This document shows, one piece after another, positions 1 through 64,000 of a stretch of DNA of 64,000 nucleotides. Location of the stretch: assembly GCF_013315695.1 (NCBI RefSeq), contig NZ_CP054353.1. One strand, given 5' to 3'. The translations under genes were made by a program, and so were the position numbers. This DNA comes from Escherichia coli (GTDB lineage Bacteria > Pseudomonadota > Gammaproteobacteria > Enterobacterales > Enterobacteriaceae). Positions within the stretch are counted from its first letter, which is position 1; every line of letters starts with the position of its first letter. The notes beneath the pieces were generated by a model that saw only the letters and a list, made by a program, of their open reading frames with translations, did not search any database and was not told the origin of the DNA.

Positions 1-821
1 CTGCACTTCCAGGGCTTCACGACCGATGAAGTCACGATCTGCCGGTTCCCAGGCGATAGTCCAGCCCATATTGGCGGCTAAAGGAGAGATGGTTTCGTCC
101 ATCTCCTGACTATAAAGATTCATACCCGCTTCCAGACGCAGCGTGTCACGCGCGCCCAGGCCGCATGGCTTAACGCCCGCTTCCACCAGCGCGCGCCAGA
201 AATCCGCCGCTTTTTCATTGGGCAGCGCAATTTCATAGCCCGCTTCACCGGTATAACCAGTGGTGGCAATAAACAGATCGCCCGCCTGCACGCCAAAGAA
301 CGGTTTCATCCCTTCCACCGCCTGACGCTGAGCGTCATTAAACAGTGTGGCAGCTTTTGCCTGCGCATTCGGCCCTTGCACGGCAATCATGGAAAGGTCA
401 TCACGAACGGTAATTTCGATGCCGAAAGGTTCAGCGTGTTGGGTAATCCAGGAGAGGTCTTTTTCGCGGGTGGCGGAGTTAACAACGAGGCGGAAGAAAT
501 CTTCAGTAAAGTAGTAGACGATGAGATCATCTATCACACCGCCAGAGGCATTCAACATCCCCGAGTAAAGGGCTTTGCCGCTTCTGGTGAGTTTCGCCAC
601 ATCGTTCGCCAGCAGATAACGCAGAAACTCCCGGGTGCGGCTGCCGCGAAGATCGACGATGGTCATATGTGACACATCAAACATTCCGGCATCGGTACGT
701 ACCGCATGATGTTCGTCGATTTGCGAACCGTAATGCAGCGGCATCATCCAGCCGTGGAAATCCACCATGCGAGCGCCGCAAAGCGTGTGTTGTTCGTACA
801 AAGGAGTCTGTTGTGCCATCT
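1..821 (-). CDS. gcvT: Glycine cleavage system T protein (aminomethyltransferase), partial; start codon at 821, 3-prime end lies beyond window start
   Basis: Reverse-strand translation from 821 reads [11 protein letters not shown]..., the GcvT N-terminus; ORF runs off the window edge. Confidence 0.9.
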
Positions 822-1266
822 TGTCCTCATTGAATAAGCGGGGCTGACAACTTTTTCATGGTGAAATTATCACCACGAAACCCAGCATCGGAGCCACTCC
901 CGGTCCCCAACGCAATCGTTCTCTTTTGCCTGAACTTACCACCGAAACAGACTGTTAACCATAAGGTAAAATTGATCATCACATTAGCTTATGGTTAAAA
1001 AACGCCAAAATCGCAACAGAATAAAAAACCAAAAAACATACCAGCTTCTATACAAAGATGATGTGATGAGAAAGTTAATTTGAATAAGGCAATATTAAGA
1101 GCTAAAAAAATGTCAAAAAACACTAAATCAAAAAATCATGACATTAGAAAATATAATGCGAAAACGGAGGTGAAATTAGTTTATTTCAAATGAGGAAAAT
1201 CTCCCGGCGAAAAAACCGGGAGATGAAAGTGTGATGGGTATCAAATAAACAACAGAGGAGAAATTT
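822..1266 (-). promoter_or_regulatory. AT-rich gcvTHP upstream control region
   Basis: Long AT-rich non-coding stretch upstream of gcvT start; exact binding sites not resolved by eye. Confidence 0.35.
1193..1223 (-). terminator. Putative intrinsic terminator downstream of ubiI
   Basis: GC hairpin tctcccggcgaaaaaaccgggaga with flanking A/T run just past the ubiI stop. Confidence 0.4.
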
Positions 1267-2469
1267 TTAACGCAGCCATTCAGGCAAATCGTTTAATCCC
1301 ATTGCCTGGCGGATAAGTTGTGGTTTAACGCCAGGAAGCGTGTCGGCCAGTTTCAGACCAATATCACGCAGCAGTTTTTTCGCCGGATTGGTACCGGAAA
1401 ACAGATCGCGAAATCCCTGCATACCAGCCAGCATCAGCGCCGCACTGTGCTTACGGCTACGCTCATAGCGACGCAGGTAAATGTACTGCCCGATGTCTTT
1501 ACCCTGACGATGCAACCGTTTCAGTTCGGCAATCAGCTCTGCAGCATCCATAAAGCCGAGATTTACCCCCTGCCCCGCCAGCGGGTGAATGGTATGCGCG
1601 GCGTCGCCCACCAACGCCAGACGGTGCGCGGCAAATTGGCGCGCATAACGCCCCGTCAGTGGGAACACCTGACGCGCGCTCTCAACCTTGCATAAGCCAA
1701 GGCGATTATCAAAAGCGATATTTAACGCGCGATTAAATTCGTCTTCACTTGCCTGCTGCATCCGCTGCGCTTCCTCTGGCGACAGTGACCAGACAATCGA
1801 GCAAAGATGCGGATCGCTAAGCGGTAAAAAGGCCAGAATGCCTTCGCCATGGAAAACCTGCCGCGCCGCCGCATCATGCGGTTCTTCCGTGCGAATGGTC
1901 GCCACCAGCGCGTGATGCTGATAATCCCAGAAGGTCAGCGGAATATCGGCTTTGTTGCGCAACCAGGAATTAGCGCCGTCCGCGCCAATCACCAGACGCG
2001 CCGTTAACATGCTGCCATCTTTCAGCGTCAGGAAGGTTTCATTTTCTCCCCAGGCGACCTGCTGTAATTCTGCGGGGGCCAACAGAGTGATATCTGACGA
2101 CTGCTGCGCTTTGTTCCACAGCGCGTAGTGAATCACTGAGTTTTCAACGATATGCCCAAGATGGCTATAGCCCATGCTTTGATCGTCAAACGAAATGTGA
2201 CCAAAACTGTCTTTGTCCCACACTTCCATACCGTGATAACAACTGGCCCTACGAGAGAGAATGTCCTGCCAGACGCCAAGACGGGTGAGTAATTTTTCGC
2301 TGGCGGCATTGATAGCCGAAACGCGCAGTTGTGGTGGTGCATCCGCCGCCAGAGGTTCCGGTACGCGCTGCTCCAGTACGGCAACGCGTAAGCCGCTCCC
2401 CTGTAAGCCGCAGGCAACCGCCAGCCCCACCATGCCGCCACCAACAATGGCTACATCAACACTTTGCAT
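1267..2469 (-). CDS. ubiI: FAD-dependent 2-octaprenylphenol hydroxylase (400 aa)
   Basis: ORF product MQSVDVAIVGGGMVGLAVAC... with FAD-binding GGGxxG N-terminus; position upstream of ubiH as in E. coli. Confidence 0.93.
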   Translation of the reverse strand: MQSVDVAIVGGGMVGLAVACGLQGSGLRVAVLEQRVPEPLAADAPPQLRVSAINAASEKLLTRLGVWQDILSRRASCYHGMEVWDKDSFGHISFDDQSMGYSHLGHIVENSVIHYALWNKAQQSSDITLLAPAELQQVAWGENETFLTLKDGSMLTARLVIGADGANSWLRNKADIPLTFWDYQHHALVATIRTEEPHDAAARQVFHGEGILAFLPLSDPHLCSIVWSLSPEEAQRMQQASEDEFNRALNIAFDNRLGLCKVESARQVFPLTGRYARQFAAHRLALVGDAAHTIHPLAGQGVNLGFMDAAELIAELKRLHRQGKDIGQYIYLRRYERSRKHSAALMLAGMQGFRDLFSGTNPAKKLLRDIGLKLADTLPGVKPQLIRQAMGLNDLPEWLR

Positions 2470-2491
2470 TGTTTATTCCTTAAAACCGCCT

Positions 2492-3670
2492 TCAACGCGC
2501 CACCCAACCGAGGGTGCGCTGCGCCAGCACATCGCGTGCCGGGGTAAATAATTCCATCGTCATCAGCCCGATGTTGCGCCCGACAACCAGCGGGGTCCAA
2601 CGGTTGGCAAAAAGATGTACAAGGCTGTCCGTGACGCCGATGGTTGCTTCGCGATCGCTCTGTCGACGCTGCTGATAACGGCACAATACGCCGTAATCAC
2701 CCATGTCTTCTCCGCGCTCCTGCGCCTGAGTCAGGGTTTCTGCAAGGCTCATCACATCACGCATACCGAGGTTGAACCCTTGCCCGGCGATGGGGTGCAG
2801 AGTTTGCGCCGCATTGCCCACCAGCACAGTGCGATGGGTAATCGGTCTGGCGGCGCGGGTTAATGCCAGCGGATAAGCACTGCGTTTACCGGCGTGGGTA
2901 ATTTGCCCCAGTCGCCAGCCAAAGGCAGACTGGAGTTCACGGCAAAACTTCTCGTCGCTCCACGACAGCACCTCTTCGCGCCGTTCCAGTGGATGACACC
3001 AGACCAGCGAACAGCGTCCGTCAGACATCGGCAACATCGCCAGCGGGCCATGTTTCGTGAAGCGTTCAAAAGCGCGGCCTTCGTGCGCAACGGAAGTCGC
3101 AACGTTAGCAATCACAGCCAGTTGTTCGTAAGGCTCCTGCTGCCAGTCAACGCCGCACACAGTGGCTAACGCTGAATGGGTGCCATCAGCGGCTACCAGC
3201 ACGCAGCCCGTCAGCGTCTCGCCGCTCTCCAGCGTCACTTCAACGTGACTCTGAGTACGGGCAACGTTAGCCACGCGATCAGGGCAATGCAGCGTTACGC
3301 CAGGTGCTTTGCGCAGCAATGCAAACAGCCGTTGCCCGACATTATGCAATTCGACAACCTGCCCCAGCGCCGCCAGTTGGTAATCTTCTGCGGCGAGGGT
3401 GACGAATCCGGCATGACCACGATCGCTGACATGCACGCTGGTGATGGCGGTTGCGCAATCAGCCAGAGATTGCCAGACGCCGATGCGCGCCAGTTGCTGA
3501 CAAGTGCCCGCCGCCAGCGCAATAGCCCGTCCATCAAAGCCCGGATGAGCATGTGACTCTGGCGCAGTCGCTTCAATCAAATGTACCGGCAGCGCCCCGT
3601 GACTTAACCGGGAAATAGCCAGCGCCAGCGTCGCGCCCGCCATGCCGCCACCGACGATGATTACGCTCAT
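2492..3670 (-). CDS. ubiH: 2-octaprenyl-6-methoxyphenol hydroxylase (392 aa)
   Basis: ORF product MSVIIVGGGMAGATLALA...; flavin monooxygenase; start overlaps pepP stop. Confidence 0.93.
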   Translation of the reverse strand: MSVIIVGGGMAGATLALAISRLSHGALPVHLIEATAPESHAHPGFDGRAIALAAGTCQQLARIGVWQSLADCATAITSVHVSDRGHAGFVTLAAEDYQLAALGQVVELHNVGQRLFALLRKAPGVTLHCPDRVANVARTQSHVEVTLESGETLTGCVLVAADGTHSALATVCGVDWQQEPYEQLAVIANVATSVAHEGRAFERFTKHGPLAMLPMSDGRCSLVWCHPLERREEVLSWSDEKFCRELQSAFGWRLGQITHAGKRSAYPLALTRAARPITHRTVLVGNAAQTLHPIAGQGFNLGMRDVMSLAETLTQAQERGEDMGDYGVLCRYQQRRQSDREATIGVTDSLVHLFANRWTPLVVGRNIGLMTMELFTPARDVLAQRTLGWVAR

Positions 3671-4992
3671 TGCTTTCTCGCAGCAGCCATCAACGCTTCG
3701 ATTTCTTCCGGCTTTTTCACCACGCTGGCGGTGAGGTTTTCGTTGCCGTTTTCGGTAATCACAATGTCGTCTTCAATACGAATGCCGATACCGCGATATT
3801 GTTCTGGCACATCCGCATCCGGCGCGATATACAGACCAGGCTCTACGGTCAGTACCATCCCCGGTTCCAGAATGCGCGAGCGATCCTGACCATAAACGCC
3901 AACGTCATGGACATCCAGTCCTAACCAGTGGCTAAGGCCGTGCATAAAGAAAGGACGATGGGCGTTCTGAGCGATCAGTTCATCAACATCACCTTTCAGG
4001 ATGCCGAGTTTTACCAGGCCGCTAACCATGATGCGCACCACTTCACCAGTGACTTCCTGCATGGAAGTTCCCGGACGATACAGGCGCAGGCTGGTTTCAA
4101 GAGACTCCAGCACAATGTCGTAGATTTCACGCTGGGCCTGGGTGAATTTGCCGTTGACCGGGAAGGTGCGGGTAATATCGCCCGCGTAACCTTTGTATTC
4201 ACAACCCGCGTCAATCAACACCAGGTCACCGTCGCGCATTTCACACTCGTTTTCGGTGTAGTGCAGAATGCAACCGTTTTCACCGCTGCCGACAATGGTG
4301 TTATAGGAAGGATAGCGCGCACCGTGGCGGTTAAATTCGTGGTGAATTTCGCCTTCCAGATGGTACTCGAACATTCCCGGACGGCATTTTTCCATCGCCC
4401 GGGTATGCGCCAGGGCGGTGATTTCTCCCGCGCGGCGGAGTACGGCAATCTCTTCTGGCGATTTGAACAGGCGCATTTCATGGACCATGGGACGCCAGTC
4501 GATCATCGTTGCTGGCGCGGTGAGATTTTGTCGCGAGCCTTTACGCAGCTTTTCCAGCGCGCTGTTCACGATTTCATCAGCATATGCATATTCGCCCTGG
4601 GCGTGGTAAACCACATCCAGACCATTAAGTAGTTGATAAAGTTGCTGATTAATTTCGCTGAATGCCAGTGCGCGGTCAACGCCCAGTTTCTCTGGCGCGG
4701 CATCCTGGCCTAAGCGACGACCAAACCAGATCTCTGCTGTCAGGTCGCGAACGCGGTTAAACAAAACGCTGTGGTTATGAGTGTCGTCACTTTTAATCAG
4801 CACCAGCACCGCTTCCGGTTCGTTAAAGCCGGTGAAGTACCAGAAGTCACTGTTCTGACGATAGGGGTATTCGCTGTCGGCGCTACGTGTTACTTCTGGT
4901 GCAGCAAAAATCAGCGCGGCGCTGCCGGGTTGCATTTGCTCCACCAGGGCCTGACGGCGACGCTGAAACTCTTGCCGGGATATCTCACTCAT
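3667..4992 (-). CDS. pepP: Xaa-Pro aminopeptidase (441 aa)
   Basis: Internal start MSEISRQEFQRRRQALVEQ... chosen inside the 512-aa ORF; cat at 4990-4992 on plus strand; length matches PepP. Confidence 0.93.
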   Translation of the reverse strand: MSEISRQEFQRRRQALVEQMQPGSAALIFAAPEVTRSADSEYPYRQNSDFWYFTGFNEPEAVLVLIKSDDTHNHSVLFNRVRDLTAEIWFGRRLGQDAAPEKLGVDRALAFSEINQQLYQLLNGLDVVYHAQGEYAYADEIVNSALEKLRKGSRQNLTAPATMIDWRPMVHEMRLFKSPEEIAVLRRAGEITALAHTRAMEKCRPGMFEYHLEGEIHHEFNRHGARYPSYNTIVGSGENGCILHYTENECEMRDGDLVLIDAGCEYKGYAGDITRTFPVNGKFTQAQREIYDIVLESLETSLRLYRPGTSMQEVTGEVVRIMVSGLVKLGILKGDVDELIAQNAHRPFFMHGLSHWLGLDVHDVGVYGQDRSRILEPGMVLTVEPGLYIAPDADVPEQYRGIGIRIEDDIVITENGNENLTASVVKKPEEIEALMAAARKQ

Positions 4993-5017
4993 AACACTCT
5001 CCTTACGTTTTTTGTTT

Positions 5018-5596
5018 TTAGTGTAGAGTCGGTTTTTGTACTTCTGGCGCGGTCGGTTGCGGATGAGTAAAGGTGTCGTGGCATAACAACGCGGCAACAC
5101 GAACGTATTCGATGATCTCTTCAAGCGACATTTCAAGCTCTTCCTGATCTTCGTCTTCGTCGTAGCCCAGCTGCGCGATGTTACGCAGATCGTCGATGGC
5201 TTCACCGGTTTCTCCGGTCACTTTGTCCAGCTTCGGTTGCGTAACGCCAAGACCAAGCAGGAAGTGATTGACCCAACCTGCCAGCGCATCAGCCCGATCG
5301 AAAACGCTGACATCATCGCCATCAGGCAGATAAAGCTGAAAAAGGAAGCCGTCATCCTGCAGGGCATCGCTGGTGGCAGAGTGCATTTTACGCAGTGCCT
5401 GTGCCAGCTCATGACCGAAAGCCATGCCTTCGTTCGTCAGGTCGTGAAGTAGCGGCAGCCATGAGCTGTCATCGTTACCGCCACATATCATCCCACTGAT
5501 TAAACCATGCATCTCAGCAGGGGTCAGACCCGTCCCTTGTTGGTTCAGATACTGGTTCATTTCGTTGTAACCAGGCATTTCGTTCTGTATAGACAT
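5018..5596 (-). CDS. ygfB: UPF0149 family protein YgfB (192 aa)
   Basis: ORF product M(LM)[30 protein letters not shown]...; start taken at MSIQ. Confidence 0.85.
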
Positions 5597-5697
5597 AAGC
5601 ATTCGTCGTCAAAGGGAGGAATATTCATGATATGCTACCACTTTGGGCCCTGGTGGACCAGAAAAGGGCTTGTCTCTTCTCATCAGGGTAGCTATAG

Positions 5698-6093
<396 letters not shown>

Positions 6094-6134
6094 CACTTTT
6101 CGGTTTACTGTGGTAGAGTAACCGTGAAGACAAA

Positions 6135-6318
6135 ATTTCTCTGAGATGTTCGCAAGCGGGCCAGTCCCCTGAGCCGATATTTCATACCACAAGAATGTGG
6201 CGCTCCGCGGTTGGTGAGCATGCTCGGTCCGTCCGAGAAGCCTTAAAACTGCGACGACACATTCACCTTGAACCAAGGGTTCAAGGGTTACAGCCTGCGG
6301 CGGCATCTCGGAGATTCC
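6135..6318 (+). ncRNA. ssrS: 6S RNA
   Basis: Sequence atttctctgagatgttcgcaagcgggccagtcccctgagccgatatttcatacc...ggcatctcggagattccc matches recalled 6S RNA; lies between zapA and fau; 3-prime end approximate. Confidence 0.9.
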
Positions 6319-6392
6319 CTTCTTATCTGGCACCAGCCATGACGCAACTACCAGAACTTCCACTGACATTATCCCGACAAGAAATCCGCAAA

Positions 6393-6941
6393 ATGATTCG
6401 GCAACGTCGTCGTGCGTTAACGCCGGAACAACAGCAGGAAATGGGTCAACAAGCCGCTACCCGGATGATGACTTATCCCCCGGTGGTGATGGCACATACG
6501 GTCGCTGTATTCCTCTCTTTTGATGGCGAACTCGACACCCAGCCACTCATAGAACAACTCTGGCGCGCCGGTAAGCGCGTATATCTTCCAGTTTTGCATC
6601 CCTTTAGTGCCGGTAACTTGCTGTTCCTGAATTACCATCCGCAAAGCGAACTGGTGATGAACAGGTTGAAGATCCATGAGCCAAAACTGGATGTGCGTGA
6701 CGTGCTACCCCTTTCCCGATTAGACGTGTTGATCACACCGCTGGTCGCCTTTGATGAGTACGGCCAGCGCCTGGGAATGGGCGGTGGTTTTTATGATCGG
6801 ACCTTACAAAACTGGCAGCACTATAAAATGCAACCGGTGGGTTATGCGCATGATTGTCAGTTGGTGGAAAAACTCCCCGTTGAAGAGTGGGATATCCCTC
6901 TTCCTGCGGTGGTTACACCGTCGAAAGTCTGGGAGTGGTAA
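6393..6941 (+). CDS. fau: 5-formyltetrahydrofolate cyclo-ligase (182 aa)
   Basis: Internal start MIRQRRRALTPEQQQEMGQQAA... inside longer ORF that overlaps 6S RNA; immediately downstream of ssrS as in the known ssrS-ygfA operon. Confidence 0.85.
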   Translation: MIRQRRRALTPEQQQEMGQQAATRMMTYPPVVMAHTVAVFLSFDGELDTQPLIEQLWRAGKRVYLPVLHPFSAGNLLFLNYHPQSELVMNRLKIHEPKLDVRDVLPLSRLDVLITPLVAFDEYGQRLGMGGGFYDRTLQNWQHYKMQPVGYAHDCQLVEKLPVEEWDIPLPAVVTPSKVWEW

Positions 6942-6997
6942 GGGCGACACACCTGCATCGCCCTGATTGACATCGTTGATTCTTTAACCTAATTTAG

Positions 6998-7140
6998 TGA
7001 GTAAGGGTAAGGGAGGATGACTCCTCCCCTGAGACTGACTGTTAATAAGCTGGGAAACTTATGAGTAACAGTACAATCAGTATGATGACAAGTCGCATCA
7101 TAACCCTTCTCCTTCAAGCCCTCGCTTCGGTGAGGGCTTT
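6998..7140 (+). ncRNA. sibC: SibC antisense sRNA (antitoxin of ibsC); boundaries approximate
   Basis: Plus-strand region fully antisense to ibsC, ending in hairpin gccctcgcttcggtgagggc plus ttt at 7118-7140; locus between fau and serA. Confidence 0.45.
7042..7101 (-). CDS. ibsC: Type I toxin peptide IbsC (19 aa, hydrophobic)
   Basis: Reverse strand reads ATG ATG CGA CTT GTC ATC ATA CTG ATT GTA CTG TTA CTC ATA AGT TTC CCA GCT TAT TAA = MMRLVIILIVLLLISFPAY. Confidence 0.8.
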   Translation of the reverse strand: MMRLVIILIVLLLISFPAY

Positions 7141-7265
7141 ACCGTTACAGCCCCATGCTGCCCTGCCATCGTAAATCCCCATTAAATAAACACAACGCAT
7201 TGATCTGACTTTGATTTATTTTCTGGAGCAGACTCGCAAAGTAGAATGCGCAATGCGGCAACGGT

Positions 7266-7299
7266 GTGGAGAAGGGATAAAAAAATCGGGCAAGTCAGT
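7266..7299 (-). terminator. Intrinsic terminator of serA
   Basis: Hairpin cgggcaagtcagtgacctgcccg with adjacent A-run on plus strand (U-run on serA transcript) just past serA stop. Confidence 0.5.
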
Positions 7300-7330
7300 G
7301 ACCTGCCCGTTGATTTTCAGAGAAGGGGAT

Positions 7331-8563
7331 TTAGTACAGCAGACGGGCGCGAATGGTACCCGGAATAGCTTTCATTGCCTGCAGCGCTTTTTCGGCAACG
7401 TCTTCGTCGGCTTCAATATCAATAACTACATAACCCATCTGGGCGGAAGTTTGCAGATATTGCGCGGCGATGTTGACGCCCTGCTCGGCAAAAATTTTGT
7501 TGAGCGCAGTTAGCACGCCCGGACGGTTTTCGTGGATGTGCATCAGACGACGCCCACCGTGCAGTGGCAGCGAGACTTCCGGGAAGTTCACCGCAGAGAG
7601 CGTTGAGCCATTGTCAGAATACTTGATCAATTTACCCGCAACTTCCAGGCCGATATTCTCCTGCGCTTCCTGAGTCGAACCGCCAATGTGTGGCGTCAGA
7701 AGGACATTGTCAAATTCACACAGCGGAGAGGTAAATGGATCGCTGTTGGTCGCCGGTTCCGTCGGGAATACGTCGATTGCCGCCCCCGCCAGATGTTTGC
7801 TCGCCAGCGCGTCACACAGTGCCGGAATATCCACCACAGTACCGCGCGAAGCATTAATCAGCAGCGAGCCGGGCTTCATTAGTGAAATCTCTTTCGCACC
7901 CATCATATTTTTGGTGGACGGATTCTCTGGCACATGTAGACTCACCACATCGCTCATATTCAGCAGGTCAGAAAGATGCTGTACCTGAGTGGCGTTGCCC
8001 AGCGGCAGTTTGTTTTCAATATCATAAAAGTAAACATACATTCCCAGCGATTCAGCCAGAATGCCCAATTGAGTACCAATATGACCATAGCCGATGATAC
8101 CCAGCTTTTTGCCGCGCGCTTCAAAAGAACCCGCCGCCAGTTTGTTCCACACGCCACGGTGCGCTTTAGCATTGGCTTCCGGCACGCCGCGCAATAGCAG
8201 CAGCAGTTCGCCAATCACCAGCTCCGCAACAGAGCGCGTATTTGAGAACGGTGCGTTAAATACCGGGATACCGCGTTTTGCCGCCGCATCCAGATCAACC
8301 TGGTTTGTTCCGATACAGAAACAGCCAATAGCGACCAGTTTTTCTGCGGCGTTGATCACGTCTTCAGTCAGATGGGTACGGGATCGCAGGCCGATGAAGT
8401 GGGCATCGCGGATGGATTCTTTTAATTGTTCATCATCCAGCGCGCCTTTGTGAAATTCGATGTTGGTGTAACCCGCTGCACGAAGGCTTTCAAGCGCCTT
8501 TTGGTGCACGCCTTCTACCAGCAGAAACTTAATCTTGTCTTTCTCCAGCGATACCTTTGCCAT
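7331..8563 (-). CDS. serA: D-3-phosphoglycerate dehydrogenase (410 aa)
   Basis: ORF product MAKVSLEKDKIKFLLVEGVHQKALESLRAAGYTNIEFHKG... full length. Confidence 0.97.
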   Translation of the reverse strand: MAKVSLEKDKIKFLLVEGVHQKALESLRAAGYTNIEFHKGALDDEQLKESIRDAHFIGLRSRTHLTEDVINAAEKLVAIGCFCIGTNQVDLDAAAKRGIPVFNAPFSNTRSVAELVIGELLLLLRGVPEANAKAHRGVWNKLAAGSFEARGKKLGIIGYGHIGTQLGILAESLGMYVYFYDIENKLPLGNATQVQHLSDLLNMSDVVSLHVPENPSTKNMMGAKEISLMKPGSLLINASRGTVVDIPALCDALASKHLAGAAIDVFPTEPATNSDPFTSPLCEFDNVLLTPHIGGSTQEAQENIGLEVAGKLIKYSDNGSTLSAVNFPEVSLPLHGGRRLMHIHENRPGVLTALNKIFAEQGVNIAAQYLQTSAQMGYVVIDIEADEDVAEKALQAMKAIPGTIRARLLY

Positions 8564-8818
8564 TTACCCAATCCTGTCTTTTGAAATGTTGTGTGCGGAT
8601 TTGCATCCGCCTTTCAACATATCAAAAAATAATATTGCGGCAATATGAACGTTTGCGTCGCGATGTTGAGGAAATATCACGCAAAGGTATTTCTTGGATG
8701 AATATGCTGGTTTAGAGGATTTATTTAGAGCAATCGACAATAGCCAGGTAAAAACGTGACACATGTCACCAAATTTAATGAAGAGAATTTTTTTAACGGG
8801 GGAGGTTCCCCCGTCAGA

Positions 8819-9478
8819 TCATTTCACAATGGTTTTGACACCGTCAGGTGTGCCAATCAGCGCAACGTCCGCGCCACGGTTAGCAAACAAGCCAACAGTC
8901 ACCACGCCAGGAATCGCATTTATGGCGTTTTCCATCGCTATCGGGTCAAGGATTTCCATGCCGTGGACGTCGAGGATCACGTTGCCGTTATCGGTCACCA
9001 CGCCCTGACGGTATTCCGGACGACCGCCCAGTTTCACCAGCTGGCGCGCCACTGCACTACGTGCCATCGGGATAACTTCTACTGGCAGCGGGAATTTGCC
9101 CAGAATATCAACCTGCTTAGAAGCGTCTGCAATACAGATAAATTTTTCCGCAACCGAAGCAATGATTTTTTCACGGGTCAGCGCCGCGCCGCCGCCTTTG
9201 ATCATTTGCATGTGGCCGTTGATTTCATCTGCGCCATCAACGTAGATGCCAAGGCTGTCGACTTCGTTGAGATCAAAAACGTGAATGCCGAGGCTTTTCA
9301 GTTTTTCAGTGGAAGCATCTGAACTGGAAACGGCCCCTTCAATCTGGCCTTTCATTGTACCGAGCGCGTCAATAAAGTGTGCGGCGGTGGAACCTGTACC
9401 TACACCAACAATGGTGCCGGGCTGAACATACTGAAGTGCCGCCCATCCTACTGCTTTTTTCAATTCATCCTGCGTCAT
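8819..9478 (-). CDS. rpiA: Ribose-5-phosphate isomerase A (219 aa)
   Basis: Internal start [35 protein letters not shown]... Confidence 0.95.
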
Positions 9479-9515
9479 GATCGTTTCGCCTGTGGTATGA
9501 AATTTCACACGCATT

Positions 9516-9641
9516 ATACTCTAAATAATTCGAGTTGCAGGAAGGCGATAAGAGAGTGAATCCCCAGGAGCTTACAGAAGTAAGTGACTGGGGTGAGCGA
9601 ACGCAGACGCAGCACATGCAACTTGAAGTATGACGAGTATA
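9516..9641. repeat. ERIC/IRU intergenic repeat, copy 1 (126 bp)
   Basis: Contains gtgaatccccaggagcttacagaagtaagtgactggggtgagcg; near-identical in inverted orientation to 25169-25293. Confidence 0.75.
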
Positions 9642-9655
9642 TACAAAAAAGCGAG

Positions 9656-10552
9656 TCAGACCCCGCTGACAAGTCGCGTGGTTAACTCATCCATAAAATA
9701 TCGTGCTATGGCGGGCATCCCCTTTTGCCCGGCAAATAAAGCATACAACGGTCTGGGTATGCCGCTCCACGGTGCAAACAGGCGCACCAGTTCACCGTTC
9801 GCAAGCCCCTGTTTACAGGCAAATTGAGGCAATAACGCCACGCCATTCCCACCAAGCACTGCCTGCAACATGACACGAATGTTATTTGTCTGCAAACGCG
9901 CCTCAGGCTGCAACGTAATCTCCTGTTCGCCATTAATTAACTGCCACTGGCTCCCGCCATTGTTTGTCAGGCGAAGGATCCCGTCGACGCGGTTAAGATC
10001 GTCAATGGCCTTCACCTGCGGATGGCGGGCCAGCCACTGCGAACTGGCAACTAAAATATCGGCCTGAGTATGTAATTTTTTATAATGCAGCGTCGAGTCC
10101 GCAAGCGCGCCGGAAGCCGTAACCAGCGCAATATCAATGCCTTCAGCGACCATATCCACCGGGCGATTAATTGCCAGCATTTGCACCTTCGCCAGGGGCC
10201 AGCGGGCGATAAATTCACTGACGAACTCACCAAACCATGTTTCAGCCATAAATACCGGCGCGCTGACGCGCAGCATTCCCTGTGGGCTTTCCTGGGCGGC
10301 CATCACCACCGCTCTGGCCCGTTCCCCCTGAGCCACCAGCGCCCGACACTCGACAGCAAACTGTTCCCCTGCCGCCGTCAGGGCCAGACGCCGCGTAGTT
10401 CGCTGAATAAGCCTCACGCCGAGGCGCTCTTCCAGCGCTGCCATTCGACGGCTTAATACCGATTTCGACACACCCGCACGCAGCGCCGCCTGGCTGTAGC
10501 TGCCTTCATCGGCAATCAGGGCAAAGTAGTAGTAATCATTCCAGTCGATCAT
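9656..10552 (-). CDS. LysR-family transcriptional regulator (298 aa), divergent from the downstream reductase operon
   Basis: ORF product with N-terminal HTH (YSQAALRAGVSKSVLSRRMAALEERLGVRLIQRTTR) and LysR substrate-binding region; K-12 has only a LysR-type pseudogene remnant here as I recall. Confidence 0.85.
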   Translation of the reverse strand: MIDWNDYYYFALIADEGSYSQAALRAGVSKSVLSRRMAALEERLGVRLIQRTTRRLALTAAGEQFAVECRALVAQGERARAVVMAAQESPQGMLRVSAPVFMAETWFGEFVSEFIARWPLAKVQMLAINRPVDMVAEGIDIALVTASGALADSTLHYKKLHTQADILVASSQWLARHPQVKAIDDLNRVDGILRLTNNGGSQWQLINGEQEITLQPEARLQTNNIRVMLQAVLGGNGVALLPQFACKQGLANGELVRLFAPWSGIPRPLYALFAGQKGMPAIARYFMDELTTRLVSGV

Positions 10553-10652
10553 GATTGTTCTATTTTCACAACAATGAAGTTCAATTATGACTATTTAATC
10601 ACCATGTCAACAACAGTTAAACTTCTCTCATCGCAGAAATGAGAGCAAACCC

Positions 10653-11282
10653 ATGAAAATTCTCCATATCGACAGCAGTCCAATGCTTAAGCATTCAAGT
10701 TCGCGGAAATTAAGCCAGGCGCTGGTAGAAGCGCTTTGCCAACGTTTCGCGCAAGCCACAATTATTCATCGCGACGTTGGCCTGACGCCCCCACCCCATT
10801 TGCGTGAAGAAACCTTTCTGGCGCTTTGCGGTAAAGCGGAATGCGAGAACGCACAAATTCAGCAGGAGGTGAATGATATCCACGCTGCTATTGATGAACT
10901 GGCATCGTGCGATGTGCTCATTATTGGCGCGCCGATGATTAATCACAGCGTTTCATCTGGCCTCAAAACCTGGATAGATCAGGTCTGTCAGGCTGGTTTA
11001 ACGTTTCGTTTTACTTCCGCTGGTGCCGTTGGGTTACTGACGGATAAACCGACGTTTATTGTCTCGACGCGCGGCGGTATCTATTGCGATGAAGCACATC
11101 TGGCGCTGGATCATCAGGAAAGTTATCTGCAAGCCACACTGAAATTAATGGGCATTACCAATACACATATTTTGCGCGCGGAAGGCGTCGACAAAACCCA
11201 ACCGGGACGCGAACTCGCCGAGCAAAATGCATTAGCGCAAACCCCTGATCTTATTACACAAGTATTTAATCATTATCTTTAA
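10653..11282 (+). CDS. FMN-dependent NADH-azoreductase (AzoR / ACP phosphodiesterase family) homologue (209 aa)
   Basis: MKILHIDSSP...RDVGL...VLIIGAPMINHSVSSGLKTWIDQVCQAGLTFRFT...IVSTRGG pattern parallels AzoR. Confidence 0.8.
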   Translation: MKILHIDSSPMLKHSSSRKLSQALVEALCQRFAQATIIHRDVGLTPPPHLREETFLALCGKAECENAQIQQEVNDIHAAIDELASCDVLIIGAPMINHSVSSGLKTWIDQVCQAGLTFRFTSAGAVGLLTDKPTFIVSTRGGIYCDEAHLALDHQESYLQATLKLMGITNTHILRAEGVDKTQPGRELAEQNALAQTPDLITQVFNHYL

Positions 11283-11298
11283 TATAAAAGGAGTTATT

Positions 11299-11559
11299 AT
11301 GTCTATTAAGCAAAATTTATTTGCCGCATTATTTCTTTGCACTCTCACAGGACACGCATTTGCCGCAACCGAGATACACAAACCGGACAATAATCTTGAA
11401 CAGTTATCAAAAGTGAGCATGTCCACACACAATAGCAATCCAGCGGGCGTTGAAAGCCAAATCAAAGAGAAAGCGGAAGAGTTACAAGCCAGCAATTACT
11501 ACATCAGTTCTTTCTCCGGTAAAAATTATATCCACGCCACTGTAATTTTCTATAAATAG
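11299..11559 (+). CDS. Small secreted DUF1471 (YhcN/BhsA-like) family protein (86 aa)
   Basis: Signal peptide MSIKQNLFAALFLCTLTGHAFA and C-terminal ...NYIHATVIFYK typical of BhsA/YjfY-type stress proteins; RBS aaggag upstream. Confidence 0.7.
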   Translation: MSIKQNLFAALFLCTLTGHAFAATEIHKPDNNLEQLSKVSMSTHNSNPAGVESQIKEKAEELQASNYYISSFSGKNYIHATVIFYK

Positions 11560-11620
11560 CCCCTCTGTTTAACGGAAGCATGGAATTATTCCATGCTCCT
11601 CTGCCAAAATGAAATAAAAA

Positions 11621-12946
11621 ATGAAAAAAGCTAATCTTACAGGTACGTTGGTTTGCTTTGTCGCATGCCTTATTTTTTTGTCGTCCGGTGATATTTTTCG
11701 TGAAAAGCCAATCGCGCTAATATGGTTCCTTCGACAAAACATACTCTTTTTTACGGGAACTCTTGCGTGGTGTCTGATGACGCTGACGATGTGTTTATCG
11801 TTGCGTTCATCATGGCTTAACAAAGTGCTGGGCGGTCTGGATAAAGCATGGCGATTACATAAGTGGGCAGGAATATGCGCCATAGCGTTTGCTTTCGCCC
11901 ACTGGCTGGATGAAAAATTACCCCAGTTATTCGTCGCCTTTGGCTGGCTTACTCACCCTGGTAAAATCGTTGATATTAACCTGACGCCAGTACAAGAAAA
12001 TTGGCTTCATGCGGGACTGTTAGCGGGTGAATGCGCAATGTTTATTATTATAGCGATGGTTTGCGTATCTCTTAGCAAAAGAGTTCCCTATCATTTATTT
12101 CATCTTGTTCACCGTTTGTTCCCCGTCTTTTATCTGGCAATTGCCTTTCATGTGTTTACTGCTTTGTTTAAATCATACTGGTGGGAAACTCCTGCTGCGT
12201 ATTTATTAATTTTAATTACTATTCCGGGCGTCTTTGCGGCTTTCATTTCGCTGCTGAAATTAAACGGTAGTAAAAACAAGCATCAGGCTACCATTAAAAA
12301 CATTGTTAACCATCCAGGACAAATTACCGAAGTCACCCTGGAGCTGGAACATGCCATCGACTATTCTCCGGGGCAGTTTGCATTCTTAACGTTCGCACAC
12401 AGTAAAGAATCTCACCCTTTTACTATCGCTTCATACACCAAAGAGAAGAACACGTTGCGCTTTGCCATCAAAAATTTAGGGGATTATACCTCTACCCTTG
12501 CATCCTCGATAAAAATCGGCCAGTCCGCCTTCGTTGAAGGGCCATGGGGAAAGTTTGATTTTACTCTCCCTTGCTCCCACCAGGTCTGGATAGCAGGAGG
12601 CATCGGCATTACCCCCTTTATCGCCCAGCTTGAGTATCGTAAACATCATGGCGCGTCCTCTGTTCCTGTGGATCTCTGGTATTGCGTCAGCCGAAGCGAG
12701 GATGCCTGGTATGTTGATAAACTGACCTCACTTTGTGCCCAGGCCAGGGTCACACTGCATCTGCTTGATGCGCATAAAGGTGAGCGCCTACAGGCGCACT
12801 ATCTTACTGATAAAATAGCAAATAAAGGTGACACCCATTTCTGGTTTTGCGGCCCACAGAGTTTTGCCAAAGCGCTCAGCAAAGGGTTATATGAAAATGG
12901 GATTGCCAGCCAAAACTTCCATTACGACCGTTTTTGTATGCGTTAA
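11621..12946 (+). CDS. Ferric-reductase-domain membrane flavocytochrome (NOX/FRE-like; TM domain plus FAD- and NAD-binding domains), 441 aa
   Basis: His-containing TM helices ([26 protein letters not shown]), HPFTIAS FAD motif and GGIGITP NAD(P) motif. Confidence 0.8.
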
Positions 12947-13016
12947 ATGCTCTGTACCCAACGCAAAATTGTGTCATAGTGCAGGAAAAAGCATTTACCA
13001 GGAGCAGACAACAGCA

Positions 13017-13910
13017 ATGAAACGCCCGGACTACAGAACATTACAGGCACTGGATGCGGTGATACGTGAACGAGGATTTGAACGCGCGGCACAAAAGCTG
13101 TGCATTACACAATCAGCCGTCTCACAGCGCATTAAGCAACTGGAAAATATGTTCGGGCAGCCGCTGTTGGTGCGTACCGTACCGCCGCGCCCGACAGAAC
13201 AAGGGCAAAAACTGCTGGCACTGCTACGCCAGGTGGAGTTGCTGGAAGAAGAGTGGCTGGGCGATGAACAAACCGGTTCGACTCCGCTGCTGCTTTCACT
13301 GGCGGTCAACGCCGACAGTCTGGCGACGTGGTTGCTTCCGGCGCTGGCTCCTGTGTTAGCTGATTCGCCTATCCGCCTCAACTTGCAGGTAGAAGATGAA
13401 ACCCGCACTCAGGAACGTCTGCGCCGCGGCGAAGTGGTCGGCGCGGTGAGTATTCAACATCAGGCGCTGCCGAGTTGCCTTGTCGATAAGCTCGGTGCGC
13501 TTGACTATCTGTTCGTCAGCTCAAAACCGTTTGCCGAAAAATATTTCCCTAACGGCGTAACGCGTTCGGCATTATTGAAAGCACCTGTGGTCGCCTTTGA
13601 CCATCTTGACGATATGCACCAGGCCTTTTTGCAGCAAAACTTCGATCTGCCCCCAGGCAGCGTACCGTGCCATATCGTTAATTCTTCAGAAGCGTTCGTA
13701 CAACTTGCTCGCCAGGGCACCACCTGCTGTATGATCCCGCACCTACAAATCGAGAAAGAACTGGCCAGCGGTGAACTGATTGACTTAACGCCGGGGCTAT
13801 TTCAACGCCGGATGCTCTACTGGCACCGCTTTGCTCCTGAAAGCCGCATGATGCGTAAAGTCACTGATGCGTTGCTCGATTATGGTCACAAAGTCCTTCG
13901 TCAGGATTAA
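13017..13910 (+). CDS. argP: LysR-family regulator ArgP (IciA), 297 aa
   Basis: Internal start [43 protein letters not shown]... Confidence 0.95.
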
Positions 13911-14113
13911 TCCATCAAATAATGCCTGATAGCACATATCAGGCGTTATCCTCACTTCTTTTTGTATTCCTTGAATCACATCACAAAATAGACAAATCTC
14001 AGGCGGCAAAAAACGACGTCTGAATGCATTTTTTTTGCTGGCGACAAACCCACGTAAAAAGCTCACCGTAAGCGCAAATACCCTCATTTTGATTGCGTTT
14101 TACGGAGCAAATA

Positions 14114-16258
14114 ATGTCTAACGTGCAGGAGTGGCAACAGCTTGCCAACAAGGAATTGAGCCGTCGGGAGAAAACTGTCGACTCGCTGGTTCAGCAAACC
14201 GCGGAAGGGATCGCCATCAAGCCGCTGTATACCGAAGCCGATCTCGATAATCTGGAGGTGACAGGTACCCTTCCTGGTTTGCCCCCCTACGTTCGTGGCC
14301 CGCGTGCCACTATGTATACCGCCCAACCGTGGACCATCCGTCAGTATGCTGGTTTTTCAACAGCAAAAGAGTCCAACGCTTTTTATCGCCGTAACCTAGC
14401 CGCCGGGCAAAAAGGTCTTTCCGTTGCGTTTGACCTTGCCACCCACCGAGGCTACGACTCCGATAACCCGCGCGTGGCGGGCGACGTCGGCAAAGCGGGC
14501 GTTGCTATCGACACCGTGGAAGATATGAAAGTCCTGTTCGACCAGATCCCGCTGGATAAAATGTCGGTTTCGATGACCATGAATGGCGCAGTACTACCAG
14601 TACTGGCGTTTTATATTGTCGCCGCAGAAGAGCAAGGTGTTACACCCGATAAACTGACCGGCACCATTCAAAACGATATCCTCAAAGAGTATCTTTGCCG
14701 CAACACCTATATTTACCCGCCAAAACCGTCAATGCGTATTATCGCAGACATCATCGCCTGGTGTTCCGGCAACATGCCGCGATTTAATACCATCAGTATC
14801 AGCGGTTACCATATGGGTGAAGCGGGTGCCAACTGCGTGCAGCAGGTAGCATTTACGCTCGCTGATGGGATTGAGTACATCAAAGCAGCAATCTCCGCCG
14901 GGCTGAAAATTGATGACTTCGCTCCTCGCCTGTCGTTCTTCTTCGGCATTGGCATGGATCTGTTTATGAACGTCGCCATGTTGCGTGCGGCACGTTATTT
15001 ATGGAGCGAAGCGGTCAGTGGATTTGGCGCACAGGATCCGAAATCACTGGCGCTGCGTACCCACTGCCAGACCTCAGGCTGGAGCCTGACTGAACAGGAT
15101 CCGTATAACAACGTTATCCGCACCACCATTGAAGCACTGGCTGCAACGCTGGGCGGTACTCAGTCACTGCATACCAACGCCTTTGATGAAGCGCTTGGTT
15201 TGCCTACCGATTTCTCAGCCCGCATTGCCCGCAATACCCAGATCATCATTCAGGAAGAATCAGAACTCTGCCGCACCGTCGATCCACTGGCCGGATCCTA
15301 TTACGTTGAATCGCTGACCGATCAAATCGTCAAACAAGCCAGAGCCATTATCCAACAGATCGACGAAGCCGGTGGCATGGCGAAAGCGATCGAAGCAGGT
15401 CTGCCAAAACGAATGATCGAAGAGGCCTCTGCGCGCGAACAGTCGCTGATCGACCAGGGCAAGCGTGTCATCGTTGGTGTCAACAAGTACAAACTGGATC
15501 ACGAAGACGAAACCGATGTACTTGAGATCGACAACGTGATGGTGCGTAACGAGCAGATTGCTTCACTGGAACGCATTCGCGCCACCCGTGATGATGCTGC
15601 CGTAACCGCCACGTTGAACGCCCTGACTCACGCCGCACAGCATAACGAAAACCTGCTGGCTGCCGCTGTTAATGCCGCTCGCGTTCGCGCAACGCTTGGT
15701 GAAATTTCCGATGCGCTGGAAGCGGCATTTGACCGTTATCTGGTGCCAAGCCAGTGTGTTACCGGCGTGATTGCGCAAAGCTATCATCAGTCTGAGAAAT
15801 CGGCCTCCGAGTTCGATGCCATTGTTGCGCAAACGGAGCTGTTCCTTGCCGACAATGGTCGTCGCCCGCGCATTCTGATCGCTAAAATGGGCCAGGATGG
15901 GCACGATCGCGGCGCGAAAGTGATCGCCAGCGCTTATTCCGATCTCGGTTTCGACGTAGATTTAAGCCCGATGTTCTCTACACCTGAAGAGATCGCCCGC
16001 CTGGCAGTAGAAAACGACGTTCACGTAGTGGGCGCATCTTCACTGGCTGCCGGTCATAAAACGCTGATCCCGGAACTGGTCGAAGCGCTGAAAAAATGGG
16101 GACGCGAAGATATCTGCGTGGTCGCGGGTGGCGTCATTCCGCCGCAGGATTACGCCTTCCTGCAGGAGCGCGGCGTGGCGGCGATTTATGGTCCAGGTAC
16201 GCCTATGCTCGACAGCGTGCGCGACGTACTGAATCTGATAAGCCAGCATCATGATTAA
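14114..16258 (+). CDS. scpA: Methylmalonyl-CoA mutase (714 aa)
   Basis: Start [21 protein letters not shown]...; B12-dependent mutase; first gene of sbm-argK-ygfG-ygfH cluster. Confidence 0.95.
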
Positions 16259-17246
16259 TGAAGCCACGCTGGCAGAAAGTATTCGCCGCTTACGTCAGGG
16301 TGAGCGTGCCACGCTCGCCCAAGCCATGACGCTGGTGGAAAGCCGTCACCCGCGTCATCAGGCGCTAAGTACGCAACTGCTTGATGCCATTATGCCGTTC
16401 TGTGGTAACGCCCTGCGACTGGGTGTTACCGGCACACCCGGCGCGGGGAAAAGTACCTTTCTTGAAGCCTTTGGCATGTTGTTGATTCGTGAGGGACTAA
16501 AGGTTGCGGTTATTGCGGTCGATCCCAGCAGCCCGGTCACTGGCGGTAGCATTCTCGGAGATAAAACCCGCATGAATGATCTGGCGCGTGCCGAGGCGGC
16601 GTTTATTCGCCCGGTACCCTCCTCCGGCCATCTGGGCGGTGCCAGTCAGCGAGCGCGGGAATTAATGCTGTTATGCGAAGCGGCGGGTTATGACGTAGTG
16701 ATTGTCGAAACGGTTGGCGTCGGGCAGTCAGAAACGGAAGTCGCCCGCATGGTGGACTGTTTTATCTCGTTGCAAATTGCCGGTGGCGGCGATGATCTGC
16801 AGGGCATTAAAAAGGGGCTAATGGAAGTGGCAGATCTGATCGTTATCAACAAAGACGATGGCGATAACCATACCAATGTCGCCATTGCCCGGCATATGTA
16901 CGAGAGTGCCCTGCATATTCTGCGACGTAAATACGACGAATGGCAGCCACGGGTTCTGACTTGTAGCGCACTGGAAAAACGTGGAATCGATGAGATCTGG
17001 CACGCCATCATCGACTTCAAAACCGCGCTAACTGCCAGTGGTCGATTACAACAAGTGCGGCAACAACAATCGGTGGAATGGCTGCGTAAACAAACCGAAG
17101 AAGAAGTACTGAATCACCTGTTCGCGAATGAAGATTTCGATCGCTATTACCGCCAGACGCTTTTAGCGGTCAAAAACAATACGCTCTCACCGCGCACCGG
17201 CCTGCGACAGCTCAGTGAATTTATCCAGACGCAATATTTTGATTAA
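16251..17246 (+). CDS. argK: MeaB-like GTPase (331 aa)
   Basis: P-loop GTPGAGKST; product [33 protein letters not shown]... Confidence 0.95.
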
Positions 17247-17256
17247 AGGAATTTTT

Positions 17257-18042
17257 ATGTCTTATCAGTATGTGAACGTTGTCACTATCAACAAAGTGGC
17301 GGTCATTGAGTTTAACTATGGCCGAAAACTTAATGCCTTAAGTAAAGTCTTTATTGATGATCTTATGCAGGCATTAAGCGATCTCAACCGGCCGGAAATT
17401 CGCTGTATCATTTTGCGCGCGCCGAGTGGATCCAAAGTCTTCTCCGCAGGTCACGATATTCACGAACTGCCGTCTGGCGGTCGCGATCCGCTCTCCTATG
17501 ATGATCCGTTGCGTCAAATCACCCGCATGATCCAAAAATTCCCGAAACCGATCATTTCGATGGTGGAAGGTAGTGTTTGGGGTGGCGCATTTGAAATGAT
17601 CATGAGTTCCGATCTGATTATCGCCGCCAGTACCTCAACCTTCTCAATGACACCTGTAAACCTCGGTGTCCCGTATAACCTGGTCGGCATTCACAATCTG
17701 ACCCGCGACGCGGGCTTCCACATTGTCAAAGAGCTGATTTTTACCGCTTCGCCAATCACCGCCCAGCGCGCGCTGGCTGTCGGCATCCTCAACCATGTTG
17801 TGGAAGTGGAAGAACTGGAAGATTTCACCTTACAAATGGCGCACCACATCTCTGAGAAAGCGCCGTTAGCCATTGCCGTTATCAAAGAAGAGCTGCGTGT
17901 ACTGGGCGAAGCGCACACCATGAACTCCGATGAATTTGAACGTATTCAGGGGATGCGCCGCGCGGTTTATGACAGCGAAGACTACCAGGAAGGGATGAAC
18001 GCTTTCCTCGAAAAACGTAAACCTAATTTCGTTGGTCATTAA
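17257..18042 (+). CDS. scpB: Methylmalonyl-CoA decarboxylase (crotonase family), 261 aa
   Basis: Start MSYQYVNVVTINKVAVIEFNYGRKLNALSK... Confidence 0.95.
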   Translation: MSYQYVNVVTINKVAVIEFNYGRKLNALSKVFIDDLMQALSDLNRPEIRCIILRAPSGSKVFSAGHDIHELPSGGRDPLSYDDPLRQITRMIQKFPKPIISMVEGSVWGGAFEMIMSSDLIIAASTSTFSMTPVNLGVPYNLVGIHNLTRDAGFHIVKELIFTASPITAQRALAVGILNHVVEVEELEDFTLQMAHHISEKAPLAIAVIKEELRVLGEAHTMNSDEFERIQGMRRAVYDSEDYQEGMNAFLEKRKPNFVGH

Positions 18043-18065
18043 TCCCTGCGAACGAAGGAGTTAAA

Positions 18066-19544
18066 ATGGAAACTCAGTGGACAAGGATGACCGCCGATGA
18101 AGCGGCAGAAATTATCCAGCATAACGACATGGTGGCATTTAGCGGCTTTACCCCAGCGGGTTCGCCGAAAGCCTTACCCACCGCGATTGCCCGCAGAGCT
18201 AACGAACAGCATGAGGCCAAAAAGCCGTATCAAATTCGCCTGCTGACGGGGGCGTCAATCAGCGCCGCCGCTGACGATGTACTTTCTGACGCCGATGCTG
18301 TTTCCTGGCGTGCGCCATATCAAACATCGTCCGGTTTACGTAAAAAGATCAATCAGGGCGCGGTGAGTTTCGTTGACCTGCATTTGAGCGAAGTGGCGCA
18401 AATGGTCAATTACGGTTTCTTCGGCGACATTGATGTTGCCGTCATTGAAGCATCGGCACTGGCACCGGATGGTCGAGTCTGGTTAACCAGCGGGATCGGT
18501 AATGCGCCGACCTGGCTGCTGCGAGCGAAGAAAGTGATCATTGAACTTAATCACTATCACGATCCGCGCGTTGCAGAACTGGCAGATATTGTGATTCCTG
18601 GCGCGCCACCGCGGCGCAATAGCGTGTCGATCTTCCATGCAATGGATCGCGTCGGTACCCGCTATGTGCAAATCGATCCGAAAAAGATTGTCGCCGTCGT
18701 GGAAACCAACTTGCCTGACGCCGGTAATATGCTGGATAAGCAAAATCCCATGTGCCAGCAGATTGCCGATAACGTGGTCACGTTCTTGTTGCAGGAAATG
18801 GCGCATGGGCGTATTCCGCCGGAATTTCTGCCGCTGCAAAGTGGCGTGGGCAATATCAATAATGCAGTCATGGCGCGACTAGGGGAAAACCCGGAAATTC
18901 CTCCGTTCATGATGTATTCGGAAGTGCTACAGGAATCGGTGGTGCATTTACTGGAAACGGGCAAAATCAGCGGGGCCAGCGCCTCCAGCCTGACTATCTC
19001 GGCCGATTCCCTGCGCAAGATTTACGACAATATGGATTACTTTGCCAGCCGCATTGTGTTGCGTCCGCAGGAAATTTCCAATAACCCGGAAATCATCCGT
19101 CGTCTGGGCGTCATCGCTCTGAACGTCGGCCTGGAGTTTGATATTTACGGGCATGCCAACTCAACGCACGTAGCCGGGGTCGATCTGATGAACGGCATCG
19201 GTGGCAGCGGTGATTTTGAACGCAACGCGTATTTGTCGATCTTTATGGCCCCGTCGATTGCTAAAGAAGGCAAGATCTCAACCGTCGTGCCAATGTGCAG
19301 CCATGTTGATCACAGCGAACACAGCGTCAAAGTGATCATCACCGAACAAGGGATCGCCGATCTGCGTGGTCTTTCCCCGCTTCAACGCGCCCGCACCATC
19401 ATTGATAATTGTGCACATCCTATGTATCGGGATTATCTGCATCGCTATCTGGAAAATGCGCCCGGCGGACATATTCACCACGATCTTAGCCACGTCTTTG
19501 ATTTACACCGTAATTTAATTGCAACCGGCTCGATGCTGGGTTAA
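18066..19544 (+). CDS. scpC: Propionyl-CoA:succinate CoA transferase (492 aa)
   Basis: ORF product METQWTRMTADEAAEIIQHNDMVAFSGFTPAGSPKALP... Confidence 0.95.
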   Translation: METQWTRMTADEAAEIIQHNDMVAFSGFTPAGSPKALPTAIARRANEQHEAKKPYQIRLLTGASISAAADDVLSDADAVSWRAPYQTSSGLRKKINQGAVSFVDLHLSEVAQMVNYGFFGDIDVAVIEASALAPDGRVWLTSGIGNAPTWLLRAKKVIIELNHYHDPRVAELADIVIPGAPPRRNSVSIFHAMDRVGTRYVQIDPKKIVAVVETNLPDAGNMLDKQNPMCQQIADNVVTFLLQEMAHGRIPPEFLPLQSGVGNINNAVMARLGENPEIPPFMMYSEVLQESVVHLLETGKISGASASSLTISADSLRKIYDNMDYFASRIVLRPQEISNNPEIIRRLGVIALNVGLEFDIYGHANSTHVAGVDLMNGIGGSGDFERNAYLSIFMAPSIAKEGKISTVVPMCSHVDHSEHSVKVIITEQGIADLRGLSPLQRARTIIDNCAHPMYRDYLHRYLENAPGGHIHHDLSHVFDLHRNLIATGSMLG

Positions 19545-20460
19545 TGACTCGTCCCGTCACGATCTTCAGCAATATGCTGAAGCATCGTGGCGGTATAACG
19601 ATGATTTCTGATTGAATAAAGATATTCCTGCATATACATCGGCCTGTGCGGCGCATCAAAATATTTCAGCGTTGCCGGATTCACCAGTCGCCAGGCAAAA
19701 TGCGGGATCACCGTCAGAAAATGTCCGCGCTCCACGGCGCTGATTTTGGCCATAAAACTGTAGGGACGATAAATAATGGTGGGATTGATCCCACAAGGAC
19801 GCATATTCGCATCAATCATTGCTTCGAAGTTAGCCCGGTTCTGAAAGCGCATTTGTAGCCAGGGTAGCTCCTGAAGCAGCTCTTGCTCTTGTCGCTCTTC
19901 ATAACGACGAGAAACGAGAAAGCCCAATCGCAGCGGCGGTAGTTCACTGATAGTCAGGTTTTCCAGTTCCTGAACTCGTGCAGACACATGCTGTGGGGAG
20001 ATTATAAAATCTAACTGACGGTCAAAAAGATTATCGATAACGCCGTTTTCGCTGAACTCAACTGGCTGGGCGGTCACGCCTTCATACTTATCTCCGAGAC
20101 TAATCAACTGATCGAAAATAATTGTCGGATAAGTATTATCTATGCCAATCACAATTTCTCGTGAACGACGCCCTGAGTTATGGATTTCATTATCAATCGC
20201 AGAAAGTCGTTGATAAACCGGGAACAGTTTTTGATACAGTTCCTGTCCGGCTTTATTGAGGCTGATATTATTATCTTTGCGGGTAAATAGCGTATAGCCA
20301 ATTTGTTCTTCCAGCGCGGCAATGCTTTTACCAAATGGCGAAGCCGTCATATACCAAATGGCGAAGCCGTCATATGGATTTTTTCTGCCGCCCGGGCAAT
20401 ATTATTGGTTTGCGCTAATAAAATGAAATTGCGCATCTTTTTCGAAATAAAAATGTCCAT
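19541..20460 (-). pseudogene. ygfI: LysR-family regulator ygfI, reading frame broken by a 23-bp tandem duplication
   Basis: N-terminal HTH frame MDIFISKKMRNFILLAQTNNIARAAEKIHMTASPFGI* terminates; downstream frame restarts MTASPFGKSIAALEEQ... (269-aa ORF 19541-20350). Confidence 0.75.
20331..20376. repeat. Direct tandem duplication of 23 bp (ccaaatggcgaagccgtcatat[a/g]) inside ygfI
   Basis: Two adjacent copies read directly at 20331-20353 and 20354-20376. Confidence 0.85.
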
Positions 20461-20627
20461 ACCCCCTCCCCCGCATCCTTGTCCGCTTAACCGTTTCAGT
20501 CAGCCTATCCTTGATGAAACCGCGAGCAAAGATAGGTGATTACGTCATGGTTTTACAGAAAATTACAGAAAAAGGAGGCAATATCGGGTAAAGGCATTAG
20601 CCCGACGAATACGTCGGGCTACAAATA

Positions 20628-21368
20628 TTATTGTGCTGCCGGTGTTTTAGCGGGTTGTTGATCCACAGGTTCTAACTGGAAGACCACATCGACCTGATCA
20701 TCAAACTGAATAGCGGCCTGCTCGTAAGTTTCCTGGGCGGACACCGGCGCGGCATCGGCTTTCATCATCCGCACCATTGGGCTGGGCTGATAGTTGGAAA
20801 CATGGTAGCGCACGCTATATACCGGCCCCAGTTTACGATGAAAGCCGTTCGCCAGTTCCTGCGCCTGATGAATCGCGTTATCAATCGCTGCCTTACGCGC
20901 TTTGTCTTTATAGGCATCCGGCTGCGCCACGCCCAGCGACACAGAACGAATTTCGTTAAGACCCGCCTTCAGCGCGCCATCCAGCAAGGAATTCAGTTTG
21001 TCTAACTGACGGAGCGTGACTTCCACCGTTCTCACAGCACGGTAGCCTTTCAGGATACTTTTACCATCCTGATAATCATAATCTGGCTGGGTGCGTAAGT
21101 TCGCTGAGCTGATATCTTTTTTCGCGATCTGATTGAGTTCAAGGAAGGAAATGTATTGTGCGACGCGCTCATCCGCCTGTTTCTTGGCAGTAGCGGCATC
21201 CTTCGCGGCCACGTTGACTTCAATCGCAAGAGTGGCAATGTCTGGCACCGCATCCACGCTTGCCGTACCGGAGGTGACAATATGCGGTCCATCCGGCAAT
21301 TCGTTAGCCTGCGCTGCCATCCCGCTAATACCCATTAATGCCGCCAGGGCGATAACTTTGAACTTCAC
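20628..21368 (-). CDS. yggE: Periplasmic DUF541/SIMPL-like protein YggE (246 aa)
   Basis: ORF product MKFKVIALAALMGISGMAAQANELPDGPHIVTSGTASVDAVPD... Confidence 0.93.
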   Translation of the reverse strand: MKFKVIALAALMGISGMAAQANELPDGPHIVTSGTASVDAVPDIATLAIEVNVAAKDAATAKKQADERVAQYISFLELNQIAKKDISSANLRTQPDYDYQDGKSILKGYRAVRTVEVTLRQLDKLNSLLDGALKAGLNEIRSVSLGVAQPDAYKDKARKAAIDNAIHQAQELANGFHRKLGPVYSVRYHVSNYQPSPMVRMMKADAAPVSAQETYEQAAIQFDDQVDVVFQLEPVDQQPAKTPAAQ

Positions 21369-21952
21369 GTTAGTCTCTCCGTGTTAATTGACTTGCCTAA
21401 AATTCAGGACCTCTGGAGGCAAGCTTAGCGCCTCTGTTTTATTTTTCCATCAGATAGCGCCTAACTGAACAAGGCTTGTGCATGAGCAATACCGTCTCTC
21501 GCCAGCTGCAAGGCAATAAACCACATAACACATCCCACTACCAGATTGATAATGCGTTGTGATTTTGCCGTGCGCAGGCGCGGTGCCAGCCAGGCTGCGA
21601 GAATAGCCAGACCAAAGAACCACAGGAAAGAGGCGCTAATTGTCCCGAGCGCAAACCAACGTTTTGGTTCCACATCAAGTTGCCCACCAAGGCTGCCCAG
21701 TACAACAAAAGTATCCAGGTAAACATGCGGATTCAGCCAGGTCACTGCCAGCATGGTGGCGATAATTTTCCATCTGCCTTGCTTCAGGACTTCGGCACTG
21801 GCTAACTCAATATTGCTGCTCATCGCTGTTTTAAAAGCGCCAAAACCATACCACAGCAAGAAGGCTACGCCGCCCCAGGTGACCAGCGCCAGCAACCACG
21901 GCGACTGCATCAATAACGCGCTGCCACCAAAAATCCCGGCGCAAATCAGGAC

Positions 21953-21961
21953 CAAATCGCT
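21953..21961. repeat. 9-bp target-site duplication (caaatcgct), left flank of IS1 copy 1
   Basis: Identical 9-mer at 22730-22738 immediately after the IS1 right end. Confidence 0.9.
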
Positions 21962-22016
21962 GGTGATGCTGCCAACTTACTGATTTAGTGTATGATGGTG
22001 TTTTTGAGGTGCTCCA

Positions 22017-22292
22017 GTGGCTTCTGTTTCTATCAGCTGTCCCTCCTGTTCAGCTACTGACGGGGTGGTGCGTAACGGCAAAAGCACCGCCGGACATCAG
22101 CGCTATCTCTGCTCTCACTGCCGTAAAACATGGCAACTGCAGTTCACTTACACCGCTTCTCAACCCGGTACGCACCAGAAAATCATTGATATGGCCATGA
22201 ATGGCGTTGGATGCCGGGCAACAGCCCGCATTATGGGCGTTGGCCTCAACACGATTTTACGTCACTTAAAAAACTCAGGCCGCAGTCGGTAA
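22017..22292 (+). CDS. insA: IS1 InsA (91 aa)
   Basis: GTG start; [43 protein letters not shown]... Confidence 0.95.
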
Positions 22293-22714
22293 CCTCGCGC
22301 ATACAGCCGGGCAGTGACGTCATCGTCTGCGCGGAAATGGACGAACAGTGGGGCTATGTCGGGGCTAAATCGCGCCAGCGCTGGCTGTTTTACGCGTATG
22401 ACAGGCTCCGGAAGACGGTTGTTGCGCACGTATTCGGTGAACGCACTATGGCGACGCTGGGGCGTCTTATGAGCCTGCTGTCACCCTTTGACGTGGTGAT
22501 ATGGATGACGGATGGCTGGCCGCTGTATGAATCCCGCCTGAAGGGAAAGCTGCACGTAATCAGCAAGCGATATACGCAGCGAATTGAGCGGCATAACCTG
22601 AATCTGAGGCAGCACCTGGCACGGCTGGGACGGAAGTCGCTGTCGTTCTCAAAATCGGTGGAGCTGCATGACAAAGTCATCGGGCATTATCTGAACATAA
22701 AACACTATCAATAA
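22211..22714 (+). CDS. insB: IS1 InsB reading frame (167 aa; expressed as InsAB fusion by -1 frameshift)
   Basis: Product ...[50 protein letters not shown]... Confidence 0.9.
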
Positions 22715-22729
22715 GTTGGAGTCATTACC

Positions 22730-22738
22730 CAAATCGCT
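22730..22738. repeat. 9-bp target-site duplication (caaatcgct), right flank of IS1 copy 1
   Basis: Matches 21953-21961. Confidence 0.9.
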
Positions 22739-22975
22739 GATAGCGCAAAGTAAGGCAATCATAATGTGGTACTGACGACGAATGCCCTGATTCATCACAA
22801 AAGCATTTTGTGGACCGAGCGGTAGGATCATAGCTGCGCCAAGCGCAAGACCTTGAAAGTAATAAGAAAACACGTTGGATATTCCGAATTAAGTATCTGA
22901 TGCAGAGACTATATCGCGGGATTGTTATTAGCGGAAATTGATAATATTAATTGGCAATCAGAAAAACTAATAAGA

Positions 22976-23000
22976 GAGAGGCCAGAGAGTATTATCTGGC
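22976..23000 (-). terminator. Putative terminator downstream of mscS
   Basis: Hairpin aggccagagagtattatctggcct near mscS stop, followed on the minus strand by a T-rich stretch. Confidence 0.4.
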
Positions 23001-23011
23001 CTCAGCGTTGA

Positions 23012-23872
<861 letters not shown>

Positions 23873-24010
23873 TCAATATTCCTTTTCAACTGACCCAAAA
23901 TGGAGAAATACACTCCGCCGCCTTATGACGGGCAGTCTGACAAGGGTAAACAATAAAGCATAATTTTGCCAAATAGATCACAGATTTCTCATCTGTATCA
24001 CCTTGCTTTT

Positions 24011-24040
24011 GGCGAAAAAAAGACCCGCAGAGCGGGCCTT
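24011..24040 (-). terminator. Intrinsic terminator of fbaA
   Basis: Hairpin gacccgcagagcgggcc preceded on plus strand by A7 run (U-run after hairpin on fbaA transcript). Confidence 0.55.
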
Positions 24041-24062
24041 GAGATAAGCAGAAAGGAATGGC

Positions 24063-25142
24063 TTACAGAACGTCGATCGCGTTCAGTTCCTGGAATGCTT
24101 TTTCCAGACGAGCGATCATAGAAGTCTGACCGGCACGCAGCCATACGCGCGGATCGTAGTATTTCTTGTTCGGCTGATCTTCGCCTTTCGGGTTACCCAG
24201 CTGACCCTGCAGGTAAGCTTCGTTCGCTTTGTAGTAGTTCAGAACGCCTTCCCAGGTTGCCCATTGGGTATCGGTATCGATGTTCATTTTCACTACGCCG
24301 TAGCTTACGGAGTCTTTGATTTCCTGAGCAGTAGAACCGGAACCACCGTGGAATACGAAGTTCAGGCTGTTGTGCGGCAGGTTGTGTTTCTTAGAAACAT
24401 ATTCCTGAGAATCACGCAGGATGGTCGGAGTCAGAACCACGTTACCCGGCTTGTAAACACCGTGTACGTTACCGAAGGACGCTGCGATGGTGAAACGTGG
24501 GCTGATTTTGCTCAGCTCGGTGTATGCGTAATCAACGTCTTCCGGCTGGGTGTACAGTGCAGAAGCGTCCATGTGGCTGTTGTCCACGCCGTCTTCTTCA
24601 CCACCGGTGCAACCCAGTTCGATTTCCAGAGTCATGCCGATTTTGGACATGCGCTCCAGGTATTTAGAGCAGATTTCGATGTTCTCTTGCAGAGATTCTT
24701 CAGACAGGTCGATCATGTGAGAAGAGAACAGCGGCTTGCCGGTAGCTGCGAAGTGTTTTTCACCCGCGTCCAGCAGACCGTCGATCCACGGCAGCAGTTT
24801 CTTCGCGCAGTGGTCGGTGTGCAGGATAACCGGAACACCATAATGTTCAGCCATCTGGTGAACGTGATGCGCACCAGAGATCGCGCCCAGGATAGCAGCA
24901 CCCTGCGGAACGTCAGATTTCACGCCTTTACCAGCGATAAAGGAAGCACCACCGTTGGAGAACTGAACGATAACCGGCGCTTTAACTTTAGCAGCGGTTT
25001 CCAGCACGGCGTTGATGGAGTCAGTACCGACGCAGTTTACTGCTGGCAGTGCGAAGTTGTTTTCTTTTGCTACCTGGAAAACTTTCTGTACGTCATCACC
25101 AGTGATTACGCCAGGTTTTACGAAATCAAAAATCTTAGACAT
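24063..25142 (-). CDS. fbaA: Fructose-bisphosphate aldolase class II (359 aa)
   Basis: Internal start MSKIFDFVKPGVITGDDVQKVFQVAKENNFALPAVNCVGT... Confidence 0.97.
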   Translation of the reverse strand: MSKIFDFVKPGVITGDDVQKVFQVAKENNFALPAVNCVGTDSINAVLETAAKVKAPVIVQFSNGGASFIAGKGVKSDVPQGAAILGAISGAHHVHQMAEHYGVPVILHTDHCAKKLLPWIDGLLDAGEKHFAATGKPLFSSHMIDLSEESLQENIEICSKYLERMSKIGMTLEIELGCTGGEEDGVDNSHMDASALYTQPEDVDYAYTELSKISPRFTIAASFGNVHGVYKPGNVVLTPTILRDSQEYVSKKHNLPHNSLNFVFHGGSGSTAQEIKDSVSYGVVKMNIDTDTQWATWEGVLNYYKANEAYLQGQLGNPKGEDQPNKKYYDPRVWLRAGQTSMIARLEKAFQELNAIDVL

Positions 25143-25168
25143 GTCTCTTGTCCTGTATCGTCGGGCCT

Positions 25169-25293
25169 TATACTCGTCATACTTCAAGTTGCATGTACTG
25201 CGTCTGCGTTCGCTCACCCCAGTCACTTACTTATGTAAGCTCATGGGATTCACTCTCTTGTCGCCTTCCTGCAACTCGAATTATTTAGAGTAT
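25169..25293. repeat. ERIC/IRU intergenic repeat, copy 2 (inverted relative to copy 1)
   Basis: cgctcaccccagtcacttacttatgtaagctcatgggattcac core; reverse complement aligns with 9516-9641 with a handful of mismatches. Confidence 0.75.
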
Positions 25294-25356
25294 GAAAAAG
25301 TGCGTGCTTTAAAAGCGCGCTGCAACAAGGGCAGGTTTCCCTGCCCTGTGATTTTT

Positions 25357-26520
25357 TTACTTCTTAGCGCGCTCTTCGAGCATCGCTACTGCAGGCAGTA
25401 CTTTACCTTCCACGAATTCGAGGAATGCACCGCCGCCAGTGGAGATGTAGGAGATTTTGTCAGCAATGCCGAACAGGTCGATTGCTGCCAGAGTGTCGCC
25501 GCCGCCAGCGATGGAGAACGCTTCGCTGTCTGCGATAGCGTTAGCCACGATTTCAGTACCTTTGCGGAAGTTCGGGAATTCGAACACGCCAACCGGACCG
25601 TTCCACAGAATGGTTTTCGCATTCTTCAGGATTTCAGCCAGTTCCTGAGCGGAAGCATCACCGATATCCAGGATCTGCTCGTCAGCTTTCACATCGTTAA
25701 CAGATTTCAGGGTAGCCGGTGCAGTTTCAGAGAACTCAGTTGCTACGCGAACATCAGACGGAACCGGAATGTTGCAGGTGGTCAGCAGACGTTTTGCTTC
25801 ATCAACCAGGTCAGCTTCGTACAGGGATTTACCCACATCGTGGCCTTGTGCCGCGATAAAGGTGTTAGCGATACCACCACCCACGATCAGCTGGTCAGCG
25901 ATTTTGGACAGGGAATCCAGAACGGTCAGTTTGGTAGATACTTTAGAACCACCAACGATAGCCACCATCGGGCGAGCAGGTTCTTTCAGTGCTTTACCCA
26001 GCGCGTCCAGTTCAGCTGCCAGCAGCGGGCCTGCGCACGCAACGTCAGCGAATTTACCGATACCGTGAGTAGAAGCCTGCGCGCGGTGAGCAGTACCGAA
26101 TGCGTCCATTACGAACACGTCACACAGTGCAGCGTATTTTTTGGACAGGGTTTCGTCGTCTTTCTTCTCGCCTTTGTTGAAGCGAACGTTTTCCAGAACA
26201 ACCAGTTCACCTTCAGCAACGTCAACGCCGTCGAGGTAATCTTTAACCAGACGAACCGGGTTAGACAGTTTGTCTTTCAGGTAGTTAACAACCGGCAGCA
26301 GAGAGAATTCTTCGTTGTACTCGCCTTCGGTAGGACGACCCAGGTGGGAAGTTACCATCACTTTTGCGCCTTGTTTCAGGGCCAGTTCGATGGTCGGCAG
26401 AGAAGCACGGATACGCGCATCGCTGGTTACTTTCCCGTCTTTTACTGGTACGTTCAGATCCGCACGGATAAATACACGTTTCCCAGCAAGATCCAGATCG
26501 GTCATCTTAATTACAGACAT
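25357..26520 (-). CDS. pgk: Phosphoglycerate kinase (387 aa)
   Basis: Internal start [37 protein letters not shown]... Confidence 0.97.
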
Positions 26521-26569
26521 GGTGAATCCTCTCGTTGATTCTAAAAGTTTTGCAGACGCTGCTTGCGTC

Positions 26570-27589
26570 TTACCTGAAAGCAACAGTAGCCATAGCTAAC
26601 GTCGTGTCGAGCATTCGGTTAGCAAAGCCCCATTCGTTATCGCACCAGACCAACGTTTTGATCAGGTGTGCGCCACTGACCCGGGTTTGGGTGCCATCGA
26701 CAATGGCACTGTGCGGATCGTGGTTAAAATCTACAGAGACCAACGGCAATTCCGTATAGTCAACTATACCATGAAATGCACCTTGTGCTGCTTTTTGCAG
26801 CAACAGGTTGACTTCATTGGCTTTTACAGGTTTCTTCACCGTCACGCTTAAATCGATTGCCGTCACATTTATGGTTGGCACACGTACCGCAATCGCTTCA
26901 AAGCGATCGTTAAATTGCGGAAAAAATCGTGTGATACCGGCGGCCAGTTTAGTATCGACCGGAATGATCGACTGGCTGGCTGCCCGGGTGCGACGCAGGT
27001 CAGGATGGTATGCATCAATAACCTGTTGATCGTGCATGGCGGAGTGAATTGTGGTCACAGTGCCAGACTCAATACCGTACGCATCATCTAACAATTTGAT
27101 GACGGGAATTATGCAATTCGTGGTACAGGAAGCGTTAGAAACGATGCGGTGTTCCGCACGAAGTTGATCCTGATTGACGCCGTAAACAACGGTCGCGTCG
27201 AGATCGTTACTGCCAGGATGTGAAAAGAGCACTTTTTTGGCCCCGGCGGCAATATGCGCTTCGCCATGCTCGCGGGAGCCATATACGCCGGTGCAGTCGA
27301 GGACTACATCAACGCCAAGTTCACGCCAGGGGAGCGATTGTAGTGAACGTTCATGCAATACACGGATGGCGTCATCACCAACAAAAAGTTGATCGCGTTC
27401 CTGTCGTACTTCCCATGCAAAACGGCCATGGCTGGTGTCATATTTCAACAAATGCGCCATGCCCGCAGCATCCGCCAGTTCGTTGATTGCCACCACGGTA
27501 ATTTCCGCCCGGCGTCCGGATTCATACAAAGCACGAACCACATTACGCCCGATGCGACCGAAGCCATTTATCGCTACGCGTACGGTCAT
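26570..27589 (-). CDS. epd: D-erythrose-4-phosphate dehydrogenase (339 aa)
   Basis: Internal start [43 protein letters not shown]... Confidence 0.95.
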
Positions 27590-27816
27590 AGATCTCCTGC
27601 AAGGTTTTCCCTGAGCAAATTTGCCAGACAGAGTAATCCAGCAAATCGTCCGGGGAAACCTTACCTGTCGCAAACTGCGACTGATTGGTTAATTGTCGAA
27701 CATTTAATCGACTGAAACGCTTCAGCTAGGATAAGCGAAACGTGGAATAAAAGGAATGATTGTCCAGTCAAAGAAGACAATTATCTGACTTACGTCACGT
27801 TTTCAGCCCCGCCCCT

Positions 27817-27832
27817 GTGGAATTTATTCCAC
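27817..27832. promoter_or_regulatory. Near-perfect 16-bp palindrome gtggaatttattccac (candidate operator) in the epd / island intergenic region
   Basis: Inverted repeat read directly; a related half-site cgtggaataaaa occurs about 75 bp upstream. Confidence 0.3.
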
Positions 27833-27960
27833 TTTGCAGAATCACGAATAAGCGTAGCAAAATCTTTTCGTTGTGCCGTCACAAACCCTGACTTATATCA
27901 GAATATGACTGATGCAGCGTCGATATTATCCGCAATACGTCCGAGTTTCGGAGTACTCCA

Positions 27961-28392
27961 ATGATGACATTGCCCTACCCATATTCTTCCTCCGCACGTT
28001 TTTACGCGCTGCGCCTGCTCCCCGGGCAGGAAGTTCTCTCCCAATTACGCGCCTTCGCGCAGCAACAACAACTTCACGCCGCGTGGATTGCAGGTTGTAC
28101 CGGCAGTCTGACTGACGTCGCCTTACACTATGCCGGGCAAGAAAACACGACCCTACTAAGCGGTAAGTTCGAAGTCATCGCATTGAACGGCACGCTGGAA
28201 CAGAGTGGTGAACATCTTCATCTCTGCGTTTCCGATCCACACGGCACGATGCTTGGCGGTCATATGATGCCCGGCTGTACCGTGCGGACCACGCTTGAAC
28301 TGGTGATCGGCTGCCTTGAGGAACTGGCGTTTAGCCGCCAGCCTTGCGCGCTTTCTGGTTACGACGAGTTGCATATTTCCCCCGTTAACTAA
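27961..28392 (+). CDS. Small DUF296 / PCC-domain-like protein (143 aa), first gene of accessory operon
   Basis: Product MMTLPYPYSSSARFYALRLLPGQEVL...HLHLCVSDPHGTMLGGHMMPGCTV...; RBS ggag 7 nt upstream; family assignment from recalled features only. Confidence 0.6.
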   Translation: MMTLPYPYSSSARFYALRLLPGQEVLSQLRAFAQQQQLHAAWIAGCTGSLTDVALHYAGQENTTLLSGKFEVIALNGTLEQSGEHLHLCVSDPHGTMLGGHMMPGCTVRTTLELVIGCLEELAFSRQPCALSGYDELHISPVN

Positions 28393-28414
28393 CTATTTTC
28401 AGAGAGGTTTTCTT

Positions 28415-28993
28415 ATGGCGCGTCGCCACTTTTCCAGTCAGGCGCTGGTGTTGATCGTTATATCTATCGCCATCAATATGATCGGCGGGCAACTGGCCAG
28501 CATGGTCAAATTACCTATATTTCTCGACTCCGTCGGCACACTTATTAGCGCAGTACTGCTTGGTCCGGTGATCGGGATGCTGACCGGCTTACTGACCAAT
28601 TTACTCTGGGGATTGCTGACCGACCCGATCGCCGCCGCATTTGCGCCCGTCGCGATGGTCATCGGCCTGGTCACCGGTTGGCTGGCGCGAGCGGGTTGGT
28701 TACGCACCCTGCCAAAAGTCGTTGTTAGCGGCGTGATTATTACGCTTGCGGTAACGGTCGTCGCTGTACCGCTGCGTACTGCGCTGTTCGGCGGTGTCAC
28801 CGGTAGCGGAGCCGATTTGTTCGTTGCCTGGATGCACTCTATGGGGCAAAACCTGGTGGAGTCGGTGGCGATTACGGTGATAGGCGCGAACCTGGTCGAT
28901 AAAATTCTCACGGCGGTGATTGTCTGGCTTTTACTGCGCCAGTTGCCGATTCGCACCACACGACATTTCCCGGCAATGGCTGCCGTGCGCTAA
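28415..28993 (+). CDS. ECF-type transporter substrate-capture (S) component, small multi-helix membrane protein (192 aa)
   Basis: Highly hydrophobic product MARRHFSSQALVLIVISIAINMIGGQLASMVKLPIFLDSVGTLISAVLLGP...; stop directly abuts the T-component start. Confidence 0.6.
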   Translation: MARRHFSSQALVLIVISIAINMIGGQLASMVKLPIFLDSVGTLISAVLLGPVIGMLTGLLTNLLWGLLTDPIAAAFAPVAMVIGLVTGWLARAGWLRTLPKVVVSGVIITLAVTVVAVPLRTALFGGVTGSGADLFVAWMHSMGQNLVESVAITVIGANLVDKILTAVIVWLLLRQLPIRTTRHFPAMAAVR

Positions 28994-29701
28994 ATGCATC
29001 CGTTTACATCCTTAACGCTGTGGACGCTGGCGGCCTGCACCACGCTTATCCTGCCCACACAGACAATACTGCCAGTCTATAGCGCGGCGACCTTTTTCTG
29101 CCTTATTGCGCTGAAGGCCACGCGGCGGCGGGCAAAATATGTTGTCTGGCTGATGTTCTCGCTGGGGGCTGGACTGTGGCTGGTACACGGTGGCTGGCTG
29201 ACAGAATGGCTAAGCGGCACGCCACGCTCGCCAGAACGGTGGACGCATGCTATTACGCTCTGGTTGCGGATTCTGGCGATTGTTTCAACCTCGCAGTTGT
29301 GGATGCAATTCGTCCCCGTGCAACGTTTTATCCGCGCTTTGTTTGCTTCTCGCCTGCCGCCGGGCGTCGCTTATCTGTTCGCCGGGCCGTTGTTGGTCGT
29401 TGAGCAGTTAAAACGGCAATTAGCGATTATTCATGAAGCGCAGCGCGCCCGCGGCGTACCGCTGGATGAGGGCTGGTATCAGCGTTTACGTGCGATGCCC
29501 GCGCTAATTATTCCGCTAACACACAATGCGCTAAACGATCTGGCTATCCGTGGTGCGGCGTTGGACATGCGGGCATTTCGGATCCACAACCGGCGCACTA
29601 CGTTATGGGCACCGCCTGACAGTAACCTGGAAAAAGTGGCACGTTACGCCATGATCTTGCTGATGCTGGCAGAATTCGGAGCGTGGATATGGTTACGTTA
29701 G
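28994..29701 (+). CDS. ECF transporter transmembrane (T) component, EcfT/CbiQ-like (235 aa)
   Basis: Membrane protein with Arg-containing coupling motifs (EAQRARGV, AIRGAALDMRAF); start codon immediately follows the upstream TAA. Confidence 0.65.
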   Translation: MHPFTSLTLWTLAACTTLILPTQTILPVYSAATFFCLIALKATRRRAKYVVWLMFSLGAGLWLVHGGWLTEWLSGTPRSPERWTHAITLWLRILAIVSTSQLWMQFVPVQRFIRALFASRLPPGVAYLFAGPLLVVEQLKRQLAIIHEAQRARGVPLDEGWYQRLRAMPALIIPLTHNALNDLAIRGAALDMRAFRIHNRRTTLWAPPDSNLEKVARYAMILLMLAEFGAWIWLR

Positions 29702-30366
29702 AACAGTTTAGCTATTGCCCGACACACTCAACGCATCCTCCGTTCTGTTATGACTTTCACTATGTCAAACCGGGGATAGTCGCCATCTTTGGTGACAACG
29801 GCAGTGGCAAAAGTACGCTGGCGCAACTGATGGCAGGCTGGTATCCGGACTTTCTGCCAGGAGAGATAACCGGCACGGGGACGCTTCTCGGTACGCCCAT
29901 TGGGCATATCCCGCTTAATGAACAATCCGCCACCATCCAGCTCGTTCAGCAATCGCCCTATTTGCAGCTCTCCGGCTGTACCTTTAGCGTGGAAGAAGAA
30001 GTTGCCTTTGGGCCAGAAAATCTGTGTCTTGCTGAAGAGGAGATTATGGCGCGGATTGATGCCGCCCTGACTCTGACCGAGTGCCAGCCGTTGCGCCATC
30101 GTCACCCGGCAACACTCTCCGGTGGAGAGACACAGCGTGTGGTCATCGCCTGCGCCATCGCGATGCAGCCAAAGCTCTTAATTCTTGATGAAGCCTTTAG
30201 CCGCCTGACGCCGCAGGCCTGCGAAATGCTGTTGCAGCGCTTACAACACTGGGCGCTTGAACGTGGTTCGCTGATTATTCTTTTTGAACGTCATCGTACA
30301 CCTTTCCTGAACTACTGCCAGCAAGCGTGGCAATTGCAAAACGGAGCGCTCCAGCCACTATGTTAA
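29683..30366 (+). CDS. ABC ATPase, EcfA-like (227 aa)
   Basis: Walker A GDNGSGKST, signature LSGGETQRV, Walker B LLILDEA. Confidence 0.85.
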   Translation: MDMVTLEQFSYCPTHSTHPPFCYDFHYVKPGIVAIFGDNGSGKSTLAQLMAGWYPDFLPGEITGTGTLLGTPIGHIPLNEQSATIQLVQQSPYLQLSGCTFSVEEEVAFGPENLCLAEEEIMARIDAALTLTECQPLRHRHPATLSGGETQRVVIACAIAMQPKLLILDEAFSRLTPQACEMLLQRLQHWALERGSLIILFERHRTPFLNYCQQAWQLQNGALQPLC

Positions 30367-31037
30367 CGTTAAATCAGATAACTTATCGCTGGCCTGACGC
30401 GGCAACGGATTGTCTTTGCGACATTTCTCTGCAACTCAAACAAGGTGAATGGTTGGCGCTGACCGGCGACAATGGCGCGGGAAAATCGACGCTGTTACGA
30501 GTAATGGCAGGTCTTCTTACGCCCACAGCCGGTACGGTTATGCTGCAACAACAGGCGATGAAAAACCTGAAAAACCGCCAGCGCGCGGCAAAGATTGGCG
30601 TACTGTTTCAGGAAGCGGAAAACCAGCTTTTTCACAGCACCGTCGCTGACGAGATCGCATTTGGTTTGAAACTGCAAAAATGCCCGGCGGATGAAATCAC
30701 TCAACGTACCAATGCTGCCCTGCAATGCTGTCAGTTAGCAGACACTGCCAGCGCGCATCCGCTGGATCTGCATAGTGCGCAGCGACGGATGGTCGCCGTC
30801 GCCTGCCTGGAAGCACTCTCTCCGCCGCTATTGCTGCTGGACGAGCCGAGTCGGGATTTTGACGAAAATTGGATGAGCGTGTTTGAAAGTTGGCTGGAAA
30901 AGTGCCGCCAGCGAGGCACGAGCGTCGTAGCAATCAGTCATGACGCCGCATTTACCCGGCGTCATTTCTCTCGTGTGGTGCGACTGGAAGATGGTGTAAT
31001 CAGGAACGTTAATCCATCAGACGATATTCACCCGTAG
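30360..31037 (+). CDS. Second ABC ATPase, EcfA-prime-like, with degenerate signature motif (225 aa)
   Basis: Walker A GDNGAGKST, Walker B LLLLDEP, H-loop SHD; LSGGQ replaced by LHSAQ; start overlaps upstream stop as ATGTTAA. Confidence 0.8.
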   Translation: MLTLNQITYRWPDAATDCLCDISLQLKQGEWLALTGDNGAGKSTLLRVMAGLLTPTAGTVMLQQQAMKNLKNRQRAAKIGVLFQEAENQLFHSTVADEIAFGLKLQKCPADEITQRTNAALQCCQLADTASAHPLDLHSAQRRMVAVACLEALSPPLLLLDEPSRDFDENWMSVFESWLEKCRQRGTSVVAISHDAAFTRRHFSRVVRLEDGVIRNVNPSDDIHP

Positions 31038-31722
31038 CGGTCATCATTAAGGTCAAATTTGCAGGCAGACTCTCTTCCAGCACCCGGCGAACATTCGGCC
31101 CGTCGGTACGGTCATAAAAGGCTTCTGCGTCTGCCAGCGATAACCCTCCCGCCAGCTTGCGCCCCACCAGACGCTCCCGCAACGCAGATGCGGGAGCTTT
31201 GATAAAGATCGAGAAATCACAAAATTGCGCAAGCTGGCGCCACTTCTCGTCGTCCAGCAACAACCAGTTTCCTTCGACGATGACGAGTGGTGCGGTAACG
31301 TGCAACGCATCTTCAACAGGATCATGCTTTTGTCGATCGTACTGCGGCCACGTACAATCCCCTTCCACCACCTGGCGCAGATTTTCCGCCAGTTTCGCAA
31401 CGTCAAATGTCTCTGGTGCGCCTTTGAAGGGGCGCAATTGATGCGCGTCCAGCCAGCTATTGTAATGGTGAAAACCATCCATCGGGAGCGTCTGAATAGC
31501 GGGCAGCTCCGGGTCTTGTTGCGCGAGATATTCCCAGAAGGTGGTTAGGGTAGATTTACCCGTCCCCGGCGGAGCGCAAAGAAAAACCACCGTACGCCGC
31601 TGCGGATTTACCGTCTGTAAGGCCGCCAGCATACGCAGCAACGGTTTATGCACGCGTTCTATCTCTTCATCATGGTACTGTGCCTGTATCTTCAGCCCAT
31701 TCACCGTTAATTCAATTTTCAC
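31009..31722 (-). CDS. yggC: P-loop nucleoside/nucleotide kinase family protein YggC (237 aa)
   Basis: Product with P-loop CAPPGTGKSTL; position between epd and yggD. Confidence 0.9.
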   Translation of the reverse strand: MKIELTVNGLKIQAQYHDEEIERVHKPLLRMLAALQTVNPQRRTVVFLCAPPGTGKSTLTTFWEYLAQQDPELPAIQTLPMDGFHHYNSWLDAHQLRPFKGAPETFDVAKLAENLRQVVEGDCTWPQYDRQKHDPVEDALHVTAPLVIVEGNWLLLDDEKWRQLAQFCDFSIFIKAPASALRERLVGRKLAGGLSLADAEAFYDRTDGPNVRRVLEESLPANLTLMMTATGEYRLMD

Positions 31723-32228
31723 GGCGTTAATTCCTTTAAGGTGGTCGTTACTGCCAGCGTCAGCGCCGTTTTGACCATCCCGCTAAAACGCGCCTCTGAC
31801 CAGACGGCGAAATCGGCGAACTTCATCGCTTTCAACGCGTCATAGAGCGTCGCATTGCGGGTTATGCTATTGACGTTGCTGATAAAATCCCAGGTCATAT
31901 CATCAGCAAATCCGGGCGTTTCATCCTGTTCGTTCAGGTAATGCCAGAACTGGGAAAAATGCGTGATATCGGCGTACAGCCATTTATCCATTTTCCCCAG
32001 CGCATAAATCAAACGCAGTGCAACATCAATATCGTCAAGCGGGCCGCTTTGGGCGAGTAACGGCTTCACTGCATATTCGACGATCTCTTCATCGTTATCG
32101 ACAAACAGCGACGGCAGAAACTGGCGTATCCCCTGGAGCAAAATAGAATGCGCAGTATTCATAAATGAAAATAAATTGTCCTGTGCATCCAGTTGCTCAA
32201 GCACATCATCTTCTGTCAGCGTCGCCAT
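31719..32228 (-). CDS. yggD: MtlR/FumE-family protein YggD (169 aa)
   Basis: ORF product MATLTEDDVLEQLDAQDNLFSFMNTAHSILLQGIRQF... Confidence 0.9.
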   Translation of the reverse strand: MATLTEDDVLEQLDAQDNLFSFMNTAHSILLQGIRQFLPSLFVDNDEEIVEYAVKPLLAQSGPLDDIDVALRLIYALGKMDKWLYADITHFSQFWHYLNEQDETPGFADDMTWDFISNVNSITRNATLYDALKAMKFADFAVWSEARFSGMVKTALTLAVTTTLKELTP

Positions 32229-32249
32229 TGGTCTTCCGATAGATCACCA

Positions 32250-33215
32250 TCAATGCAGGGAGTCTATTATATTACACGTTTGGTCCGCGCCGCCGATCAG
32301 TAATGTCTGCGTCCGCACCCCATTCGCCGTCTGTTGGATACCGTTCACCAACTCGCCGCCCGTCACGCCCGTAGCGCTAAAGAGGATATCGTTCCCCCTC
32401 ACCAGTTCATCGAGCGAGTACACACGGTTAACGTCAACGCCCATTGCCTTACAACGCTTGCGCTCCTGCTCTGCAATCTGCCGATTTTCCGTGTAATCCC
32501 CTTTAGCCTGACAAAAGTCAATCAGCTGGGCCTGCATATCCCCGCCTAATGCTTTAACGGCACAGGCAGAAATCACGCCTTCTGGCGCACCGCCGATGGT
32601 GTACATCACATCGTAAGGATTATCCTGCCAGCAGGTCAGCACGCTGGCGGCGACATCGCCATCCGGCAGAGCGAAAACCTTCACGCCCAGCTGTGTTGCT
32701 TCTTCAATCGCGGCACTCAGGCGCGGTTTATCCAGCGTAACCATGCGCAGCTTGTCCAGCGGTTTGCCTAACGCTTTCGCCACGTTGCGCAGGTTGTCCA
32801 CCAGGGGCAAAGACAGATCAATCGCGCCCGCCGCCAGCCGATTAACAACCAGTTTTTTCATATACATATCGGGAGCGTGTAGCAGGCTGCCTCGTGGGGC
32901 GAAGGCCATGACTGCCAGCGCATTGCTCTGTCCCATCGCCACCATCCGCGTACCTTCAATGGGATCAACCGCGATATCGACTTCTGGCCCATCGCCTTTG
33001 CCCACCTCTTCGCCAATCCACAGCATCGGCGCATGGTCAATCTCTCCCTCGCCGATAACCACTCGCCCACGAAAAGCGACGTCGTTTAATGCCTGGCGCA
33101 TCGCGGTGACCGCCAGGCCATCAATTTTATTTTTGTCGCCACATCCGATTTGCGGCCAGGCAGCCAACGCTGCCTGTTCCGTAACGCGAAATAATGGCCA
33201 CGCCAGGGACATCAT
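32250..33215 (-). CDS. yggF: Fructose-1,6-bisphosphatase class II, GlpX paralogue (321 aa)
   Basis: ORF product MMSLAWPLFRVTEQAALAAWPQIGCGDKNKIDGLAVTAMRQAL... Confidence 0.9.
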   Translation of the reverse strand: MMSLAWPLFRVTEQAALAAWPQIGCGDKNKIDGLAVTAMRQALNDVAFRGRVVIGEGEIDHAPMLWIGEEVGKGDGPEVDIAVDPIEGTRMVAMGQSNALAVMAFAPRGSLLHAPDMYMKKLVVNRLAAGAIDLSLPLVDNLRNVAKALGKPLDKLRMVTLDKPRLSAAIEEATQLGVKVFALPDGDVAASVLTCWQDNPYDVMYTIGGAPEGVISACAVKALGGDMQAQLIDFCQAKGDYTENRQIAEQERKRCKAMGVDVNRVYSLDELVRGNDILFSATGVTGGELVNGIQQTANGVRTQTLLIGGADQTCNIIDSLH

Positions 33216-34489
33216 TGCGCGGCCTCCCCGATATCAACGCCAAATTGCGCCAGCAGATATTTCTCGGCCTGCTCATTCCAGATGCCGTGCGTTTCCTCAA
33301 CCAGCCGCGCCAACTCTTTAAACAGCGGATCGGTTTTGCCTTTTTCGGCAAAATCGGCAATGGCAGTGAGCGGCATGGTCACGCCGTTATAAATGAGTTT
33401 TTTACCGCCTGGGATATCCGGCAGATTGAGCACGGTTTCTGGCACCGCATCAAGGCCACCAATATGGGTCACCATAAACGACGGCTGTAACTGTCCCGTG
33501 GCGCTAAGGGTAATCGCCTCTTTCATGTCGTCCGTTGAACCGCCGGATGTACCGACGACGTGCGTGCTGTTGTAATGGACGTTGTAGAAATTAAACGGCA
33601 CTTTGAAGTTTTTATCCGTCGGCCCGGCAAAGAAGTTCAGGCAGCCATCTTCCGCCAGTAATTCGTCAGCCATCTCAACGACAGCAGGCATCGCCGCATA
33701 AACAAAAATGTCATCGAACCCGGCATCTCCTGTCAGCGCCCGCAGCATCTGTACCGGATCGCTCATCCCTTTGGTATTCACATACACCAGCTCAATGCCT
33801 TTACTGGCCGCCAGTTCCACCGGCAGCAGCTTCTCTACCTGCGCCAGGCGTTTGTCGTCGATATCGACCACCACCACCCGCGACGGTTGTATGCCGCCGT
33901 TAATGGCGTAATCGATAGCGCCAATGCCCATTGGGCCAGCACACGCCAGCAGTGCAATATTGCCGCCAGGTTTGACGCCCATGCGATGCTCATAAACATA
34001 TTGCGTGGTGTGATAATTGGCATGATAAGCGCCAATAATGCAGCACATAGGCTCTGCCAGCGACGCCGCAGCAAAATAAGAGCCGTGATAGGGTAATACG
34101 CAGCTCAGGTTAATGGCGATCTCGGGAATAATCATATAGGTGGCGTTACCGCCAAAATATTCGTAGCTGTATCCCGCAGAATACCCGCTTGGTAGCCCCA
34201 TCGCCGGTTGCAATACAAAACGTTGGCCTTTTTTATATTTGTCGGTGAGATTTTTCCCCACTTCAACAATAATCCCGGCACATTCATGCCCGGTAATGAC
34301 CGGATGATTTTCTAAATCGTCGGGCACCCGTTTATGTTCGCTACCGAGTAACGCCGCTTTCCAGGTCGATAAACACACACTGTCAGAAATTACACTCACC
34401 AGCAGTTCATTATCGGTAATTTCTGGCAGTTCAAATTCGCGCAGACGGACATCCCGCTTGCCATAAATAGCAGCAACTTTGGTTTTCAT
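33212..34489 (-). CDS. yggP: Zn-dependent polyol/sugar-phosphate dehydrogenase YggP (425 aa)
   Basis: MDR-family product MKTKVAAIYGKRDVRLREFELPEITDNELLVSVISDSVCLSTWK... Confidence 0.9.
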   Translation of the reverse strand: MKTKVAAIYGKRDVRLREFELPEITDNELLVSVISDSVCLSTWKAALLGSEHKRVPDDLENHPVITGHECAGIIVEVGKNLTDKYKKGQRFVLQPAMGLPSGYSAGYSYEYFGGNATYMIIPEIAINLSCVLPYHGSYFAAASLAEPMCCIIGAYHANYHTTQYVYEHRMGVKPGGNIALLACAGPMGIGAIDYAINGGIQPSRVVVVDIDDKRLAQVEKLLPVELAASKGIELVYVNTKGMSDPVQMLRALTGDAGFDDIFVYAAMPAVVEMADELLAEDGCLNFFAGPTDKNFKVPFNFYNVHYNSTHVVGTSGGSTDDMKEAITLSATGQLQPSFMVTHIGGLDAVPETVLNLPDIPGGKKLIYNGVTMPLTAIADFAEKGKTDPLFKELARLVEETHGIWNEQAEKYLLAQFGVDIGEAAQ

Positions 34490-34503
34490 TTTTACCTCTG
34501 TAA

Positions 34504-35892
34504 TCAGTGTTTATGTTCGGCGGTTAATTGATTAAATAAAGTGTCGAGTTTTGGATCGCCAATATAGTTATTAATCAATATCAGTGATTTATCCGTCACA
34601 CGTTTCACGCGCCCTTCCAGACTGGCATGAGTAACGACGATATCCGCATCCGCAGGCACGTTTTCTATCGCGTAATGTTTTACTTCAATTGGCAGCCCCG
34701 CTTTTTCCAGACGTTTACGGAAGGTGGTTGCGCCCATCGCGCTGGAGCCCATCCCCGCATCGCAAACAAAGGCGATACGCTTAACCCGGCTTAACGAGAA
34801 TGCACCCTCTTGTTTCATCGCCTTAACCGCATTGGCTGACTGAGCAAACTCATCTTCGTTCTCCGTTTCCACCGTTTTTTCCATCTTCAGTATCAGCGAA
34901 GTGATAGCAAAGGACACCAGGGTACCTACCGTAACACCAGCAATTGTCGCCAGGAATGAGCCTTTCGGCGTCAGCGCCAGGTAAGCAAAGATAGACCCCG
35001 GACTTGGGCCAGCCACCAGACCACCGTCCAGTAAGTTAAACATCCAGGTGCCAGACATACCGCCCGCAATCATGGCAATAATGGTCAGCGGCTTCATCAG
35101 CACATATGGGAAATACAGTTCGTGGATCCCACCGAGGAAGTGAATAATCATCGCACCAGGTGCAGAGCGCTTACTCATCCCTTTACCAAACAGAGTGAAT
35201 GCCAGCAACAGTCCTAAGCCAGGCCCTGGATTGGATGCCACCATAAAGAAGATGGATTTGCCGTTAACTGATGCCTGTTGCATTCCCAGCGGATAATAGA
35301 CGCCCTGATCGATCGCATTATTAAGGAAAAGCACTTTCGCCGGTTCATTGATGACTGACAGCAGAGGCAGATAACCCGCATGTACCAGCGCCTCAATACA
35401 CTCTTTGACGAAAGTATTGGCAATTAACACCGCCGGGCCGATCACTTCAAAACCCAGCAGACAAAGGAGCATCCCCGCGATACCTAATGAGAAGTTATTG
35501 ATAACCATCTCAAAACCGGCAGGTATGCGTTTTTCCAGTGCCTTATCGACATATTTTATGACCAGCCCACCTAACGGTCCCATAATCATTGAACCAAGGA
35601 ACATCGGGATTTCTGCGCCGACGATTACACCAATTGACCCTATTCCGCCCATGACTGCGCCGCGTTTACCGCCGACTAAATGGCCACCGGTAGAACCAAT
35701 CATCACGGGCAATAAATAGGTAATCATCGGGCCGACAATTTTGGCGAAATGTTCGTTAGGCAGCCAACCGGTGGGAATAAATAACGCTGTAATAAAACCC
35801 CAGGCAATAAAAGCACCAATATTGGGGATGACCATTGCAGTCAAAAAGCCCCCAAAAGCCTGGACCTTTGCACGAGCAGACTTGTTTTCCAT
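34504..35892 (-). CDS. cmtA: PTS mannitol-family EIICB component (462 aa)
   Basis: ORF product MENKSARAKVQAFGGFLTAMVIPNIGAFIAWGFITALFIPTGW... Confidence 0.95.
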   Translation of the reverse strand: MENKSARAKVQAFGGFLTAMVIPNIGAFIAWGFITALFIPTGWLPNEHFAKIVGPMITYLLPVMIGSTGGHLVGGKRGAVMGGIGSIGVIVGAEIPMFLGSMIMGPLGGLVIKYVDKALEKRIPAGFEMVINNFSLGIAGMLLCLLGFEVIGPAVLIANTFVKECIEALVHAGYLPLLSVINEPAKVLFLNNAIDQGVYYPLGMQQASVNGKSIFFMVASNPGPGLGLLLAFTLFGKGMSKRSAPGAMIIHFLGGIHELYFPYVLMKPLTIIAMIAGGMSGTWMFNLLDGGLVAGPSPGSIFAYLALTPKGSFLATIAGVTVGTLVSFAITSLILKMEKTVETENEDEFAQSANAVKAMKQEGAFSLSRVKRIAFVCDAGMGSSAMGATTFRKRLEKAGLPIEVKHYAIENVPADADIVVTHASLEGRVKRVTDKSLILINNYIGDPKLDTLFNQLTAEHKH

Positions 35893-36243
35893 AATATTAT
35901 CCTGTAGAGGAGAGAGTAATTATCCGCGGCTGATAATGTCCGCTAATTGTTTTTCTGATGATGCTGTTAAGAGTTGTTCGAGTATTTCTTCTTCGCACAG
36001 TAATTCACTTAACGCCTGAATAGCGCCAATGTGCGAATCGGCATCGGCAGCAGAGAGTCCGATGAGTAATTTAATTGGTTCGTCATTCCCCTGAAAATAA
36101 ACACCTTGTTCAAGTAATGTCAAAGACATCCCGGTTTTAAGCGCCCCACATTCCGGTCGCGCATGAGGCATTGCCACGCCTGGTGCGAGAATATAATAAG
36201 GGCCATTGTTAATGGTGGAATCTTTAATTGCCTGAATGTAATT

Positions 36244-36252
36244 CTCGCTGAT
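36244..36252. repeat. 9-bp target-site duplication (ctcgctgat), left flank of IS1 copy 2
   Basis: Identical 9-mer at 37021-37029. Confidence 0.9.
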
Positions 36253-36307
36253 GGTGATGCTGCCAACTTACTGATTTAGTGTATGATGGTGTTTTTGAGG
36301 TGCTCCA

Positions 36308-36583
36308 GTGGCTTCTGTTTCTATCAGCTGTCCCTCCTGTTCAGCTACTGACGGGGTGGTGCGTAACGGCAAAAGCACCGCCGGACATCAGCGCTATCTC
36401 TGCTCTCACTGCCGTAAAACATGGCAACTGCAGTTCACTTACACCGCTTCTCAACCCGGTACGCACCAGAAAATCATTGATATGGCCATGAATGGCGTTG
36501 GATGCCGGGCAACAGCCCGCATTATGGGCGTTGGCCTCAACACGATTTTACGTCACTTAAAAAACTCAGGCCGCAGTCGGTAA
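36308..36583 (+). CDS. insA: IS1 InsA (91 aa)
   Basis: Translation identical to the 22017-22292 product. Confidence 0.95.
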
Positions 36584-37005
36584 CCTCGCGCATACAGCCG
36601 GGCAGTGACGTCATCGTCTGCGCGGAAATGGACGAACAGTGGGGCTATGTCGGGGCTAAATCGCGCCAGCGCTGGCTGTTTTACGCGTATGACAGGCTCC
36701 GGAAGACGGTTGTTGCGCACGTATTCGGTGAACGCACTATGGCGACGCTGGGGCGTCTTATGAGCCTGCTGTCACCCTTTGACGTGGTGATATGGATGAC
36801 GGATGGCTGGCCGCTGTATGAATCCCGCCTGAAGGGAAAGCTGCACGTAATCAGCAAGCGATATACGCAGCGAATTGAGCGGCATAACCTGAATCTGAGG
36901 CAGCACCTGGCACGGCTGGGACGGAAGTCGCTGTCGTTCTCAAAATCGGTGGAGCTGCATGACAAAGTCATCGGGCATTATCTGAACATAAAACACTATC
37001 AATAA
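36502..37005 (+). CDS. insB: IS1 InsB reading frame (167 aa)
   Basis: Translation identical to the 22211-22714 product. Confidence 0.9.
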
Positions 37006-37020
37006 GTTGGAGTCATTACC

Positions 37021-37029
37021 CTCGCTGAT
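37021..37029. repeat. 9-bp target-site duplication (ctcgctgat), right flank of IS1 copy 2
   Basis: Matches 36244-36252. Confidence 0.9.
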
Positions 37030-37140
37030 ATAGTTTTTATCCAGCAATGATACCATCGAGAAATCGATAGCTTCCTGCCAATCTTTTGCTGAATGTATAA
37101 CTGAGATTGATGATTTTGGAAAATAATCACTAAGCCGCAT

Positions 37141-37517
37141 AAATTATCCTTATTTTATTTTTAGGGTACAGTCCGGCGGTAAAAATAAAATACTCGTGCG
37201 GTTTAATGAAAGCAATTGGGTACGCGAGAAGAAAAACCCCATGAACAAAAATAATAAAACCTTAAATAACAACAACATGAAATTGATATTTTTAAAGTCA
37301 ACTTTGTATTTGTTACGTTTATCACAAAATCAACATTTTGATTGTTGTTGTATTTGTGATGCATATCGCCATTTATTTATTGAATGTCCGAAAACATACT
37401 TTTTTAAAGCAATGTTTTTTCGCTATACCCCTTTATAGATTCTGAATTCTCACCTGTCGGCTGTTTTCTCCTCATCTCATGTGACATATTCCCACACTTT
37501 ACTCAAGGAAGATTGTC
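37141..37517. other. Strongly AT-rich non-coding leader upstream of the SPFH gene
   Basis: Visibly A/T-dominated sequence with runs such as aaaaataaaatac and ataataaaaccttaaataacaacaac; contrasts with flanking core DNA. Confidence 0.6.
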
Positions 37518-38426
37518 ATGAAAGCACCTGTTTCATTAACCTCATTTCGCCCACAAAAATCTCTTGCTATCGCCATTGGCGTGCTTGCCGTGGTTGTGCT
37601 GCCATTTCTCTCGTATTACACCGTTAATGAAGGTGAACGCGGCATTTTGCTGCGCTACGGAAAAATCGTAAAAGTTGCCGAGCCGGGTCTGGGTTTTAAG
37701 ATCCCGTTTATGGAAAGCGTGGAGAAAATTTCCACGCGTAATCAGGCTGTGGTCTATCAGGGATTACAGGCCTACAGCCGCGACCAGCAACCGGCACAAA
37801 TGACAGTATCAGTCAGCTTCCACATTAAACCTTCAGAAGCAGGCGCGGTTTATACCACCTACAACACCATTGAAGCATTAAAAGATCGTCTGATTGTCCG
37901 TCAGTTGCCAACTCAACTGGAGAACGTTTTCGGCCAATATACCGCCATCAGCGCTGTACAGGATCGTACAAAACTGGTTCAGGATCTGCAAAATGCCATG
38001 CGCAAAGCCGTTGTTGGGCCAGTGGTAATTGACGGGGTCCAGATTGAAAATATTGATTTTTCTGACGCTTATGAAAAGTCGATTGAAGACCGAATGAAAG
38101 CAGAAGTCGCCATTGCCACGCGTAAGCAAAATCTGGAAACAGAGAAAATCCAGGCGCAAATAGCGGTAACTCAGGCCCAGGCAGAAGCAGACAGTAAACT
38201 GGCGGCAGCTAAAGCAGAAGCGGAAACTATTCGCGTAAGAGGCGCGGCAGAGGCTGAAACTATTCGTTTAAAAAGTGCGGCTGAAGCAGAAGCGATCCGC
38301 CTGCGCGGTGAAGCTCTGCGGGATAATCCCGGACTTGTAGCCCTCACCACTGCCGAACGTTGGGACGGTAAACTGCCCGATACCATGATCCCCGGCAGCA
38401 CAGTTCCGTTTATCTCTACTAAGTAA
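37518..38426 (+). CDS. SPFH/band-7 (HflC-like) membrane protein with C-terminal Ala/Glu-rich repeat region (302 aa)
   Basis: N-terminal TM helix then YTVNEGERGILLRYGKIVKVAEPGLGFKIPFMESVEKISTRNQ, paralleling the HflC N-terminal SPFH signature. Confidence 0.8.
   Translation: MKAPVSLTSFRPQKSLAIAIGVLAVVVLPFLSYYTVNEGERGILLRYGKIVKVAEPGLGFKIPFMESVEKISTRNQAVVYQGLQAYSRDQQPAQMTVSVSFHIKPSEAGAVYTTYNTIEALKDRLIVRQLPTQLENVFGQYTAISAVQDRTKLVQDLQNAMRKAVVGPVVIDGVQIENIDFSDAYEKSIEDRMKAEVAIATRKQNLETEKIQAQIAVTQAQAEADSKLAAAKAEAETIRVRGAAEAETIRLKSAAEAEAIRLRGEALRDNPGLVALTTAERWDGKLPDTMIPGSTVPFISTK
38214..38312 (+). repeat. Three imperfect tandem 33-nt repeats inside the SPFH gene
   Basis: Units encode AEAETIRVRGA / AEAETIRLKSA / AEAEAIRLRGE. 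Confidence 0.7.
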
Positions 38427-38451
38427 AAAAAGGGCCGCTTTCGCGGCCCTT
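38424..38451 (-). terminator. Intrinsic terminator of tktA (hairpin shared with the 3-prime end of the SPFH gene)
   Basis: Hairpin agggccgctttcgcggccct with A7 on plus strand (U7 after hairpin on tktA transcript). Confidence 0.6.
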
Positions 38452-38471
38452 CTCACAAAGCATCTTACCGA

Positions 38472-40463
38472 TTACAGCAGTTCTTTTGCTTTCGCAACAA
38501 CGTTGTCAACGGTGAAGCCGAACTCTTCAAACAGCAGCTCTGCCGGAGCAGATTCACCGAAGGTGGTCATGCCGACGATAGCACCGTTCAGGCCAACATA
38601 CTTGTACCAGTAGTCAGCAATACCCGCTTCTACCGCAACGCGTGCAGTAACCGCTTTCGGCAGGACGGATTCACGGTAAGCCGCATCCTGCTTGTCGAAT
38701 GCATCGGTAGACGGCATGGAAACCACGCGCGCCTTCACGCCTTCGGCAGTCAGTTTTTCGTAGGCAGCAACCGCCAGTTCAACTTCCGAACCGGTCGCGA
38801 TGAAGATCAGTTCCGGCTGACCGGCACAGTCTTTCAGCACATAACCACCGCGCGCGATGTTTGCCAGCTGCTCTTCAGTACGCTCCTGCTGCGCCAGGTT
38901 CTGACGGGAGAGGATAAGCGCAGTCGGGCCGTCCTGACGCTCAACACCGTATTTCCATGCCACTGCAGATTCAACCTGGTCACATGGACGCCATGTAGAC
39001 ATGTTCGGGGTCACGCGCAGAGAAGCAACCTGCTCTACCGGCTGGTGAGTCGGGCCATCTTCGCCCAGACCGATGGAGTCATGGGTGTAAACCATAACCT
39101 GACGCTGTTTCATCAGCGCAGCCATACGTACGGCGTTACGTGCGTATTCCACGAACATCAGGAAGGTGGAGGTGTACGGCAGGAAACCACCGTGCAAGGA
39201 GATACCGTTAGCAATCGCGGTCATACCGAACTCGCGAACACCGTAGTGGATGTAGTTACCCGCAGCATCTTCGTTGATTGCTTTAGAACCAGACCACAGG
39301 GTCAGGTTAGACGGTGCCAGGTCAGCAGAGCCGCCGAGGAATTCCGGCAACAGCGGGCCGAACGCTTCAATCGCATTCTGAGACGCTTTACGGCTGGCGA
39401 TTTTCGCCGGGTTAGCCTGCAGTTTAGCGATGAACTCTTTCGCTTTGGCGTCGAAGTCAGACGGCATTTCGCCTTTCATACGGCGGGTAAATTCAGCGGC
39501 TTCCTGCGGATAAGCTTTCGCGTAAGCAGCGAATTTCTCGTTCCATGCGGATTCTTTCGCCTGGCCTGCTTCTTTCGCATCCCACTGAGCATAGATTTCA
39601 GACGGGATTTCGAACGGTGCATATTTCCAGCCCAGCTGTTCGCGGGTCAGGGCAATTTCAGCGTCGCCCAGCGGCGCACCGTGGGAGTCGTGCGTACCGG
39701 CTTTGTTCGGGGAACCGAAACCGATGATGGTTTTGCACATCAGCAGGGACGGTTTGTCGGTCACTGCGCGCGCTTCTTCTACTGCGCGTTTGATGGATGC
39801 TGCGTCATGACCGTCGATGCCGCGAATAACGTGCCAGCCGTAAGCTTCGAAACGCATTGCGGTGTCGTCGGTGAACCAGCCTTCAACGTGACCATCGATA
39901 GAGATACCGTTGTCATCGTAGAACGCAATCAGTTTACCCAGCTTCAGCGTACCCGCCAGAGAACAAACTTCGTGGGAGATGCCTTCCATCATGCAGCCGT
40001 CGCCCATGAAGGCGTAGGTGTAGTGGTCGACGATGTCGTGGCCCGGACGGTTAAACTGCGCCGCCAGCGTTTTTTCTGCAATCGCCATACCGACTGCGTT
40101 GGCAATACCCTGACCCAGCGGACCTGTAGTGGTTTCCACGCCAGCGGTGTAACCCACTTCCGGGTGGCCCGGAGTTTTAGAGTGCAGCTGACGGAAGTTT
40201 TTCAGTTCTTCCATCGGCAGATCGTAACCGGTGAGGTGCAGCAGGCTGTAGATCAGCATGGAGCCGTGGCCGTTGGACAGCACGAAGCGGTCACGGTCAG
40301 CCCAGGACGGATTCTGCGGGTTGTGTTTCAGGAAATCACGCCACAGGACTTCGGCAATGTCAGCCATACCCATAGGGGCACCCGGGTGACCGGATTTGGC
40401 TTTCTGTACTGCGTCCATGCTCAGCGCACGAATAGCATTGGCAAGCTCTTTACGTGAGGACAT
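38472..40463 (-). CDS. tktA: Transketolase 1 (663 aa)
   Basis: Internal start [41 protein letters not shown]... Confidence 0.97.
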
Positions 40464-40739
40464 TTTGACTCCAGATCGGATGATGAAGGGCACGCCCTTA
40501 ACGACTTGACGACAGCGCGTTTTGGGCTACGCCGGAAAATTTGCCAACAATTTACCGCAAGCCGCGCGTCATGTACATGGAACATCCTTTTGCCGCTTCA
40601 GAAATCTCTGGATCATGCTCGCATGTTGCGCAATCTGCTCGCCCGTCCGCTGCGCTTTTCCTTATACTGAGACTGAGCGTCGATTCACCTGCAAACGGCG
40701 CATTTTAGAATAATCCTGACCTTGTGCGGAAGAGAAAAC

Positions 40740-41498
40740 ATGAAAATTCGCGCCTTATTGGTAGCAATGAGCGTGGCAACGGTACTGACCGGTTGCCAGA
40801 ATATGGACTCCAACGGACTGCTCTCATCAGGAGCGGAAGCTTTTCAGGCTTACAGTTTGAGTGATGCGCAGGTGAAAACCCTGAGCGATCAGGCATGTCA
40901 GGAGATGGACAGCAAGGCGACGATTGCGCCAACCAATAGCGAATACGCTAAACGTCTGACAACTATTGCCAATGCGCTAGGCAACAATATCAACGGTCAG
41001 CCGGTGAATTACAAAGTGTATATGGCGAAGGATGTGAACGCCTTTGCAATGGCTAACGGCTGTATCCGCGTCTATAGCGGGCTGATGGATATGATGACAG
41101 ATAACGAAGTCGAAGCGGTGATCGGTCACGAGATGGGGCACGTAGCGTTAGGCCATGTGAAGAAAGGGATGCAGGTGGCACTTGGTACAAATGCCGTACG
41201 AGTAGCTGCGGCCTCTGCGGGCGGGATTGTCGGCAGTTTATCTCAATCACAACTCGGTGATCTGGGCGAGAAATTAGTTAATTCGCAATTCTCCCAGCGC
41301 CAGGAAGCAGAAGCCGATGATTATTCTTACGATCTTCTGCGCCAACGCGGCATCAGCCCGGCAGGTCTTGCCACCAGCTTTGAAAAACTGGCAAAACTGG
41401 AAGGAGGCCGTCAAAGCTCAATGTTTGACGACCATCCAGCATCCGCCGAACGCGCCCAGCATATTCGCGATCGTATGAGCGCGGATGGGATAAAGTAA
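40740..41498 (+). CDS. loiP: Outer-membrane metalloprotease lipoprotein LoiP/YggG (252 aa)
   Basis: Start MKIRALLVAMSVATVLTGCQNMD...; HEMGH zinc motif. Confidence 0.95.
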   Translation: MKIRALLVAMSVATVLTGCQNMDSNGLLSSGAEAFQAYSLSDAQVKTLSDQACQEMDSKATIAPTNSEYAKRLTTIANALGNNINGQPVNYKVYMAKDVNAFAMANGCIRVYSGLMDMMTDNEVEAVIGHEMGHVALGHVKKGMQVALGTNAVRVAAASAGGIVGSLSQSQLGDLGEKLVNSQFSQRQEAEADDYSYDLLRQRGISPAGLATSFEKLAKLEGGRQSSMFDDHPASAERAQHIRDRMSADGIK

Positions 41499-41507
41499 GT
41501 CAGACAT

Positions 41508-41536
41508 ACCGATCTACAACATAATTGTAGGTCGGT
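41508..41536. terminator. Hairpin between convergent loiP and the aldolase gene (possible bidirectional terminator, no clear U-tract)
   Basis: Inverted repeat accgatctacaa cataa ttgtaggtcggt. Confidence 0.3.
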
Positions 41537-41553
41537 AACGCCTGAATCCCCGA

Positions 41554-42306
41554 TCAGAGTAGTGATTTCACTTTATTTAGCAAAACGGCTACATCATCCG
41601 GTCGGGTATATCCCGTATCAGGGTCTATAATCGAGCTGTAAACATGTGGCATAATGCGCGGCACCCCCGCCTCCAGACAAGTTTTCAGAATCACACTGAA
41701 GTTATCCAAATCAATCCCGCCAGTCGGCTCAATCAGCGTCATACCATTGCGCGCCGCCGTGGTCGCCAGCGCGTATAGCTCCGGAAGCGACCTCTCGCCG
41801 CCCATCGGAAAGAACTTCGCCGCGTGTGCGCCCATATCTAGCATCATTCGCACCGCCGTATCGCAGGAGACGCGGGCTGGCGTACCCTGGCTGCTGCTAA
41901 CGCCGGTGGAAATCAGCACTTCGCCCGGCGTCCCCGTCGGGCTAACCAGCGCGTTGACATGGGTCTGCTCACCGCCCGTAGCCGCAAGCGCGCCTGCCGC
42001 GAACCCACAACCGGTAAAGGTCTGGTTAACGTGTGCTGGATGAATCTGCGCCGCAATCATCGCAGCTTTGTAATACTGCGCCGGGTCACCCGCCCCCAGA
42101 CCTACTGAAATGGACGGTATTTCCGCCATCCAACGTTTAACTTCCTGGATCCCCTCATCCACCGAGGAGAACTGCGCGGAAAGCACGCCAATCACTGCGT
42201 GGCCTTCGGCGGCGTCAAAGATTTCACGGGCATTGGCGATATCTTTCGCCAGCACATTAATTGCCACACGATTACGATAGAAATTAATCTTTTGCATGAT
42301 CTGCAA
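41554..42306 (-). CDS. KDPG-aldolase-family protein, DgaF-like (250 aa)
   Basis: Eda-like active-site context GAHAAKFFPMGG; last gene of the PTS operon. Confidence 0.75.
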   Translation of the reverse strand: MQIMQKINFYRNRVAINVLAKDIANAREIFDAAEGHAVIGVLSAQFSSVDEGIQEVKRWMAEIPSISVGLGAGDPAQYYKAAMIAAQIHPAHVNQTFTGCGFAAGALAATGGEQTHVNALVSPTGTPGEVLISTGVSSSQGTPARVSCDTAVRMMLDMGAHAAKFFPMGGERSLPELYALATTAARNGMTLIEPTGGIDLDNFSVILKTCLEAGVPRIMPHVYSSIIDPDTGYTRPDDVAVLLNKVKSLL

Positions 42307-43393
42307 TCTCCTTCAGTCGCGCCACGATAAGTGCCATTTCCCCTTCCGCCACCGTACGCGGATCAAGGCTAAAAACGCCCTGGTGGAGGTTATACCGCCG
42401 TGCATAAATCGCGATATCGCCACCACGCAGTTGCGCTTCGACGACGCGAGCGTCAACTCCCAATTCCTGCGCATTTACTCGAATACGAATACGCCAGATT
42501 GCACGCCCGGCTTCATCCTGCTCAATATCAGCCGTTAACCCGTGAATCGCAGAAATCGCTTCAACCACTGGCTGGAGCTGTTCCGCGGTGATGACTGCCT
42601 GCCCCTGGTGATAATTCTCCAGCGCGTAAACCAGCCCAACCATGTTCTCCTTGCCGATTTTCATCGCCTTGGCAATGCCGTGATGCTGCGCTTTGCAGGC
42701 TGCAATCCAGATTTTTTTACCAGTGATAAACCCGGAGGTCGGCGCGTTAAAGGCTTTTGCGCCGCTGTAGACCACCATATCCGCTCCACTCACCACCCAG
42801 GCACGTAAATCCTCTTCGGCGGCGGCATCGACAATCAGCGGCAGGTTGTACATCTGCGCGACATGTGCGAAGTCCTCGATGTTCAACATTCCCTTCTGCA
42901 CGCAGTGATGCGACTTCACATACAGCAGCGCGGCGGTCGCGTCGGTAATGGCACTCTCCAGCTGCCAGAGAGCCGCCAGGTTACTTGAACCCACCTCCAC
43001 AACGCGCCCGCCACCTAAGCGGATCGCGCTGAGGATCGATGCGCCGTAATCGACGTTATGGCCGCGCAGCATCACCACTTCATTGGCCATGCCGGAGCTA
43101 TCCGGCATGAGCGCCACCCGGGCCTTGTCGCCGCGGGTAATGGCGGCGGCGACAGCGATGGCGATCCCTGCTGAGGCACAGGAGGTAACGTAGCTATCCT
43201 CCGCCCCGGTAAAGCGAGAGACCAGCTCGCCGGTTTTGTCCACCAGCTGGTCAATCTCCACGAAAGAGGATGCCGCGCGCGCGGTGGCCTGCATCACCTC
43301 CAGCGCGACGCTGGAGACGCCGAGAATCGTCATCTTGCCGCAGGCGTTAATCACCTGTTTCAGTCCCAGTTGTTGATAGATATTCTGCGTCAT
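42284..43393 (-). CDS. SelA-like PLP-dependent enzyme, DgaE-like (369 aa)
   Basis: Product MTQNIYQQLGLKQVINACGKMTILGVSSVALEVMQA... resembles the SelA/DgaE fold family. Confidence 0.75.
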   Translation of the reverse strand: MTQNIYQQLGLKQVINACGKMTILGVSSVALEVMQATARAASSFVEIDQLVDKTGELVSRFTGAEDSYVTSCASAGIAIAVAAAITRGDKARVALMPDSSGMANEVVMLRGHNVDYGASILSAIRLGGGRVVEVGSSNLAALWQLESAITDATAALLYVKSHHCVQKGMLNIEDFAHVAQMYNLPLIVDAAAEEDLRAWVVSGADMVVYSGAKAFNAPTSGFITGKKIWIAACKAQHHGIAKAMKIGKENMVGLVYALENYHQGQAVITAEQLQPVVEAISAIHGLTADIEQDEAGRAIWRIRIRVNAQELGVDARVVEAQLRGGDIAIYARRYNLHQGVFSLDPRTVAEGEMALIVARLKEIADHAKD

Positions 43394-43396
43394 GGC

Positions 43397-44254
43397 TTAC
43401 AGCACTCCCAGCAGCGAGCAGACCACGCTCAACGCCACAATCGACAGCAGAATCGTGGTGTAACGCGGACCCTTTTTCACCAAATAGAAGTAGATGGCGA
43501 ACACTGCCGCCAGCGGCAGCAGGCCGGGCGCGATGGAGTCCAGAATCTGCTGTACCACCACTTCAGAGCCTTTCAGTGCGCTAATTTTTAAAGGTGAGGT
43601 TATCTTGACAAAGCTCGCGGATAGCGCGCCCATCATGATAAGCCCCAGTACATTAGCGCCGTAGATAAGCTCCTTGATGCGCCCCCCCTGCAGCAGGCTG
43701 ATAATCGAATCGCGCCCCAGCGTATAGCCCTTGTGCACCATGCCGTAGCTGATTGCCAGCGTAATCGCCGGGTAGAGAATCAGCGGCAAAATACCGCCCA
43801 TCGCGCTGCCATTGGCGGCGAACGGGATAAAAATAGCAATCAACAGCGGCATCACGGCCGCCCAGATGATGGAGTCGCCCATTCCGGCCAGCGGCCCCAT
43901 CAGGCCGGTTTTAATCCCGGTGATAGAGGCATCGTTAATCGCCTCGCCGCGGGTCTTTTGCTCTTCCATGGCGATGGAGATCCCTTGGATCACCGCGCCA
44001 AACGTCTGCTCTGAGTTGAAGAAGTTCAGATGGCGTTTTAACGCCTCCACCTGCTCCTCCTTTTGCGGATAGAGCTTTTTAATAATCGGCGTCATCGAGG
44101 CGCAGAAAATCAGGCTCTGTAAACGCTCATATGAGCTGGAAACTTCCGCGCCAAGCCAGTAGATAAACCACGCTTTGGTGATATCCGCTTTGGTCAGCGC
44201 CCCGGACTCCCGCGCGCGCTCCACCAGTTCATGCTGCATTACGTCGCCGCTCAT
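43397..44254 (-). CDS. PTS mannose-family EIID component (285 aa)
   Basis: Membrane protein typical of ManZ-type IID. Confidence 0.85.
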   Translation of the reverse strand: MSGDVMQHELVERARESGALTKADITKAWFIYWLGAEVSSSYERLQSLIFCASMTPIIKKLYPQKEEQVEALKRHLNFFNSEQTFGAVIQGISIAMEEQKTRGEAINDASITGIKTGLMGPLAGMGDSIIWAAVMPLLIAIFIPFAANGSAMGGILPLILYPAITLAISYGMVHKGYTLGRDSIISLLQGGRIKELIYGANVLGLIMMGALSASFVKITSPLKISALKGSEVVVQQILDSIAPGLLPLAAVFAIYFYLVKKGPRYTTILLSIVALSVVCSLLGVL

Positions 44255-45003
44255 TATGCCGCTCCTTCATTTTTCGCCAGGCCTTTAATCAGGAAGGCCA
44301 CGCAGGTGCCGAAAATCGCCATCGCCATGATGTCCACCTTGAGGTACAGCACCGCGAAGAATCCGCCGATAAACCACGGCAGTAGGCTCTTTTTACCAAT
44401 CACCATAATGGTGATGGCGAAGCCCAGCGCCGGGAGAATCCCGCCCATGATTTCAAACGAGTGGGTCAGCCAGTGCGGCATCAGCTTGAGGAAACTTTCC
44501 ACTACGTTCTGGCCGAAGTAGTTGGCGGCGAACACCACTGGGAAACGTAGCACCAGCCCCAGCAGCGCCGGGTAGAGAAAGGCGCAGCGCATAATGGCTG
44601 ATATATTGGCCGTTTCCGCGTGTTTATCGGCCATATGCACCCAGGCCGCATTTAGCGTGCGACGCAACTGGTCGAGGAATACGCCGATAACGCCAAATGG
44701 AATCGCCAGTGCAATCGCCAGGTTCGGGTCCATATTGGCCTTAACGGCGATAGGAATGGCGATACAGGCCGCCAGCGCCGGGTCTGACGGCACATTGCCG
44801 CCTGGCGTTGAGGTCACACCCAGATATACCAACTGCATCCCCGCGCCGATAATCATCGCCGCAGGCATGTTGCCGAGCAGCAGGCCGACAAAGACTGCCA
44901 CCACCACTGGCTGTAACAGCATGGCGGAGAAGGTATAGCCAAGGCGCAACCGGGCAAACCAGTAATACAGCCCCATCAGGCTTGCAAAAAGTAAGGTATC
45001 CAT
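44254..45003 (-). CDS. PTS mannose-family EIIC component (249 aa)
   Basis: Polytopic membrane protein MDTLLFASLMGLYYWFARLRLGYTF... Confidence 0.85.
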   Translation of the reverse strand: MDTLLFASLMGLYYWFARLRLGYTFSAMLLQPVVVAVFVGLLLGNMPAAMIIGAGMQLVYLGVTSTPGGNVPSDPALAACIAIPIAVKANMDPNLAIALAIPFGVIGVFLDQLRRTLNAAWVHMADKHAETANISAIMRCAFLYPALLGLVLRFPVVFAANYFGQNVVESFLKLMPHWLTHSFEIMGGILPALGFAITIMVIGKKSLLPWFIGGFFAVLYLKVDIMAMAIFGTCVAFLIKGLAKNEGAA

Positions 45004-45028
45004 AATTTGTTATCCCATGTTCAGAGGG

Positions 45029-45514
45029 TCAGAATTTTTTCAGGATATCGTCCAGCGACTGCGGCTTATCTTCCGGGATGGTCTGGAAAACAGCCTTAAT
45101 GCCGCGACTTTTCAAATCGTTAAGAATGCCAACGTCTTTTTCATCCAGAGTTATGTTCTGGAACACCGCTTTACGGTTTGGCCCGCCGCCTAAGCCGCCA
45201 ACCTGAATATCAGCCACGTCAAAGCCCTGCTGCACCGCTTCCTGAATCGCCGCCAGCGACGGGAACAGCACCAGCACGTTGCCGTCGCCCAGCTGGTTCT
45301 CTTTCCACGCGGCCGCGAAGCTCTGGTTGCTGAAGCAGTCCACTTTGATATTCGGCGGCGCGGCCATCAGGTAGATATTTTTCATAAACGGATCGGCGTC
45401 CAGCTCGTCGCTGACCACCGCAATACGGTTGGCCTGGGATTGCCCCACCCACTTCGTCACCACCTGTCCGTGGATAAGACGGCTGTCAATGCGACATAAC
45501 ACGATGTTTGCCAT
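45029..45514 (-). CDS. PTS mannose-family EIIB component (161 aa)
   Basis: MANIVLCRIDSRLIHGQVVTKWVG..., the ManX IIB-domain signature with phosphorylatable His. Confidence 0.85.
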   Translation of the reverse strand: MANIVLCRIDSRLIHGQVVTKWVGQSQANRIAVVSDELDADPFMKNIYLMAAPPNIKVDCFSNQSFAAAWKENQLGDGNVLVLFPSLAAIQEAVQQGFDVADIQVGGLGGGPNRKAVFQNITLDEKDVGILNDLKSRGIKAVFQTIPEDKPQSLDDILKKF

Positions 45515-45524
45515 ACGATTTTCC

Positions 45525-45953
45525 TTACTGTTGTAATTGACGAATATGGGAGACGACGTCCAGGCAACTGTTGCGCCCAGCTTCCACCAGATCGGCCACG
45601 CAGGCGGTCAGTGGGCCATGTTCGCGCTTGTCCAGCGCCTCCAGCAGCAGCGAGGCATTAAGCCCGGAGATCACCGCCACCGGATAATCGGCGCTCAGCC
45701 GCGCCGCCACGTTAGAGGTGGTGCCGCCGATAAAATCGGTCACGATAAGAGAACCTTCTGGCATGGTTTTCACCACGGCTTCGACGCGCTGGTAAAACTC
45801 GCCCAGCGTATCGACAGGCATCAGCGCGATTTCCGTCACGCCTTCGATTTCGCCCATCACCATGCGCAGACTGTTGCAGAGCTGCAGCCCCCAGCCGCCG
45901 TGAGTTAGCAGCAGAATTTCAGGTAACGGATGAATAGGTACAGTTGTGGTCAA
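45525..45953 (-). CDS. PTS mannose-family EIIA component (142 aa), TTG start
   Basis: Product MTTTVPIHPLPEILLLTHGGWG...; RBS aaggagg 5 nt upstream of TTG. Confidence 0.8.
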   Translation of the reverse strand: MTTTVPIHPLPEILLLTHGGWGLQLCNSLRMVMGEIEGVTEIALMPVDTLGEFYQRVEAVVKTMPEGSLIVTDFIGGTTSNVAARLSADYPVAVISGLNASLLLEALDKREHGPLTACVADLVEAGRNSCLDVVSHIRQLQQ

Positions 45954-45992
45954 AATAGCCTCCTTTGCTCCAGTGTTTACATTTCATCAGGA

Positions 45993-46007
45993 GCAAAGGA
46001 CGTGCCA
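45993..46007 (-). promoter_or_regulatory. Sigma-54 (RpoN) -24/-12 promoter driving the PTS operon
   Basis: Minus strand reads TGGCAC-GTCCT-TTGC (perfect GG-N10-GC spacing) about 40 bp upstream of the EIIA start, downstream of the sigma-54 activator gene. Confidence 0.7.
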
Positions 46008-46071
46008 GAATTTGTGTCACGCACAGAGGAAATGAGATTGGATGGGGCGTTAAGCCCCGTAAACCAGGGGA

Positions 46072-48870
46072 TCAGCTGTAGAGCAGTTCGTAGATATAAA
46101 AATATTCTGCGTCCGATAAACGGATAGCGTAAGCCTCTTCAATCGGCAAAAAGGAGGATTTGATGACGCTAAAGGCACGAGCGTCCAGATCAAGCCGGTT
46201 TTCTAGCGCCATCTGTAACGGTTTGCGGTTAATCACGATACGCTCGACCATGCAGCAGCAGTGGATCAGAAAACGTAGTGTCACCTGGCGGCTCGGTTTC
46301 AGGGAGAGCGTGTTGGTTAAGTGGTTCAGAACGTCCTCGATCTCTTTCAGAATTCGCTGCGGGTTGAGCACCGAAATATGGTTGATGATGCTCTCCATGG
46401 TCAGCGCGCTGATAAAACGCATGGCGCTGCGCTCCATCTCCAGTCGGCGCTCGCTGCTTGAGAGATCCGGCGTCAGCAGGCTGAGCACCAGCTCTGGCCC
46501 TTGCTCGGAAAACAGTTCCTCCAGCGAGATAAACGGTATATCCGGCAGTCCCGGCTGGAAGGTGCCGACGATCCCTGCCAGCCGTTCACTGGCATTAAGC
46601 GCCTGCTGAATACGCTCCAGGCTGCGCACCTCGTTATAGTCGAGAATCACCATACGCGTGTCCTGCGACATCAGCTCGCCAAAGCTCTCCTCCAGCACCT
46701 TTTTGATCTTTTCCGCCGTCCCCATTCCGGTTATACATGAGATAACCAGCACTTTGCCACCGCTCTCTTGCTGCGGCGTGCAGAGCCGACAAGGGATATT
46801 TTTACTCTGCATAAGCACAGCCAATTGCGATAGATCGCCAGTTTCGTAGCTTAAATCCAGCCCCACCTCCAGCAGGCTGGTCAGAGTGATATTTGGCAAC
46901 AACAGAACGTCAATCTGGAACAGCTTGCTGATGGTGCTGCCAAAATGGACCAGCGATCCGATATCCACCATCAGTATCAGCCGCTGCCAGCACCGGTCCT
47001 GAATCATCCGGGTCAGGGTTTCCAGGGTGTCATGCACCGACTGCTCAAATGGCATATCAATTGCGTAGAACAGATCGCGCTCCAGCACCCGATTCACATA
47101 TTGCGCCTGGCTCGTTGCGGTGGTCGCACCGTGAGCGATTAGAATCACGCCGCAATCCGGGCTGGTGTCGATGCGCTGGCGGTAGTGGCGACACTCTTTC
47201 AGGAACAGGCACAGCCAGACCACCTCCGTCGCCGGGCACTGAATATGCAACAACTCATTGATTTTGCGGCACAGAAGTGTCGCATTGTCATACTCATCTT
47301 TACAGCGATCCAGAATCAGGCTGGATGAATAGAGTTGAGGTATAAGCCCTCGCCGCACATAGCCAATCAGCGCAAGAAAGTGTTTACGTAACGGGTTCGC
47401 CAGGTTTTCTGGCAATGTAAATCCTAATACCTGCTCCACGTAACCGATCAGCAGCGTCACACGCTCCTCAATTTGATCGCCATAGCGCGGTGGATGCGCC
47501 GCACTATGGCGGCTATAAAGACCATATTCAAAAATCGAACTGAGTTTGTTTTTCAGGATAGCCAGCGTTTCTGCGGGCGGCACGTTACTGTTGCGCAGAT
47601 TGACATATTCACGAGTCAGGAAACTGTAAAACAGGTCGCTCTCTTCTATTTCCGCGCTGGTCGCCAACGAATTTTTTAACGCGGGCAACGTACGCGCATC
47701 CACGTTCAGACGATCTTTACCACCAAACAACGCATCGACCAGCAGACGCTGCTCTGGCGTGGTATTAAACGACATCTCCGCCAGTCGTTTATCTAACTCT
47801 AGCGTATCATTACGCTCGGTCATTCCCGACGCCCACGCCTGCGCGCACAAGAACTGAATATCACTTTTAAGCTGGCCGATATTGCCTTCCAGGGATTTAC
47901 TTAACAACCAATGCAAGAGCGTTTTATCAAGGCTTATGGTACGTTCAATTTTACGACTTTCACGCTGAAAGAAGCTTACAATCAATTCGAGCTGCTCCTC
48001 GACCGAACGCTGGCGAATACCCGGTAAGTCAATACATACCTGGATACGCCGCTGGAAGGTACGCAATAGTGCCGAGTTGACCGACTCTGTAGTGGCGCAA
48101 ATAAGGCGCACCGAAATTGAATATGTTGGCCCACTTGAACCAAGTGGGCGGTATTCACCTTTATCGAGAATAGAAAAGAGCTTCTCTTGTCCTTCGTACG
48201 GGAGGCGATGCACTTCATCCAGAAGTAAATAGCCTCCGTCAGCTTGCTCCACCAATCCCGTTTTATTCTCACTTGCCCCGGTAAATGCCCCCTTATGGTG
48301 ACCAAACAGATGTGAGGAAAGCAACTCCGGATTATGAGCATATTCGGCACAGTTAAAGTAAACCAACGGAGGTAGCGAACCTATGGTGTGCTTGCAAGCG
48401 AAGCAATGCATTAACTCAGCAAAGAATGTTTTGCCAACACCAGATGCCCCGGTTAACAGCACATGTAGTCCGTGGGGATAGAGCACCGCTGCGCGGCCTT
48501 TTTCTACCGCATCACGGAGACTACGGTCGTATCCGATAAGTCCGGAAAACGGATCATCATCTGTATATTTTTCTTTCTTTGGCAATAAACTAGCCACTGA
48601 ATGAACTATGCATTCGCAATCATCCAGTTTTCGATTAATGAGCAATTCTAGTGCGTGACGATGTAGAAAAAAAACAGGACGTCCCTGACTTTTTACCACC
48701 AGGCCTTCATTCCATAATTGATTAAGATCTTTACTAACCGAGTTGCGTGCCAGCCCAAGGTTAAAACCAATCGCCTCAGCAGTAAATGCTTTCTCCTTCG
48801 CTAAATCAGACAGTTCCAGCCCATACGTCAGCCGCTCCAGCTCCTTGTGAATAACATCAATCCGTCTCAT
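46072..48870 (-). CDS. Sigma-54-dependent LevR/DgaR-like activator with AAA+ and PRD/EIIA-type regulatory domains (about 932 aa)
   Basis: Walker A GASGVGKT, GAFTGA motif (HHKGAFTGAS); first ATG (MRRIDVIHKE...) chosen, GTG 14 codons upstream also possible. Confidence 0.85.
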   Translation of the reverse strand: MRRIDVIHKELERLTYGLELSDLAKEKAFTAEAIGFNLGLARNSVSKDLNQLWNEGLVVKSQGRPVFFLHRHALELLINRKLDDCECIVHSVASLLPKKEKYTDDDPFSGLIGYDRSLRDAVEKGRAAVLYPHGLHVLLTGASGVGKTFFAELMHCFACKHTIGSLPPLVYFNCAEYAHNPELLSSHLFGHHKGAFTGASENKTGLVEQADGGYLLLDEVHRLPYEGQEKLFSILDKGEYRPLGSSGPTYSISVRLICATTESVNSALLRTFQRRIQVCIDLPGIRQRSVEEQLELIVSFFQRESRKIERTISLDKTLLHWLLSKSLEGNIGQLKSDIQFLCAQAWASGMTERNDTLELDKRLAEMSFNTTPEQRLLVDALFGGKDRLNVDARTLPALKNSLATSAEIEESDLFYSFLTREYVNLRNSNVPPAETLAILKNKLSSIFEYGLYSRHSAAHPPRYGDQIEERVTLLIGYVEQVLGFTLPENLANPLRKHFLALIGYVRRGLIPQLYSSSLILDRCKDEYDNATLLCRKINELLHIQCPATEVVWLCLFLKECRHYRQRIDTSPDCGVILIAHGATTATSQAQYVNRVLERDLFYAIDMPFEQSVHDTLETLTRMIQDRCWQRLILMVDIGSLVHFGSTISKLFQIDVLLLPNITLTSLLEVGLDLSYETGDLSQLAVLMQSKNIPCRLCTPQQESGGKVLVISCITGMGTAEKIKKVLEESFGELMSQDTRMVILDYNEVRSLERIQQALNASERLAGIVGTFQPGLPDIPFISLEELFSEQGPELVLSLLTPDLSSSERRLEMERSAMRFISALTMESIINHISVLNPQRILKEIEDVLNHLTNTLSLKPSRQVTLRFLIHCCCMVERIVINRKPLQMALENRLDLDARAFSVIKSSFLPIEEAYAIRLSDAEYFYIYELLYS

Positions 48871-49087
48871 TTCTTTACCGCTTAAAAAACAATAGTTGTT
48901 CAGAACATACACTATTTGTAAACGTAAGAATGAGAACTACCGGGAAGAATTAATGTTCCTTGTGGCAATCTGGTTTCTGAATATTCGTGTTTTAAATATT
49001 ACTTATGGTCTGAAACAACCAGGCAGGTGAACAGAGCTAAGAAAAAGTCGCGTAGAAATATAAAAACATATATCGCACTGATGAATG

Positions 49088-49116
49088 TTTCCCGGCATGA
49101 CATACACACCGGGAAA
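49088..49116 (-). terminator. Hairpin downstream of speB (possible terminator, weak U-tract)
   Basis: tttcccgg catgacatacaca ccgggaaa inverted repeat just past speB stop. Confidence 0.3.
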
Positions 49117-49127
49117 TATTTAGTAAA

Positions 49128-50048
49128 TTACTCGCCCTTTTTCGCCGCCTGAATATACAGCATTTCCAGCGCCAGCGTCGCCGCAGCCAGAGCGGTGATT
49201 TCCGACTGATCGTATGCCGGAGCCACTTCCACTACGTCCATCCCAACAATGTTGAGATCTTTCAGGCCGCGTACCAGTTTAATAGCGCGATCGGAGGTCA
49301 GGCCGCCAATTACTGGCGTACCGGTTCCCGGCGCGAAAGCAGGATCCAGGCAGTCGATATCAAAGGTCAGGTAAACCGGCATATCACCTACAATCTGTTT
49401 CACCTGAGCGATAACGTCATCCACGCTGCGATCGTTCACCTGGCAGGCGTCCAGCACGGTAAAACCGTTGTCTTTATCAAACTCGGTACGAATACCAATC
49501 TGCACGGAATGATTCGGGTCGATCAGACCTTCTTTCGGCGCGGTATAGAACATGGTGCCGTGGTCAAATTCACAACCGTTCGCATAGGTGTCGGTGTGGG
49601 CGTCAAAGTGTACCAGCGCCATTTTGCCGAAATGCTTCGCATGAGCACGCAGCAGCGGCAGCGTAACAAAGTGGTCACCACCGAAGGAGAGCATACGCTT
49701 ACCGGCAGCCAGCAGCTTCTCGGCGTGCGCCTGCAGCTTCTCGCTCATCTCACGGGCATCGCCGAAGGCATATACCAGATCGCCGCAGTCCACGACGTTC
49801 AGGCGCTCACGCATGTCGAAATTCCACGGGAAGCGATTGTGTTCCCAGGCCAGATTCGTCGAAACCTGACGGATCGCTGCCGGACCGTGGCGACCACCCG
49901 CACGACCAGAAGTGGCCATATCGAACGGCACGCCAGTAATCACCCAGTCAGCATCGCTGTCATATGGCTGGAAGTTCATCGGCAGGCGTAAAAAACCAAA
50001 GGCGTTGGAAACCAGTGAGTTATCGTATTGATGACCTAAGGTGCTCAT
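49128..50048 (-). CDS. speB: Agmatinase (306 aa)
   Basis: ORF product [45 protein letters not shown]... Confidence 0.97.
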
Positions 50049-50069
50049 GGATGGACTCCTATTACAAAG

Positions 50070-50115
50070 TCGATATAAAAAAACCCTTCCGCGTCGTTAG
50101 GCCCGACGAGGAAGG
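50070..50115 (-). terminator. Intrinsic terminator downstream of the lipoprotein gene
   Basis: Hairpin cccttccgcgtcg ttaggc ccgacgaggaaggg preceded on plus strand by A7 (U7 on minus transcript). Confidence 0.55.
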
Positions 50116-50183
50116 GTTGGATTTGCGAAACACAAGTTTGCGCTAATTATCGCCTTAAATGGACGAGGCATCAAGCGAGGTTG

Positions 50184-50915
50184 CTATTTCCGACACGGTG
50201 GCGGCGCATAGCCATTGTTGTCCGCCGGAAAGGCTTGTCCAGAGCACGGCGGCAGCGCGTTTTGCGCCGGGCCTTGTAATTCAAAGGCGGCAAAGCCGAT
50301 TACACCGGTATTACGCACATCGCCTTGCGCCGAATTGGCTGCGTAGGAATCAGCAACGTTGGCGAACTGAAAAGCCGCTTCGGTATGTTTATCTTTGCGG
50401 AATCCTTTAATCGCTAACGAATCTCCGGCATTCACAATATAGCCGTTGTTATTCAGCGAACCTTGCTTGCCGTTCAGCACATCCAGGCCATCAACCGTAG
50501 CAACGATCTCGTAGTTGGTATTACGACTGTAATTGCGGACATATAATTGATAATTCATTCCTACTCTGGCATGGACAATATAGCGTGGTTCATTATTGGA
50601 TGAATCATAAACCCGCGTAATAGGTAGAGAATTAAAATTACCATCGCGAATAGCATATTCCAGTTCGTTAATACGAATGCTATAAACGCGGTCGTAGCCC
50701 GAAGGAACAGTAGTCGAATAACTAATAACGATCATCTCTGCCGGATCGCGCCAGGCTCGCTCAGCAGATACGCCCTGAACCGATGAGTGCACATCCCCAC
50801 CCCAGGCGGTGCCGACATTGCCCGATGTACTGCTATTATACTGCGCATTACTGGAACAACCGGCCAGCAGCACGGCTAATGCTATCAACGCGCTACGTAC
50901 TTTCCATTTTTTCAT
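50184..50915 (-). CDS. Lipoprotein of unknown function (243 aa) between speB and speA
   Basis: Signal peptide plus lipobox MKKWKVRSALIALAVLLAGCSS; no family recognised by eye. Confidence 0.7.
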   Translation of the reverse strand: MKKWKVRSALIALAVLLAGCSSNAQYNSSTSGNVGTAWGGDVHSSVQGVSAERAWRDPAEMIVISYSTTVPSGYDRVYSIRINELEYAIRDGNFNSLPITRVYDSSNNEPRYIVHARVGMNYQLYVRNYSRNTNYEIVATVDGLDVLNGKQGSLNNNGYIVNAGDSLAIKGFRKDKHTEAAFQFANVADSYAANSAQGDVRNTGVIGFAAFELQGPAQNALPPCSGQAFPADNNGYAPPPCRK

Positions 50916-51000
50916 AACCGTTCCCTCTGCATTTAATTAATGCAGCGATTGTAGGGGGATTATTTAATAAGAAAAGCAGCTAAATTATTTTTAAGAATAT

Positions 51001-51043
51001 ATAAAAAGAAAGCGGGCCGATTTACGTAAATAAATCGACCCGC
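51001..51043 (-). terminator. Intrinsic terminator of speA
   Basis: Hairpin gcgggccgatttacgtaaataaatcgacccgc with flanking A-rich run on plus strand. Confidence 0.5.
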
Positions 51044-51060
51044 CAGCGGAATAATCTTAA

Positions 51061-53037
51061 TTATTCATCTTCAAGATAGGTATAACCGTACAAACCTGCC
51101 TCGAACTCTTCAAGGAACTGTTGTTGCAGTTCAGCATCAAGATCGGTTTTCTTCACTTGATCACGGAACTGGGTTAACAACGTTTTCGGATCGAGCTGTA
51201 CATATTGCAGCATATCCGCCACGGTATCGCCTTCGTCAGACAGTTCTACTTCTACGCTGCCGTCAGGGAAGACGAACACGTCAACCGCTTCGGTATCACC
51301 GAACAGGTTGTGCATGTTGCCGAGGATCTCCTGATATGCGCCGACCATGAAGAAACCGAGCATCGGCGGATTCTCTGGATCGTACTCCGGCATTGGCATT
51401 GTCGTGGCAATACCATCACCATCAATATAGTGATCAATAGCACCGTCAGAGTCACAGGTAATATCCAGCAGCACAGCGCGGCGTTCCGGCACTTGATCCA
51501 ACCCTTCCAGCGGCAGAACCGGGAACAACTGGTCGATCCCCCACGCATCCGGCATCGACTGGAACAGCGAGAAGTTGACGTACATTTTGTCCGCCATACG
51601 TTCCTGCAGCTCGTCGATAATCGGACGATGAGCACGGTTTTGCGGATCCAGCTGCTTTTGCACTTCATGGCACATGCTCAAATAAAGCTGCTCAGCCCAT
51701 GCGCGTTCTTGCAGGCTAAAGGTGCCGGAAGAGTAGCCGATATGAATATCGTGCAGATCCATCTGGCTGTCGTGTAACCATTCACGCAGAGAACGGCGAG
51801 TTCCCGGTTCGTGCATCTCCTGCCAGGTTTCCCACATGCTTTGCAGGGCGCGCGGTGCGTCTTCTGCAGGCGCGGTCGGCACCGTGTATTCGTTACGTTC
51901 CACGCCGATGATATTCGACACCAGCACGGTGTGATGCGCAGTCACCGCACGACCCGACTCGGTGATTACCGTCGGATGTGGCAGACCATTTTCTTCACAC
52001 GCATCACCAATCGCCCAGATGATGTTGTTGGCGTATTCATTGAGGCCGTAGTTCACCGAACAGTCGGACTGCGAACGGGTGCCTTCATAGTCCACGCCCA
52101 GACCGCCGCCGACGTCGAAGCACTGAATATTGACGCCCAGCTTGTGCAGCTCAACATAGAAACGCGCGGATTCACGAACGCCTGTCGCGATATCGCGAAT
52201 ATTCGCCATCTGCGAACCGAGGTGGAAGTGCAGCAGTTGCAGGCTGTCGAGACGCCCGGCTTCACGCAGCGTTTCAACCAGTTGCAGTACCTGAGTCGCC
52301 GCCAGGCCAAACTTCGATTTTTCCCCGCCGGAGGACTGCCATTTACCCGAGCCCTGCGAAGCCAGACGTGCACGCACGCCCAGACGAGGAACGACATTCA
52401 GACGTTCTGCTTCATCCAGCACAATGGCAATTTCTGACATCTTCTCAATGACCAGATAGACCTTGTGGCCCATCTTCTCGCCAATTAATGCCAGGCGGAT
52501 ATATTCGCGGTCCTTATAACCGTTGCAGACGATGACGCTACGGGTCATGCCAGCATGTGCCAGCACTGCCATCAACTCCGCTTTGGAACCGGCTTCCAGA
52601 CCCAGCGGTTCGCCCGAATGAATCAGGGACTCAATCACGCGACGGTGCTGGTTAACTTTGATCGGATAAACAAGGAAGTAATCGCCGTTATAGCCGTAGG
52701 ATTCCCGCGCACGTTTGAACGCGGCGTTAATGGAACGCAAACGGTGCTGCAGGATCTGTGGGAAACAGAACAGTGCAGGCAGACGCTGACCCTGTGCTTC
52801 GCGAGTTTTCACTAACTGCGCGAGATCGACGCGAGCTTCCGGGACGTCCGGGTCCGGGCACACGCTAATGTGGCCCAGCTCGTTAACGTCATAGTAGTTA
52901 TTGCCCCACCAGGCAATATTGTAAGTACGCAGCATCTTGCTGGCTTCCTGGGAGCTCATTGCAACCTCCTGCATGGAGCGTAGTACACCGTGTTCGCCCG
53001 CTGACGAAGGCAAACCCATAGACATGTCGTCAGACAT
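51061..53037 (-). CDS. speA: Biosynthetic arginine decarboxylase (658 aa)
   Basis: Internal start [45 protein letters not shown]... Confidence 0.97.
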
Positions 53038-53045
53038 AGCGAACC

Positions 53046-64000: not shown

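What the first reader, a model, noticed from the sequence alone, without database searches (positions are those of the whole stretch)
7042..7140. Type I toxin-antitoxin pair ibsC/sibC retained, with a Ser-to-Pro variant near the toxin C-terminus
The 19-aa hydrophobic peptide MMRLVIILIVLLLISFPAY is encoded antisense to an sRNA locus. I remember the K-12 peptide as ending ...ISFSAY, so this would be a variant, but that recollection is uncertain.
Basis: partly seen in the sequence, partly recalled or inferred. Interest (0 to 1): 0.3.

Follow-up and report, generated by a model that had tools for sequence, protein, structure and literature searches.

The report
Common ibsC/sibC toxin-antitoxin allele
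This is the well-known E. coli ibsC/sibC type I toxin-antitoxin pair in one of its common natural forms; the proline that differs from K-12's serine is real, but it is the widespread and probably ancestral state. It lies on the three bases that the antitoxin RNA uses to recognise its own toxin mRNA.

Summary
Window 7042-7101 (- strand) encodes MMRLVIILIVLLLISFPAY, antisense to a full-length SibC sRNA (7003-7143, + strand; Rfam SIB_RNA 136.5 bits), in the K-12 position between fau and serA.

The variant is neither rare nor new. The same peptide is RefSeq WP_071525914.1. The window's codon-17 context occurs in 2,790 of 5,426 complete E. coli genomes, against 2,165 for K-12's. Non-coli Escherichia also carry CCA at this locus, so Pro is probably ancestral and K-12's Ser derived.

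The difference covers all three bases of codon 17 (CCA vs AGC). On the SibC strand these are nucleotides +49 to +51, which is the triplet Han et al. (2010) mutated to retarget recognition domain TRD1 from ibsC to ibsD. E. coli carries at least five alleles at SibC +49 to +52, and the spacer holds 0, 1 or 2 modules. Variation clusters in the RNA's apical loops.

Cognate repression should be intact because the pair is cis-encoded, and residue 17 is one of the two most variable in the family (with residue 4).

Verdict: an ordinary, already-known locus. The side observation about loop-focused allelic diversity is modest. Interest 0.2.

The parts
6967..6995 (+). SibC promoter: -35 TTGACA (6967-6972), 17-nt spacer, -10 TAATTT (6990-6995). 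The start site is 7 nt downstream.
   Evidence: Read directly from the sequence. The RNA 5' end is placed by alignment to MG1655 sibC. The Rfam SIB_RNA model begins at this TTGACA. The generic promoter scan missed it because the -10 matches only 3 of 6 positions.
7003..7143 (+). SibC antitoxin sRNA, 141 nt
   Evidence: Rfam RF00113, 136.5 bits. Gap-free alignment to MG1655 sibC b4446. MFE -55.3 kcal/mol, z=-4.9 against shuffles, with the same predicted structure as K-12 SibC.
7042..7101 (-). ibsC toxin ORF: 19 codons plus stop, MMRLVIILIVLLLISFPAY
   Evidence: Translation. Identical ORFs are annotated as ibsC, WP_071525914.1, in RefSeq genomes.
7048..7070 (+). TRD1 of SibC (+46 to +68), which pairs inside the ibsC ORF
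   Evidence: Coordinates transferred from Han et al. 2010 (PMC2943612). The predicted P5 hairpin has an 8-nt apical loop at +48 to +55, which is window 7050-7057.
7051..7053 (+). The variant triplet: SibC U49-G50-G51, the antisense of ibsC codon 17 CCA (Pro). K-12 has G49-C50-U51 / AGC (Ser).
   Evidence: Alignment and codon table. This is the same triplet that was changed to UGC to retarget TRD1 to ibsD.
7018..7021 (+). P2 hairpin tetraloop of SibC (+16 to +19): UGAC here, UUGC in K-12. This is the second polymorphic loop.
   Evidence: The loop alleles seen in E. coli are GAC, UAC, UGC and UGU at +17 to +19.
7101..7117 (+). TRD2 of SibC (+99 to +115), covering the ibsC start codon and Shine-Dalgarno sequence (GGAG on the - strand at 7112-7109). 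It is identical to K-12.
   Evidence: Han et al. coordinates; C107UCCUUC113 corresponds to window 7109-7115. Sequence identity to K-12.
7116..7143 (+). SibC terminator hairpin (10-bp G+C-rich stem, GCUUCGGU centre) followed by UUUACC
   Evidence: Fold. The RNA end is taken from the MG1655 annotation.

Best explanation
This is the ordinary chromosomal ibsC/sibC type I toxin-antitoxin module of E. coli, present as a single copy between fau and serA. It carries one of at least five natural alleles of the antitoxin's TRD1 recognition loop.

Mechanism, established for K-12 and inferred here from sequence identity: SibC (141 nt) is transcribed from a strong -35 promoter, antisense to the whole ibsC ORF. 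Its P5 apical loop (TRD1) contacts the ibsC coding region around codons 12-19, and its single-stranded J1/7 segment (TRD2) contacts the ribosome-binding site and start codon. Pairing then spreads and the toxin mRNA is degraded or silenced. If IbsC is made, it is a 19-residue inner-membrane peptide that depolarises the cell.

The window differs from K-12 by a 3-base block, SibC +49 to +51 UGG versus GCU, in the TRD1 loop. Both RNAs are read from the same DNA, so cognate complementarity is kept automatically and repression should be unaffected. The Ser17Pro difference in the peptide is a by-product of change in the RNA loop, at one of the two least constrained residues of the toxin. Pro/CCA is most likely the ancestral state in Escherichia, and K-12's Ser/AGC a derived but common allele.
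For: Identity and integrity. RefSeq annotates the same ORF as ibsC, WP_071525914.1.

RNA structure: the predicted SibC structure and energy are unchanged between alleles, and the variant bases sit in the 8-nt P5 loop.

TRD1: Han et al. define TRD1 as +46 to +68. They show that G49CU51 to UGC retargets it to ibsD, and that either TRD alone suffices for repression.

Population counts, using a 41-mer centred on the codon so that a hit needs an exact 28-mer across it:
- UGGG (the window's allele): 2,790 genomes
- GCUG (K-12): 2,165
- UCCG (Gly): 1,843
- CGGG (synonymous Pro): 130
- UGGC (F16L plus Pro): 346

Ancestry: Escherichia sp. E1V33 and E. whittamii carry CCA at the fau-serA module, and Citrobacter sp. 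MGH106 carries GCA.

Tolerance at residue 17: seven different residues and 11 codons occur among 48 distinct Ibs ORFs, with Pro the commonest at 22 of 48. K-12 IbsE has Pro17 and is annotated as a toxic peptide. In Salmonella IbsA, alanine scanning abolished toxicity only at H3 and L11 (bioRxiv 10.1101/2025.05.26.656083).
Against: No expression or toxicity data exist for this allele; everything functional is transferred from K-12. Mok et al. 2010, the IbsC mutagenesis paper, could not be read. A review summarising it says that residues 6-19, including the C-terminus, are needed for toxicity (PMC8309996), so a helix-breaking Pro at 17 could in principle alter potency. Ancestral polarity rests on only two non-coli Escherichia genomes, one of which has a damaged module, and on one Citrobacter. 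The ibsC promoter was not located. The genome collection is heavily biased towards clinical lineages, so the counts are not population frequencies.
Confidence: 0.85

Rival explanations
1. The loop-focused allelic diversity is adaptive. TRD1, and in co-resident copies also TRD2, is diversified by selection so that each Sib RNA stays orthogonal to the other ibs mRNAs in the same cell. On this view the window's UGG allele is a distinct specificity type rather than a neutral variant.
For: Among 10 haplotypes of the locus, 11 of 13 variable SibC sites are unpaired (hypergeometric P=1.7e-4). Six of 15 minimum mutational steps fall in the four bases +49 to +52 (simulation P=2.5e-4). In O157:H7 the two tandem copies differ only at +50, +51 and +52 (TRD1), +113 (TRD2) and +138. 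Strain Z0117EC0005, whose sibC spacer is identical to the window's, carries yet other triplets at yqiK-hldE (codon 17 CAC and CAG, against K-12's GCA and CCG), and its three modules stay 2-4 TRD1 mismatches apart. Family-wide, the two hypervariable codons, 17 and 4, map to the P5 and P6 loops of Sib. Han et al. proposed the same logic for the five K-12 paralogues.
Against: Loops are expected to be the least constrained positions of a structured RNA, and residues 4 and 17 may simply be the least constrained in the peptide, so relaxed constraint alone predicts the same pattern. Adjacent changes may be single multi-nucleotide events, which inflates the clustering statistic. The window and K-12 alleles share an identical TRD2, which alone suffices for repression, so they are not truly orthogonal. 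No phylogeny-aware test was run.
Confidence: 0.35
2. Ser17Pro is a functional change in the toxin. A proline three residues from the C-terminus would alter membrane insertion, target binding or potency, so that strains with Pro and strains with Ser have toxins of different strength.
For: The C-terminal part of IbsC is reported as required for toxicity (review PMC8309996 summarising Mok et al. 2010). Proline is conformationally unusual.
Against: Pro is the commonest residue at this position in the family, 22 of 48 distinct ORFs. It is present in K-12 IbsB and in IbsE, which is annotated as toxic. Q, A, H, S, T and G also occur at this position. In Salmonella IbsA only H3A and L11A abolished activity.
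Confidence: 0.1
3. The module is decaying or silent in this strain; that is, it is a remnant rather than a working toxin-antitoxin pair.
For: The locus is dispensable in nature. O157:H7 strain TR01 has a clean deletion of about 182 bp that removes it. The E. whittamii module has lost the ibs start region.
Against: In the window every element is intact and almost identical to K-12: ORF, Shine-Dalgarno sequence, -35 TTGACA, all predicted helices and the terminator. Across the 141 nt of SibC there are only 5 base differences, all in loops.
Confidence: 0.03

Closest known systems
E. coli K-12 ibsC/sibC (b4665/b4446; Fozo et al. 2008; Han et al. 2010)
   Same: Same locus between fau and serA, with the same 141-nt sRNA architecture and predicted fold. 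TRD2, promoter -35, terminator and 18 of 19 toxin residues are identical.
   Different: SibC +49 to +51 is UGG rather than GCU, giving codon 17 CCA/Pro rather than AGC/Ser. The P2 loop at +17/+18 is GA rather than UG. One promoter-spacer base (-16) is A rather than G.
Tandem two-copy fau-serA modules of B1/E-type E. coli, including O157:H7 (annotated as 'Ibs family toxin' plus ibsC)
   Same: The fau-proximal copy has the same TRD1 triplet, UGG/Pro. The O157 copy 1 differs from the window's SibC at only two positions, +52 and +61.
   Different: Those strains carry a second module on the serA side with UCC/Gly17 and a TRD2 change at +113. About 1,886 genomes show two places for the spacer and 1,843 carry the Gly allele. 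The window has a single module.
SibD/ibsD of K-12
   Same: This is the closest paralogue. The window's TRD1 triplet UGG shares two of three bases with SibD's UGC, which leaves one G-G mismatch and one wobble against K-12 ibsD in TRD1. It therefore resembles a two-thirds version of Han et al.'s engineered SibC1d.
   Different: It sits at a different locus (yqiK-hldE), has a different TRD2, and has Lys3, Val14 and Ala17 in the toxin. The genome most similar to the window, MSB1_4I, has no ibsD at all.
Loop-determined specificity of plasmid antisense RNAs (R1 CopA/CopT, ColE1 RNA I/RNA II incompatibility); named from general knowledge and cited by Han et al. as 'kissing' control
   Same: Recognition starts at apical loops, and a few loop bases set which partner is recognised. 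Natural variation is concentrated there.
   Different: Those systems control replication and define incompatibility groups. Here the pair is chromosomal and toxin-controlling, with two independent recognition domains.

Membership tests
Sib antitoxin sRNA (Rfam RF00113 SIB_RNA) | Covariance-model score at or above the curated gathering threshold, with a full-length match | tested here: met
   136.5 bits against a gathering score of 56, model positions 1-147 of 147, E=3e-29
Sib antitoxin sRNA (Rfam RF00113 SIB_RNA) | Transcribed antisense to, and fully overlapping, an ibs ORF (cis-encoded) | tested here: met
   ORF 7042-7101 (-) lies inside sRNA 7003-7143 (+). The overlap is shown by sequence; transcription is inferred.
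Sib antitoxin sRNA (Rfam RF00113 SIB_RNA) | TRD1 in an apical loop and TRD2 in a single-stranded stretch next to the terminator (Han et al. 2010) | tested here: met
   In the predicted MFE structure, +48 to +55 form an 8-nt loop and +107 to +113 are unpaired, exactly as for K-12 SibC
Sib antitoxin sRNA (Rfam RF00113 SIB_RNA) | The RNA accumulates and represses its cognate ibs mRNA | not testable with these tools
   Needs a northern blot or a co-transformation assay
Ibs type I toxin family | An 18-19-residue hydrophobic peptide beginning MM, with a basic residue at position 3, Leu11, and the C-terminal motif S-[F/L]-x-[A/T]-Y | tested here: met
   MMRLVIILIVLLLISFPAY fits the pattern seen in 48 distinct family ORFs. 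The importance of residues 3 and 11 comes. HMM libraries could not be used because the peptide is shorter than 20 residues.
Ibs type I toxin family | Overexpression arrests growth or depolarises the membrane | not testable with these tools
   Known for K-12 IbsC (PMC8309996) but not tested for the Pro17 form
ibsC/sibC orthologue specifically (as opposed to other Sib paralogues) | Position in the fau (ygfA)-serA spacer, downstream of zapA-ssrS | tested here: met
   Gene order is ygfB-zapA-ssrS-fau-sibC/ibsC-serA-rpiA in the window and in K-12

The most novel reading that the evidence does not exclude
The fau-serA Sib module, and on first evidence the yqiK-hldE modules too, carries a species-wide series of natural 'specificity alleles' in the 4-nt core of the TRD1 kissing loop, with copy number varying from 0 to 2. 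The series would be maintained by selection for orthogonality among co-resident toxin-antitoxin copies. The window's UGG allele is one G-G mismatch away from SibD-type recognition, so it may partly cross-repress K-12-type ibsD. That would make Sib/Ibs a natural experiment in how cis-antisense regulators evolve new specificities.
Probability: 0.3. Interest if true: 0.45.

Novelty: already known. Interest (0 to 1): 0.2.

Why it matters
As submitted, the finding is routine. It is a known toxin-antitoxin pair in a common allelic form that RefSeq already catalogues.

Its modest value is as a pointer. K-12, on which all Sib/Ibs experiments were done, carries a derived TRD1 triplet, and roughly half of sequenced E. 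coli carry the window's triplet instead. Natural variation at this locus is concentrated on exactly the loop bases shown experimentally to set target specificity, while the rest of the 141-nt RNA is nearly invariant.

This offers a ready-made allelic series for testing how many loop bases are needed for discrimination between paralogous antisense RNAs. It also suggests that peptide residue 17 varies because of the RNA on the other strand rather than for the toxin's own sake.

Tried and rejected
- **Papers not held.** The two most relevant primary papers, Fozo et al. 2008 (PMID 18710431 / PMC2597788) and Mok et al. 2010 (PMC3009890), are not in the library. Statements about mapped ends, strain copy numbers and tolerance at residue 17 come from secondary sources.
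- **Promoter and terminator scan.** The generic scan found no promoter. The SibC -10 is a weak match and the ibsC promoter remains unlocated. The only terminator it reported is serA's.
- **Profile-HMM libraries.** These could not be applied because the peptide has 19 residues, below the 20-residue minimum.
- **First guess for the yqiK-hldE region.** In the near-identical genome the first stretch fetched was a kps/aerobactin/sat island. A second and third fetch were needed.
- **sibA/sibB in a window-like genome.** Not retrieved, because the coordinates were too uncertain.
- **Cross-tabulation of TRD1 alleles across all Sib loci per genome.** Not possible, because the search tool returns counts and at most 60 rows.
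- **Sequencing-error explanation for the 3-base block.** Rejected, since the block recurs in thousands of independent assemblies.
- **Gene conversion from a K-12 paralogue as the source of K-12's GCU.** No support: no paralogue or outgroup module carries CGCUG.
- **Mutual exclusion between the UGG sibC allele and sibD-like copies.** Not supported. Most single-copy UGG genomes show a second, sibD-like match ('places' column), although the window's own lineage lacks ibsD.

Full report
**1. What is in the window**

Window 7042-7101 on the minus strand translates to MMRLVIILIVLLLISFPAY followed by a stop. The plus strand across the same DNA matches the Rfam Sib family over the full model length: RF00113, 136.5 bits against a gathering score of 56, coordinates 6967-7117. 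It is one of only two Rfam matches in the whole 64-kb window; the other is 6S RNA at 6135-6318.

Gene order is ygfB, zapA, ssrS, fau, sibC/ibsC, serA, rpiA, as in K-12. Gap-free alignment to the MG1655 annotation places SibC at 7003-7143. A perfect -35 TTGACA lies at 6967-6972 and a TAATTT -10 at 6990-6995. The Rfam model therefore includes the promoter. On the minus strand, a GGAG Shine-Dalgarno sequence (7112-7109) precedes the ATG at 7101 by 7 nt.

**2. The variant**

MG1655 and DH1 encode MMRLVIILIVLLLISFSAY, and the same sequence is printed in PMC12199084.

Within the 141 nt of SibC the window differs from K-12 at only five positions. Three are this triplet (+49 to +51, UGG against GCU). 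The other two lie in the P2 tetraloop (+17/+18, GA against UG).

Both alleles give the same predicted structure and energy, -55.3 kcal/mol with z about -5. In that structure +48 to +55 form the 8-nt apical loop of hairpin P5, and +16 to +19 form the P2 loop.

**3. Why that triplet matters**

Han et al. 2010 (PMC2943612) mapped two independent target-recognition domains in SibC. TRD1 spans +46 to +68 (the P5 loop) and pairs inside the ORF. TRD2 spans +99 to +115 and pairs with the translation-initiation region.

They changed exactly G49CU51 to UGC, which is SibD's triplet. That change let TRD1 recognise ibsD. Changing either TRD alone still allowed repression of ibsC, but changing both abolished it.

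The 'Ser-to-Pro variant' is therefore, at the RNA level, a natural substitution of the experimentally defined TRD1 discriminator. The pair is cis-encoded, so cognate complementarity is preserved by construction. TRD2 is identical to K-12's, so the window and K-12 alleles are not expected to be fully orthogonal. That last point is an inference.

**4. How common it is**

I used 41-mers centred on the codon, so that any megablast hit needs an exact 28-mer across it. The collection was 5,426 complete E. coli genomes.

| SibC +49 to +52 | Residue 17 | Genomes |
|---|---|---|
| UGGG (window) | Pro, CCA | 2,790 |
| GCUG (K-12) | Ser, AGC | 2,165 |
| UCCG | Gly, GGA | 1,843 |
| CGGG (e.g. UTI89, ATCC 11775) | Pro, CCG (synonymous) | 130 |
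| UGGC | F16L plus Pro | 346 |

A word-11 search confirmed the identity classes and left only about 15 genomes unexplained.

The spacer also varies in copy number:
- It is deleted in O157:H7 strain TR01.
- It holds a single module in the window and in K-12.
- It holds two tandem modules in about 1,886 genomes (7,311 places in 5,425 records). In these, a Pro-type copy lies next to fau and the Gly-type copy lies next to serA.

From these counts, single-copy genomes with the window's triplet number roughly 1,200-1,300. The window peptide is RefSeq WP_071525914.1. Variation in Ibs copy number between strains is already published, including seven Ibs genes in O157 Sakai (PMC2887945).

**5. Polarity**

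I scanned one genome per GTDB species with a degenerate Sib pattern. This returned 62 loci, of which seven are chance hits in unrelated taxa. The modules flanked by fau and/or serA are:
- Escherichia sp. E1V33: MMRLVIILIVLLLISLPAY, codon 17 CCA.
- E. whittamii: CCA, but the start region is deleted.
- Citrobacter sp. MGH106: MMKSVIILIVLLLVSFAAY, codon 17 GCA.
- A two-copy E. coli-like genome.

Across 48 distinct 19-codon Ibs ORFs, residue 17 is Pro in 22 and Ser in 2. Pro/CCA is thus the likely ancestral state in Escherichia, and K-12's AGC is derived. This is an inference from few outgroups.

**6. Pattern of variation**

Among 10 haplotypes of the locus, the variable SibC positions are +12, +17, +18, +19, +30, +49, +50, +51, +52, +61, +86, +113 and +138. 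Eleven of these 13 are unpaired in the predicted structure (P=1.7e-4). Six of 15 minimum steps fall in +49 to +52 (P=2.5e-4 by simulation).

The two O157 tandem copies differ only at +50, +51, +52, +113 and +138.

Family-wide, the hypervariable codons are 17 (7 residues, 11 codons) and 4 (11 residues, 19 codons). These lie opposite the P5 and P6 loops.

In strain Z0117EC0005, whose sibC spacer is 100% identical to the window's, the yqiK-hldE modules have codon 17 CAC and CAG, against GCA and CCG in K-12. The three modules examined in that genome remain 2-4 TRD1 mismatches apart.

The window itself is collinear with strain MSB1_4I at 99.93% identity over 40 kb. That genome has only one module at hldE-yqiK and no ibsD.

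The window's SibC has one mismatch plus one wobble against K-12 ibsD within TRD1. K-12 SibC has two mismatches plus two wobbles.

**7. Interpretation**

The best-supported reading (confidence 0.85) is an intact, ordinary ibsC/sibC module carrying a common, probably ancestral TRD1 allele. The amino-acid difference is a passenger of RNA-loop variation at a tolerant residue. Support for that tolerance:
- K-12 IbsE has Pro17 and is annotated as toxic.
- In Salmonella IbsA only H3A and L11A abolish activity.

Whether the loop-focused diversity reflects selection for orthogonality (0.35) or merely the weakest joint RNA and peptide constraint cannot be decided without a phylogeny-aware test and cross-repression assays. 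A protein-level effect of Pro17 is unlikely (0.1), and decay of the module very unlikely (0.03).

**8. Novelty and score**

The feature is already known and annotated. Han et al. already noted that the TRDs sit in regions that vary between the five K-12 paralogues, and strain-to-strain differences in copy number are published.

I found nothing on the population-level allelic series at a single locus, or on the point that K-12's triplet is the derived one. My literature searches were only crude keyword searches of an open-access library. These observations are a small extension of existing work. Interest 0.2.

Noticed in passing
Window 6942-7330, compared with L011:2468-2674, L012:2410-3189 and L019:1111-1891: The fau-serA spacer is polymorphic in copy number across E. 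coli. It holds no Sib/Ibs module in O157:H7 strain TR01 (a deletion of about 182 bp), one in the window and K-12, and two tandem units of about 392 bp in roughly 1,886 of 5,426 genomes. In the two-copy genomes RefSeq names only the serA-side copy ibsC.
   Followed up: yes
L021:12342-12759 (MSB1_4I) and L086:2515-3308 (Z0117EC0005), compared with L004 (K-12): The yqiK-hldE spacer also varies. There is one module (ibsE-type) in the genome nearly identical to the window, and two in K-12 and Z0117EC0005. The codon-17 triplets differ between those two strains: GCA/CCG against CAC/CAG. TRD1 allelic diversity is therefore not confined to sibC.
   Followed up: partly
L005:897-902 (K-12 sibC +46 to +51): K-12's derived triplet creates the perfect palindrome AGCGCT, with GCU directly following AGC. 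No one- or two-step intermediates between UGG and GCU were seen among 5,426 genomes. This is compatible with a single template-switch or multi-nucleotide event rather than three separate substitutions.
   Followed up: no
Window 21961-22742 and 36252-37030: Two IS1 copies are present. In the collinear genome MSB1_4I the corresponding insertions interrupt argO and cmtB, which are annotated there as partial pseudogenes.
   Followed up: partly
Window 9516-9641 and 25169-25293: A 126-nt sequence is present twice in opposite orientation at about 96% identity. The size is typical of an intergenic repeat such as ERIC/IRU, but it was not identified.
   Followed up: no
Window 6967-7002: The Rfam SIB_RNA model starts at the -35 TTGACA, 36 nt upstream of the annotated SibC 5' end. 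Rfam coordinates therefore overstate the 5' extent of the RNA and stop short of its terminator.
   Followed up: yes
L058:4764-4830 (Escherichia whittamii): The fau-serA module keeps the TRD1 region (UGGC, codon 17 CCA) but lacks the stretch holding the ibs start codons and the P6 hairpin. It is probably a decayed toxin gene.
   Followed up: no
L065 (Citrobacter sp. MGH106), fau-serA spacer: The Citrobacter module at the sibC position has a TRD1 stretch (UGUUAAUAAGCUGCGAAACUUACGAG) identical to that of K-12 SibD, which sits at a different locus. This hints that the sibC and sibD lineages share recent ancestry or have exchanged sequence.
   Followed up: no

Follow-up and report, generated by a model that had tools for sequence, protein, structure and literature searches.

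To our knowledge, neither the in vivo role of bacterial NOX homologues nor the mechanism of the enterobacterial DUF1471 stress proteins has been established, and these two open questions meet in one small LysR-controlled operon of Escherichia coli. Several described systems resemble parts of this operon. The rclABC operon, with its divergent regulator gene rclR, is a defence against reactive chlorine and HOSCN. Within it, RclB and RclC seem to act together (PMC12096828). The LysR-type regulator CrgA of Neisseria meningitidis is an autorepressor which, upon electrophile challenge, activates the divergent gene mdaB for a flavodoxin-fold NAD(P)H quinone reductase, and it uses T-N11-A sites within a short intergenic region (PMC2724274). 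AzoR-family enzymes are likewise quinone reductases (PMC4051601). An envelope defence induced by oxidants includes MsrQ (YedZ), a dihaem b protein with a ferric reductase domain, which passes electrons through the inner membrane to a protein partner in the periplasm (PMC5676040, PMC11564096). Finally, external cytochrome c, O2, and Fe(III) all serve as electron acceptors in vitro for SpNOX, the NADPH oxidase of Streptococcus pneumoniae, and an unknown protein acceptor was proposed by its authors (PMC11564096, PMC5676040).

The locus analyzed here encodes a LysR-type regulator and, divergently, an AzoR-like reductase, a DUF1471 protein, and a flavocytochrome; each component belongs to a known family, and the combination of the four is undescribed. 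Its regulator falls in the LysR subgroup to which CrgA belongs (1.3e-27 against CrgA), whereas CrgA has a single target gene, MdaB is not of the AzoR type, and the CrgA-mdaB system has no membrane or periplasmic component. The locus resembles rclABC in its operon logic, both combining a regulator in divergent orientation with a flavoprotein reductase of the cytoplasm, a periplasmic DUF1471 protein, and a protein of the inner membrane, but only the DUF1471 component is homologous (27.7 bits to RclB for a cut-off of 100). RclA is a pyridine-nucleotide-disulfide-type reductase, RclC a DUF417 protein, and RclR not a LysR-type regulator, and none of our four proteins matched RclA, RclC (DUF417), or RclR in NCBIfam and Pfam scans; the two systems are alike in architecture only. 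MsrQ differs from the flavocytochrome by having no fused FAD/NAD domain, being fed by quinol or Fre, and its partner MsrP is a molybdoenzyme, while no MsrP-like gene is linked to the cassette. The betaproteobacterial DUF1924-DHC-NOX-like operons, of which we know of no characterization, encode a flavocytochrome 35 to 38% identical to ours with small secreted protein genes ahead of it on the same strand. Their partners are c-type cytochromes and PepSY proteins, controlled by a two-component system, whereas the enterobacterial cassette lacks cytochrome c and has LysR-controlled AzoR-like and DUF1471 genes.

Gene layout and control region

To the left of the cassette in the window (the whole stretch of 64,000 nucleotides analyzed) lie serA and rpiA, to its right argP and scpA; its features are given in Table 1. 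The initial annotation had proposed four ORFs in a layout typical of LysR-type regulators, with 100 bp between the regulator gene and the operon. The ORFs proved intact with coordinates matching to the base, the intergenic region is exactly 100 bp, and the layout is borne out, with a perfect ATTGTT-N10-AACAAT dyad now added to it. All four proposed domain assignments (LysR, AzoR-like, DUF1471, and ferric reductase) were recovered by Pfam, and the HPFTIAS and GGIGITP motifs were found in the flavocytochrome as claimed. Within the operon, the AzoR-like and DUF1471 genes lie 16 bp apart and the DUF1471 and flavocytochrome genes 61 bp apart, and the G+C content of the three genes is 0.40 to 0.48 versus 0.52 for the 64-kb window.

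Table 1. Features of the cassette, with positions in the 64-kb window
Feature	Position	Strand	Remarks
Deletion scar 1 of K-12 MG1655	9638-9848		211 bp; 3' end of LysR gene (yqfE)
LysR-type regulator gene	9656-10552	minus	298 aa; ORF without internal stops
Divergent control region	10553-10652		100 bp; between LysR gene and the three plus-strand genes
Perfect dyad ATTGTT-N10-AACAAT	10554-10575		LTTR T-N11-A type; beside LysR start codon
Conserved block CTATTTAATCACCAT	10591-10605		in control region
-10-like TAAACT	10618-10623	plus	candidate promoter of plus-strand operon, assigned by eye
AzoR-like reductase gene	10653-11282	plus	209 aa; ORF without internal stops
Deletion scar 2 of K-12 MG1655	11195-11256		62 bp; 3' end of reductase gene
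DUF1471 gene	11299-11559	plus	86 aa; ORF without internal stops
Stem-loop	11573-11603	plus	in 61-bp gap between DUF1471 and flavocytochrome genes
Flavocytochrome gene	11621-12946	plus	441 aa; ORF without internal stops
HPFTIAS motif of flavocytochrome	12413-12433		aa 265-271
GGIGITP motif of flavocytochrome	12596-12616		aa 326-332
CGP and C-terminal aromatic of flavocytochrome			aa 410-412 (CGP); F438

The LysR protein contains HTH_1 (1.2e-19) and LysR_substrate (8.6e-33) domains and is assigned by homology to a CrgA/AphB-like subgroup, its closest solved relatives being AphB (3szp/3t1b, 1.8e-34) and CrgA (3hhg, 1.3e-27). It scored under every NCBIfam equivalog cut-off, the best being PRK14997 with 165.7 bits versus 380. 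Cys69 and Cys246 are invariant in eight homologues, down to 37% identity. An AphB-type thiol switch was considered and rejected, as Cys246 has no AphB cysteine partner, although Cys69 does align with one.

An N-terminal HTH_1 and a C-terminal LysR_substrate domain and a divergent target with a T-N11-A dyad are typical of the LTTR family, and the dyad, which occurs once in the 64-kb window, is the predicted binding site. The control region has a mean column identity of 83% among five cassettes with proteins 50 to 95% identical, and the dyad is kept in all of them, including where proteins are only 50 to 70% identical. A generic promoter and terminator scan gave counts no better than shuffled sequences, and the operon promoter was not called by it. 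No Fur box, with up to three mismatches allowed, is present in the 64-kb window, and Fur/iron control was rejected on this ground. Moreover, the same LysR subfamily (38 to 42% identity) is found divergent from a lone AzoR-like gene in Hafnia and Rahnella, and divergent from a lone NOX-like gene in Azonexus and at locus L090. That the subfamily adjoins each gene alone elsewhere argues for one shared signal.

The 61-bp gap of the operon contains a stem-loop (fold of 11555-11625, -15.8 kcal/mol, z = -3.4) with no T-run after it. Other E. coli alleles and the E. coli-type Salmonella copy preserve the stem by means of G-U pairs and compensatory substitutions, and the divergent Salmonella cassette has a hairpin of unrelated sequence in the same gap. 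This element may be an intra-operon attenuator or an mRNA stabilizer. A search for structured RNA in the region gave only a sub-threshold match to V_AS5 (the ERIC element) and one chance-level match.

A NOX-like flavocytochrome and its two companions

The flavocytochrome contains Ferric_reduct (7.5e-14) and FAD_binding_8 (1.3e-8) domains as initially expected; the NAD_binding_6 domain expected with them was not recovered (E = 3.8), the related NAD_binding_1 (4.1e-7) covering that part of the protein instead. Hydropathy predicts six TM helices (aa about 8-212), followed by a cytoplasmic dehydrogenase domain (aa about 220-441). We applied the criteria for NOX set out by Hajjar et al. 2017, among them two bis-histidyl His-X12/14-His motifs in predicted helices TM3 and TM5 with a separation of 20 residues or more (PMC5676040). 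With predicted haem-ligand pairs H80/H94 in TM3 (x13) and H164/H177 in TM5 (x12), the FAD and NAD motifs HPFTI (aa 265-269) and GIGITP (aa 327-332), the Pfam architecture of Ferric_reduct, FAD_binding_8, and NAD-binding domains, and the predicted fold of solved NOX enzymes, the protein passes all published sequence filters for a bacterial NOX. The four histidines and the motifs are invariant in alignments of 13 and 52 sequences, and the ligand histidines sit in hydrophobic helices of the AF2 model (pLDDT 90.1, pTM 0.88). Foldseek ranked SpNOX first for this model (TM 0.75 to 0.84), then NOX5, DUOX1, and NOX2, and phmmer gave 1.2e-26 to SpNOX (8qq7/8qt6).

Shared with SpNOX are the histidine spacing (H69/H83 and H129/H142 in SpNOX), the six TM helices, the HPF[TS] FAD motif, the GxGxxP NAD(P)H motif, an aromatic residue three from the C-terminal end, and the absence of regulatory domains. 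However, identity is about 22%, and the TM3-TM4 loop of the flavocytochrome on the periplasmic side exceeds that of SpNOX by about 25 residues (residues 95-135 versus 84-99 in SpNOX). A LysR-controlled operon with AzoR-like and DUF1471 genes is, moreover, a context not described for SpNOX. Among older source names is "iron reductase." Hajjar et al. 2017 count among the prokaryotic NOX an uncharacterized "EcNOX" (UniProt L2VL28), which was neither named among the constructs with stronger haem signals nor taken further (PMC5676040). In a literature search, no later paper mentioned L2VL28 and none of the later papers found used "EcNOX" for this flavocytochrome, and a cluster look-up returned chimeric clusters from which the accession was absent. 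EcNOX, for which the supplements give the accession only, could be this flavocytochrome or its 38%-identical paralogue.

The AzoR-like protein, named "FMN-dependent NADH-azoreductase" in RefSeq, combines a Flavodoxin_2 fold (PF02525, 1.4e-40; FMN_red, 8.7e-13) with homology to the solved enzymes AzoR1 of P. putida (4c0w, 5.3e-29) and AzoR of E. coli (1v4b, 2.1e-22). It is predicted to be a cytoplasmic, FMN-dependent NAD(P)H quinone/azo reductase paralogue of the AzoR family. Its scores fall under the NCBIfam azoreductase cut-offs (NF010075, 72.9/188; NF002370, 48.8/143; NF010074, 46.4/432 bits), placing it by sequence in a separate AzoR subfamily and not as an AzoR equivalog; hence, it may act on a different range of substrates than AzoR does.

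The DUF1471 gene is preceded by a strong AAGGAG ribosome-binding site. Its small product matches PF07338 (YdgH_BhsA-like, 2.5e-9) over aa 34-86, behind a predicted Sec-type signal peptide (aa 1-22, AFA before the cleavage site, as read from the sequence), in line with membership of the DUF1471 family. The NCBIfam BhsA model is its best match, yet it remains under the cut-offs for BhsA (53.1/90), YhcN (38.6/125), RclB (27.7/100), and McbA (27.8/110 bits), and we classify it as an additional paralogue, equivalent to none of the four. Since the protein has no cofactor motif and its mature part no cysteine, it cannot itself be the redox acceptor.

Loss in K-12 and exchange between genera

The initial annotation held that K-12 keeps only a LysR-type pseudogene remnant here and has lost the intact locus. 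Comparison with MG1655 confirmed that the genes are missing, only 3' fragments of the LysR and reductase genes being present, and the state of K-12 derives from an intact cluster by deletion. The LysR remnant is annotated in K-12 as a 76-aa "LysR substrate-binding domain-containing protein." Inner DNA of the cassette is present in 247 of 5,426 complete E. coli genomes (4.6%), and in about 95% of them, including K-12, the cassette is reduced to a deletion scar. The locus is a clear case of an old deletion scar shared by most of a species. Even among E. coli carriers, the cassette is decaying again in some, with an IS1 insertion or frameshifts in the flavocytochrome gene.

The four genes occur in the same order and orientation in two further chromosomal contexts (Salmonella L004/L005, and L089), the sites occupied in Salmonella and in another enterobacterium being unrelated. 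A three-gene version without the DUF1471 gene exists (L088), and a divergent Salmonella copy adjoins an integrase-like gene. In one Salmonella enterica lineage (L006), an E. coli-type cassette likewise lies between rpiA and argP; its dS relative to E. coli is 0.18 to 0.57, whereas dS of the flanking rpiA and argP is about 1.36. The unrelated sites and a cassette dS far under that of its flanks argue for a horizontally exchanged accessory unit. Hence, of the "ancestral locus" first suggested, the loss in K-12 stands, but plain ancestry needs qualifying. Site-specific island insertion at the E. coli site was rejected, as there were no flanking direct repeats, no tRNA, and no integrase. Altogether, an intact cassette coexists with the scar, has been exchanged with Salmonella, and is being inactivated anew by IS1.

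Among three E. coli allele classes and L006, dN/dS is 0 to 0.23 for all four genes, which are under purifying selection; this argues that the cassette is functional. The recurrence of the same order and orientation elsewhere, together with the short intra-operon gaps, points to a functional linkage of the four genes. A scan of a genome collection yielded distant flavocytochrome homologues (35 to 43% identity), mostly betaproteobacterial among the matches listed, and none of those listed had an AzoR-like or DUF1471 neighbour. At 27 of the 80 distant loci among these matches, genes for DUF1924, a DHC dihaem cytochrome c, and a small secreted PepSY-like protein lie upstream on the same strand; periplasmic partners are thus the norm for this flavocytochrome family.

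Proposed function and rival explanations

From homology and gene context, we tentatively infer a LysR-induced, NAD(P)H-fuelled defence against quinones, electrophiles, or oxidants, a reading that is quite possible and the likeliest of those considered. The LysR protein would bind the dyad abutting its own start codon and repress its own gene, and the signal it senses would lead to activation of the plus-strand promoter. In the cytoplasm, the AzoR-like enzyme would use FMN to reduce soluble electrophiles of the quinone, azo, or nitro type in two-electron steps. The flavocytochrome, if loaded with FAD and two b-haems, would pass hydride from NAD(P)H to FAD, and single electrons via the inner and outer haem to an acceptor at the periplasmic face. 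The exported DUF1471 protein would serve the envelope arm, where it would either assist the flavocytochrome as partner or adaptor or protect the envelope in the manner of BhsA or RclB. Membership of the AzoR family, kinship with CrgA, and the two invariant LysR cysteines suggest the quinone/electrophile theme, and the stress met would most plausibly be quinone-type compounds or oxidants from host or competitors. Against this defence count the dispensability of the cassette, deleted in about 95% of E. coli and disrupted in some carriers, the three-gene version L088 without the DUF1471 gene, the unfitness of the DUF1471 protein as a redox acceptor, the AzoR-like scores under the azoreductase cut-offs, the plus-strand promoter missed by the generic scan, and the fact that one-electron reduction of quinones at an exposed haem would yield semiquinones, the protective value of which is not obvious. 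Our literature search found no expression, phenotype, or enzymology for this locus; natural nulls (K-12 and most strains) and natural carriers would allow simple gain- and loss-of-function tests.

The flavocytochrome could instead be an assimilatory or homeostatic metal reductase acting on periplasmic Fe(III) or Cu(II) chelates, like yeast FRE, with the flavin reductase supplying reduced flavin or reducing cytoplasmic ferric chelates and the DUF1471 protein tuning envelope metal permeability, as reported for BhsA and copper. The Ferric_reduct domain, the older "iron reductase" name, and the measurable ferric reductase activity of SpNOX (PMC11564096) speak for it, as does the tie of BhsA, the best NCBIfam match of the DUF1471 protein, to copper permeability (PMC12096828). 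That activity is, however, of very low efficiency and non-physiological according to its authors (PMC11564096), and with a dedicated LysR regulator in control, no Fur box in the window, and no transporter or siderophore gene linked in any cassette context, we consider metal reduction as a whole rather unlikely. The complete NOX motif set and fold raise the further prospect of a true NADPH oxidase that makes superoxide or H2O2 outside the cytoplasm on purpose, to compete or to signal, while the producer would be shielded by its AzoR-like and DUF1471 proteins. SpNOX oxidizes NAD(P)H in vitro with O2 as acceptor (PMC5676040), and the longer TM3-TM4 loop might form a cap over the outer haem, as happens in eukaryotic NOX. 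Yet cytochrome c reduction by SpNOX is largely direct and a dedicated O2 site was not confirmed (PMC11564096), the periplasmic cytochromes c encoded in related operons point to protein acceptors, and no immunity, SOD, or catalase gene is linked, making an oxidase unlikely. Least probable is that the four genes are adjacent leftovers without joint function in a cassette drifting to loss: the loss of the cassette from about 95% of the complete genomes of E. coli, the IS1 insertion or frameshifts in some carriers, and the below-average G+C of the operon genes would fit such drift, while low dN/dS across all four genes, their identical order in three unrelated chromosomal contexts, a control region conserved more than the proteins, and four intact ORFs in the window speak against it. 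An anti-phage role was rejected, PADLOC giving no match for any of the four proteins.

Within the proposed defence, the DUF1471 protein might, by analogy with the cytochromes c and PepSY proteins of the betaproteobacterial homologues, be a dedicated periplasmic partner of the flavocytochrome, which we regard as distinctly doubtful. If so, the operon would be an NAD(P)H-powered delivery of reducing equivalents to a specific envelope target, and DUF1471 proteins would gain a biochemical role, and bacterial NOX homologues a physiological acceptor pathway, for the first time, in a genetically tractable species of which K-12 is a natural null.

Layout and novelty of the cassette

The ORF list reproduced the coordinates of the four-gene module of the initial annotation exactly, including a divergent LysR/operon gap of exactly 100 bp; inside the operon the genes are 16 bp and 61 bp apart. 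The UK blood isolate NZ_OZ547117.1 (RefSeq) carries an identical stretch with the same annotation, its products being named LysR family regulator, FMN-dependent NADH-azoreductase, YdgH/BhsA/McbA family protein, and ferredoxin reductase family protein. The family of each component, the RefSeq annotation of the genes, and the existence of an E. coli NOX homologue, noticed in 2017, were already known. In the literature searched, we found no description of the four-gene combination, and the rpiA-argP locus came up solely in a gene list. This analysis itself brought out the conservation of the operator, the deletion scar with its common right-hand and variable left-hand junctions, the Salmonella exchange, and the way the cassette contrasts with the cytochrome c operons of Betaproteobacteria.

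Genes at the rpiA-argP locus (positions in the window)
Feature	Coordinates	Strand	Source
serA (left flank)	7331-8563		
rpiA (left flank)	8819-9478		
LysR regulator ORF, 298 aa	9656-10552	-	ORF list
AzoR-like reductase ORF, 209 aa	10653-11282	+	ORF list
DUF1471 protein ORF, 86 aa	11299-11559	+	ORF list
Flavocytochrome ORF, 441 aa	11621-12946	+	ORF list
argP (right flank, then scpA)	13017-13910		

A NOX-like flavocytochrome and its wider family

The flavocytochrome had been described as ferric-reductase-type, and the Ferric_reduct and FAD_binding_8 domains were found together with NAD_binding_1, whereas the NAD_binding_6 match was not significant. Its best solved relative by sequence is the Streptococcus pneumoniae NOX (SpNOX; 1.2e-26), and it passes all three filters set by Hajjar et al. 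for bacterial NOX proteins. In alignments of 13 and 52 homologues, four histidines (H80, H94, H164, and H177), F438, and the HPF, GGIGxTP, and CGP motifs are invariant; the SpNOX haem ligands H69/H83 and H129/H142 are spaced as these histidines are, by 14 and 13 residues (PMC11564096). The AlphaFold model is confident (pLDDT 90.1, pTM 0.88), and a structure search with it returned the three full-length SpNOX structures first (TM 0.75-0.84), followed by NOX5, DUOX1, and NOX2. Judged from sequence and predicted structure, the flavocytochrome is a SpNOX-type protein, with the visible difference that its periplasmic TM3-TM4 segment exceeds that of SpNOX by about 25 residues. An E. coli candidate, EcNOX (UniProt L2VL28, strain KTE10), was cloned by Hajjar et al., is not named among the constructs with stronger haem signals, and was taken no further by these authors (PMC5676040). 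Other E. coli carry a 38%-identical NOX-like paralogue of 435 aa between IS66 copies (L092 5001-6308), with IS66-family transposase genes directly upstream, a transposase/integrase-type gene (rve domain) about 4 kb downstream, and no LysR, AzoR-like, or DUF1471 gene among its neighbours.

None of the 80 distant homologous loci listed (35-43% identity) has an AzoR-like or DUF1471 neighbour. In 27 of them (including L014, L027, L060, L076, and L084), genes for DUF1924 and DHC dihaem cytochrome c proteins (Pfam 3.9e-35 and 7.8e-40) precede the flavocytochrome gene on the same strand. In the betaproteobacterial loci, these partners are encoded no more than about 1.3 kb ahead of the NOX-like gene; a small secreted PepSY-like protein is encoded between the DHC and flavocytochrome genes in L084, the one locus in which these ORFs were read, and in many other loci the distance between the two genes is about 500 bp. 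The betaproteobacterial unit also includes a response regulator and a PepSY gene in divergent orientation. To our knowledge, this DUF1924-DHC-PepSY-NOX-like unit is uncharacterised. Such cytochrome c and PepSY neighbours indicate that periplasmic partners are common for the NOX-like family, and the gene neighbourhood suggests cytochrome c as the acceptor. This agrees with studies of SpNOX, which suggested that a protein, not O2, accepts the electrons of the exposed outer haem (PMC5676040, PMC11564096).

Regulation and proposed role

The LysR assignment was borne out by HTH_1 and LysR_substrate domains. All eight homologues compared, the most distant at 37% identity, share Cys69 and Cys246 of the regulator. 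AphB, which is redox-responsive, has a cysteine aligned with Cys69 but none with Cys246. These conserved cysteines may provide thiol-based sensing. The divergent region also has the expected LysR-target layout, with a perfect dyad, ATTGTT-N10-AACAAT, that adjoins the LysR start codon and occurs once in the window. The 100-bp control region shows 83% column identity, above the conservation of the encoded proteins. LysR homologues (38-42% identity) are divergent from a lone AzoR-like gene in Hafnia and Rahnella, where sequences resembling the dyad were seen by eye, and others stand beside a lone NOX-like gene (Azonexus L008, and L090). Since LysR pairs with either gene alone, it looks as if two LysR-controlled units had merged to give the enterobacterial cassette, DUF1471 being a later addition. 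Between the DUF1471 and flavocytochrome genes, RNA folding gave a stem-loop (-15.8 kcal/mol, z = -3.4) that is kept in other E. coli alleles, and the divergent Salmonella cassette has a different hairpin in the same gap.

The AzoR-like assignment held (Flavodoxin_2, 1.4e-40), with matches to the solved P. putida AzoR1 (5.3e-29) and E. coli AzoR (2.1e-22). The protein scores well under the NCBIfam azoreductase cut-offs (72.9 bits versus 188), and so represents a separate AzoR-family subfamily rather than AzoR itself. Likewise, the 86-aa protein does contain a DUF1471 domain (2.5e-9), preceded by an obvious Sec signal peptide, and its mature form has no cysteine; as it falls under the NCBIfam equivalog cut-offs for BhsA, YhcN, McbA, and RclB, it is an extra paralogue.

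We propose a model in which LysR, bound to the dyad, would repress its own gene and, on sensing a redox or electrophile signal, would switch on the plus-strand operon. In the cytoplasm, the AzoR-like enzyme would act on soluble electrophiles of the quinone type and reduce them. NAD(P)H electrons would travel via FAD and two b-haems of the flavocytochrome to the periplasmic face, and the DUF1471 protein would act in the envelope arm of the response. The quinone/electrophile theme is supported by AzoR-family enzymes being quinone reductases (PMC4051601) and by CrgA, a LysR regulator related to that of the cassette, which after electrophile challenge activates the divergent quinone reductase gene mdaB (PMC2724274). 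The rclABC operon follows a parallel logic, RclB (a DUF1471 protein) and RclC (a membrane protein) acting together with a flavoprotein reductase (PMC12096828), although the DUF1471 component is the sole homologous part. The predicted electron-transfer chemistry of the flavocytochrome is likely, and LysR control of the operon appears equally so, while the scheme as a whole, including a physiological purpose that is our best guess, is put forward tentatively.

Other roles could be imagined for these genes. A metal (Fe/Cu) reductase system is a weakened alternative, given that no Fur box with up to 3 mismatches was found in the window and given the poor ferric activity of SpNOX (PMC11564096), and deliberate superoxide generation is weakened by the cytochrome c partners encoded in related operons. 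The idea of a functionless remnant is contradicted both by conservation of the cassette across genera and by purifying selection: across the comparisons, each of the four genes had a dN/dS of 0-0.23, against 0-0.012 for rpiA and argP, a weaker constraint than on these flanking genes but a clearly purifying one. The cassette is useful mainly because it makes the physiology of bacterial NOX homologues and of DUF1471 proteins tractable.

Loss, exchange, and local surroundings

The match between K-12 MG1655 and the window runs to 9848, resumes over 11195-11256, and resumes again from 12961 on. The initial annotation had given K-12 only a LysR remnant; the genes are indeed gone and a LysR 3' fragment is kept, as are 62 bp of the reductase 3' end. 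The last ~64 LysR codons are retained within a 76-aa "LysR substrate-binding domain-containing protein", which is yqfE. In a published list of K-12 deletions, yqfE stands immediately ahead of argP. No source or counterpart in the intact locus was detectable for the 62-bp filler between the K-12 scars (L002 1989-2050). The right-hand breakpoint 11256|12961 is common to six other deleted strains of different backgrounds, and the left-hand breakpoint 9848|11195 is unaltered in K-12 and UPEC132, the LysR/reductase remnants of the other deleted strains being eroded by smaller secondary deletions around it. This pattern points to one old deletion event. Identity to the window is 94-95% in the LysR remnant and 97-99.7% in the flanks.

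Of 5,426 complete genomes, 247 have the inner DNA (9900-12900), always on the chromosome, in three allele classes (~100, 98.2, and 95.3% identity). Strains AF3, SW070910, and 88COLEC are among the carriers. About three-quarters of 60 evenly spaced carriers sampled from the 247 look fully intact; the remainder show IS1 in the flavocytochrome gene, frameshifts, or partial loss. IS1 follows about codon 216 in strains of the MS6198 type (MS6198 itself, L101 3869-4566) and was found in 7 of 13 sampled records (at least 99.8% identity, covering the whole query), and frameshifts split the gene into three ORFs in 1604D011 (L102 3222-4545). The flavocytochrome gene has thus been inactivated a second time in some carriers.

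The K-12 state clearly derives from an intact cluster, as had been claimed, but the accompanying view of an ancestral locus needs qualification, as the cassette behaves as mobile accessory DNA in its G+C content, its other sites, and its presence in Salmonella. The G+C of the three operon genes falls to 0.40-0.48, versus 0.52 for the window. Salmonella enterica has a homologous four-gene cassette at other positions, in one case adjoining an integrase-like gene, its proteins sharing 71, 72, 37, and 52% identity with those of the window; a further four-gene copy stands beside Rhs toxin genes (L089), and L088 is a three-gene version without DUF1471. Moreover, an E. coli-type cassette occupies the same rpiA-argP site in L006 (4048-7338), assigned to Salmonella enterica subsp. 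enterica by exact protein matches, with proteins 95, 92, 94, and 89% identical to those of the window. Its genes have dS values of 0.18-0.57, against ~1.36 for the flanking rpiA and argP, and nucleotide identity rises from ~0.84 to ~0.93 at the cassette edges, which indicates inter-genus transfer or allelic replacement. No att-like repeats were found flanking the E. coli cassette.

Just 70 bp (12947-13016), with no terminator-like structure, separate the flavocytochrome stop from the argP start. Because the K-12 right-hand breakpoint lies at 12961, carriers and non-carriers differ in the DNA that precedes argP and possibly also in read-through transcription into this gene. An ERIC/IRU-type intergenic repeat of ~124 bp (9514-9637) lies between rpiA and the LysR gene; its sole Rfam match, V_AS5, is sub-threshold (37.9 bits versus a gathering score of 96). 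It is missing in K-12 and in the intact SW070910 allele and found in some deleted alleles (HYM1, YL03). It contains, at 9578-9599, an exact copy of the ERIC2 PCR-primer sequence, and a second exact copy of this ERIC core occurs at 25211-25232 on the minus strand.

What the first reader, a model, noticed from the sequence alone, without database searches (positions are those of the whole stretch)
10624..10646. Hairpin that would sequester the Shine-Dalgarno region of the AzoR-like gene
Inverted repeat tctctcat-cgcagaa-atgagaga ends 6 nt before the ATG at 10653, and the only purine-rich SD-like element (gagag) is in its 3-prime arm. It is also positioned where a LysR-type T-N11-A site might sit.
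Basis: inference. Interest (0 to 1): 0.3.

Follow-up and report, generated by a model that had tools for sequence, protein, structure and literature searches.

The report
Ribosome-site-masking stem straddling a promoter
A small 7-bp inverted repeat in front of an uncharacterised E. coli azoreductase-like gene is real and has been kept by compensatory mutations in related bacteria, so it probably can hide the ribosome-binding site, but its left arm lies on top of the gene's predicted promoter and start of transcription, so it may only silence messages that begin too far upstream.

Summary
The inverted repeat exists but is 7 bp, not 8: CTCTCAT (10625-10631), loop of 7, ATGAGAG (10639-10645). Base 10646 is C. 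As RNA it folds at -6.9 kcal/mol and covers the only, weak, SD (GAGAG). Alone it is within chance: such repeats occur 1.5 per kb in this window.

Orthologues change that. In 8 of 11 lineages the segment next to a conserved hexamer is complementary to that lineage's own SD. Four pairs changed on both sides in one lineage. A swap test gives p = 8e-5 to 0.002. Complementarity is therefore maintained, with variable sequence and loop length. That fits RNA pairing, not a protein site.

The 5' arm, however, lies in the discriminator of the only conserved -10-like hexamer (TAnnCT, 10618-10623). The conserved A seven bases later (10630) is the predicted start. It places the LysR dyad (10554-10575) at -65.5.

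My best reading (0.4) is start-site-conditional masking. Transcripts from the regulated start lack the 5' arm and are open. Longer transcripts are masked.

Rivals:
- an ordinary 5'-UTR hairpin (0.3);
- no function (0.2);
- a LysR or protein site (under 0.05), which the data reject.

No transcription start has been mapped.

The parts
10625..10631 (+). 5' arm CTCTCAT (anti-SD-like). It lies at -5..+2 of the predicted transcription start.
   Evidence: Searches give the arm. Covariation with the 3' arm is shown.
10632..10638 (+). Loop CGCAGAA (7 nt).
   Evidence: In orthologues the loop varies in sequence and in length, from 7 to about 25 nt.
10639..10645 (+). 3' arm ATGAGAG, holding the weak Shine-Dalgarno GAGAG (10641-10645). 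It ends 7 nt before the ATG.
   Evidence: The anti-SD duplex is -2.7 kcal/mol. T10640C (ACGAGAG) occurs in 15 of 246 island-bearing E. coli genomes.
10653..11282 (+). AzoR-like gene (209 aa, Flavodoxin_2 / FMN-dependent NADH-azoreductase family), first gene of a three-gene operon.
10618..10623 (+). Predicted -10 hexamer TAAACT (family pattern T-A-n-n-C-T).
   Evidence: T 11/11, A 11/11, C 10/11 and T 11/11 across 11 lineages. It is the only TAnnnT shared by all lineages in the 100 nt upstream of the ATG. This is an inference, not a mapped element.
10630..10630 (+). Predicted transcription start (A, preceded by a pyrimidine).
   Evidence: The 7th base after the hexamer is A in 10 of 11 lineages, while the six bases before it vary. 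It puts the LysR dyad centre at -65.5. This is an inference.
10594..10599 (+). Weak -35-like TTTAAT inside the conserved box CTATTTAATC, 18 bp upstream of the hexamer.
   Evidence: The conserved box is seen. Its assignment as -35 is an inference.
10554..10575 (.). LysR-type recognition dyad ATTGTT-N10-AACAAT, 2 bp from the LysR start codon.
   Evidence: I1. It is conserved in all orthologues (ATCGTTGC-N6-GCAACGAT in Rahnella).
10610..10617 (.). Second LysR-type half-site ACAACAGT, 7 of 8 identical to the right half of the dyad and 42 bp downstream of it. It abuts the -10 hexamer (ABS'-like).
   Evidence: AACnnT follows the dyad's right half in each lineage. Its position agrees with the LTTR layout described in PMC4730206.
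9656..10552 (-). Divergent LysR-family regulator gene (298 aa).

Best explanation
The repeat encodes a real RNA-level stem. A pyrimidine-rich anti-SD segment (CUCUCAU) pairs with the weak Shine-Dalgarno (AUGAGAG) of the AzoR-like gene, and this pairing has been kept by compensatory change.

The anti-SD segment is built into the core of the gene's own LysR-dependent promoter, from the last bases of the -10 hexamer to +2. Transcripts that start at the regulated site (about A10630) therefore lack the 5' arm and have an open ribosome-binding site. Any transcript that starts further upstream carries both arms and is translationally masked. Such transcripts could come from read-through across the antisense of the LysR gene, or from sloppy or activator-independent initiation.

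The effect would be to tie translation of the operon to correct, LysR-controlled initiation.

Shown here:
- the stem exists;
- it covaries;
- it covers the SD;
- the -10-like hexamer and the +1-like A are conserved.

Inferred:
- the start site;
- the existence of longer transcripts;
- any effect on translation.
For: (1) The stem is 7 bp and folds at -6.9 kcal/mol.

(2) It covaries.
- RNAalifold finds 7 pairs, 4 of them changed on both sides.
- 92.9% of cells are paired. 0 of 500 shuffles reach this, and slid registers give 26-58%.
- The 5' arm of L087 has a perfect 7/7 complement downstream in 0 of 20000 shuffles.

(3) It recurs across lineages. The segment -9..+2 is more complementary to its own SD region than to the SD regions of other lineages. 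The cognate sum is -78.5 against -45.3 +/- 8.2 for permutations (p = 8e-5). Without the hexamer bases, p = 0.0016. The chimera folding test gives p = 0.0016.

(4) The 3' arm always covers the lineage's own SD: GAGAG, UGGA, GGGGA, AGGA or AAGG.

(5) Loop length varies from 7 to about 25 nt and arm sequences differ. This excludes a fixed-geometry protein site.

(6) The promoter evidence places the arm upstream of the start.
- T-A-n-n-C-T is invariant, followed by six variable bases and then A in 10 of 11 lineages.
- It is the only shared TAnnnT.
- The dyad centre falls at -65.5 and the second half-site abuts the -10. This matches the layout of RBS near -65, ABS' near -10 and ABS'' near -35 (PMC4730206).

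(7) In every lineage that has a stem, the 5' arm falls between -9 and +2 and never further downstream. This holds even where the leader is 10 nt longer.

(8) The computed cost of opening -15..+3 is lower in transcripts that start at the predicted +1 than in longer ones:
- window 4.3 vs 6.8 kcal/mol;
- L087 2.0 vs 9.1;
- L011 3.3 vs 11.0;
- L007 4.0 vs 12.7.

(9) In L085, L086, L087 and L170 a + strand gene converges on the LysR gene, so read-through is conceivable.
Against: - No transcription start is mapped. The whole argument about the 5' arm rests on a conserved -10-like hexamer.
- No consensus + strand promoter was found upstream between 8500 and 10700. In E. coli the upstream genes (the LysR gene, rpiA, serA) are all on the other strand, so a source of longer transcripts is not evident.
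- In E. coli the computed gain from losing the 5' arm is only about 2.5 kcal/mol. The SD can also pair with CUCCAU in codons 4-5.
- Three lineages (L085, L005/L084, Hafnia L088/L089/L169) have no significant stem.
- 15 of 246 E. coli genomes and two Escherichia clades carry an uncompensated A.C mismatch.
- Only three independent lineages share the exact register, so the covariation sample is small.
- Part of the Rahnella-type complementarity (CCU with AGG) could follow simply from a conserved -10 ending in CCT and an AGGA SD.
Confidence: 0.4

Rival explanations
1. Ordinary leader hairpin. Transcription starts upstream of 10625, so both arms are in the normal mRNA. The stem then constitutively lowers translation, or stabilises the 5' end if the start is at about 10624 and the stem is 5'-terminal.
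For: The covariation and SD coverage are the same as for the best explanation. SD-sequestering leader stems are common and experimentally established, for example in IS200 tnpA (PMC4513863). An alternative -10-like hexamer AACAGT/AACAAT (10612-10617, with A at position 2 and T at position 6) would start transcription at about 10624. The base there is a purine in 8 of 11 lineages. In Rahnella, the L009 to L010 change from G-C to A-U falls in a register that begins exactly at the first base after the hexamer and contains G.U pairs.
Against: AACnnT is accounted for as a LysR half-site, because it copies the right half of the dyad in each lineage. This reading leaves the invariant T-A-n-n-C-T and the conserved A seven bases later unexplained. 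In L087, L085, L005 and L088 no other TAnnnT exists in the 100 nt upstream. In Rahnella-type and Ewingella loci the 5' arm includes 2-3 bases of the hexamer. Even a start at hexamer+1 would not transcribe those bases. A start at 10624 puts the dyad at -59.5 and a LysR half-site on the -10.
Confidence: 0.3
2. No function. The repeat is a by-product: a pyrimidine-rich discriminator facing a purine-rich SD, possibly kept symmetric by template-switch (quasipalindrome) mutation, without selection on pairing.
For: Perfect repeats of at least 7 bp are frequent, with 98 in 64 kb. The stem is short and weak. Three lineages lack it. An uncompensated mismatch segregates in E. coli and its sister clades. 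The predicted start would exclude the 5' arm from the mRNA.
Against: Cognate versus non-cognate tests control for composition and clustering and still give p from 8e-5 to 0.002. Four both-sided changes in one lineage keep a perfect 7-bp stem. The 3' arm coincides with the SD in every lineage that has a stem. A neutral process does not predict this.
Confidence: 0.2
3. DNA-level operator. The dyad is a binding site for the LysR regulator (T-N11-A box) or for another dimeric protein at the start site.
For: The dyad has symmetry and lies in a LysR-controlled divergent region. A T-N11-A spacing can be found (T10618...A10630, T10626...A10638), but such spacings are expected by chance.
Against: Symmetry-related T/A pairs are N7, N13 and N17, not N11. 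There is no similarity to the family half-site AACAAT. Arm sequences change and arm spacing varies from 7 to about 25 nt between orthologues, while the true LysR dyad stays constant. The centre lies near +5 of the predicted start, outside the -65, -35 and -10 layout (PMC4730206).
Confidence: 0.04

Closest known systems
Fold-back inhibition of read-through transcripts at insertion-sequence ends (IS10/Tn10; recalled from Davis, Simons and Kleckner 1985, not re-read here)
   Same: A segment upstream of the native transcription start is complementary to the translation-initiation region. Only transcripts that begin too far upstream can form the stem and are silenced. Transcripts from the element's own promoter are open.
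   Different: Here the context is a chromosomal LysR-regulated redox operon, not a transposase at a mobile-element end. The anti-SD segment overlaps the -10, the discriminator and +1 themselves. Neither the start site nor longer transcripts have been demonstrated.
SD-sequestering leader stem-loops, e.g. IS200 tnpA 5' UTR (PMC4513863)
   Same: A short cis stem pairs the Shine-Dalgarno with an upstream anti-SD and is expected to lower 30S binding. No ligand or trans factor is needed.
   Different: In IS200 both arms lie well inside a mapped 5' UTR and the SD is near-consensus. Here the SD is weak (-2.7 kcal/mol), the stem is only 7 bp, and the 5' arm is predicted to lie mostly upstream of +1.
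Canonical LysR-type divergent promoter (RBS near -65, ABS' near -10, ABS'' near -35; PMC4730206)
   Same: The surrounding region fits this layout. The dyad ATTGTT-N10-AACAAT is next to the regulator's start codon, a second half-site lies 42 bp downstream abutting a weak -10, and the -35 is poor.
   Different: The finding itself (10625-10645) is not one of these protein sites. It lies downstream of them and varies where they are constant.
5'-terminal stabilising stem-loops of mRNAs (e.g. the ompA leader; own knowledge)
   Same: If transcription began at about 10624, the stem would sit 0-1 nt from the 5' end, the arrangement known to protect against 5'-end-dependent decay.
   Different: This requires a start site that the conserved promoter pattern does not favour. 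The stem here also covers the SD, which those stabilisers do not.

Membership tests
SD-sequestering leader stem-loop | One arm of a stable local stem contains the Shine-Dalgarno | tested here: met
   The minimum-energy stem is 10625-31 with 10639-45 at -6.9 kcal/mol, and GAGAG lies in the 3' arm.
SD-sequestering leader stem-loop | Pairing maintained in orthologues by compensatory change | tested here: met
   4 of 7 pairs are changed on both sides, 92.9% of cells are paired, and 0 of 500 shuffles reach this. The swap tests give p = 8e-5 to 0.002. Only three lineages share the exact register.
SD-sequestering leader stem-loop | Both arms lie inside the mRNA (start site upstream of the 5' arm) | tested here: inconclusive
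   No mapped start exists. The conserved TAnnCT hexamer and the A seven bases later predict +1 at 10630, inside the 5' arm. No published 5'-end data were found.
SD-sequestering leader stem-loop | The stem lowers translation, and disruption and compensation behave as expected | not testable with these tools
   This needs reporter fusions or toeprinting.
Fold-back inhibition of read-through transcripts (IS10 type) | The anti-RBS segment lies upstream of the native transcription start | tested here: inconclusive
   The 5' arms fall at -9..+2 of the predicted start in all eight lineages that have a stem. The start is predicted only.
Fold-back inhibition of read-through transcripts (IS10 type) | Native-start transcripts have a more open initiation region than longer ones | tested here: met
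   The computed opening cost of -15..+3 is 4.3 vs 6.8 kcal/mol (window), 2.0 vs 9.1 (L087), 3.3 vs 11.0 (L011) and 4.0 vs 12.7 (L007). This is a computation, not a measurement.
Fold-back inhibition of read-through transcripts (IS10 type) | Transcripts entering from upstream actually occur | not testable with these tools
   No consensus + strand promoter lies between 8500 and 10700. Convergent + strand genes sit upstream of the LysR gene in L085, L086, L087 and L170.
Fold-back inhibition of read-through transcripts (IS10 type) | Located at the end of a mobile element, protecting a transposase | tested here: not met
   The context is a chromosomal four-gene island between rpiA and argP, and the gene is an AzoR-family oxidoreductase.
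LysR-type (T-N11-A) binding site | Dyad with T-N11-A spacing | tested here: not met
   The symmetry-related T/A pairs of the repeat are T-N7-A, T-N13-A and T-N17-A. The N11 pair is C...G.
LysR-type (T-N11-A) binding site | Resembles the cognate regulator's recognition half-site and is conserved with it | tested here: not met
   The family half-site is AACAAT/AACGAT, present at 10554-75 and 10610-17. The arms of the finding are unrelated to it and change between orthologues.
LysR-type (T-N11-A) binding site | Centred near -65, -35 or -10 of the regulated promoter | tested here: not met
   The centre at 10635 is about +5/+6 of the predicted start. The layout is taken from PMC4730206.
Intrinsic terminator | G+C-rich stem followed by a U tract | tested here: not met
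   The scans found no terminator-like site at 10400-10800 on either strand. The stem has 3 G-C pairs of 7 and no T run follows on either strand.
Any curated RNA family (Rfam 15) | Match to a covariance model | tested here: not met
   Only two chance-level hits (E of 3.7 or more), neither at the finding.

The most novel reading that the evidence does not exclude
An anti-Shine-Dalgarno segment is embedded in the -10, discriminator and +1 core of a LysR-activated chromosomal promoter. The choice of transcription start then decides whether the message can be translated. Only transcripts initiated at the activator-dependent start escape masking, which gives the operon a second, translational lock against leaky or read-through expression. 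Its last gene encodes a protein with the ferric-reductase, FAD-binding and NAD-binding domains of NADPH oxidases.
Probability: 0.4. Interest if true: 0.6.

Novelty: new member of a known kind. Interest (0 to 1): 0.4.

Why it matters
If the start-site-conditional reading is right, the insulation trick known from insertion sequences is also used by an ordinary regulated operon. In that trick, the native transcript is open and any longer transcript is folded shut. Here it would be written into the promoter core itself.

That would matter in three ways:
- for how tightly LysR-type systems can be kept off;
- for interpreting transcript-level data of such operons, because mRNA abundance would not equal translatable mRNA;
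- for promoter and leader design.

If instead the stem is an ordinary leader hairpin, it is a routine tuning element of an uncharacterised accessory operon found in about 4.5% of complete E. coli genomes. Either way, the case shows that a hairpin call in a short divergent region cannot be interpreted without locating the promoter.

Tried and rejected
- **Rfam search of 10400-10900:** nothing relevant.
- **Terminator reading:** no terminator-like site on either strand.
- **LysR or T-N11-A site and generic protein operator:** rejected on spacing, sequence, variability and position.
- **Metagenome scan with the conserved promoter pattern** CTATTTAATC-N11-AAC-NN-TTA-NNN-T-V: 69 loci, of which only one (L127, the same lineage as L082) encodes a relative. 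The pattern excluded T after the hexamer, so E. coli-type sequences were left out on purpose.
- **Plasmid collection searched with the protein:** only relatives of 43% identity or less, too distant for leader comparison.
- **Consensus promoter scans:** no site in the intergenic region or upstream on the + strand. This is as expected for an activator-dependent promoter, and it leaves no identified source of longer transcripts.
- **Alternative -10 candidates:** TATTTAAT box, TATTTT within the dyad, and AACAGT. The first two are not conserved as TAnnnT. The third is better explained as a LysR half-site.
- **Strand of action:** the E. coli A.C mismatch would be a G.U pair in a minus-sense RNA, while L086 and L008 have G.U pairs only in the plus sense. 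No consistent strand signal emerged, so this was not pursued.
- **Literature search for the island or a mapped start** (yqfE, rpiA, argP): nothing useful.
- **MAFFT alignment of the whole leader (A1):** it mis-registered the 3' arm of L087. The hairpin-only alignment A2 was used instead.

Full report
**Context**

The window is an E. coli chromosome segment (serA 7331-8563 -, rpiA 8819-9514 -, argP after 12946). Between rpiA and argP lies a four-gene accessory island:
- a LysR-family regulator (9656-10552, -);
- divergently, an AzoR-family flavoprotein (10653-11282);
- a YdgH/BhsA-like small protein (11299-11559);
- a membrane protein with ferric-reductase, FAD-binding and NAD-binding domains (11621-12946).

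The island is present in 246 of 5426 complete E. coli genomes. The rest keep only a fragment of the LysR gene. The finding sits in the 100-bp divergent intergenic region.

**The observation**

The repeat is real but has 7 pairs, not 8: CTCTCAT (10625-10631), a loop of 7, then ATGAGAG (10639-10645).

As RNA the stem is the minimum-energy fold at -6.9 kcal/mol. GAGAG in the 3' arm is the only SD-like element and is weak, at -2.7 kcal/mol against the 16S tail.

By itself the repeat is not beyond chance. Perfect repeats of at least 7 bp with loops of 3-12 occur 98 times in the window, against 47 +/- 11 expected. Local shuffles reach the same energy in 2.5-2.7% of trials.

**Comparative evidence**

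I collected the leader from:
- seven further E. coli alleles;
- three other Escherichia lineages;
- ten further lineages at 45-76% protein identity, found in a species-representative genome scan, in public assemblies and in one metagenome contig.

Within E. coli the 30-nt core has only two alleles. 231 genomes carry ATGAGAG. 15 carry ACGAGAG, an uncompensated A.C mismatch that shortens the stem to 5 bp.

Across lineages the picture is sharper.
- L082 (76% protein identity) has ATCTCA...TGAGAT.
- L087 (62%) has AATCCAT-N9-ATGGATT. This is a perfect 7-bp stem in the same register, with four pairs changed on both sides.

RNAalifold and the pair counts give 7 pairs, 4 of them with compensatory change. 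92.9% of cells are paired, 0 of 500 shuffles reach this, and slid registers give 26-58%.

Other lineages have different but analogous stems whose 3' arm covers their own SD:
- CCCC/GGGG in L168 and L086;
- CCUGU/ACAGG with lineage-specific extensions in Rahnella-type loci;
- CUGCGCC/GGC-A-GCAG in Ewingella.

A swap test controls for composition. It pairs each lineage's 5' segment with every lineage's SD region. Cognate pairs are much more complementary than non-cognate ones:
- p = 8e-5 with the last three hexamer bases included;
- p = 0.0016 without them;
- p = 0.0016 by chimera folding.

Three lineages show no stem. These are L085, the Hafnia loci, and the Pseudocitrobacter-type loci, in which the LysR gene itself is missing.

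Loop length varies from 7 to about 25 nt and the arm sequences differ, while the SD is always the target. The complementarity therefore behaves like RNA pairing, not like a protein-binding dyad.

**The complication: the promoter**

Anchoring all lineages on the block just upstream of the stem shows this pattern:
- an invariant T-A-n-n-C-T (TAAACT at 10618-10623; T 11/11, A 11/11, C 10/11, T 11/11);
- six variable bases;
- then A in 10 of 11 lineages, usually preceded by a pyrimidine and followed by T.

This hexamer is the only TAnnnT shared by all lineages in the 100 nt upstream of the ATG. In four lineages it is the only one present.

Reading it as the -10 puts the start at about A10630. The LysR dyad ATTGTT-N10-AACAAT (10554-10575) is then centred at -65.5. 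A second half-site, ACAACAGT (10610-10617), copies the right half of the dyad 42 bp downstream and abuts the -10.

This is the layout described for LysR-type regulators: RBS near -65, ABS' near -10 and ABS'' near -35 (PMC4730206).

On this reading the 5' arm (10625-10631) occupies -5..+2, so the regulated transcript would not contain it. In every lineage that has a stem, the 5' arm falls between -9 and +2.

The conserved promoter pattern and the covarying stem are both strong, and they conflict if the stem is assumed to sit in the main mRNA.

**Resolution**

The reading that accommodates both is start-site-conditional masking. Transcripts from the regulated start are open, and any longer transcript carries the anti-SD arm and is folded shut.

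Computed opening costs of the initiation region agree. They are 2.0-4.3 kcal/mol for +1 transcripts against 6.5-12.7 kcal/mol for longer ones in most lineages. In E. coli the difference is only about 2.5 kcal/mol.

This works like the fold-back inhibition that protects IS10 transposase from outside transcription (my recollection, not re-read). It uses the same physical principle as the IS200 SD-sequestering stem (PMC4513863).

Its main weakness is that no source of longer + strand transcripts is evident in E. coli. In four other lineages a convergent + strand gene lies upstream of the LysR gene.

I give this reading 0.4. The other readings are:
- **Ordinary leader hairpin (0.3).** It needs a start at or upstream of 10624, perhaps from AACAGT used as a -10. 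It leaves TAnnCT-N6-A unexplained.
- **No function (0.2).** It has to discount the swap tests and the four compensatory pairs.
- **LysR T-N11-A site or protein operator (under 0.05).** It is rejected on spacing, sequence, variability and position.

**Verdict**

The element is a new member of a known kind. No transcription start has been mapped, and a single 5'-end mapping experiment would decide between the two leading readings.

Noticed in passing
window 9656-12946: This is a four-gene accessory island between rpiA and argP: a LysR regulator, an AzoR-like flavoprotein, a YdgH/BhsA-like protein and a membrane protein with ferric-reductase, FAD-binding and NAD-binding domains. It is present in only 246 of 5426 complete E. 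coli genomes. The others keep just a roughly 210-bp remnant of the LysR gene.
   Followed up: partly
window 11621-12946 (+): This 441-aa protein has a ferric-reductase transmembrane domain plus FAD- and NAD-binding domains, the domain set of NADPH oxidases. It is co-oriented with the AzoR-like gene. In orthologous loci the same gene follows the AzoR-like gene (L086, L087, L168).
   Followed up: no
window 10639-10656 (+): The ATG in the 3' arm opens a five-codon mini-ORF (ATG AGA GCA AAC CCA TGA). Its stop overlaps the start codon of the gene (ATGA). An ATG at this place is kept in L082, L087 and L005 but is ACG in 15 E. coli genomes. It has no SD of its own.
   Followed up: no
window 10682-10695 (+): A perfect 14-bp palindrome, AATGCTTAAGCATT, lies inside codons 10-15 of the AzoR-like gene. 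It forms a small hairpin in every fold of the leader plus coding start.
   Followed up: no
L005 2360-2500; L084 1360-1500; L167 1-66: In the Pseudocitrobacter-type lineage (70% protein identity) the LysR gene is absent, the -10-like hexamer is closer to consensus (TAAAAT), and the anti-SD arm is gone. The SD (AATGAGAG), the dyad-like box and the half-site remain.
   Followed up: partly
window 10584-10589 (-): CATAAT on the minus strand is a plausible -10 for the LysR gene. It would start the LysR mRNA at the edge of the dyad, the usual arrangement for autorepression. Orthologues keep comparable hexamers (GATATT, GAAAAT, AAAAAT) at this place (inference only).
   Followed up: no
window 10660-10667 (+): UUCUCCAU in codons 3-5 is also complementary to the SD region (AUGAGAG). 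In transcripts that lack the 5' arm the SD is therefore still partly paired in the E. coli sequence, with an opening cost of 4.3 kcal/mol.
   Followed up: partly
window 5764-7101: zapA, the 6S RNA gene ssrS (about 6135-6318), the 5-formyltetrahydrofolate cyclo-ligase gene and the type I toxin gene ibsC (about 7042-7101, -) lie upstream of serA. Positions were transferred from the annotation of an identical RefSeq record.
   Followed up: no

What the first reader, a model, noticed from the sequence alone, without database searches (positions are those of the whole stretch)
11577..11597. Perfect 21-bp palindrome between the DUF1471 gene and the flavocytochrome gene
The sequence agcatggaat-t-attccatgct has 10-bp perfectly complementary arms around a single central base, with no U-tract. 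It lies 18 nt after the DUF1471 stop and 24 nt before the next start. This looks more like a dimeric protein operator or an RNA processing hairpin than a terminator.
Basis: seen in the sequence. Interest (0 to 1): 0.35.

Follow-up and report, generated by a model that had tools for sequence, protein, structure and literature searches.

The report
Hairpin between two operon genes
The perfect 21-bp palindrome is real, but it is most likely an ordinary RNA stem-loop inside the messenger of a three-gene accessory operon of E. coli, comparable to the terminator-like hairpin at the same junction in one related cassette, and not a protein-binding operator.

Summary
In detail: AGCATGGAAT-T-ATTCCATGCT lies at 11577-11597. 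It starts 18 nt after the DUF1471 stop codon and ends 24 nt before the reductase ATG, with no U-tract. About 0.12 such sites are expected per window.

The locus is an E. coli accessory cassette: LysR regulator, then azoR-like, YdgH/BhsA and NOX-like flavocytochrome genes. It is intact in 232 of 5,426 complete genomes. The palindrome occurs once per genome.

Eight distinct Escherichia alleles keep an 11-bp stem while all three loop bases vary. The commoner alleles carry a G·T mismatch, which is a G·U wobble only in sense RNA (-16.5 kcal/mol on +, -12.1 on -). So the perfect DNA symmetry is probably derived.

Salmonella has an unrelated hairpin at the same junction. Another lineage (L111) has a hairpin plus TTTTT, a terminator-like site. 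Cassettes without an intact DUF1471 gene have no comparable hairpin.

The LysR box (ATTGTT-N10-AACAAT) is sequence-conserved in most cassettes and unlike the palindrome.

Best reading: an intercistronic mRNA stem-loop, acting as a decay barrier or weak attenuator. Constraint on the stem is not proven (3/22 variable against 17/67 fourfold sites, p=0.38). A functionless relic remains plausible. This is an ordinary feature of low interest.

The parts
11575..11599 (+). Intercistronic stem-loop. The core perfect palindrome is 11577-11597 and there is an outer G-C pair at 11575/11599. As RNA it forms a 9-bp perfect stem (11577-11585 with 11589-11597) and a UUA triloop in this allele. Sister alleles form an 11-bp stem.
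   Evidence: for sequence, significance and folding. for allele comparison.
11299..11559 (+). YdgH/BhsA/McbA (DUF1471) gene, 86 aa with a signal-peptide-like N-terminus. It is the upstream cistron, and the hairpin follows its stop codon.
   Evidence: PF07338, E = 1.8e-9; RefSeq annotation WP_000023744.1.
11621..12946 (+). Ferric-reductase transmembrane + FAD + NAD(P) fusion, a NOX-like flavocytochrome of 441 aa. It is the downstream cistron.
   Evidence: PF01794, PF08022, PF00175, PF00970.
10653..11282 (+). FMN-dependent NADH-azoreductase-like gene, the first cistron of the inferred operon. It ends 16 nt before the DUF1471 gene.
9656..10552 (-). Divergently transcribed LysR-family regulator of the cassette.
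   Evidence: It is present in the related cassettes that include the upstream region, except the Pantoea-type L098.
10554..10575 (.). Dyad ATTGTT-N10-AACAAT in the LysR/azoR divergent region, the likely LysR box. It serves as the comparison object for the operator hypothesis.
   Evidence: for the sequence; conserved in the window, L009, Salmonella, L093 and L094, one base off in L012, degenerate in L095; also present in L111.
11598..11620 (+). A-rich, predicted unpaired spacer between the hairpin and the reductase ATG. It contains a two-codon mini-ORF ATG AAA TAA (11609-11617) and an A-run of variable length.

Best explanation
The palindrome is the DNA image of a stem-loop that forms in the sense-strand polycistronic mRNA of an azoR-like / DUF1471 / NOX-like operon, which is inferred to be driven from the LysR-controlled divergent promoter. 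It lies in the 61-nt spacer after the small secreted-protein gene and before the membrane flavocytochrome gene.

The most likely mechanism is that the hairpin uncouples the amounts of the two cistrons. It could do this in one of two ways:
- as a 3' barrier to exonucleases that stabilises the upstream azoR-DUF1471 segment (malE-type);
- as a 5' cap on a processed reductase mRNA (papBA-type).
At most it would also act as a very weak attenuator, because it has no U-tract.

It occupies the same position as the hairpin that follows the DUF1471 gene in related cassettes, and it may descend from that hairpin. In one lineage that hairpin is still terminator-like.

Shown: the existence of the hairpin, its persistence, its strand bias and its positional analogues. 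Inferred: operon transcription, the effect on decay or attenuation, and the evolutionary origin.
For: 1. Operon context. The gaps are 16 nt (azoR to DUF1471) and 61 nt (DUF1471 to reductase). No + strand promoter-like site lies near the junction. In relatives without the DUF1471 gene, azoR is followed by the reductase gene after only 24-47 nt.
2. Eight distinct Escherichia-clade alleles all fold the same 11-bp stem. Eight pairs are invariant. Two pairs change on one side only, to G·U (G-C/G·U and A-U/G·U). One pair is broken, and only in the window allele.
3. All three loop columns vary (UUA, CUG, CAG, CUA), against 3 of 22 stem columns (Fisher p = 0.009). The stem is also less variable than the rest of the spacer, 3/22 against 17/41 (p = 0.027).
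4. Five of the 8 alleles, including both more distant Escherichia-like contigs L009 and L108, carry a G·T mismatch in DNA. In these the hairpin is -16.5 kcal/mol on the + strand and -12.1 on the - strand.
5. Positional analogues with other sequences. Salmonella has CAGGaCACGGGT-AATT-GCCCGTGCCTG (junction region -21 kcal/mol, z = -4.3, 0 of 300 shuffles as stable). L111 has GTACGGGGT-AAAT-ATCCCGTAC followed by TTTTT, scored terminator-like. Read by hand, the pair next to the shared ACGGG/CCCGT core is C-G in Salmonella and U-A in L111.
6. Cassettes lacking an intact DUF1471 gene (L094, L095, L110, and the pseudogene case L093) show no comparable hairpin.
7. Such protective hairpins inside operons are an established and widespread class in E. 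coli, and are often conserved in Salmonella and Enterobacter (PMC5927463).
Against: - No pair of the Escherichia stem shows a change on both sides.
- Stem variability (3/22) is not significantly below that of fourfold-degenerate sites in the flanking genes of the same alleles (17/67, p = 0.38). Purifying selection on the stem is therefore not demonstrated.
- One lineage with an intact DUF1471 gene (L012) has only a weak, different fold at the junction (z = -1.1).
- No strict RNase E RN|WUU motif lies in the unpaired flanks next to the hairpin.
- No transcript data were available, so neither co-transcription nor any 3' or 5' end at the hairpin has been observed.
- The window allele itself weakens the stem through the A·C mismatch at 11576/11598.
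Confidence: 0.5

Rival explanations
1. Functionless relic. The hairpin is what remains of a terminator that followed the DUF1471 gene, with the U-tract lost so that the reductase gene is read through. Alternatively it is a by-product of replication template-switching that lengthens and perfects inverted repeats. In either case it persists only because the alleles are young.
For: - Stem conservation is not distinguishable from that of synonymous sites, and no compensatory pair occurs within Escherichia.
- L111 has a terminator-like hairpin at the same junction.
- Escherichia keeps the ACGGG string that forms the left arm in Salmonella and L111, but pairs a different, longer stem.
- L012 manages without a strong hairpin.
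- The cassette is itself dispensable: it has been lost from about 96% of E. coli genomes and is hit by IS elements in others.
Against: - Variation is concentrated in the loop and the flanks rather than the stem.
- Both stem substitutions that keep pairing are of the wobble-compatible kind on the sense strand.
- Three lineages keep a stable hairpin at this junction with largely different sequences.
Confidence: 0.3
2. Operator. The double-stranded palindrome binds a symmetric dimeric regulator that blocks or modulates transcription into the reductase gene. The regulator could be the cassette's LysR protein, ArgP encoded next door, or a global factor.
For: - In the window and H36-type alleles the DNA symmetry is perfect, up to 12-bp arms with a single central base. 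This is a geometry typical of dimer sites.
- It trivially fits the T-N11-A shape of LysR-type boxes.
- In 4 of 5 loop variants the first and third loop bases are complementary, although they cannot pair in RNA.
Against: - No promoter-like site lies on the + strand at or near the junction.
- The site is unique in every E. coli genome, so it is not part of a regulon.
- The cassette's own probable LysR box (ATTGTT-N10-AACAAT) is sequence-conserved in most cassettes across genera and shares no half-site with the palindrome.
- The palindrome sequence is absent from Salmonella, L012 and L111, even though these encode orthologous regulators.
- Five of 8 alleles break the DNA symmetry with a G·T.
- From memory only, the site does not match the Fur, NsrR, IscR, FNR, CRP or LexA consensus.
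- The loop complementarity is expected in about half of cases under transition bias.
Confidence: 0.07
3. Translational relay. The left arm holds an SD-like GGGAG and an ATG (11580) that opens a 10-codon uORF, MELFHAPLPK. Its TGA (11610-11612) overlaps an ATG (11609). The hairpin would gate this uORF and so couple reductase translation to upstream translation.
For: - The uORF is open in all 8 alleles.
- Its stop overlaps ATGA in all of them. In L009 and L108 that ATG is the reductase start of the 445-aa form.
- In that frame, 6 of the 9 variable columns are synonymous (read).
- In L012 and L093 a good SD, followed 8-9 nt later by ATG GAA and then a stop, abuts the reductase ATG.
Against: - GGGAG ends 1 nt before the ATG, far too close for normal initiation.
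- The ATG lies inside the stem.
- Nine open codons are expected by chance about 65% of the time.
- The excess of synonymous changes rests on 9 columns and a frame chosen after looking at the data.
- The two-codon mini-ORF ATG AAA TAA is not conserved within Escherichia.
- Salmonella and L111 have no such uORF.
Confidence: 0.06

Closest known systems
3' protective intercistronic hairpins of E. coli operons (the malE-malF type; the class described genome-wide in PMC5927463)
   Same: It is a stable stem-loop in the spacer after an upstream cistron that encodes a small exported protein, and before membrane-protein cistrons. It has no U-tract. Structural counterparts exist in related enterobacteria.
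   Different: The malE-malF element is a REP/BIME repeat present in hundreds of copies, whereas this hairpin is single-copy. No decay or 3'-end data exist for this locus. The stem, 9-11 bp and about -15 to -19 kcal/mol, is modest.
papBA-type 5' stem-loop: RNase E cleavage upstream of a hairpin that then caps the downstream mRNA (PMC5927463)
   Same: The hairpin lies just upstream of the downstream cistron and is preceded by a conserved unpaired AU-rich stretch (GUUUAAC).
   Different: No strict RN|WUU motif occurs in that stretch, and no cleavage data exist.
Rho-independent (intrinsic) terminators and intra-operon attenuators
   Same: A hairpin lies shortly after a stop codon. The hairpin at the same junction in L111 fulfils the terminator pattern, with a 9-bp stem followed by TTTTT.
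   Different: The window's hairpin is followed by CUCCUCUGCC with no U-run, and it is not called by the scan. It is AT-rich in its inner half.
LysR-type regulator boxes (T-N11-A interrupted dyads)
   Same: It has odd-length dyad symmetry next to a LysR gene, and it fits T-N11-A.
   Different: It lies between cistrons rather than in the divergent promoter. It does not resemble the conserved ATTGTT-N10-AACAAT box of the same cassette. Its sequence is not conserved in orthologous cassettes.

Membership tests
Intrinsic terminator | A stable stem-loop with enough G-C pairs | tested here: met
   9-11 bp stem with 4-6 G-C pairs, -14.8 to -18.8 kcal/mol.
Intrinsic terminator | A run of U immediately 3' of the stem | tested here: not met
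   The 3' flank is CTCCTCTGCC. The scanner finds no terminator-like site at 11560-11620 on either strand. The hairpin at the same junction in L111 does meet this feature.
REP/BIME or other dispersed palindromic repeat | Many copies per genome | tested here: not met
   One locus per genome in the E. coli genomes that have it, and none elsewhere. It is unique in the window.
LysR-type operator of the cassette's regulator | Located in the regulated or divergent promoter region | tested here: not met
   It lies between the second and third cistrons, and no + strand promoter-like site is nearby.
LysR-type operator of the cassette's regulator | Shares the half-site of the conserved box and is conserved with the regulator | tested here: not met
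   The conserved box is ATTGTT-N10-AACAAT. The only 6-mer shared with the palindrome is AATTAT. The palindrome is absent in Salmonella, L012 and L111.
LysR-type operator of the cassette's regulator | Bound by the protein | not testable with these tools
   This needs EMSA, DAP-seq or ChIP.
Intra-operon protective (decay-barrier) hairpin | A stable RNA structure on the sense strand in or next to an intercistronic region of a co-transcribed unit | tested here: met
   Folding z = -3.0 to -4.2. The sense strand is favoured in 3 of the 6 Escherichia alleles folded, all of the G·U type, and the two strands are about equal in the other three. Short gaps and the absence of an internal promoter fit an operon. 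Co-transcription itself is inferred.
Intra-operon protective (decay-barrier) hairpin | Structure conserved in related species | tested here: inconclusive
   Kept in all Escherichia alleles, with analogues in Salmonella and L111, but weak in L012. There is no two-sided covariation within Escherichia, and the stem is not more conserved than fourfold-degenerate sites.
Intra-operon protective (decay-barrier) hairpin | Differential decay or abundance of the flanking cistrons, with transcript ends at the structure | not testable with these tools
   This needs rifampicin time-course RNA-seq, Term-seq or 5'-end sequencing.
Any curated Rfam family | A score at or above the family's gathering threshold | tested here: not met
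   Only a sub-threshold chance hit overlaps the site: RAGATH-27 at 21.4 bits against a threshold of 76.1, E = 8.7. The whole-window scan finds only 6S RNA and Sib RNA, both elsewhere.

The most novel reading that the evidence does not exclude
The hairpin is a translational gate. It sequesters an SD-like GGGAG and the AUG of a conserved 10-codon relay uORF whose stop overlaps an AUGA. In two Escherichia clades that AUG is the start of the reductase gene. Synthesis of the NOX-like flavocytochrome would then depend on melting of the stem, for example by ribosomes finishing the DUF1471 gene, by temperature or by a factor.
Probability: 0.05. Interest if true: 0.4.

Novelty: new member of a known kind. 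Interest (0 to 1): 0.14.

Why it matters
The finding matters little beyond this locus. If the hairpin is functional, it would be one more case of an operon setting the ratio of a small exported protein to a membrane redox enzyme through mRNA structure.

The cassette around it is more interesting than the palindrome. It is a LysR-controlled azoreductase / YdgH-BhsA / NOX-like flavocytochrome module, present in about 4% of E. coli genomes and also in Salmonella. It has no assigned physiological role. Knowing its transcript architecture would help anyone studying bacterial NOX homologues.

Tried and rejected
- **Species-representative genome scan with a reductase profile.** None carries a DUF1471 or azoR gene. 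These loci were useless for the hairpin.
- **Metagenome scan with a flanking coding 21-mer.** It returned 8 contigs carrying only alleles already seen.
- **Homology search with the 86-aa DUF1471 protein.** It found only near relatives, but these led to L108.
- **Rfam.** Nothing at the site.
- **RNase E RN|WUU motif scan.** No strict motif in the unpaired flanks.
- **Mini-ORF ATG AAA TAA (11609-11617) as a conserved start-stop element.** Rejected as part of this feature, because L009 and L108 read through it.
- **The inner T-A to C-G double change as proof of pairing.** Rejected. Those bases flank a single central base and cannot pair in a hairpin. Under transition bias such complementarity returns about half the time, and the same change is also a synonymous TTA/CTG change in the possible uORF.
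- **Automatic alignment and alifold of the Salmonella and L111 hairpins.** The stems were put out of register, so the result is uninformative. The comparison was made by hand.
- **Minus-strand promoter-like site at 11552-11525.** The count of such sites in the region is at the chance level, so it was not pursued.

Full report
**Observation**

The sequence agcatggaat-t-attccatgct is present at window 11577-11597, with 10-bp perfect arms around one central T. The upstream ORF (11299-11559) ends with TAG at 11557-11559, and the downstream ORF starts at ATG 11621.

The 3' flank (CTCCTCTGCC) has no T-run. The consensus scan reports no terminator-like site here on either strand and no + strand promoter-like site near the junction.

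First-order Markov simulations of the window give 0.12 perfect palindromes with arm >=10 and spacer <=1. With spacer <=6 they give 0.59, against 4 observed. The site is unique in the window at up to 3 mismatches. As RNA, the 91-nt region folds at -17.5 kcal/mol with z = -3.5.

**Context**

The locus lies between rpiA and argP of E. coli. It consists of a divergent LysR-family gene (9656-10552, - strand) and then three + strand genes:
- an FMN-dependent azoreductase-like gene (10653-11282);
- a YdgH/BhsA/McbA (DUF1471) gene (11299-11559);
- a gene fusing a ferric-reductase transmembrane domain with FAD- and NAD-binding domains (11621-12946), that is, a NOX-like flavocytochrome.

Only 232 of 5,426 complete E. 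coli genomes hold most of this segment. The rest keep only a fragment of the LysR gene, and some carriers have IS insertions. RefSeq annotates nothing at the palindrome.

The intergenic gaps of 16 and 61 nt, and the lack of an internal promoter-like site, fit a three-gene operon read from the LysR-controlled divergent promoter. This is an inference, because no transcript data were available.

**Recurrence**

A 31-nt query around the palindrome finds only this locus in E. coli genomes. The "second place" in some records is the same site matching on the other strand. A 221-nt query finds one place per genome in 233 genomes. The site is therefore not a dispersed repeat and not a regulon-wide operator. 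No Rfam family matches it.

**Variation within Escherichia**

Representatives of each identity class, plus two more distant Escherichia-like contigs (L009 and L108), give eight distinct alleles of the spacer.
- All alleles fold the same hairpin.
- In the H36-type allele the arms are 12 bp and perfect.
- The window allele has an A·C mismatch at 11576/11598.
- Five of the eight alleles, including L009 and L108, read GGAGCATGGAAC-N-GTTCTATGCTCC. One pair is G·T, which breaks the DNA symmetry but is a G·U wobble in sense RNA.
- One further allele (H55) has an A-to-G change that also gives G·U.

In the 11-bp stem, 8 pairs never vary, 2 vary on one side only (to G·U), 1 is broken in the window allele only, and none changes on both sides. 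The three loop positions all vary (UUA, CUG, CAG, CUA).

Counts of variable columns:

| Region | Variable columns | Fisher p against the stem |
|---|---|---|
| Stem | 3/22 | - |
| Loop | 3/3 | 0.009 |
| All non-stem spacer (loop plus flanks) | 17/41 | 0.027 |

In the G·U-type alleles the hairpin is -16.5 kcal/mol on the + strand and -12.1 on the - strand. In the window and H36 alleles the two strands are about equal.

Against a neutral benchmark the evidence is weak. Fourfold-degenerate sites of the DUF1471 gene and of the first 120 reductase codons vary at 17 of 67 positions in the same alleles. The stem's 3 of 22 is not significantly lower (p = 0.38).

**Other genera**

The four-gene module also occurs at other chromosomal positions, in Salmonella (L010, L011) and in an unidentified enteric (L012).
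- **Salmonella.** The junction carries an unrelated sequence that forms a strong hairpin, CAGGaCACGGGT-AATT-GCCCGTGCCTG. The region folds at -21 kcal/mol, z = -4.3, and none of 300 shuffles is as stable. It has no T-run.
- **L111.** Its reductase is 58% identical to the window's. Its DUF1471 protein is 42% identical, of equal length and aligned without gaps. It has GTACGGGGT-AAAT-ATCCCGTAC followed by TTTTT, which the scanner scores as terminator-like.
- **Salmonella against L111.** Read by hand, the pair flanking the shared ACGGG/CCCGT core is C-G in Salmonella and U-A in L111. The automatic alignment misregistered the stems.
- **Escherichia.** It keeps the ACGGG string (AACGGGAGC) but pairs a different, longer stem.
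- **L012.** It has an intact DUF1471 gene but only a weak alternative fold (z = -1.1).
- **Cassettes without an intact DUF1471 gene** (L093, L094, L095, L110). They have no comparable hairpin.

A stable hairpin after the DUF1471 gene is thus a recurrent feature in three of four lineages with an intact gene. It is conserved in position but not in sequence, and in one lineage it is a terminator-like element.

**Operator hypothesis**

The LysR/azoR divergent region contains the dyad ATTGTT-N10-AACAAT (window 10554-10575) and a second block, CTATTTAATCAyCAT. The dyad is conserved in the window, L009, Salmonella, L093 and L094, is one base off in L012, and is degenerate in L095. It is also present in L111. 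This is the obvious candidate for the LysR box.

The junction palindrome shares only a trivial 6-mer with that region. It is not conserved where the regulator and its box are. Combined with the absence of a promoter at the junction and the G·T in most alleles, the operator reading is unlikely. It cannot be excluded without binding assays.

**Mechanism**

Hairpins inside E. coli operons that block 3'-to-5' exonucleases (malE type), or that cap a processed downstream mRNA (papBA type), are an established and widespread class. They are frequently conserved in Salmonella and Enterobacter (PMC5927463).

The present hairpin has the anatomy of that class. It sits on the sense strand, shortly after a small exported-protein gene, before a membrane-enzyme gene, without a U-tract, and with unpaired A/U-rich flanks. 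I therefore favour a role in setting the DUF1471-to-reductase ratio through mRNA decay or weak attenuation (confidence about 0.5).

The direction of protection, 3' or 5', is unresolved, and no strict RNase E motif is seen in the flanks. A functionless relic of a former terminator, or of palindrome-extending template switching, is the main rival (about 0.3).

**A further idea**

The left arm contains GGGAG-C-ATG, which opens a 10-codon frame (11580-11612). Its TGA overlaps an ATG. In L009 and L108 that ATG starts the 445-aa form of the reductase. Six of the nine variable columns are synonymous in that frame.

However, the SD-like element is only 1 nt from the ATG, the ATG is buried in the stem, the statistics rest on nine columns, and Salmonella and L111 have nothing similar. 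I keep this only as the low-probability novel reading.

**Verdict**

The element is a new member of a known kind and of low general interest.

Noticed in passing
window 10625-10645: The inverted repeat CTCTCAT-N7-ATGAGAG in the azoR-like leader pairs the Shine-Dalgarno-like GAGAG, which lies 7 nt before ATG 10653. Orthologous leaders form small hairpins over the same region with different sequences, for example ATCCAT/ATGGAT in L094 and TCCCT/GGGGA in L012. This may be an SD-sequestering or 5'-terminal stabilising stem.
   Followed up: partly
window 10554-10575 (and about 10590-10604): The dyad ATTGTT-N10-AACAAT and the block CTATTTAATCAyCAT in the LysR/azoR divergent region are conserved in most orthologous cassettes, including Salmonella. 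This is the probable LysR-type box and promoter of the operon.
   Followed up: partly
window 11609-11620: A two-codon mini-ORF ATG AAA TAA lies just upstream of the reductase ATG. Counterparts are ATG GAA TAA in L110 and ATG GAA TGA in L012, the latter with a good SD 9 nt upstream. In L009 and L108 the stop is absent and the ATG becomes an in-frame N-terminal extension (445 aa). The A-run before the reductase ATG varies in length between alleles by up to two extra A. The true start codon of the reductase gene is therefore uncertain.
   Followed up: partly
window 9656-12946: The whole LysR / azoR-like / DUF1471 / NOX-like cassette is accessory. It is intact in 232 of 5,426 complete E. coli genomes, reduced to a LysR fragment in most others, and disrupted by IS1 and ISKpn26 in some (L008). 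The same module sits at other chromosomal positions in Salmonella and other enterics, with or without the DUF1471 gene. Hajjar et al. 2017 (PMC5676040) cloned an 'EcNOX' from E. coli, but whether it is this gene was not checked.
   Followed up: partly
window 6135-6318 and 6967-7117: 6S RNA (ssrS, Rfam RF00013, 139.8 bits) and a Sib antitoxin RNA (RF00113, 136.5 bits) are present. The perfect palindrome at 6266-6286 found in the palindrome census lies inside 6S RNA.
   Followed up: yes
window 20598-20621, 38430-38451, 43088-43109, 48129-48149, 55006-55030, 56825-56850, 58227-58250: These are other perfect inverted repeats with arms of 9-10 bp and loops of 3-6. They are mostly GC-rich and look like ordinary terminator stems. 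The one at 48129 shares the 11-mer CTTGAACCAAG with the 6S RNA hairpin at 6266, which is probably chance.
   Followed up: no
L111 about 1484-1500: In L111 the reductase gene is called only from its FAD-binding part (268 aa). Upstream lies an ATG followed by a run of nine A, so there may be a frameshift or an assembly error in a homopolymer. This cassette also lacks the azoR-like gene.
   Followed up: no

What the first reader, a model, noticed from the sequence alone, without database searches (positions are those of the whole stretch)
20331..20376. 23-bp tandem duplication frameshifts the LysR-family gene ygfI
Two adjacent copies of ccaaatggcgaagccgtcata split the gene: the N-terminal HTH frame ends ...KIHMTASPFGI*, and the rest restarts at MTASPFGK.... 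The duplication length is not a multiple of three, so this is either a pseudogene or an HTH-less truncated regulator. ygfI lies next to the sbm-argK-ygfG-ygfH operon, which it could plausibly regulate.
Basis: seen in the sequence. Interest (0 to 1): 0.55.

Follow-up and report, generated by a model that had tools for sequence, protein, structure and literature searches.

The report
Private frameshift duplication inactivating srsR (ygfI)
A perfect 23-base tandem duplication, seen in this E. coli genome and in no other public sequence searched, breaks the reading frame of the known stress regulator gene srsR (ygfI); it is an ordinary, very recent loss-of-function mutation.

Summary
Window 20329-20374 holds two perfect head-to-tail copies of TACCAAATGGCGAAGCCGTCATA inside srsR/ygfI on the minus strand (920 nt here, 897 nt when intact). 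Removing one copy restores a gene identical to the intact srsR of E. coli MSB1_4I. That strain differs from the whole 64-kb window by only 7 SNPs and this one indel.

The novel junction is absent from 5,426 complete E. coli genomes, from a 100,044-species genome set and from 241 million metagenome records. It is therefore private to this genome and recent.

The +23 nt shifts the frame at codon 37, in the recognition helix of the LysR-type winged helix-turn-helix. Two ORFs result, joined by an ATGA stop/start overlap: a 37-aa peptide and a 269-aa product equal to residues 30-298. Neither carries a complete DNA-binding domain, so the best reading is a null or near-null allele.

The suggestion that SrsR regulates the neighbouring scp/sbm operon is not supported. 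The genes are convergent, no SrsR box lies upstream of scpA, and the published target lists do not include that operon. An assembly artefact cannot be excluded without reads, but the assembly is otherwise clean. Other genomes carry independent IS1 insertions in the same 5' part of srsR. Interest is low.

The parts
20329..20351 (-). Copy 1 (on the + strand) of the 23-nt unit TACCAAATGGCGAAGCCGTCATA. In gene sense it is the second copy, allele nt 110-132. It contains the ATG that opens the 269-aa ORF and the TGA that closes the 37-aa ORF.
20352..20374 (-). Copy 2 (on the + strand) of the 23-nt unit. In gene sense it is the first copy, gene nt 87-109, covering codons H29 (third base) to K37 (first base).
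20347..20460 (-). N-terminal ORF of the broken srsR: 37 aa, MDIFISKKMRNFILLAQTNNIARAAEKIHMTASPFGI*. It consists of native residues 1-36 plus one frameshifted residue. It uses the native start codon, which is preceded by GGGGGAGGGGGT (a Shine-Dalgarno-like GGAGG).
19541..20350 (-). C-terminal ORF of the broken srsR: 269 aa, equal to native residues 30-298. It holds the recognition-helix and wing residues, the linker, and the LysR_substrate domain. Its ATG overlaps the upstream TGA (ATGA), and there is no Shine-Dalgarno-like sequence upstream.
19541..20460 (-). The whole srsR (ygfI) locus, 920 nt here against 897 nt when intact. It lies between scpC (18066-19544, +, convergent, 4-nt overlap) and yggE (20628-21368, -).

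Best explanation
This is a recent, strain-private loss-of-function allele of the LysR-type stress regulator gene srsR (ygfI).

A 23-nt stretch (gene nt 87-109) was copied in tandem, most likely by a replication template-switch or slippage error with only 1 nt of microhomology at the ends. That mechanism is inferred.

The extra 23 nt shift the frame after G36. Ribosomes starting at the native, well-signalled start codon make a 37-aa peptide and stop at a TGA. That TGA overlaps an ATG (ATGA) from which residues 30-298 could be made at a low level by termination-reinitiation. This step is also inferred, and there is no Shine-Dalgarno sequence there.

Neither product holds a complete winged helix-turn-helix, so the cell should lack DNA-binding SrsR. 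It should then behave like the published srsR deletion mutants: lower stationary-phase expression of SrsR targets, more biofilm, lower H2O2 survival, and poorer growth on glycerol. The phenotype is inferred from K-12 data and was not tested in this strain.
For: Shown directly:
- A perfect 2 x 23 nt array, the only one in the window.
- The two ORFs and the ATGA overlap.
- Collapsing the duplication gives a gene identical to the intact srsR of MSB1_4I, WP_000350807.1.
- The whole 64-kb window differs from MSB1_4I by 7 SNPs and this single indel, with no homopolymer indels. The assembly is clean and the event is recent.
- The junction has no match in 5,426 complete E. coli genomes, in 100,044 species-representative genomes, or in 241 million metagenome records.
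- Nearly all complete E. coli genomes (5,405 of 5,426) carry the gene at 80% or more coverage in one piece.
- HTH_1 covers residues 8-65 and LysR_substrate covers 89-283 of the intact protein. Solved LysR regulators align over residues 7-69.
- The 269-aa product has only a 'faint' HTH_1 hit.

From the literature, phenotypes of srsR/ygfI deletion: PMC9181523 and bioRxiv 10.1101/2021.12.22.473864.
Against: - No read data are available, so a sequencing or assembly error cannot be ruled out.
- No second assembly with the same junction was found. This fits a private mutation but gives no independent confirmation.
- The mechanism of the duplication is not established. Microhomology is only 1 nt. The small hairpin inside the unit (ATGGCG-AAGC-CGTCAT) is not significantly more stable than in shuffled sequences (-3 kcal/mol, z = -1.8).
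- Whether the 269-aa product is made, and whether it has any residual activity, is untested.
- One published SrsR target (fucAO) could not be confirmed by another laboratory (PMC11011485), so the expected phenotype is itself uncertain.
Confidence: 0.8

Rival explanations
1. Assembly or sequencing artefact: the strain really has one copy of the 23-mer and an intact srsR.
For: The junction occurs in no other public sequence searched. A very close relative has the intact gene. Many public assemblies carry spurious-looking frameshifts in this same gene at the A6 run.
Against: The usual errors are homopolymer indels. The window has none in 64 kb relative to MSB1_4I, and this is its only indel. A perfect 23-nt tandem copy in unique sequence is not a typical product of short-read or long-read assemblers (general knowledge, not tested here). 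It is not at a repeat boundary, as the nearest IS1 is 1.6 kb away.
Confidence: 0.1
2. The 269-aa product (SrsR lacking residues 1-29) is made in useful amounts and acts as a truncated regulator without its own DNA-binding activity. It might do so by binding the unknown effector or by forming oligomers through the linker helix and effector-binding domain.
For: The ATGA stop/start overlap is the classic arrangement for translational coupling. The LysR_substrate domain and linker are intact.
Against: There is no Shine-Dalgarno-like sequence in the 20 nt before the second ATG. No intact SrsR partner exists in the cell for a dominant-negative effect. The allele is private to one genome, so selection shows no sign of retaining it. 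Proteins missing part of a small three-helix bundle are usually unstable (general knowledge).
Confidence: 0.05
3. The duplication is a reversible off-switch. The two perfect 23-nt repeats can collapse by slippage to restore the wild-type gene exactly, so the population flips srsR off and on, and srsR loss is selected in some niches.
For: Collapse of the repeat restores the intact gene exactly. The 5' part of srsR is disrupted independently by IS1 at six or more different sites in other complete genomes. An srsR deletion raises biofilm formation (PMC9181523), and repression of ygfI improved a production trait in an evolved strain (PMC8851715).
Against: Only this genome has two copies. All 5,426 complete genomes lack the junction and none shows three or more copies, so there is no copy-number variation of the kind seen at true contingency loci. 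IS1 insertions may simply reflect the AT-rich target (41% GC in the first 140 nt). They are rare overall: 10 IS1-disrupted srsR alleles were seen among the 30 listed hits of 5,426 genomes; seven were mapped.
Confidence: 0.05

Closest known systems
Intact srsR (ygfI, b2921; proposed alternative name dhfA) of E. coli, e.g. WP_000350807.1
   Same: Same locus, same neighbours (scpC and yggE), and a sequence identical once one 23-nt copy is removed. It is a LysR-type regulator with HTH_1 (8-65) and LysR_substrate (89-283) domains.
   Different: Here the reading frame is broken at codon 37, and no single product carries both domains.
srsR::IS1 alleles in complete E. coli genomes (FMU073332, WS1933D, E41, RIVM_C039629, JNEC-KY203, EC13, E1 and others)
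   Same: They are independent disruptions of the same 5' HTH-coding part of srsR (gene nt about 45-140), and RefSeq annotates several of them as partial or pseudogene.
   Different: Those alleles carry 768-bp IS1 insertions with target duplications of about 9 bp. The window allele has no mobile-element sequence, only a 23-nt copy of the gene itself.
Frameshift alleles at the A6 run of srsR (A5 or A7, gene nt 76-81)
   Same: They give the same 269-aa C-terminal ORF starting at M30.
   Different: They are single-base homopolymer changes, several in assemblies with many other frameshifts. A5 is in only 1 of 5,426 complete RefSeq genomes, so many are probably sequencing errors. The 23-nt duplication is a different kind of event.
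Spontaneous short tandem duplications that cause frameshifts in bacterial genes (for example those described in classical lacI mutation spectra; from general knowledge, not checked here)
   Same: A head-to-tail copy of a few to a few tens of bases, arising with little or no flanking homology, inactivating a gene and able to revert precisely.
   Different: Nothing distinguishes this case from the general class except its location.

Membership tests
LysR-type transcriptional regulator (SrsR orthologue) | N-terminal winged helix-turn-helix (Pfam HTH_1, PF00126) on the same polypeptide as the effector domain | tested here: not met
   In the intact reference, HTH_1 lies at residues 8-65. In the window the domain is split at residue 30/37 between a 37-aa ORF and a 269-aa ORF. 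The 269-aa product has only a faint HTH_1 hit.
LysR-type transcriptional regulator (SrsR orthologue) | C-terminal LysR_substrate domain (PF03466) | tested here: met
   It covers residues 89-283 of the intact protein and is present in the 269-aa product.
LysR-type transcriptional regulator (SrsR orthologue) | Orthologous position and sequence (between scpC and yggE; near-identity to annotated srsR) | tested here: met
   The gene is identical to MSB1_4I srsR after removal of one repeat copy.
Frameshift pseudogene | The reading frame is broken relative to intact orthologues, with no compensating change, and the intact form is present in close relatives | tested here: met
   +23 nt, with a stop after 37 codons. 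The gene is intact in MSB1_4I, which differs by 7 SNPs in 64 kb. It is present at 80% or more coverage in 5,405 of 5,426 complete genomes.
Frameshift pseudogene | Loss of the protein's function in the cell | not testable with these tools
   This needs protein detection and phenotype or transcript assays in this strain.
Phase-variable contingency locus (repeat-number switching) | Repeat copy number varies among strains or within populations | tested here: not met
   The junction of two copies is absent from all 5,426 complete genomes, the species-representative genomes and the metagenome records. Every other srsR sequence read here has one copy. Variation within a population cannot be tested without reads.
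Insertion-sequence footprint (target-site duplication left after excision) | A duplication of the length made by a known element, with element remnants or a known insertion at that site | tested here: not met
   No foreign bases lie between the copies. The IS1 copies in this window and in srsR of other strains make 9-bp duplications at other positions. 23 nt is outside the range known for bacterial IS elements (general knowledge).
Classical LysR regulator / adjacent target operon pair (with scpA-meaB-scpB-scpC) | The regulator is transcribed divergently from the target promoter and has a binding site in the shared intergenic region | tested here: not met
   srsR is convergent with the last gene, scpC. 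No SrsR box with up to 2 mismatches lies in the argP-scpA intergenic region. The scp genes are absent from the published target lists.

The most novel reading that the evidence does not exclude
The perfect 23-nt duplication is a reversible lesion, because precise collapse restores srsR. It would be one of several recurrent, independently arising knock-outs of the 5' end of srsR (IS1 at six or more sites in other strains). On this reading, loss of this stationary-phase stress and biofilm regulator is repeatedly selected in host-associated E. coli. Premature translation termination might also alter the convergent, overlapping transcription into scpC (a candidate excludon).
Probability: 0.07. Interest if true: 0.4.

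Novelty: new member of a known kind. Interest (0 to 1): 0.12.

Why it matters
The finding matters little beyond this strain. If the duplication is real, the strain is a natural srsR-null relative of MSB1_4I, differing by about 1 SNP per 9 kb in this region. Such a pair could serve as a near-isogenic comparison for SrsR-dependent traits (biofilm, H2O2 tolerance, glycerol growth). For annotation, the locus should be called a frameshifted pseudogene rather than two genes. The recurrent IS1 hits in the same part of srsR in other genomes are a more interesting lead than the duplication itself.

Tried and rejected
- **Search for the same allele elsewhere.** The junction 36-mer was run against 5,426 complete E. 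coli genomes. The junction 32-mer was run against species-representative genomes and metagenome contigs. All found nothing.
- **Exact look-up of the 37-aa peptide.** It is not on record.
- **Exact look-up of the 269-aa product.** It is on record in 516 blocks, but all 10 loci read have A5/A7 homopolymer changes rather than the duplication, so this look-up cannot discriminate.
- **Look-up of the truncated argO product to find clone-mates.** It returned three contigs of a different lineage (about 97% identity) without the duplication.
- **IS1-related origin.** The top BLAST hits looked as if IS1 might sit between the repeat copies. Reading them showed ordinary 9-bp target duplications at other positions, so this idea was rejected.
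- **Hairpin-driven duplication.** The predicted DNA hairpin in the unit is weak and not significant against shuffles. It remains an untested idea only.
- **Single-sequence AlphaFold model of SrsR.** Mean pLDDT was 42, which is unusable for mapping helices. Pfam coordinates and alignments to solved LysR structures were used instead.
- **A7 allele count.** The search gave no match, but the query may have been masked by the low-complexity filter, so it is inconclusive.
- **Literature search for reported ygfI pseudogenes.** It found nothing specific.

Full report
**1. The observation**

The sequence at 20329-20374 is TACCAAATGGCGAAGCCGTCATA written twice with nothing between the copies.
- Tandem Repeats Finder gives period 23, 2.0 copies, 100% matches and score 94.
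- The 23-mer occurs only at these two places in the window, even with two mismatches allowed, against zero expected in shuffles.
- No other perfect tandem repeat exists in the 64 kb.
- The repeat register can slide by one base (20329-20375), because the base after the second copy is again T. The ancestral sequence therefore had only 1 nt of microhomology at the duplication ends.

**2. What it sits in**

The array lies on the minus strand in a 920-nt stretch (19541-20460). This stretch matches srsR, 'LysR family transcriptional regulator SrsR' (the former ygfI), in 5,425 of 5,426 complete E. coli genomes. There the gene is 897 nt.

The neighbours are as in other E. coli. scpC (18066-19544, +) is convergent with srsR and overlaps it by 4 nt. 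yggE (20628-21368, -) lies upstream.

In gene coordinates the duplicated unit is nt 87-109. The frame shifts after G36.
- The native frame reads M1...H29-MTASPFG-I and stops at a TGA, giving 37 aa (20347-20460).
- The ATG of the second copy overlaps that TGA (ATGA) and opens a 269-aa ORF that equals native residues 30-298 (19541-20350).

Pfam places HTH_1 at residues 8-65 and LysR_substrate at 89-283 of the intact protein. Solved LysR regulators align to residues 7-69.

The break therefore falls inside the DNA-binding domain. By comparison with the LysR consensus (established knowledge), it sits at the start of the recognition helix. The 37-aa peptide holds the first two helices. The 269-aa product holds the recognition helix, the wing, the linker and the effector domain. 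Precomputed Pfam hits for the 269-aa product show only a 'faint' HTH_1.

**3. How recent and how widespread**

The closest complete genome is E. coli MSB1_4I (a human rectal swab isolate from Australia).
- Over window 1-42000 it differs by 6 SNPs and one 23-nt gap.
- Over 41919-64000 it differs by one SNP.
- It shares the IS1 insertions in argO and cmtB.
- Its srsR is intact (WP_000350807.1).
- The window allele with one copy removed is identical to it.

A query made only of the novel junction finds nothing in the 5,426 complete E. coli genomes. It also finds nothing in one genome for each of 100,044 species or in 241 million metagenome records. The duplication is therefore private to this genome and arose after its split from a very close relative. 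MSB1_4I has its own private lesion, a nonsense codon in fumE that is intact here. This is the normal pattern of microevolution between sister strains.

**4. Real or artefact**

I could not see reads. Against an artefact:
- The window has no homopolymer indels, or any other indel, relative to MSB1_4I in 64 kb.
- The site is in unique sequence 1.6 kb from the nearest IS1.

For an artefact, only the lack of independent confirmation counts. I give it about 10%.

Look-ups that might have supplied a second assembly failed or were uninformative.
- The 37-aa peptide is not on record.
- The 269-aa product is on record in many assemblies, but the ten read all carry A5 or A7 in place of the A6 run just upstream. 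Several of these assemblies have many other broken genes.
- Among complete RefSeq genomes, A5 occurs once. The A7 query returned nothing and may have been masked.

**5. Mechanism**

*Origin (inferred).* The most likely cause is a replication template-switch or slippage error that copied 23 nt. The unit contains a small hairpin (ATGGCG-AAGC-CGTCAT), but its predicted stability is not significant against shuffles, so I do not lean on it. An insertion-sequence footprint is rejected. There are no foreign bases, and IS1 makes 9-bp duplications here and in other strains.

*Consequence (partly shown, partly inferred).* The frameshift and the two ORFs are shown directly. Translation of the 37-aa ORF is likely, because the native start is preceded by GGAGG. 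Reinitiation at the ATGA is possible but probably inefficient, since there is no Shine-Dalgarno-like sequence in the preceding 20 nt. Neither product has a full winged helix-turn-helix, so I expect no DNA binding and a null phenotype.

*Expected phenotype (from the literature).* In K-12, srsR deletion lowered stationary-phase transcripts of its targets, increased biofilm, and lowered survival in 30 mM H2O2 from 1.3% to 0.18% (PMC9181523). A second study reported binding upstream of dhaKLM and poorer growth on glycerol (bioRxiv 10.1101/2021.12.22.473864). One reported target, fucAO, was not confirmed by another group (PMC11011485).

**6. The scp/sbm operon idea**

Four points count against regulation of the neighbouring operon by SrsR.
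- The arrangement is convergent, not the divergent regulator-target layout typical of LysR pairs.
- The published 11-nt SrsR box has no match with up to 2 mismatches in the argP-scpA intergenic region, and no exact match anywhere in the window.
- The SrsR paper does not mention scp, sbm or methylmalonyl at all.
- The only published link is that scpC-ygfI appears in a list of candidate convergent excludons, meaning overlapping transcripts (PMC12288877). That is a cis effect, not regulation by the protein.

**7. Comparison with what is known, and novelty**

The gene, its family and this kind of mutation are all known. What is new is only this allele.

In the survey of complete genomes, the ten best-ranked hits all carry IS1 in the same 5' part of srsR. 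The seven I read have it at six or seven different positions (gene nt about 45-140) and in both orientations, so these are independent events. This may reflect IS1's liking for AT-rich DNA, as the first 140 nt are 41% GC. It could also reflect selection for loss of srsR. I did not resolve this. These insertions are rare overall: 10 were seen among 5,426 genomes, and 5,405 genomes carry the gene in one piece at 80% or more coverage.

**8. Verdict**

It is imprecise on 'HTH-less' and unsupported on regulation of the neighbouring operon.
- This is an ordinary, recent, private loss-of-function mutation in a characterised regulator.
- Interest is 0.12.
- The most novel reading not excluded is a reversible, selected knock-out within a recurrent pattern of srsR loss. 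I give it about 7%.

Noticed in passing
L001, L015-L020 (srsR gene nt about 45-140); corresponds to window about 20320-20415: IS1 is inserted in the 5' HTH-coding part of srsR in at least ten complete E. coli genomes. The seven read have six or seven different insertion points and both orientations, so they are independent hits. This could be an IS1 hot spot or recurrent selection for srsR loss.
   Followed up: partly
window 20380-20385 (the A6 run, gene nt 76-81); L004-L013: Many public assemblies (516 index blocks) encode the same 269-aa SrsR fragment. All ten read have A5 or A7 instead of A6, often in assemblies with other broken genes. Only 1 of 5,426 complete RefSeq genomes has A5. Most are probably homopolymer sequencing errors.
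   Followed up: partly
window 21962-22729 and 36253-37020: Two IS1 copies with 9-bp target duplications interrupt argO (CAAATCGCT) and cmtB (CTCGCTGAT). Both are shared with strain MSB1_4I.
   Followed up: yes
window 31719-32228 (-), SNP at 32135: fumE is intact in the window but has a Q32-to-stop change in the sister strain MSB1_4I. Each strain carries its own private inactivating mutation.
   Followed up: yes
window 9516-9641 and 25169-25293: A pair of 126-nt sequences, 96% identical and in inverted orientation, lies in two intergenic regions. The size fits an ERIC/IRU element, but this was not tested.
   Followed up: no
window 38214-38291: An imperfect tandem repeat with period 33, 2.4 copies and 77% matches.
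   Followed up: no
window 19541-19544: srsR and scpC are convergent and overlap by 4 nt. The pair is listed as a candidate excludon in PMC12288877. Premature translation termination in srsR might change antisense transcription into scpC.
   Followed up: no
L021 1518-3517, L022 1518-2056: In a metagenome contig and a Logan contig from another lineage (about 97% identity), srsR is called as three short ORFs (91, 97 and 103 aa in L021) and in L021 a methylmalonyl-CoA-mutase ORF follows directly. This suggests a decayed srsR and, in L021, a deletion inside the scp operon.
   Followed up: partly

Follow-up and report, generated by a model that had tools for sequence, protein, structure and literature searches.

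An inherited IS1 insertion interrupts the arginine exporter gene argO in a small lineage of Escherichia coli

An IS1 element lies within argO, the gene for the arginine exporter, in the 64-kb stretch of E. coli DNA analysed here (hereafter the window), which raises the question of whether the gene is genuinely interrupted, how the interruption arose and spread, and what remains of ArgO function. The original prediction held that a complete 768-bp IS1 with an intact 9-bp target duplication occupies positions 21953-22738 and splits argO after codon 48. All of this was borne out: the element has exactly that length, canonical ends and intact insA and insB' frames, and the interval runs from the first to the last base of the two target duplications inclusive. 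The parts of the element and its duplicated target are as follows.

21962-22729, plus strand, opposite in orientation to argO: complete IS1 (IS1A-like), 768 bp
21962-21984, plus strand: IRL, the left terminal inverted repeat, GGTGATGCTGCCAACTTACTGAT
22707-22729, minus strand: IRR, the right terminal inverted repeat, GGTAATGACTCCAACTTATTGAT
22017-22292, plus strand: insA ORF, 91 aa, zinc-ribbon/HTH regulator
22211-22714, plus strand: insB' reading frame, open
22268-22274, plus strand: AAAAAAC (A6C) motif, read in the sequence, site of the programmed -1 frameshift joining InsA to the InsB' frame
22017-22714, plus strand: conceptual InsAB' fusion, 232 aa, through the -1 shift
21953-21961: left copy of the target duplication CAAATCGCT, argO codons 46-48 on the minus strand
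22730-22738: right copy of the target duplication CAAATCGCT

The inverted repeats are 23 bp long, and IRL and IRR are complementary at 18 of the 23 positions. A degenerate pattern for IS1 ends matches four times in the 64-kb window and not once in 100 shuffles; the four matches are both ends of two IS1 copies, and the copy in argO has no mismatches at either end. The window contains the 9-mer CAAATCGCT at two places and no others, each abutting one end of IS1. The repeat at the junctions is 11 nt long if chance identity reaching 1 nt into each end of the element is counted in, and the duplication is 9 bp and not 11 because the canonical GGT...ACC termini set the limits of IS1. The conceptual InsAB' fusion scores 245 bits against the NCBIfam IS1 transposase model NF033558 (cut-off 100), while the Pfam domains Zn_ribbon_InsA, HTH_Tnp_IS1 and DDE_Tnp_IS1 are recorded for IS1 copies identical to this one, and in the identical copies of the carrier genomes PGAP annotates a 'programmed frameshift'. 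A promoter-like site overlapping IRL (21969-21996) points inward, to insA. In its length and inverted repeats, in its insA-insB' frames with the A6C motif, and in its 9-bp duplication, the element in argO is a typical member of the IS1 family.

The other copy found by its ends lies downstream in the window.

36253-37020, plus strand: second IS1, 768/768 identical to the argO copy and in the same orientation, inside cmtB (PTS mannitol IIA)
36244-36252 and 37021-37029: target duplication at cmtB, CTCGCTGAT, 9 bp

Between the two direct copies lie 13.5 kb of DNA comprising the 5' part of argO, mscS, fbaA, pgk and epd, an ECF transporter cluster, and fumE, glpX, yggP and cmtA. The glycolysis genes fbaA and pgk would be lost in a deletion between the copies; amplification is conceivable, and the bracketed segment is a possible substrate for it in the future.

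As for the target gene, argO is encoded on the minus strand from a GTG start at 22873, and 144 nt of it (48 codons, ...CAISDL) precede IS1, which is where the split had been placed. The duplicated 9-mer corresponds to argO codons 46-48, AGC GAT TTG (S-D-L).

22649-22873, minus strand: chimeric ORF, 74 aa, ArgO codons 1-48 (22730-22873), then 26 codons from IS1 and a stop
21461-21961, minus strand: argO 3' fragment, codons 46-211 and stop
22874-23011, minus strand: upstream control region of argO, between the stop of mscS and the start of argO, 138/138 identical to K-12 MG1655
23003-22978: terminator-like hairpin of mscS
13017-13910, plus strand: argP, the LysR-type activator of argO, intact, 297 aa

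Taking out IS1 and one copy of the repeat in silico restores an uninterrupted ArgO of 211 aa, which scores 427.7 bits against the ArgO equivalog NF006801 (cut-off 298) and matches Pfam LysE at 2.8e-55. The restored protein is identical to the CFT073 allele ARGO_ECOL6, a common one present on at least 1000 contigs, and comparison with the K-12 protein (translated from NC_000913.3) gives M104L, L165I and A179S. In the window itself no unbroken 211-aa frame is present, and the matches to the ArgO and LysE models just given hold for the reconstructed gene only. The gene order yggE-argO-mscS-fbaA-pgk is that of K-12.

Elsewhere in the window, Rfam models at gathering score find only 6S RNA (ssrS, 6135-6318) and the Sib antitoxin RNA opposite ibsC (6967-7117), both ordinary core features. 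A 126-bp repeat is present at 9516-9641 and 25169-25293 in inverted orientation and with 96% identity, one copy immediately preceding a LysR-family regulator gene on the far side of rpiA and one between fbaA and pgk; from its size it may be an intergenic repeat of the ERIC/IRU type.

The comparison with related genomes that had been proposed as a check finds the identical argO::IS1 junction in two complete chromosomes, MSB1_4I (Australia, rectal swab) and AF3 (UK, blood culture), and the same junction also in UGAA01000001, CAXKQU010000001 and the KE702323 scaffold. The exact 74-aa chimera is found on 94 contigs in 139 index blocks, strains KTE69 and KTE143 and several GenBank accessions included. 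The longest contig measures 10-20 kb in 67 of the 139 index blocks with the chimera, a size that fits short-read assemblies breaking at two IS1 copies 13.5 kb apart. The window and MSB1_4I are 99.93% identical over 40.2 kb, both IS1 copies included, and this match together with the shared junctions makes the insertion genuine and inherited. Relatives with 99.8%-identical flanks keep the segment and have neither IS1 copy. In AF3 (NZ_OZ547117.1, 17296-18063) a third identical IS1, oppositely oriented and with the duplication AACACTGAT, has inserted between yggP and cmtA at a site equivalent to window ~34503-34511. Since AF3 has this extra identical copy, IS1 transposition is probably still ongoing within the lineage, and the element looks active there given that the window copies agree at 768/768 positions and the additional AF3 copy has a duplication of its own.

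Some smaller changes in the same region were seen along the way. At window position 32135, in fumE, the window has G and MSB1_4I has A; PGAP flags fumE with an internal stop in MSB1_4I, and the gene is intact in AF3. In AF3 scpC is frameshifted. The LysR-type gene srsR/ygfI (minus strand) contains at 20330-20375 a perfect 23-bp tandem duplication, two copies of accaaatggcgaagccgtcatat, which shifts the frame and leaves an ORF from an internal ATG only (269 aa). As MSB1_4I, AF3 and three other argO::IS1 carriers lack this duplication, it is private to the genome of the window.

Among complete E. coli genomes the argO::IS1 junction is rare, being present in 2 of 5,426. We surveyed argO with four tiles, each blind for ~40-48 nt at its ends and detecting large interruptions, not point mutations or small indels; on this basis 5,422 of 5,425 complete genomes have the empty site in one piece, and the three further tiles, which take in the promoter and the remainder of argO, are unbroken in 5,425 of 5,425. 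PGAP labels both argO halves in MSB1_4I and AF3 as pseudogenes flanking an 'IS1A family transposase', and full-text literature searches for argO together with IS1 returned no report of the allele. The knockout is already visible in public annotation as a pseudogene, and it is a textbook IS1 knockout of a conserved non-essential exporter gene, fixed in one small lineage rich in IS1, and not novel biology. The original prediction had missed the lineage-wide inheritance, the pseudogene annotation, the identical IS1 13.5 kb away and the rarity of the interruption across E. coli.

We read the locus as an ordinary IS-mediated null, produced by insertion of an IS1A-type element into chromosomal argO in a single ancestral event and inherited since, and give this reading a probability of roughly 0.93. 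A structurally intact IS1A-type element would have transposed into argO codons 46-48 with the usual 9-bp duplication, leaving the ArgP-controlled promoter to drive only a 74-residue chimera (48 ArgO and 26 IS1-encoded residues), while the remaining 166 argO codons would be stranded behind IS1, where no promoter or ribosome-binding site was detected. The expected outcome is removal of arginine export and raised sensitivity to canavanine. The event probably occurred once, in an ancestor from which a small, human-associated and IS1-rich lineage of E. coli has inherited and kept argO::IS1. Because the rest of argO is undecayed, the insertion appears to be recent on an evolutionary scale, and precise excision between the two 9-bp direct repeats could in principle reverse it.

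Among the alternatives, the one that survives best accepts the insertion and proposes that this lineage was under positive selection for losing ArgO, for example through arginine retention in the host, and that the loss was not a neutral by-product of IS1 expansion. In its favor, argO is otherwise almost universally uninterrupted and yet the null has been retained in Australian and UK isolates and is present on many public contigs, and the gene has been hit a second time, by IS1X2 in an avian strain and only 33 bp away. This second insertion, in APEC-O117H42 (NZ_CP172331.1, 3134-3919), has the duplication CTGACGACG, equivalent to window 22772-22780; beyond these two insertions no large interruption of argO was seen among the 5,426 complete genomes. 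It is an event independent of the one in the window: the two elements are 94.3% identical and the flanks 97.7-98.7% identical, which indicates a different chromosomal background. However, recurrence is not evident from just two independent events in 5,426 genomes, and the other IS1 hits nearby in the lineage (cmtB and the extra AF3 copy) fit undirected expansion of IS1. The clustering can also be explained by target preference, given an IHF-like consensus at argO and a 9-mer held in common with the cmtB target.

22730-22742, minus strand: perfect match to the IHF consensus, TATCAGCGATTTG, overlapping the right target copy at argO

IHF sites reportedly occur at IS1 ends and at an IS1 hot-spot, an observation attributed to Gamas and colleagues in 1987. 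The IHF consensus WATCARNNNNTTR has 15 matches in the window against 3.9 expected, 4 of the 15 lying in IS1 ends, and the argO and cmtB (36244-36256) targets have the 9-mer TCGCTGATA in common, with the register of the duplication shifted by 3 nt. These data hint at a sequence-guided choice of target by IS1, and such a preference is a sufficient explanation for the nearness of the two argO insertions. As a general rule for IS1 targets in the lineage, the IHF consensus was considered and set aside, since it fails at the third site in AF3 and, judged by eye, only its core is present at the cmtB target.

Weighing these points, we regard positive selection as unlikely. A more far-reaching version, in which argO::IS1 would be a selected, lineage-defining and reversible change, with the shut-off of efflux benefiting a human gut/bloodstream clone and the 13.5-kb segment ready for tandem amplification, is to our minds less probable still.

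The ordinary null also has to be weighed at the level of function. ArgO is described as an arginine exporter, and argO-null E. coli as canavanine-hypersensitive, in a passage of PMC8498466 that cites Nandineni & Gowrishankar 2004. In the window the break falls inside the most hydrophobic 19-mer of ArgO (residues 37-55), just after D47, with LVLICAGI beyond it. A consensus scan of the minus strand found no promoter-like site upstream of the argO 3' fragment, and inspection by eye found no Shine-Dalgarno motif before its TTG. In the carrier genome MSB1_4I only the two halves of argO are found and a second copy is absent. Because a hydrophobic helix is broken, the 5' part ends in a chimera, the 3' fragment comes without detected expression signals and no second argO is present, a null allele is the best reading; judged from these features argO::IS1 is almost certainly null, and loss of ArgO-mediated export of arginine and canavanine is strongly implied. 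Other exporters might partly compensate for the loss.

It could be argued instead that the allele is not null and that the 3' part of argO (codons 48-211, with the TTG at 21955) is expressed through a promoter of IS1, either outward or hybrid, and provides partial export, by itself or together with the 74-aa chimera. The ORF required for this, 164 aa with a TTG start, does exist and on its own scores 321 bits against the cut-off of 298 of the ArgO model, and the ends of IS1-like elements are reported to provide a -35 box for adjoining genes, which we counted in favor of residual function. Against it stand the result of the consensus scan, which covered the minus strand near IRL, the TTGGCA within IRL, which has no usable -10 at 16-18 nt, the TTG without a Shine-Dalgarno motif and the position of the break within the hydrophobic helix. 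Furthermore, PMC8498466 cites a paper, Pathania et al. 2016, whose title states that ArgO requires its N-terminal domain for function and also names a role for an aspartate pair. A weak outward promoter in IS1, or read-through into the 3' fragment, may nevertheless occur, a question on which a consensus scan is of limited power. Altogether, we find residual ArgO function very unlikely.

Two further explanations can be dismissed briefly. That a repeat-induced misjoin placed IS1 in argO during assembly has next to no chance of being right: IS1 is indeed multi-copy, with at least 40 matching places in MSB1_4I, and repeats are a classic cause of misassembly, but a perfect 9-bp duplication lies exactly at the IS1 ends, the identical junction recurs in at least five independently produced assemblies, complete chromosomes included, and short-read contigs of ~13.8 kb, near the inter-IS1 distance, end in IS1 just past the 5' argO fragment, so that the artefact named in the original prediction as its possible undoing falls away. 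Joint arrival of both IS1 copies with the intervening 13.5 kb, as a single Tn9-like composite transposon, which two identical copies in direct orientation might suggest, is given practically no weight and was rejected, as no single duplication surrounds the whole unit of IS1, cargo and IS1; each copy instead has its own 9-bp duplication and the outer flanks differ (CAAATCGCT versus CTCGCTGAT), the enclosed genes are in native K-12 order, removal of IS1 restores both interrupted genes, and close relatives keep the segment with neither IS1.

An inherited, IS1-mediated null in argO would mean that the isolate is to be scored as ArgO-deficient, with canavanine hypersensitivity and lack of ArgP-dependent arginine efflux as the predicted phenotype. 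The argO::IS1 and cmtB::IS1 junctions together are specific markers, for PCR or in silico, of one small lineage. Since that lineage carries argO::IS1, ArgO appears to be dispensable for persistence in humans, which is a modest point. The value of the locus lies mainly in annotation and as a strain marker, and it opens no new biology.

Compared with known systems, the element itself is closest to IS1A of K-12 MG1655 (NC_000913.3, 19796-20563), with which it shares 767 of 768 nt, the same ends, the same insA/A6C/insB' layout and a 9-bp duplication; the single change is at position 444, where the argO copy has G instead of T, and the location within argO is not found in K-12. The IS1X2 insertion of APEC-O117H42 resembles that in the window in being in the same orientation, in the 5' part of argO and with a 9-bp duplication, but its site is 33 bp nearer the argO start codon (42 bp when the starts of the two elements are compared). 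Tn9-type composites likewise have two direct IS1 copies around a segment of DNA, whereas the DNA bracketed in the window is native chromosome and the two copies are separate insertions and not a transposed unit. The nearest functional counterparts are the argO (yggA) null mutants of K-12, such as Keio ΔargO::Kan, in which the same gene is affected and whose ArgP-controlled promoter region is identical to the one here at 138/138 positions; the same loss of arginine and canavanine export would be expected for argO::IS1, which differs in being a natural insertion and not an engineered deletion, in leaving a 74-aa chimera and in being potentially revertible.
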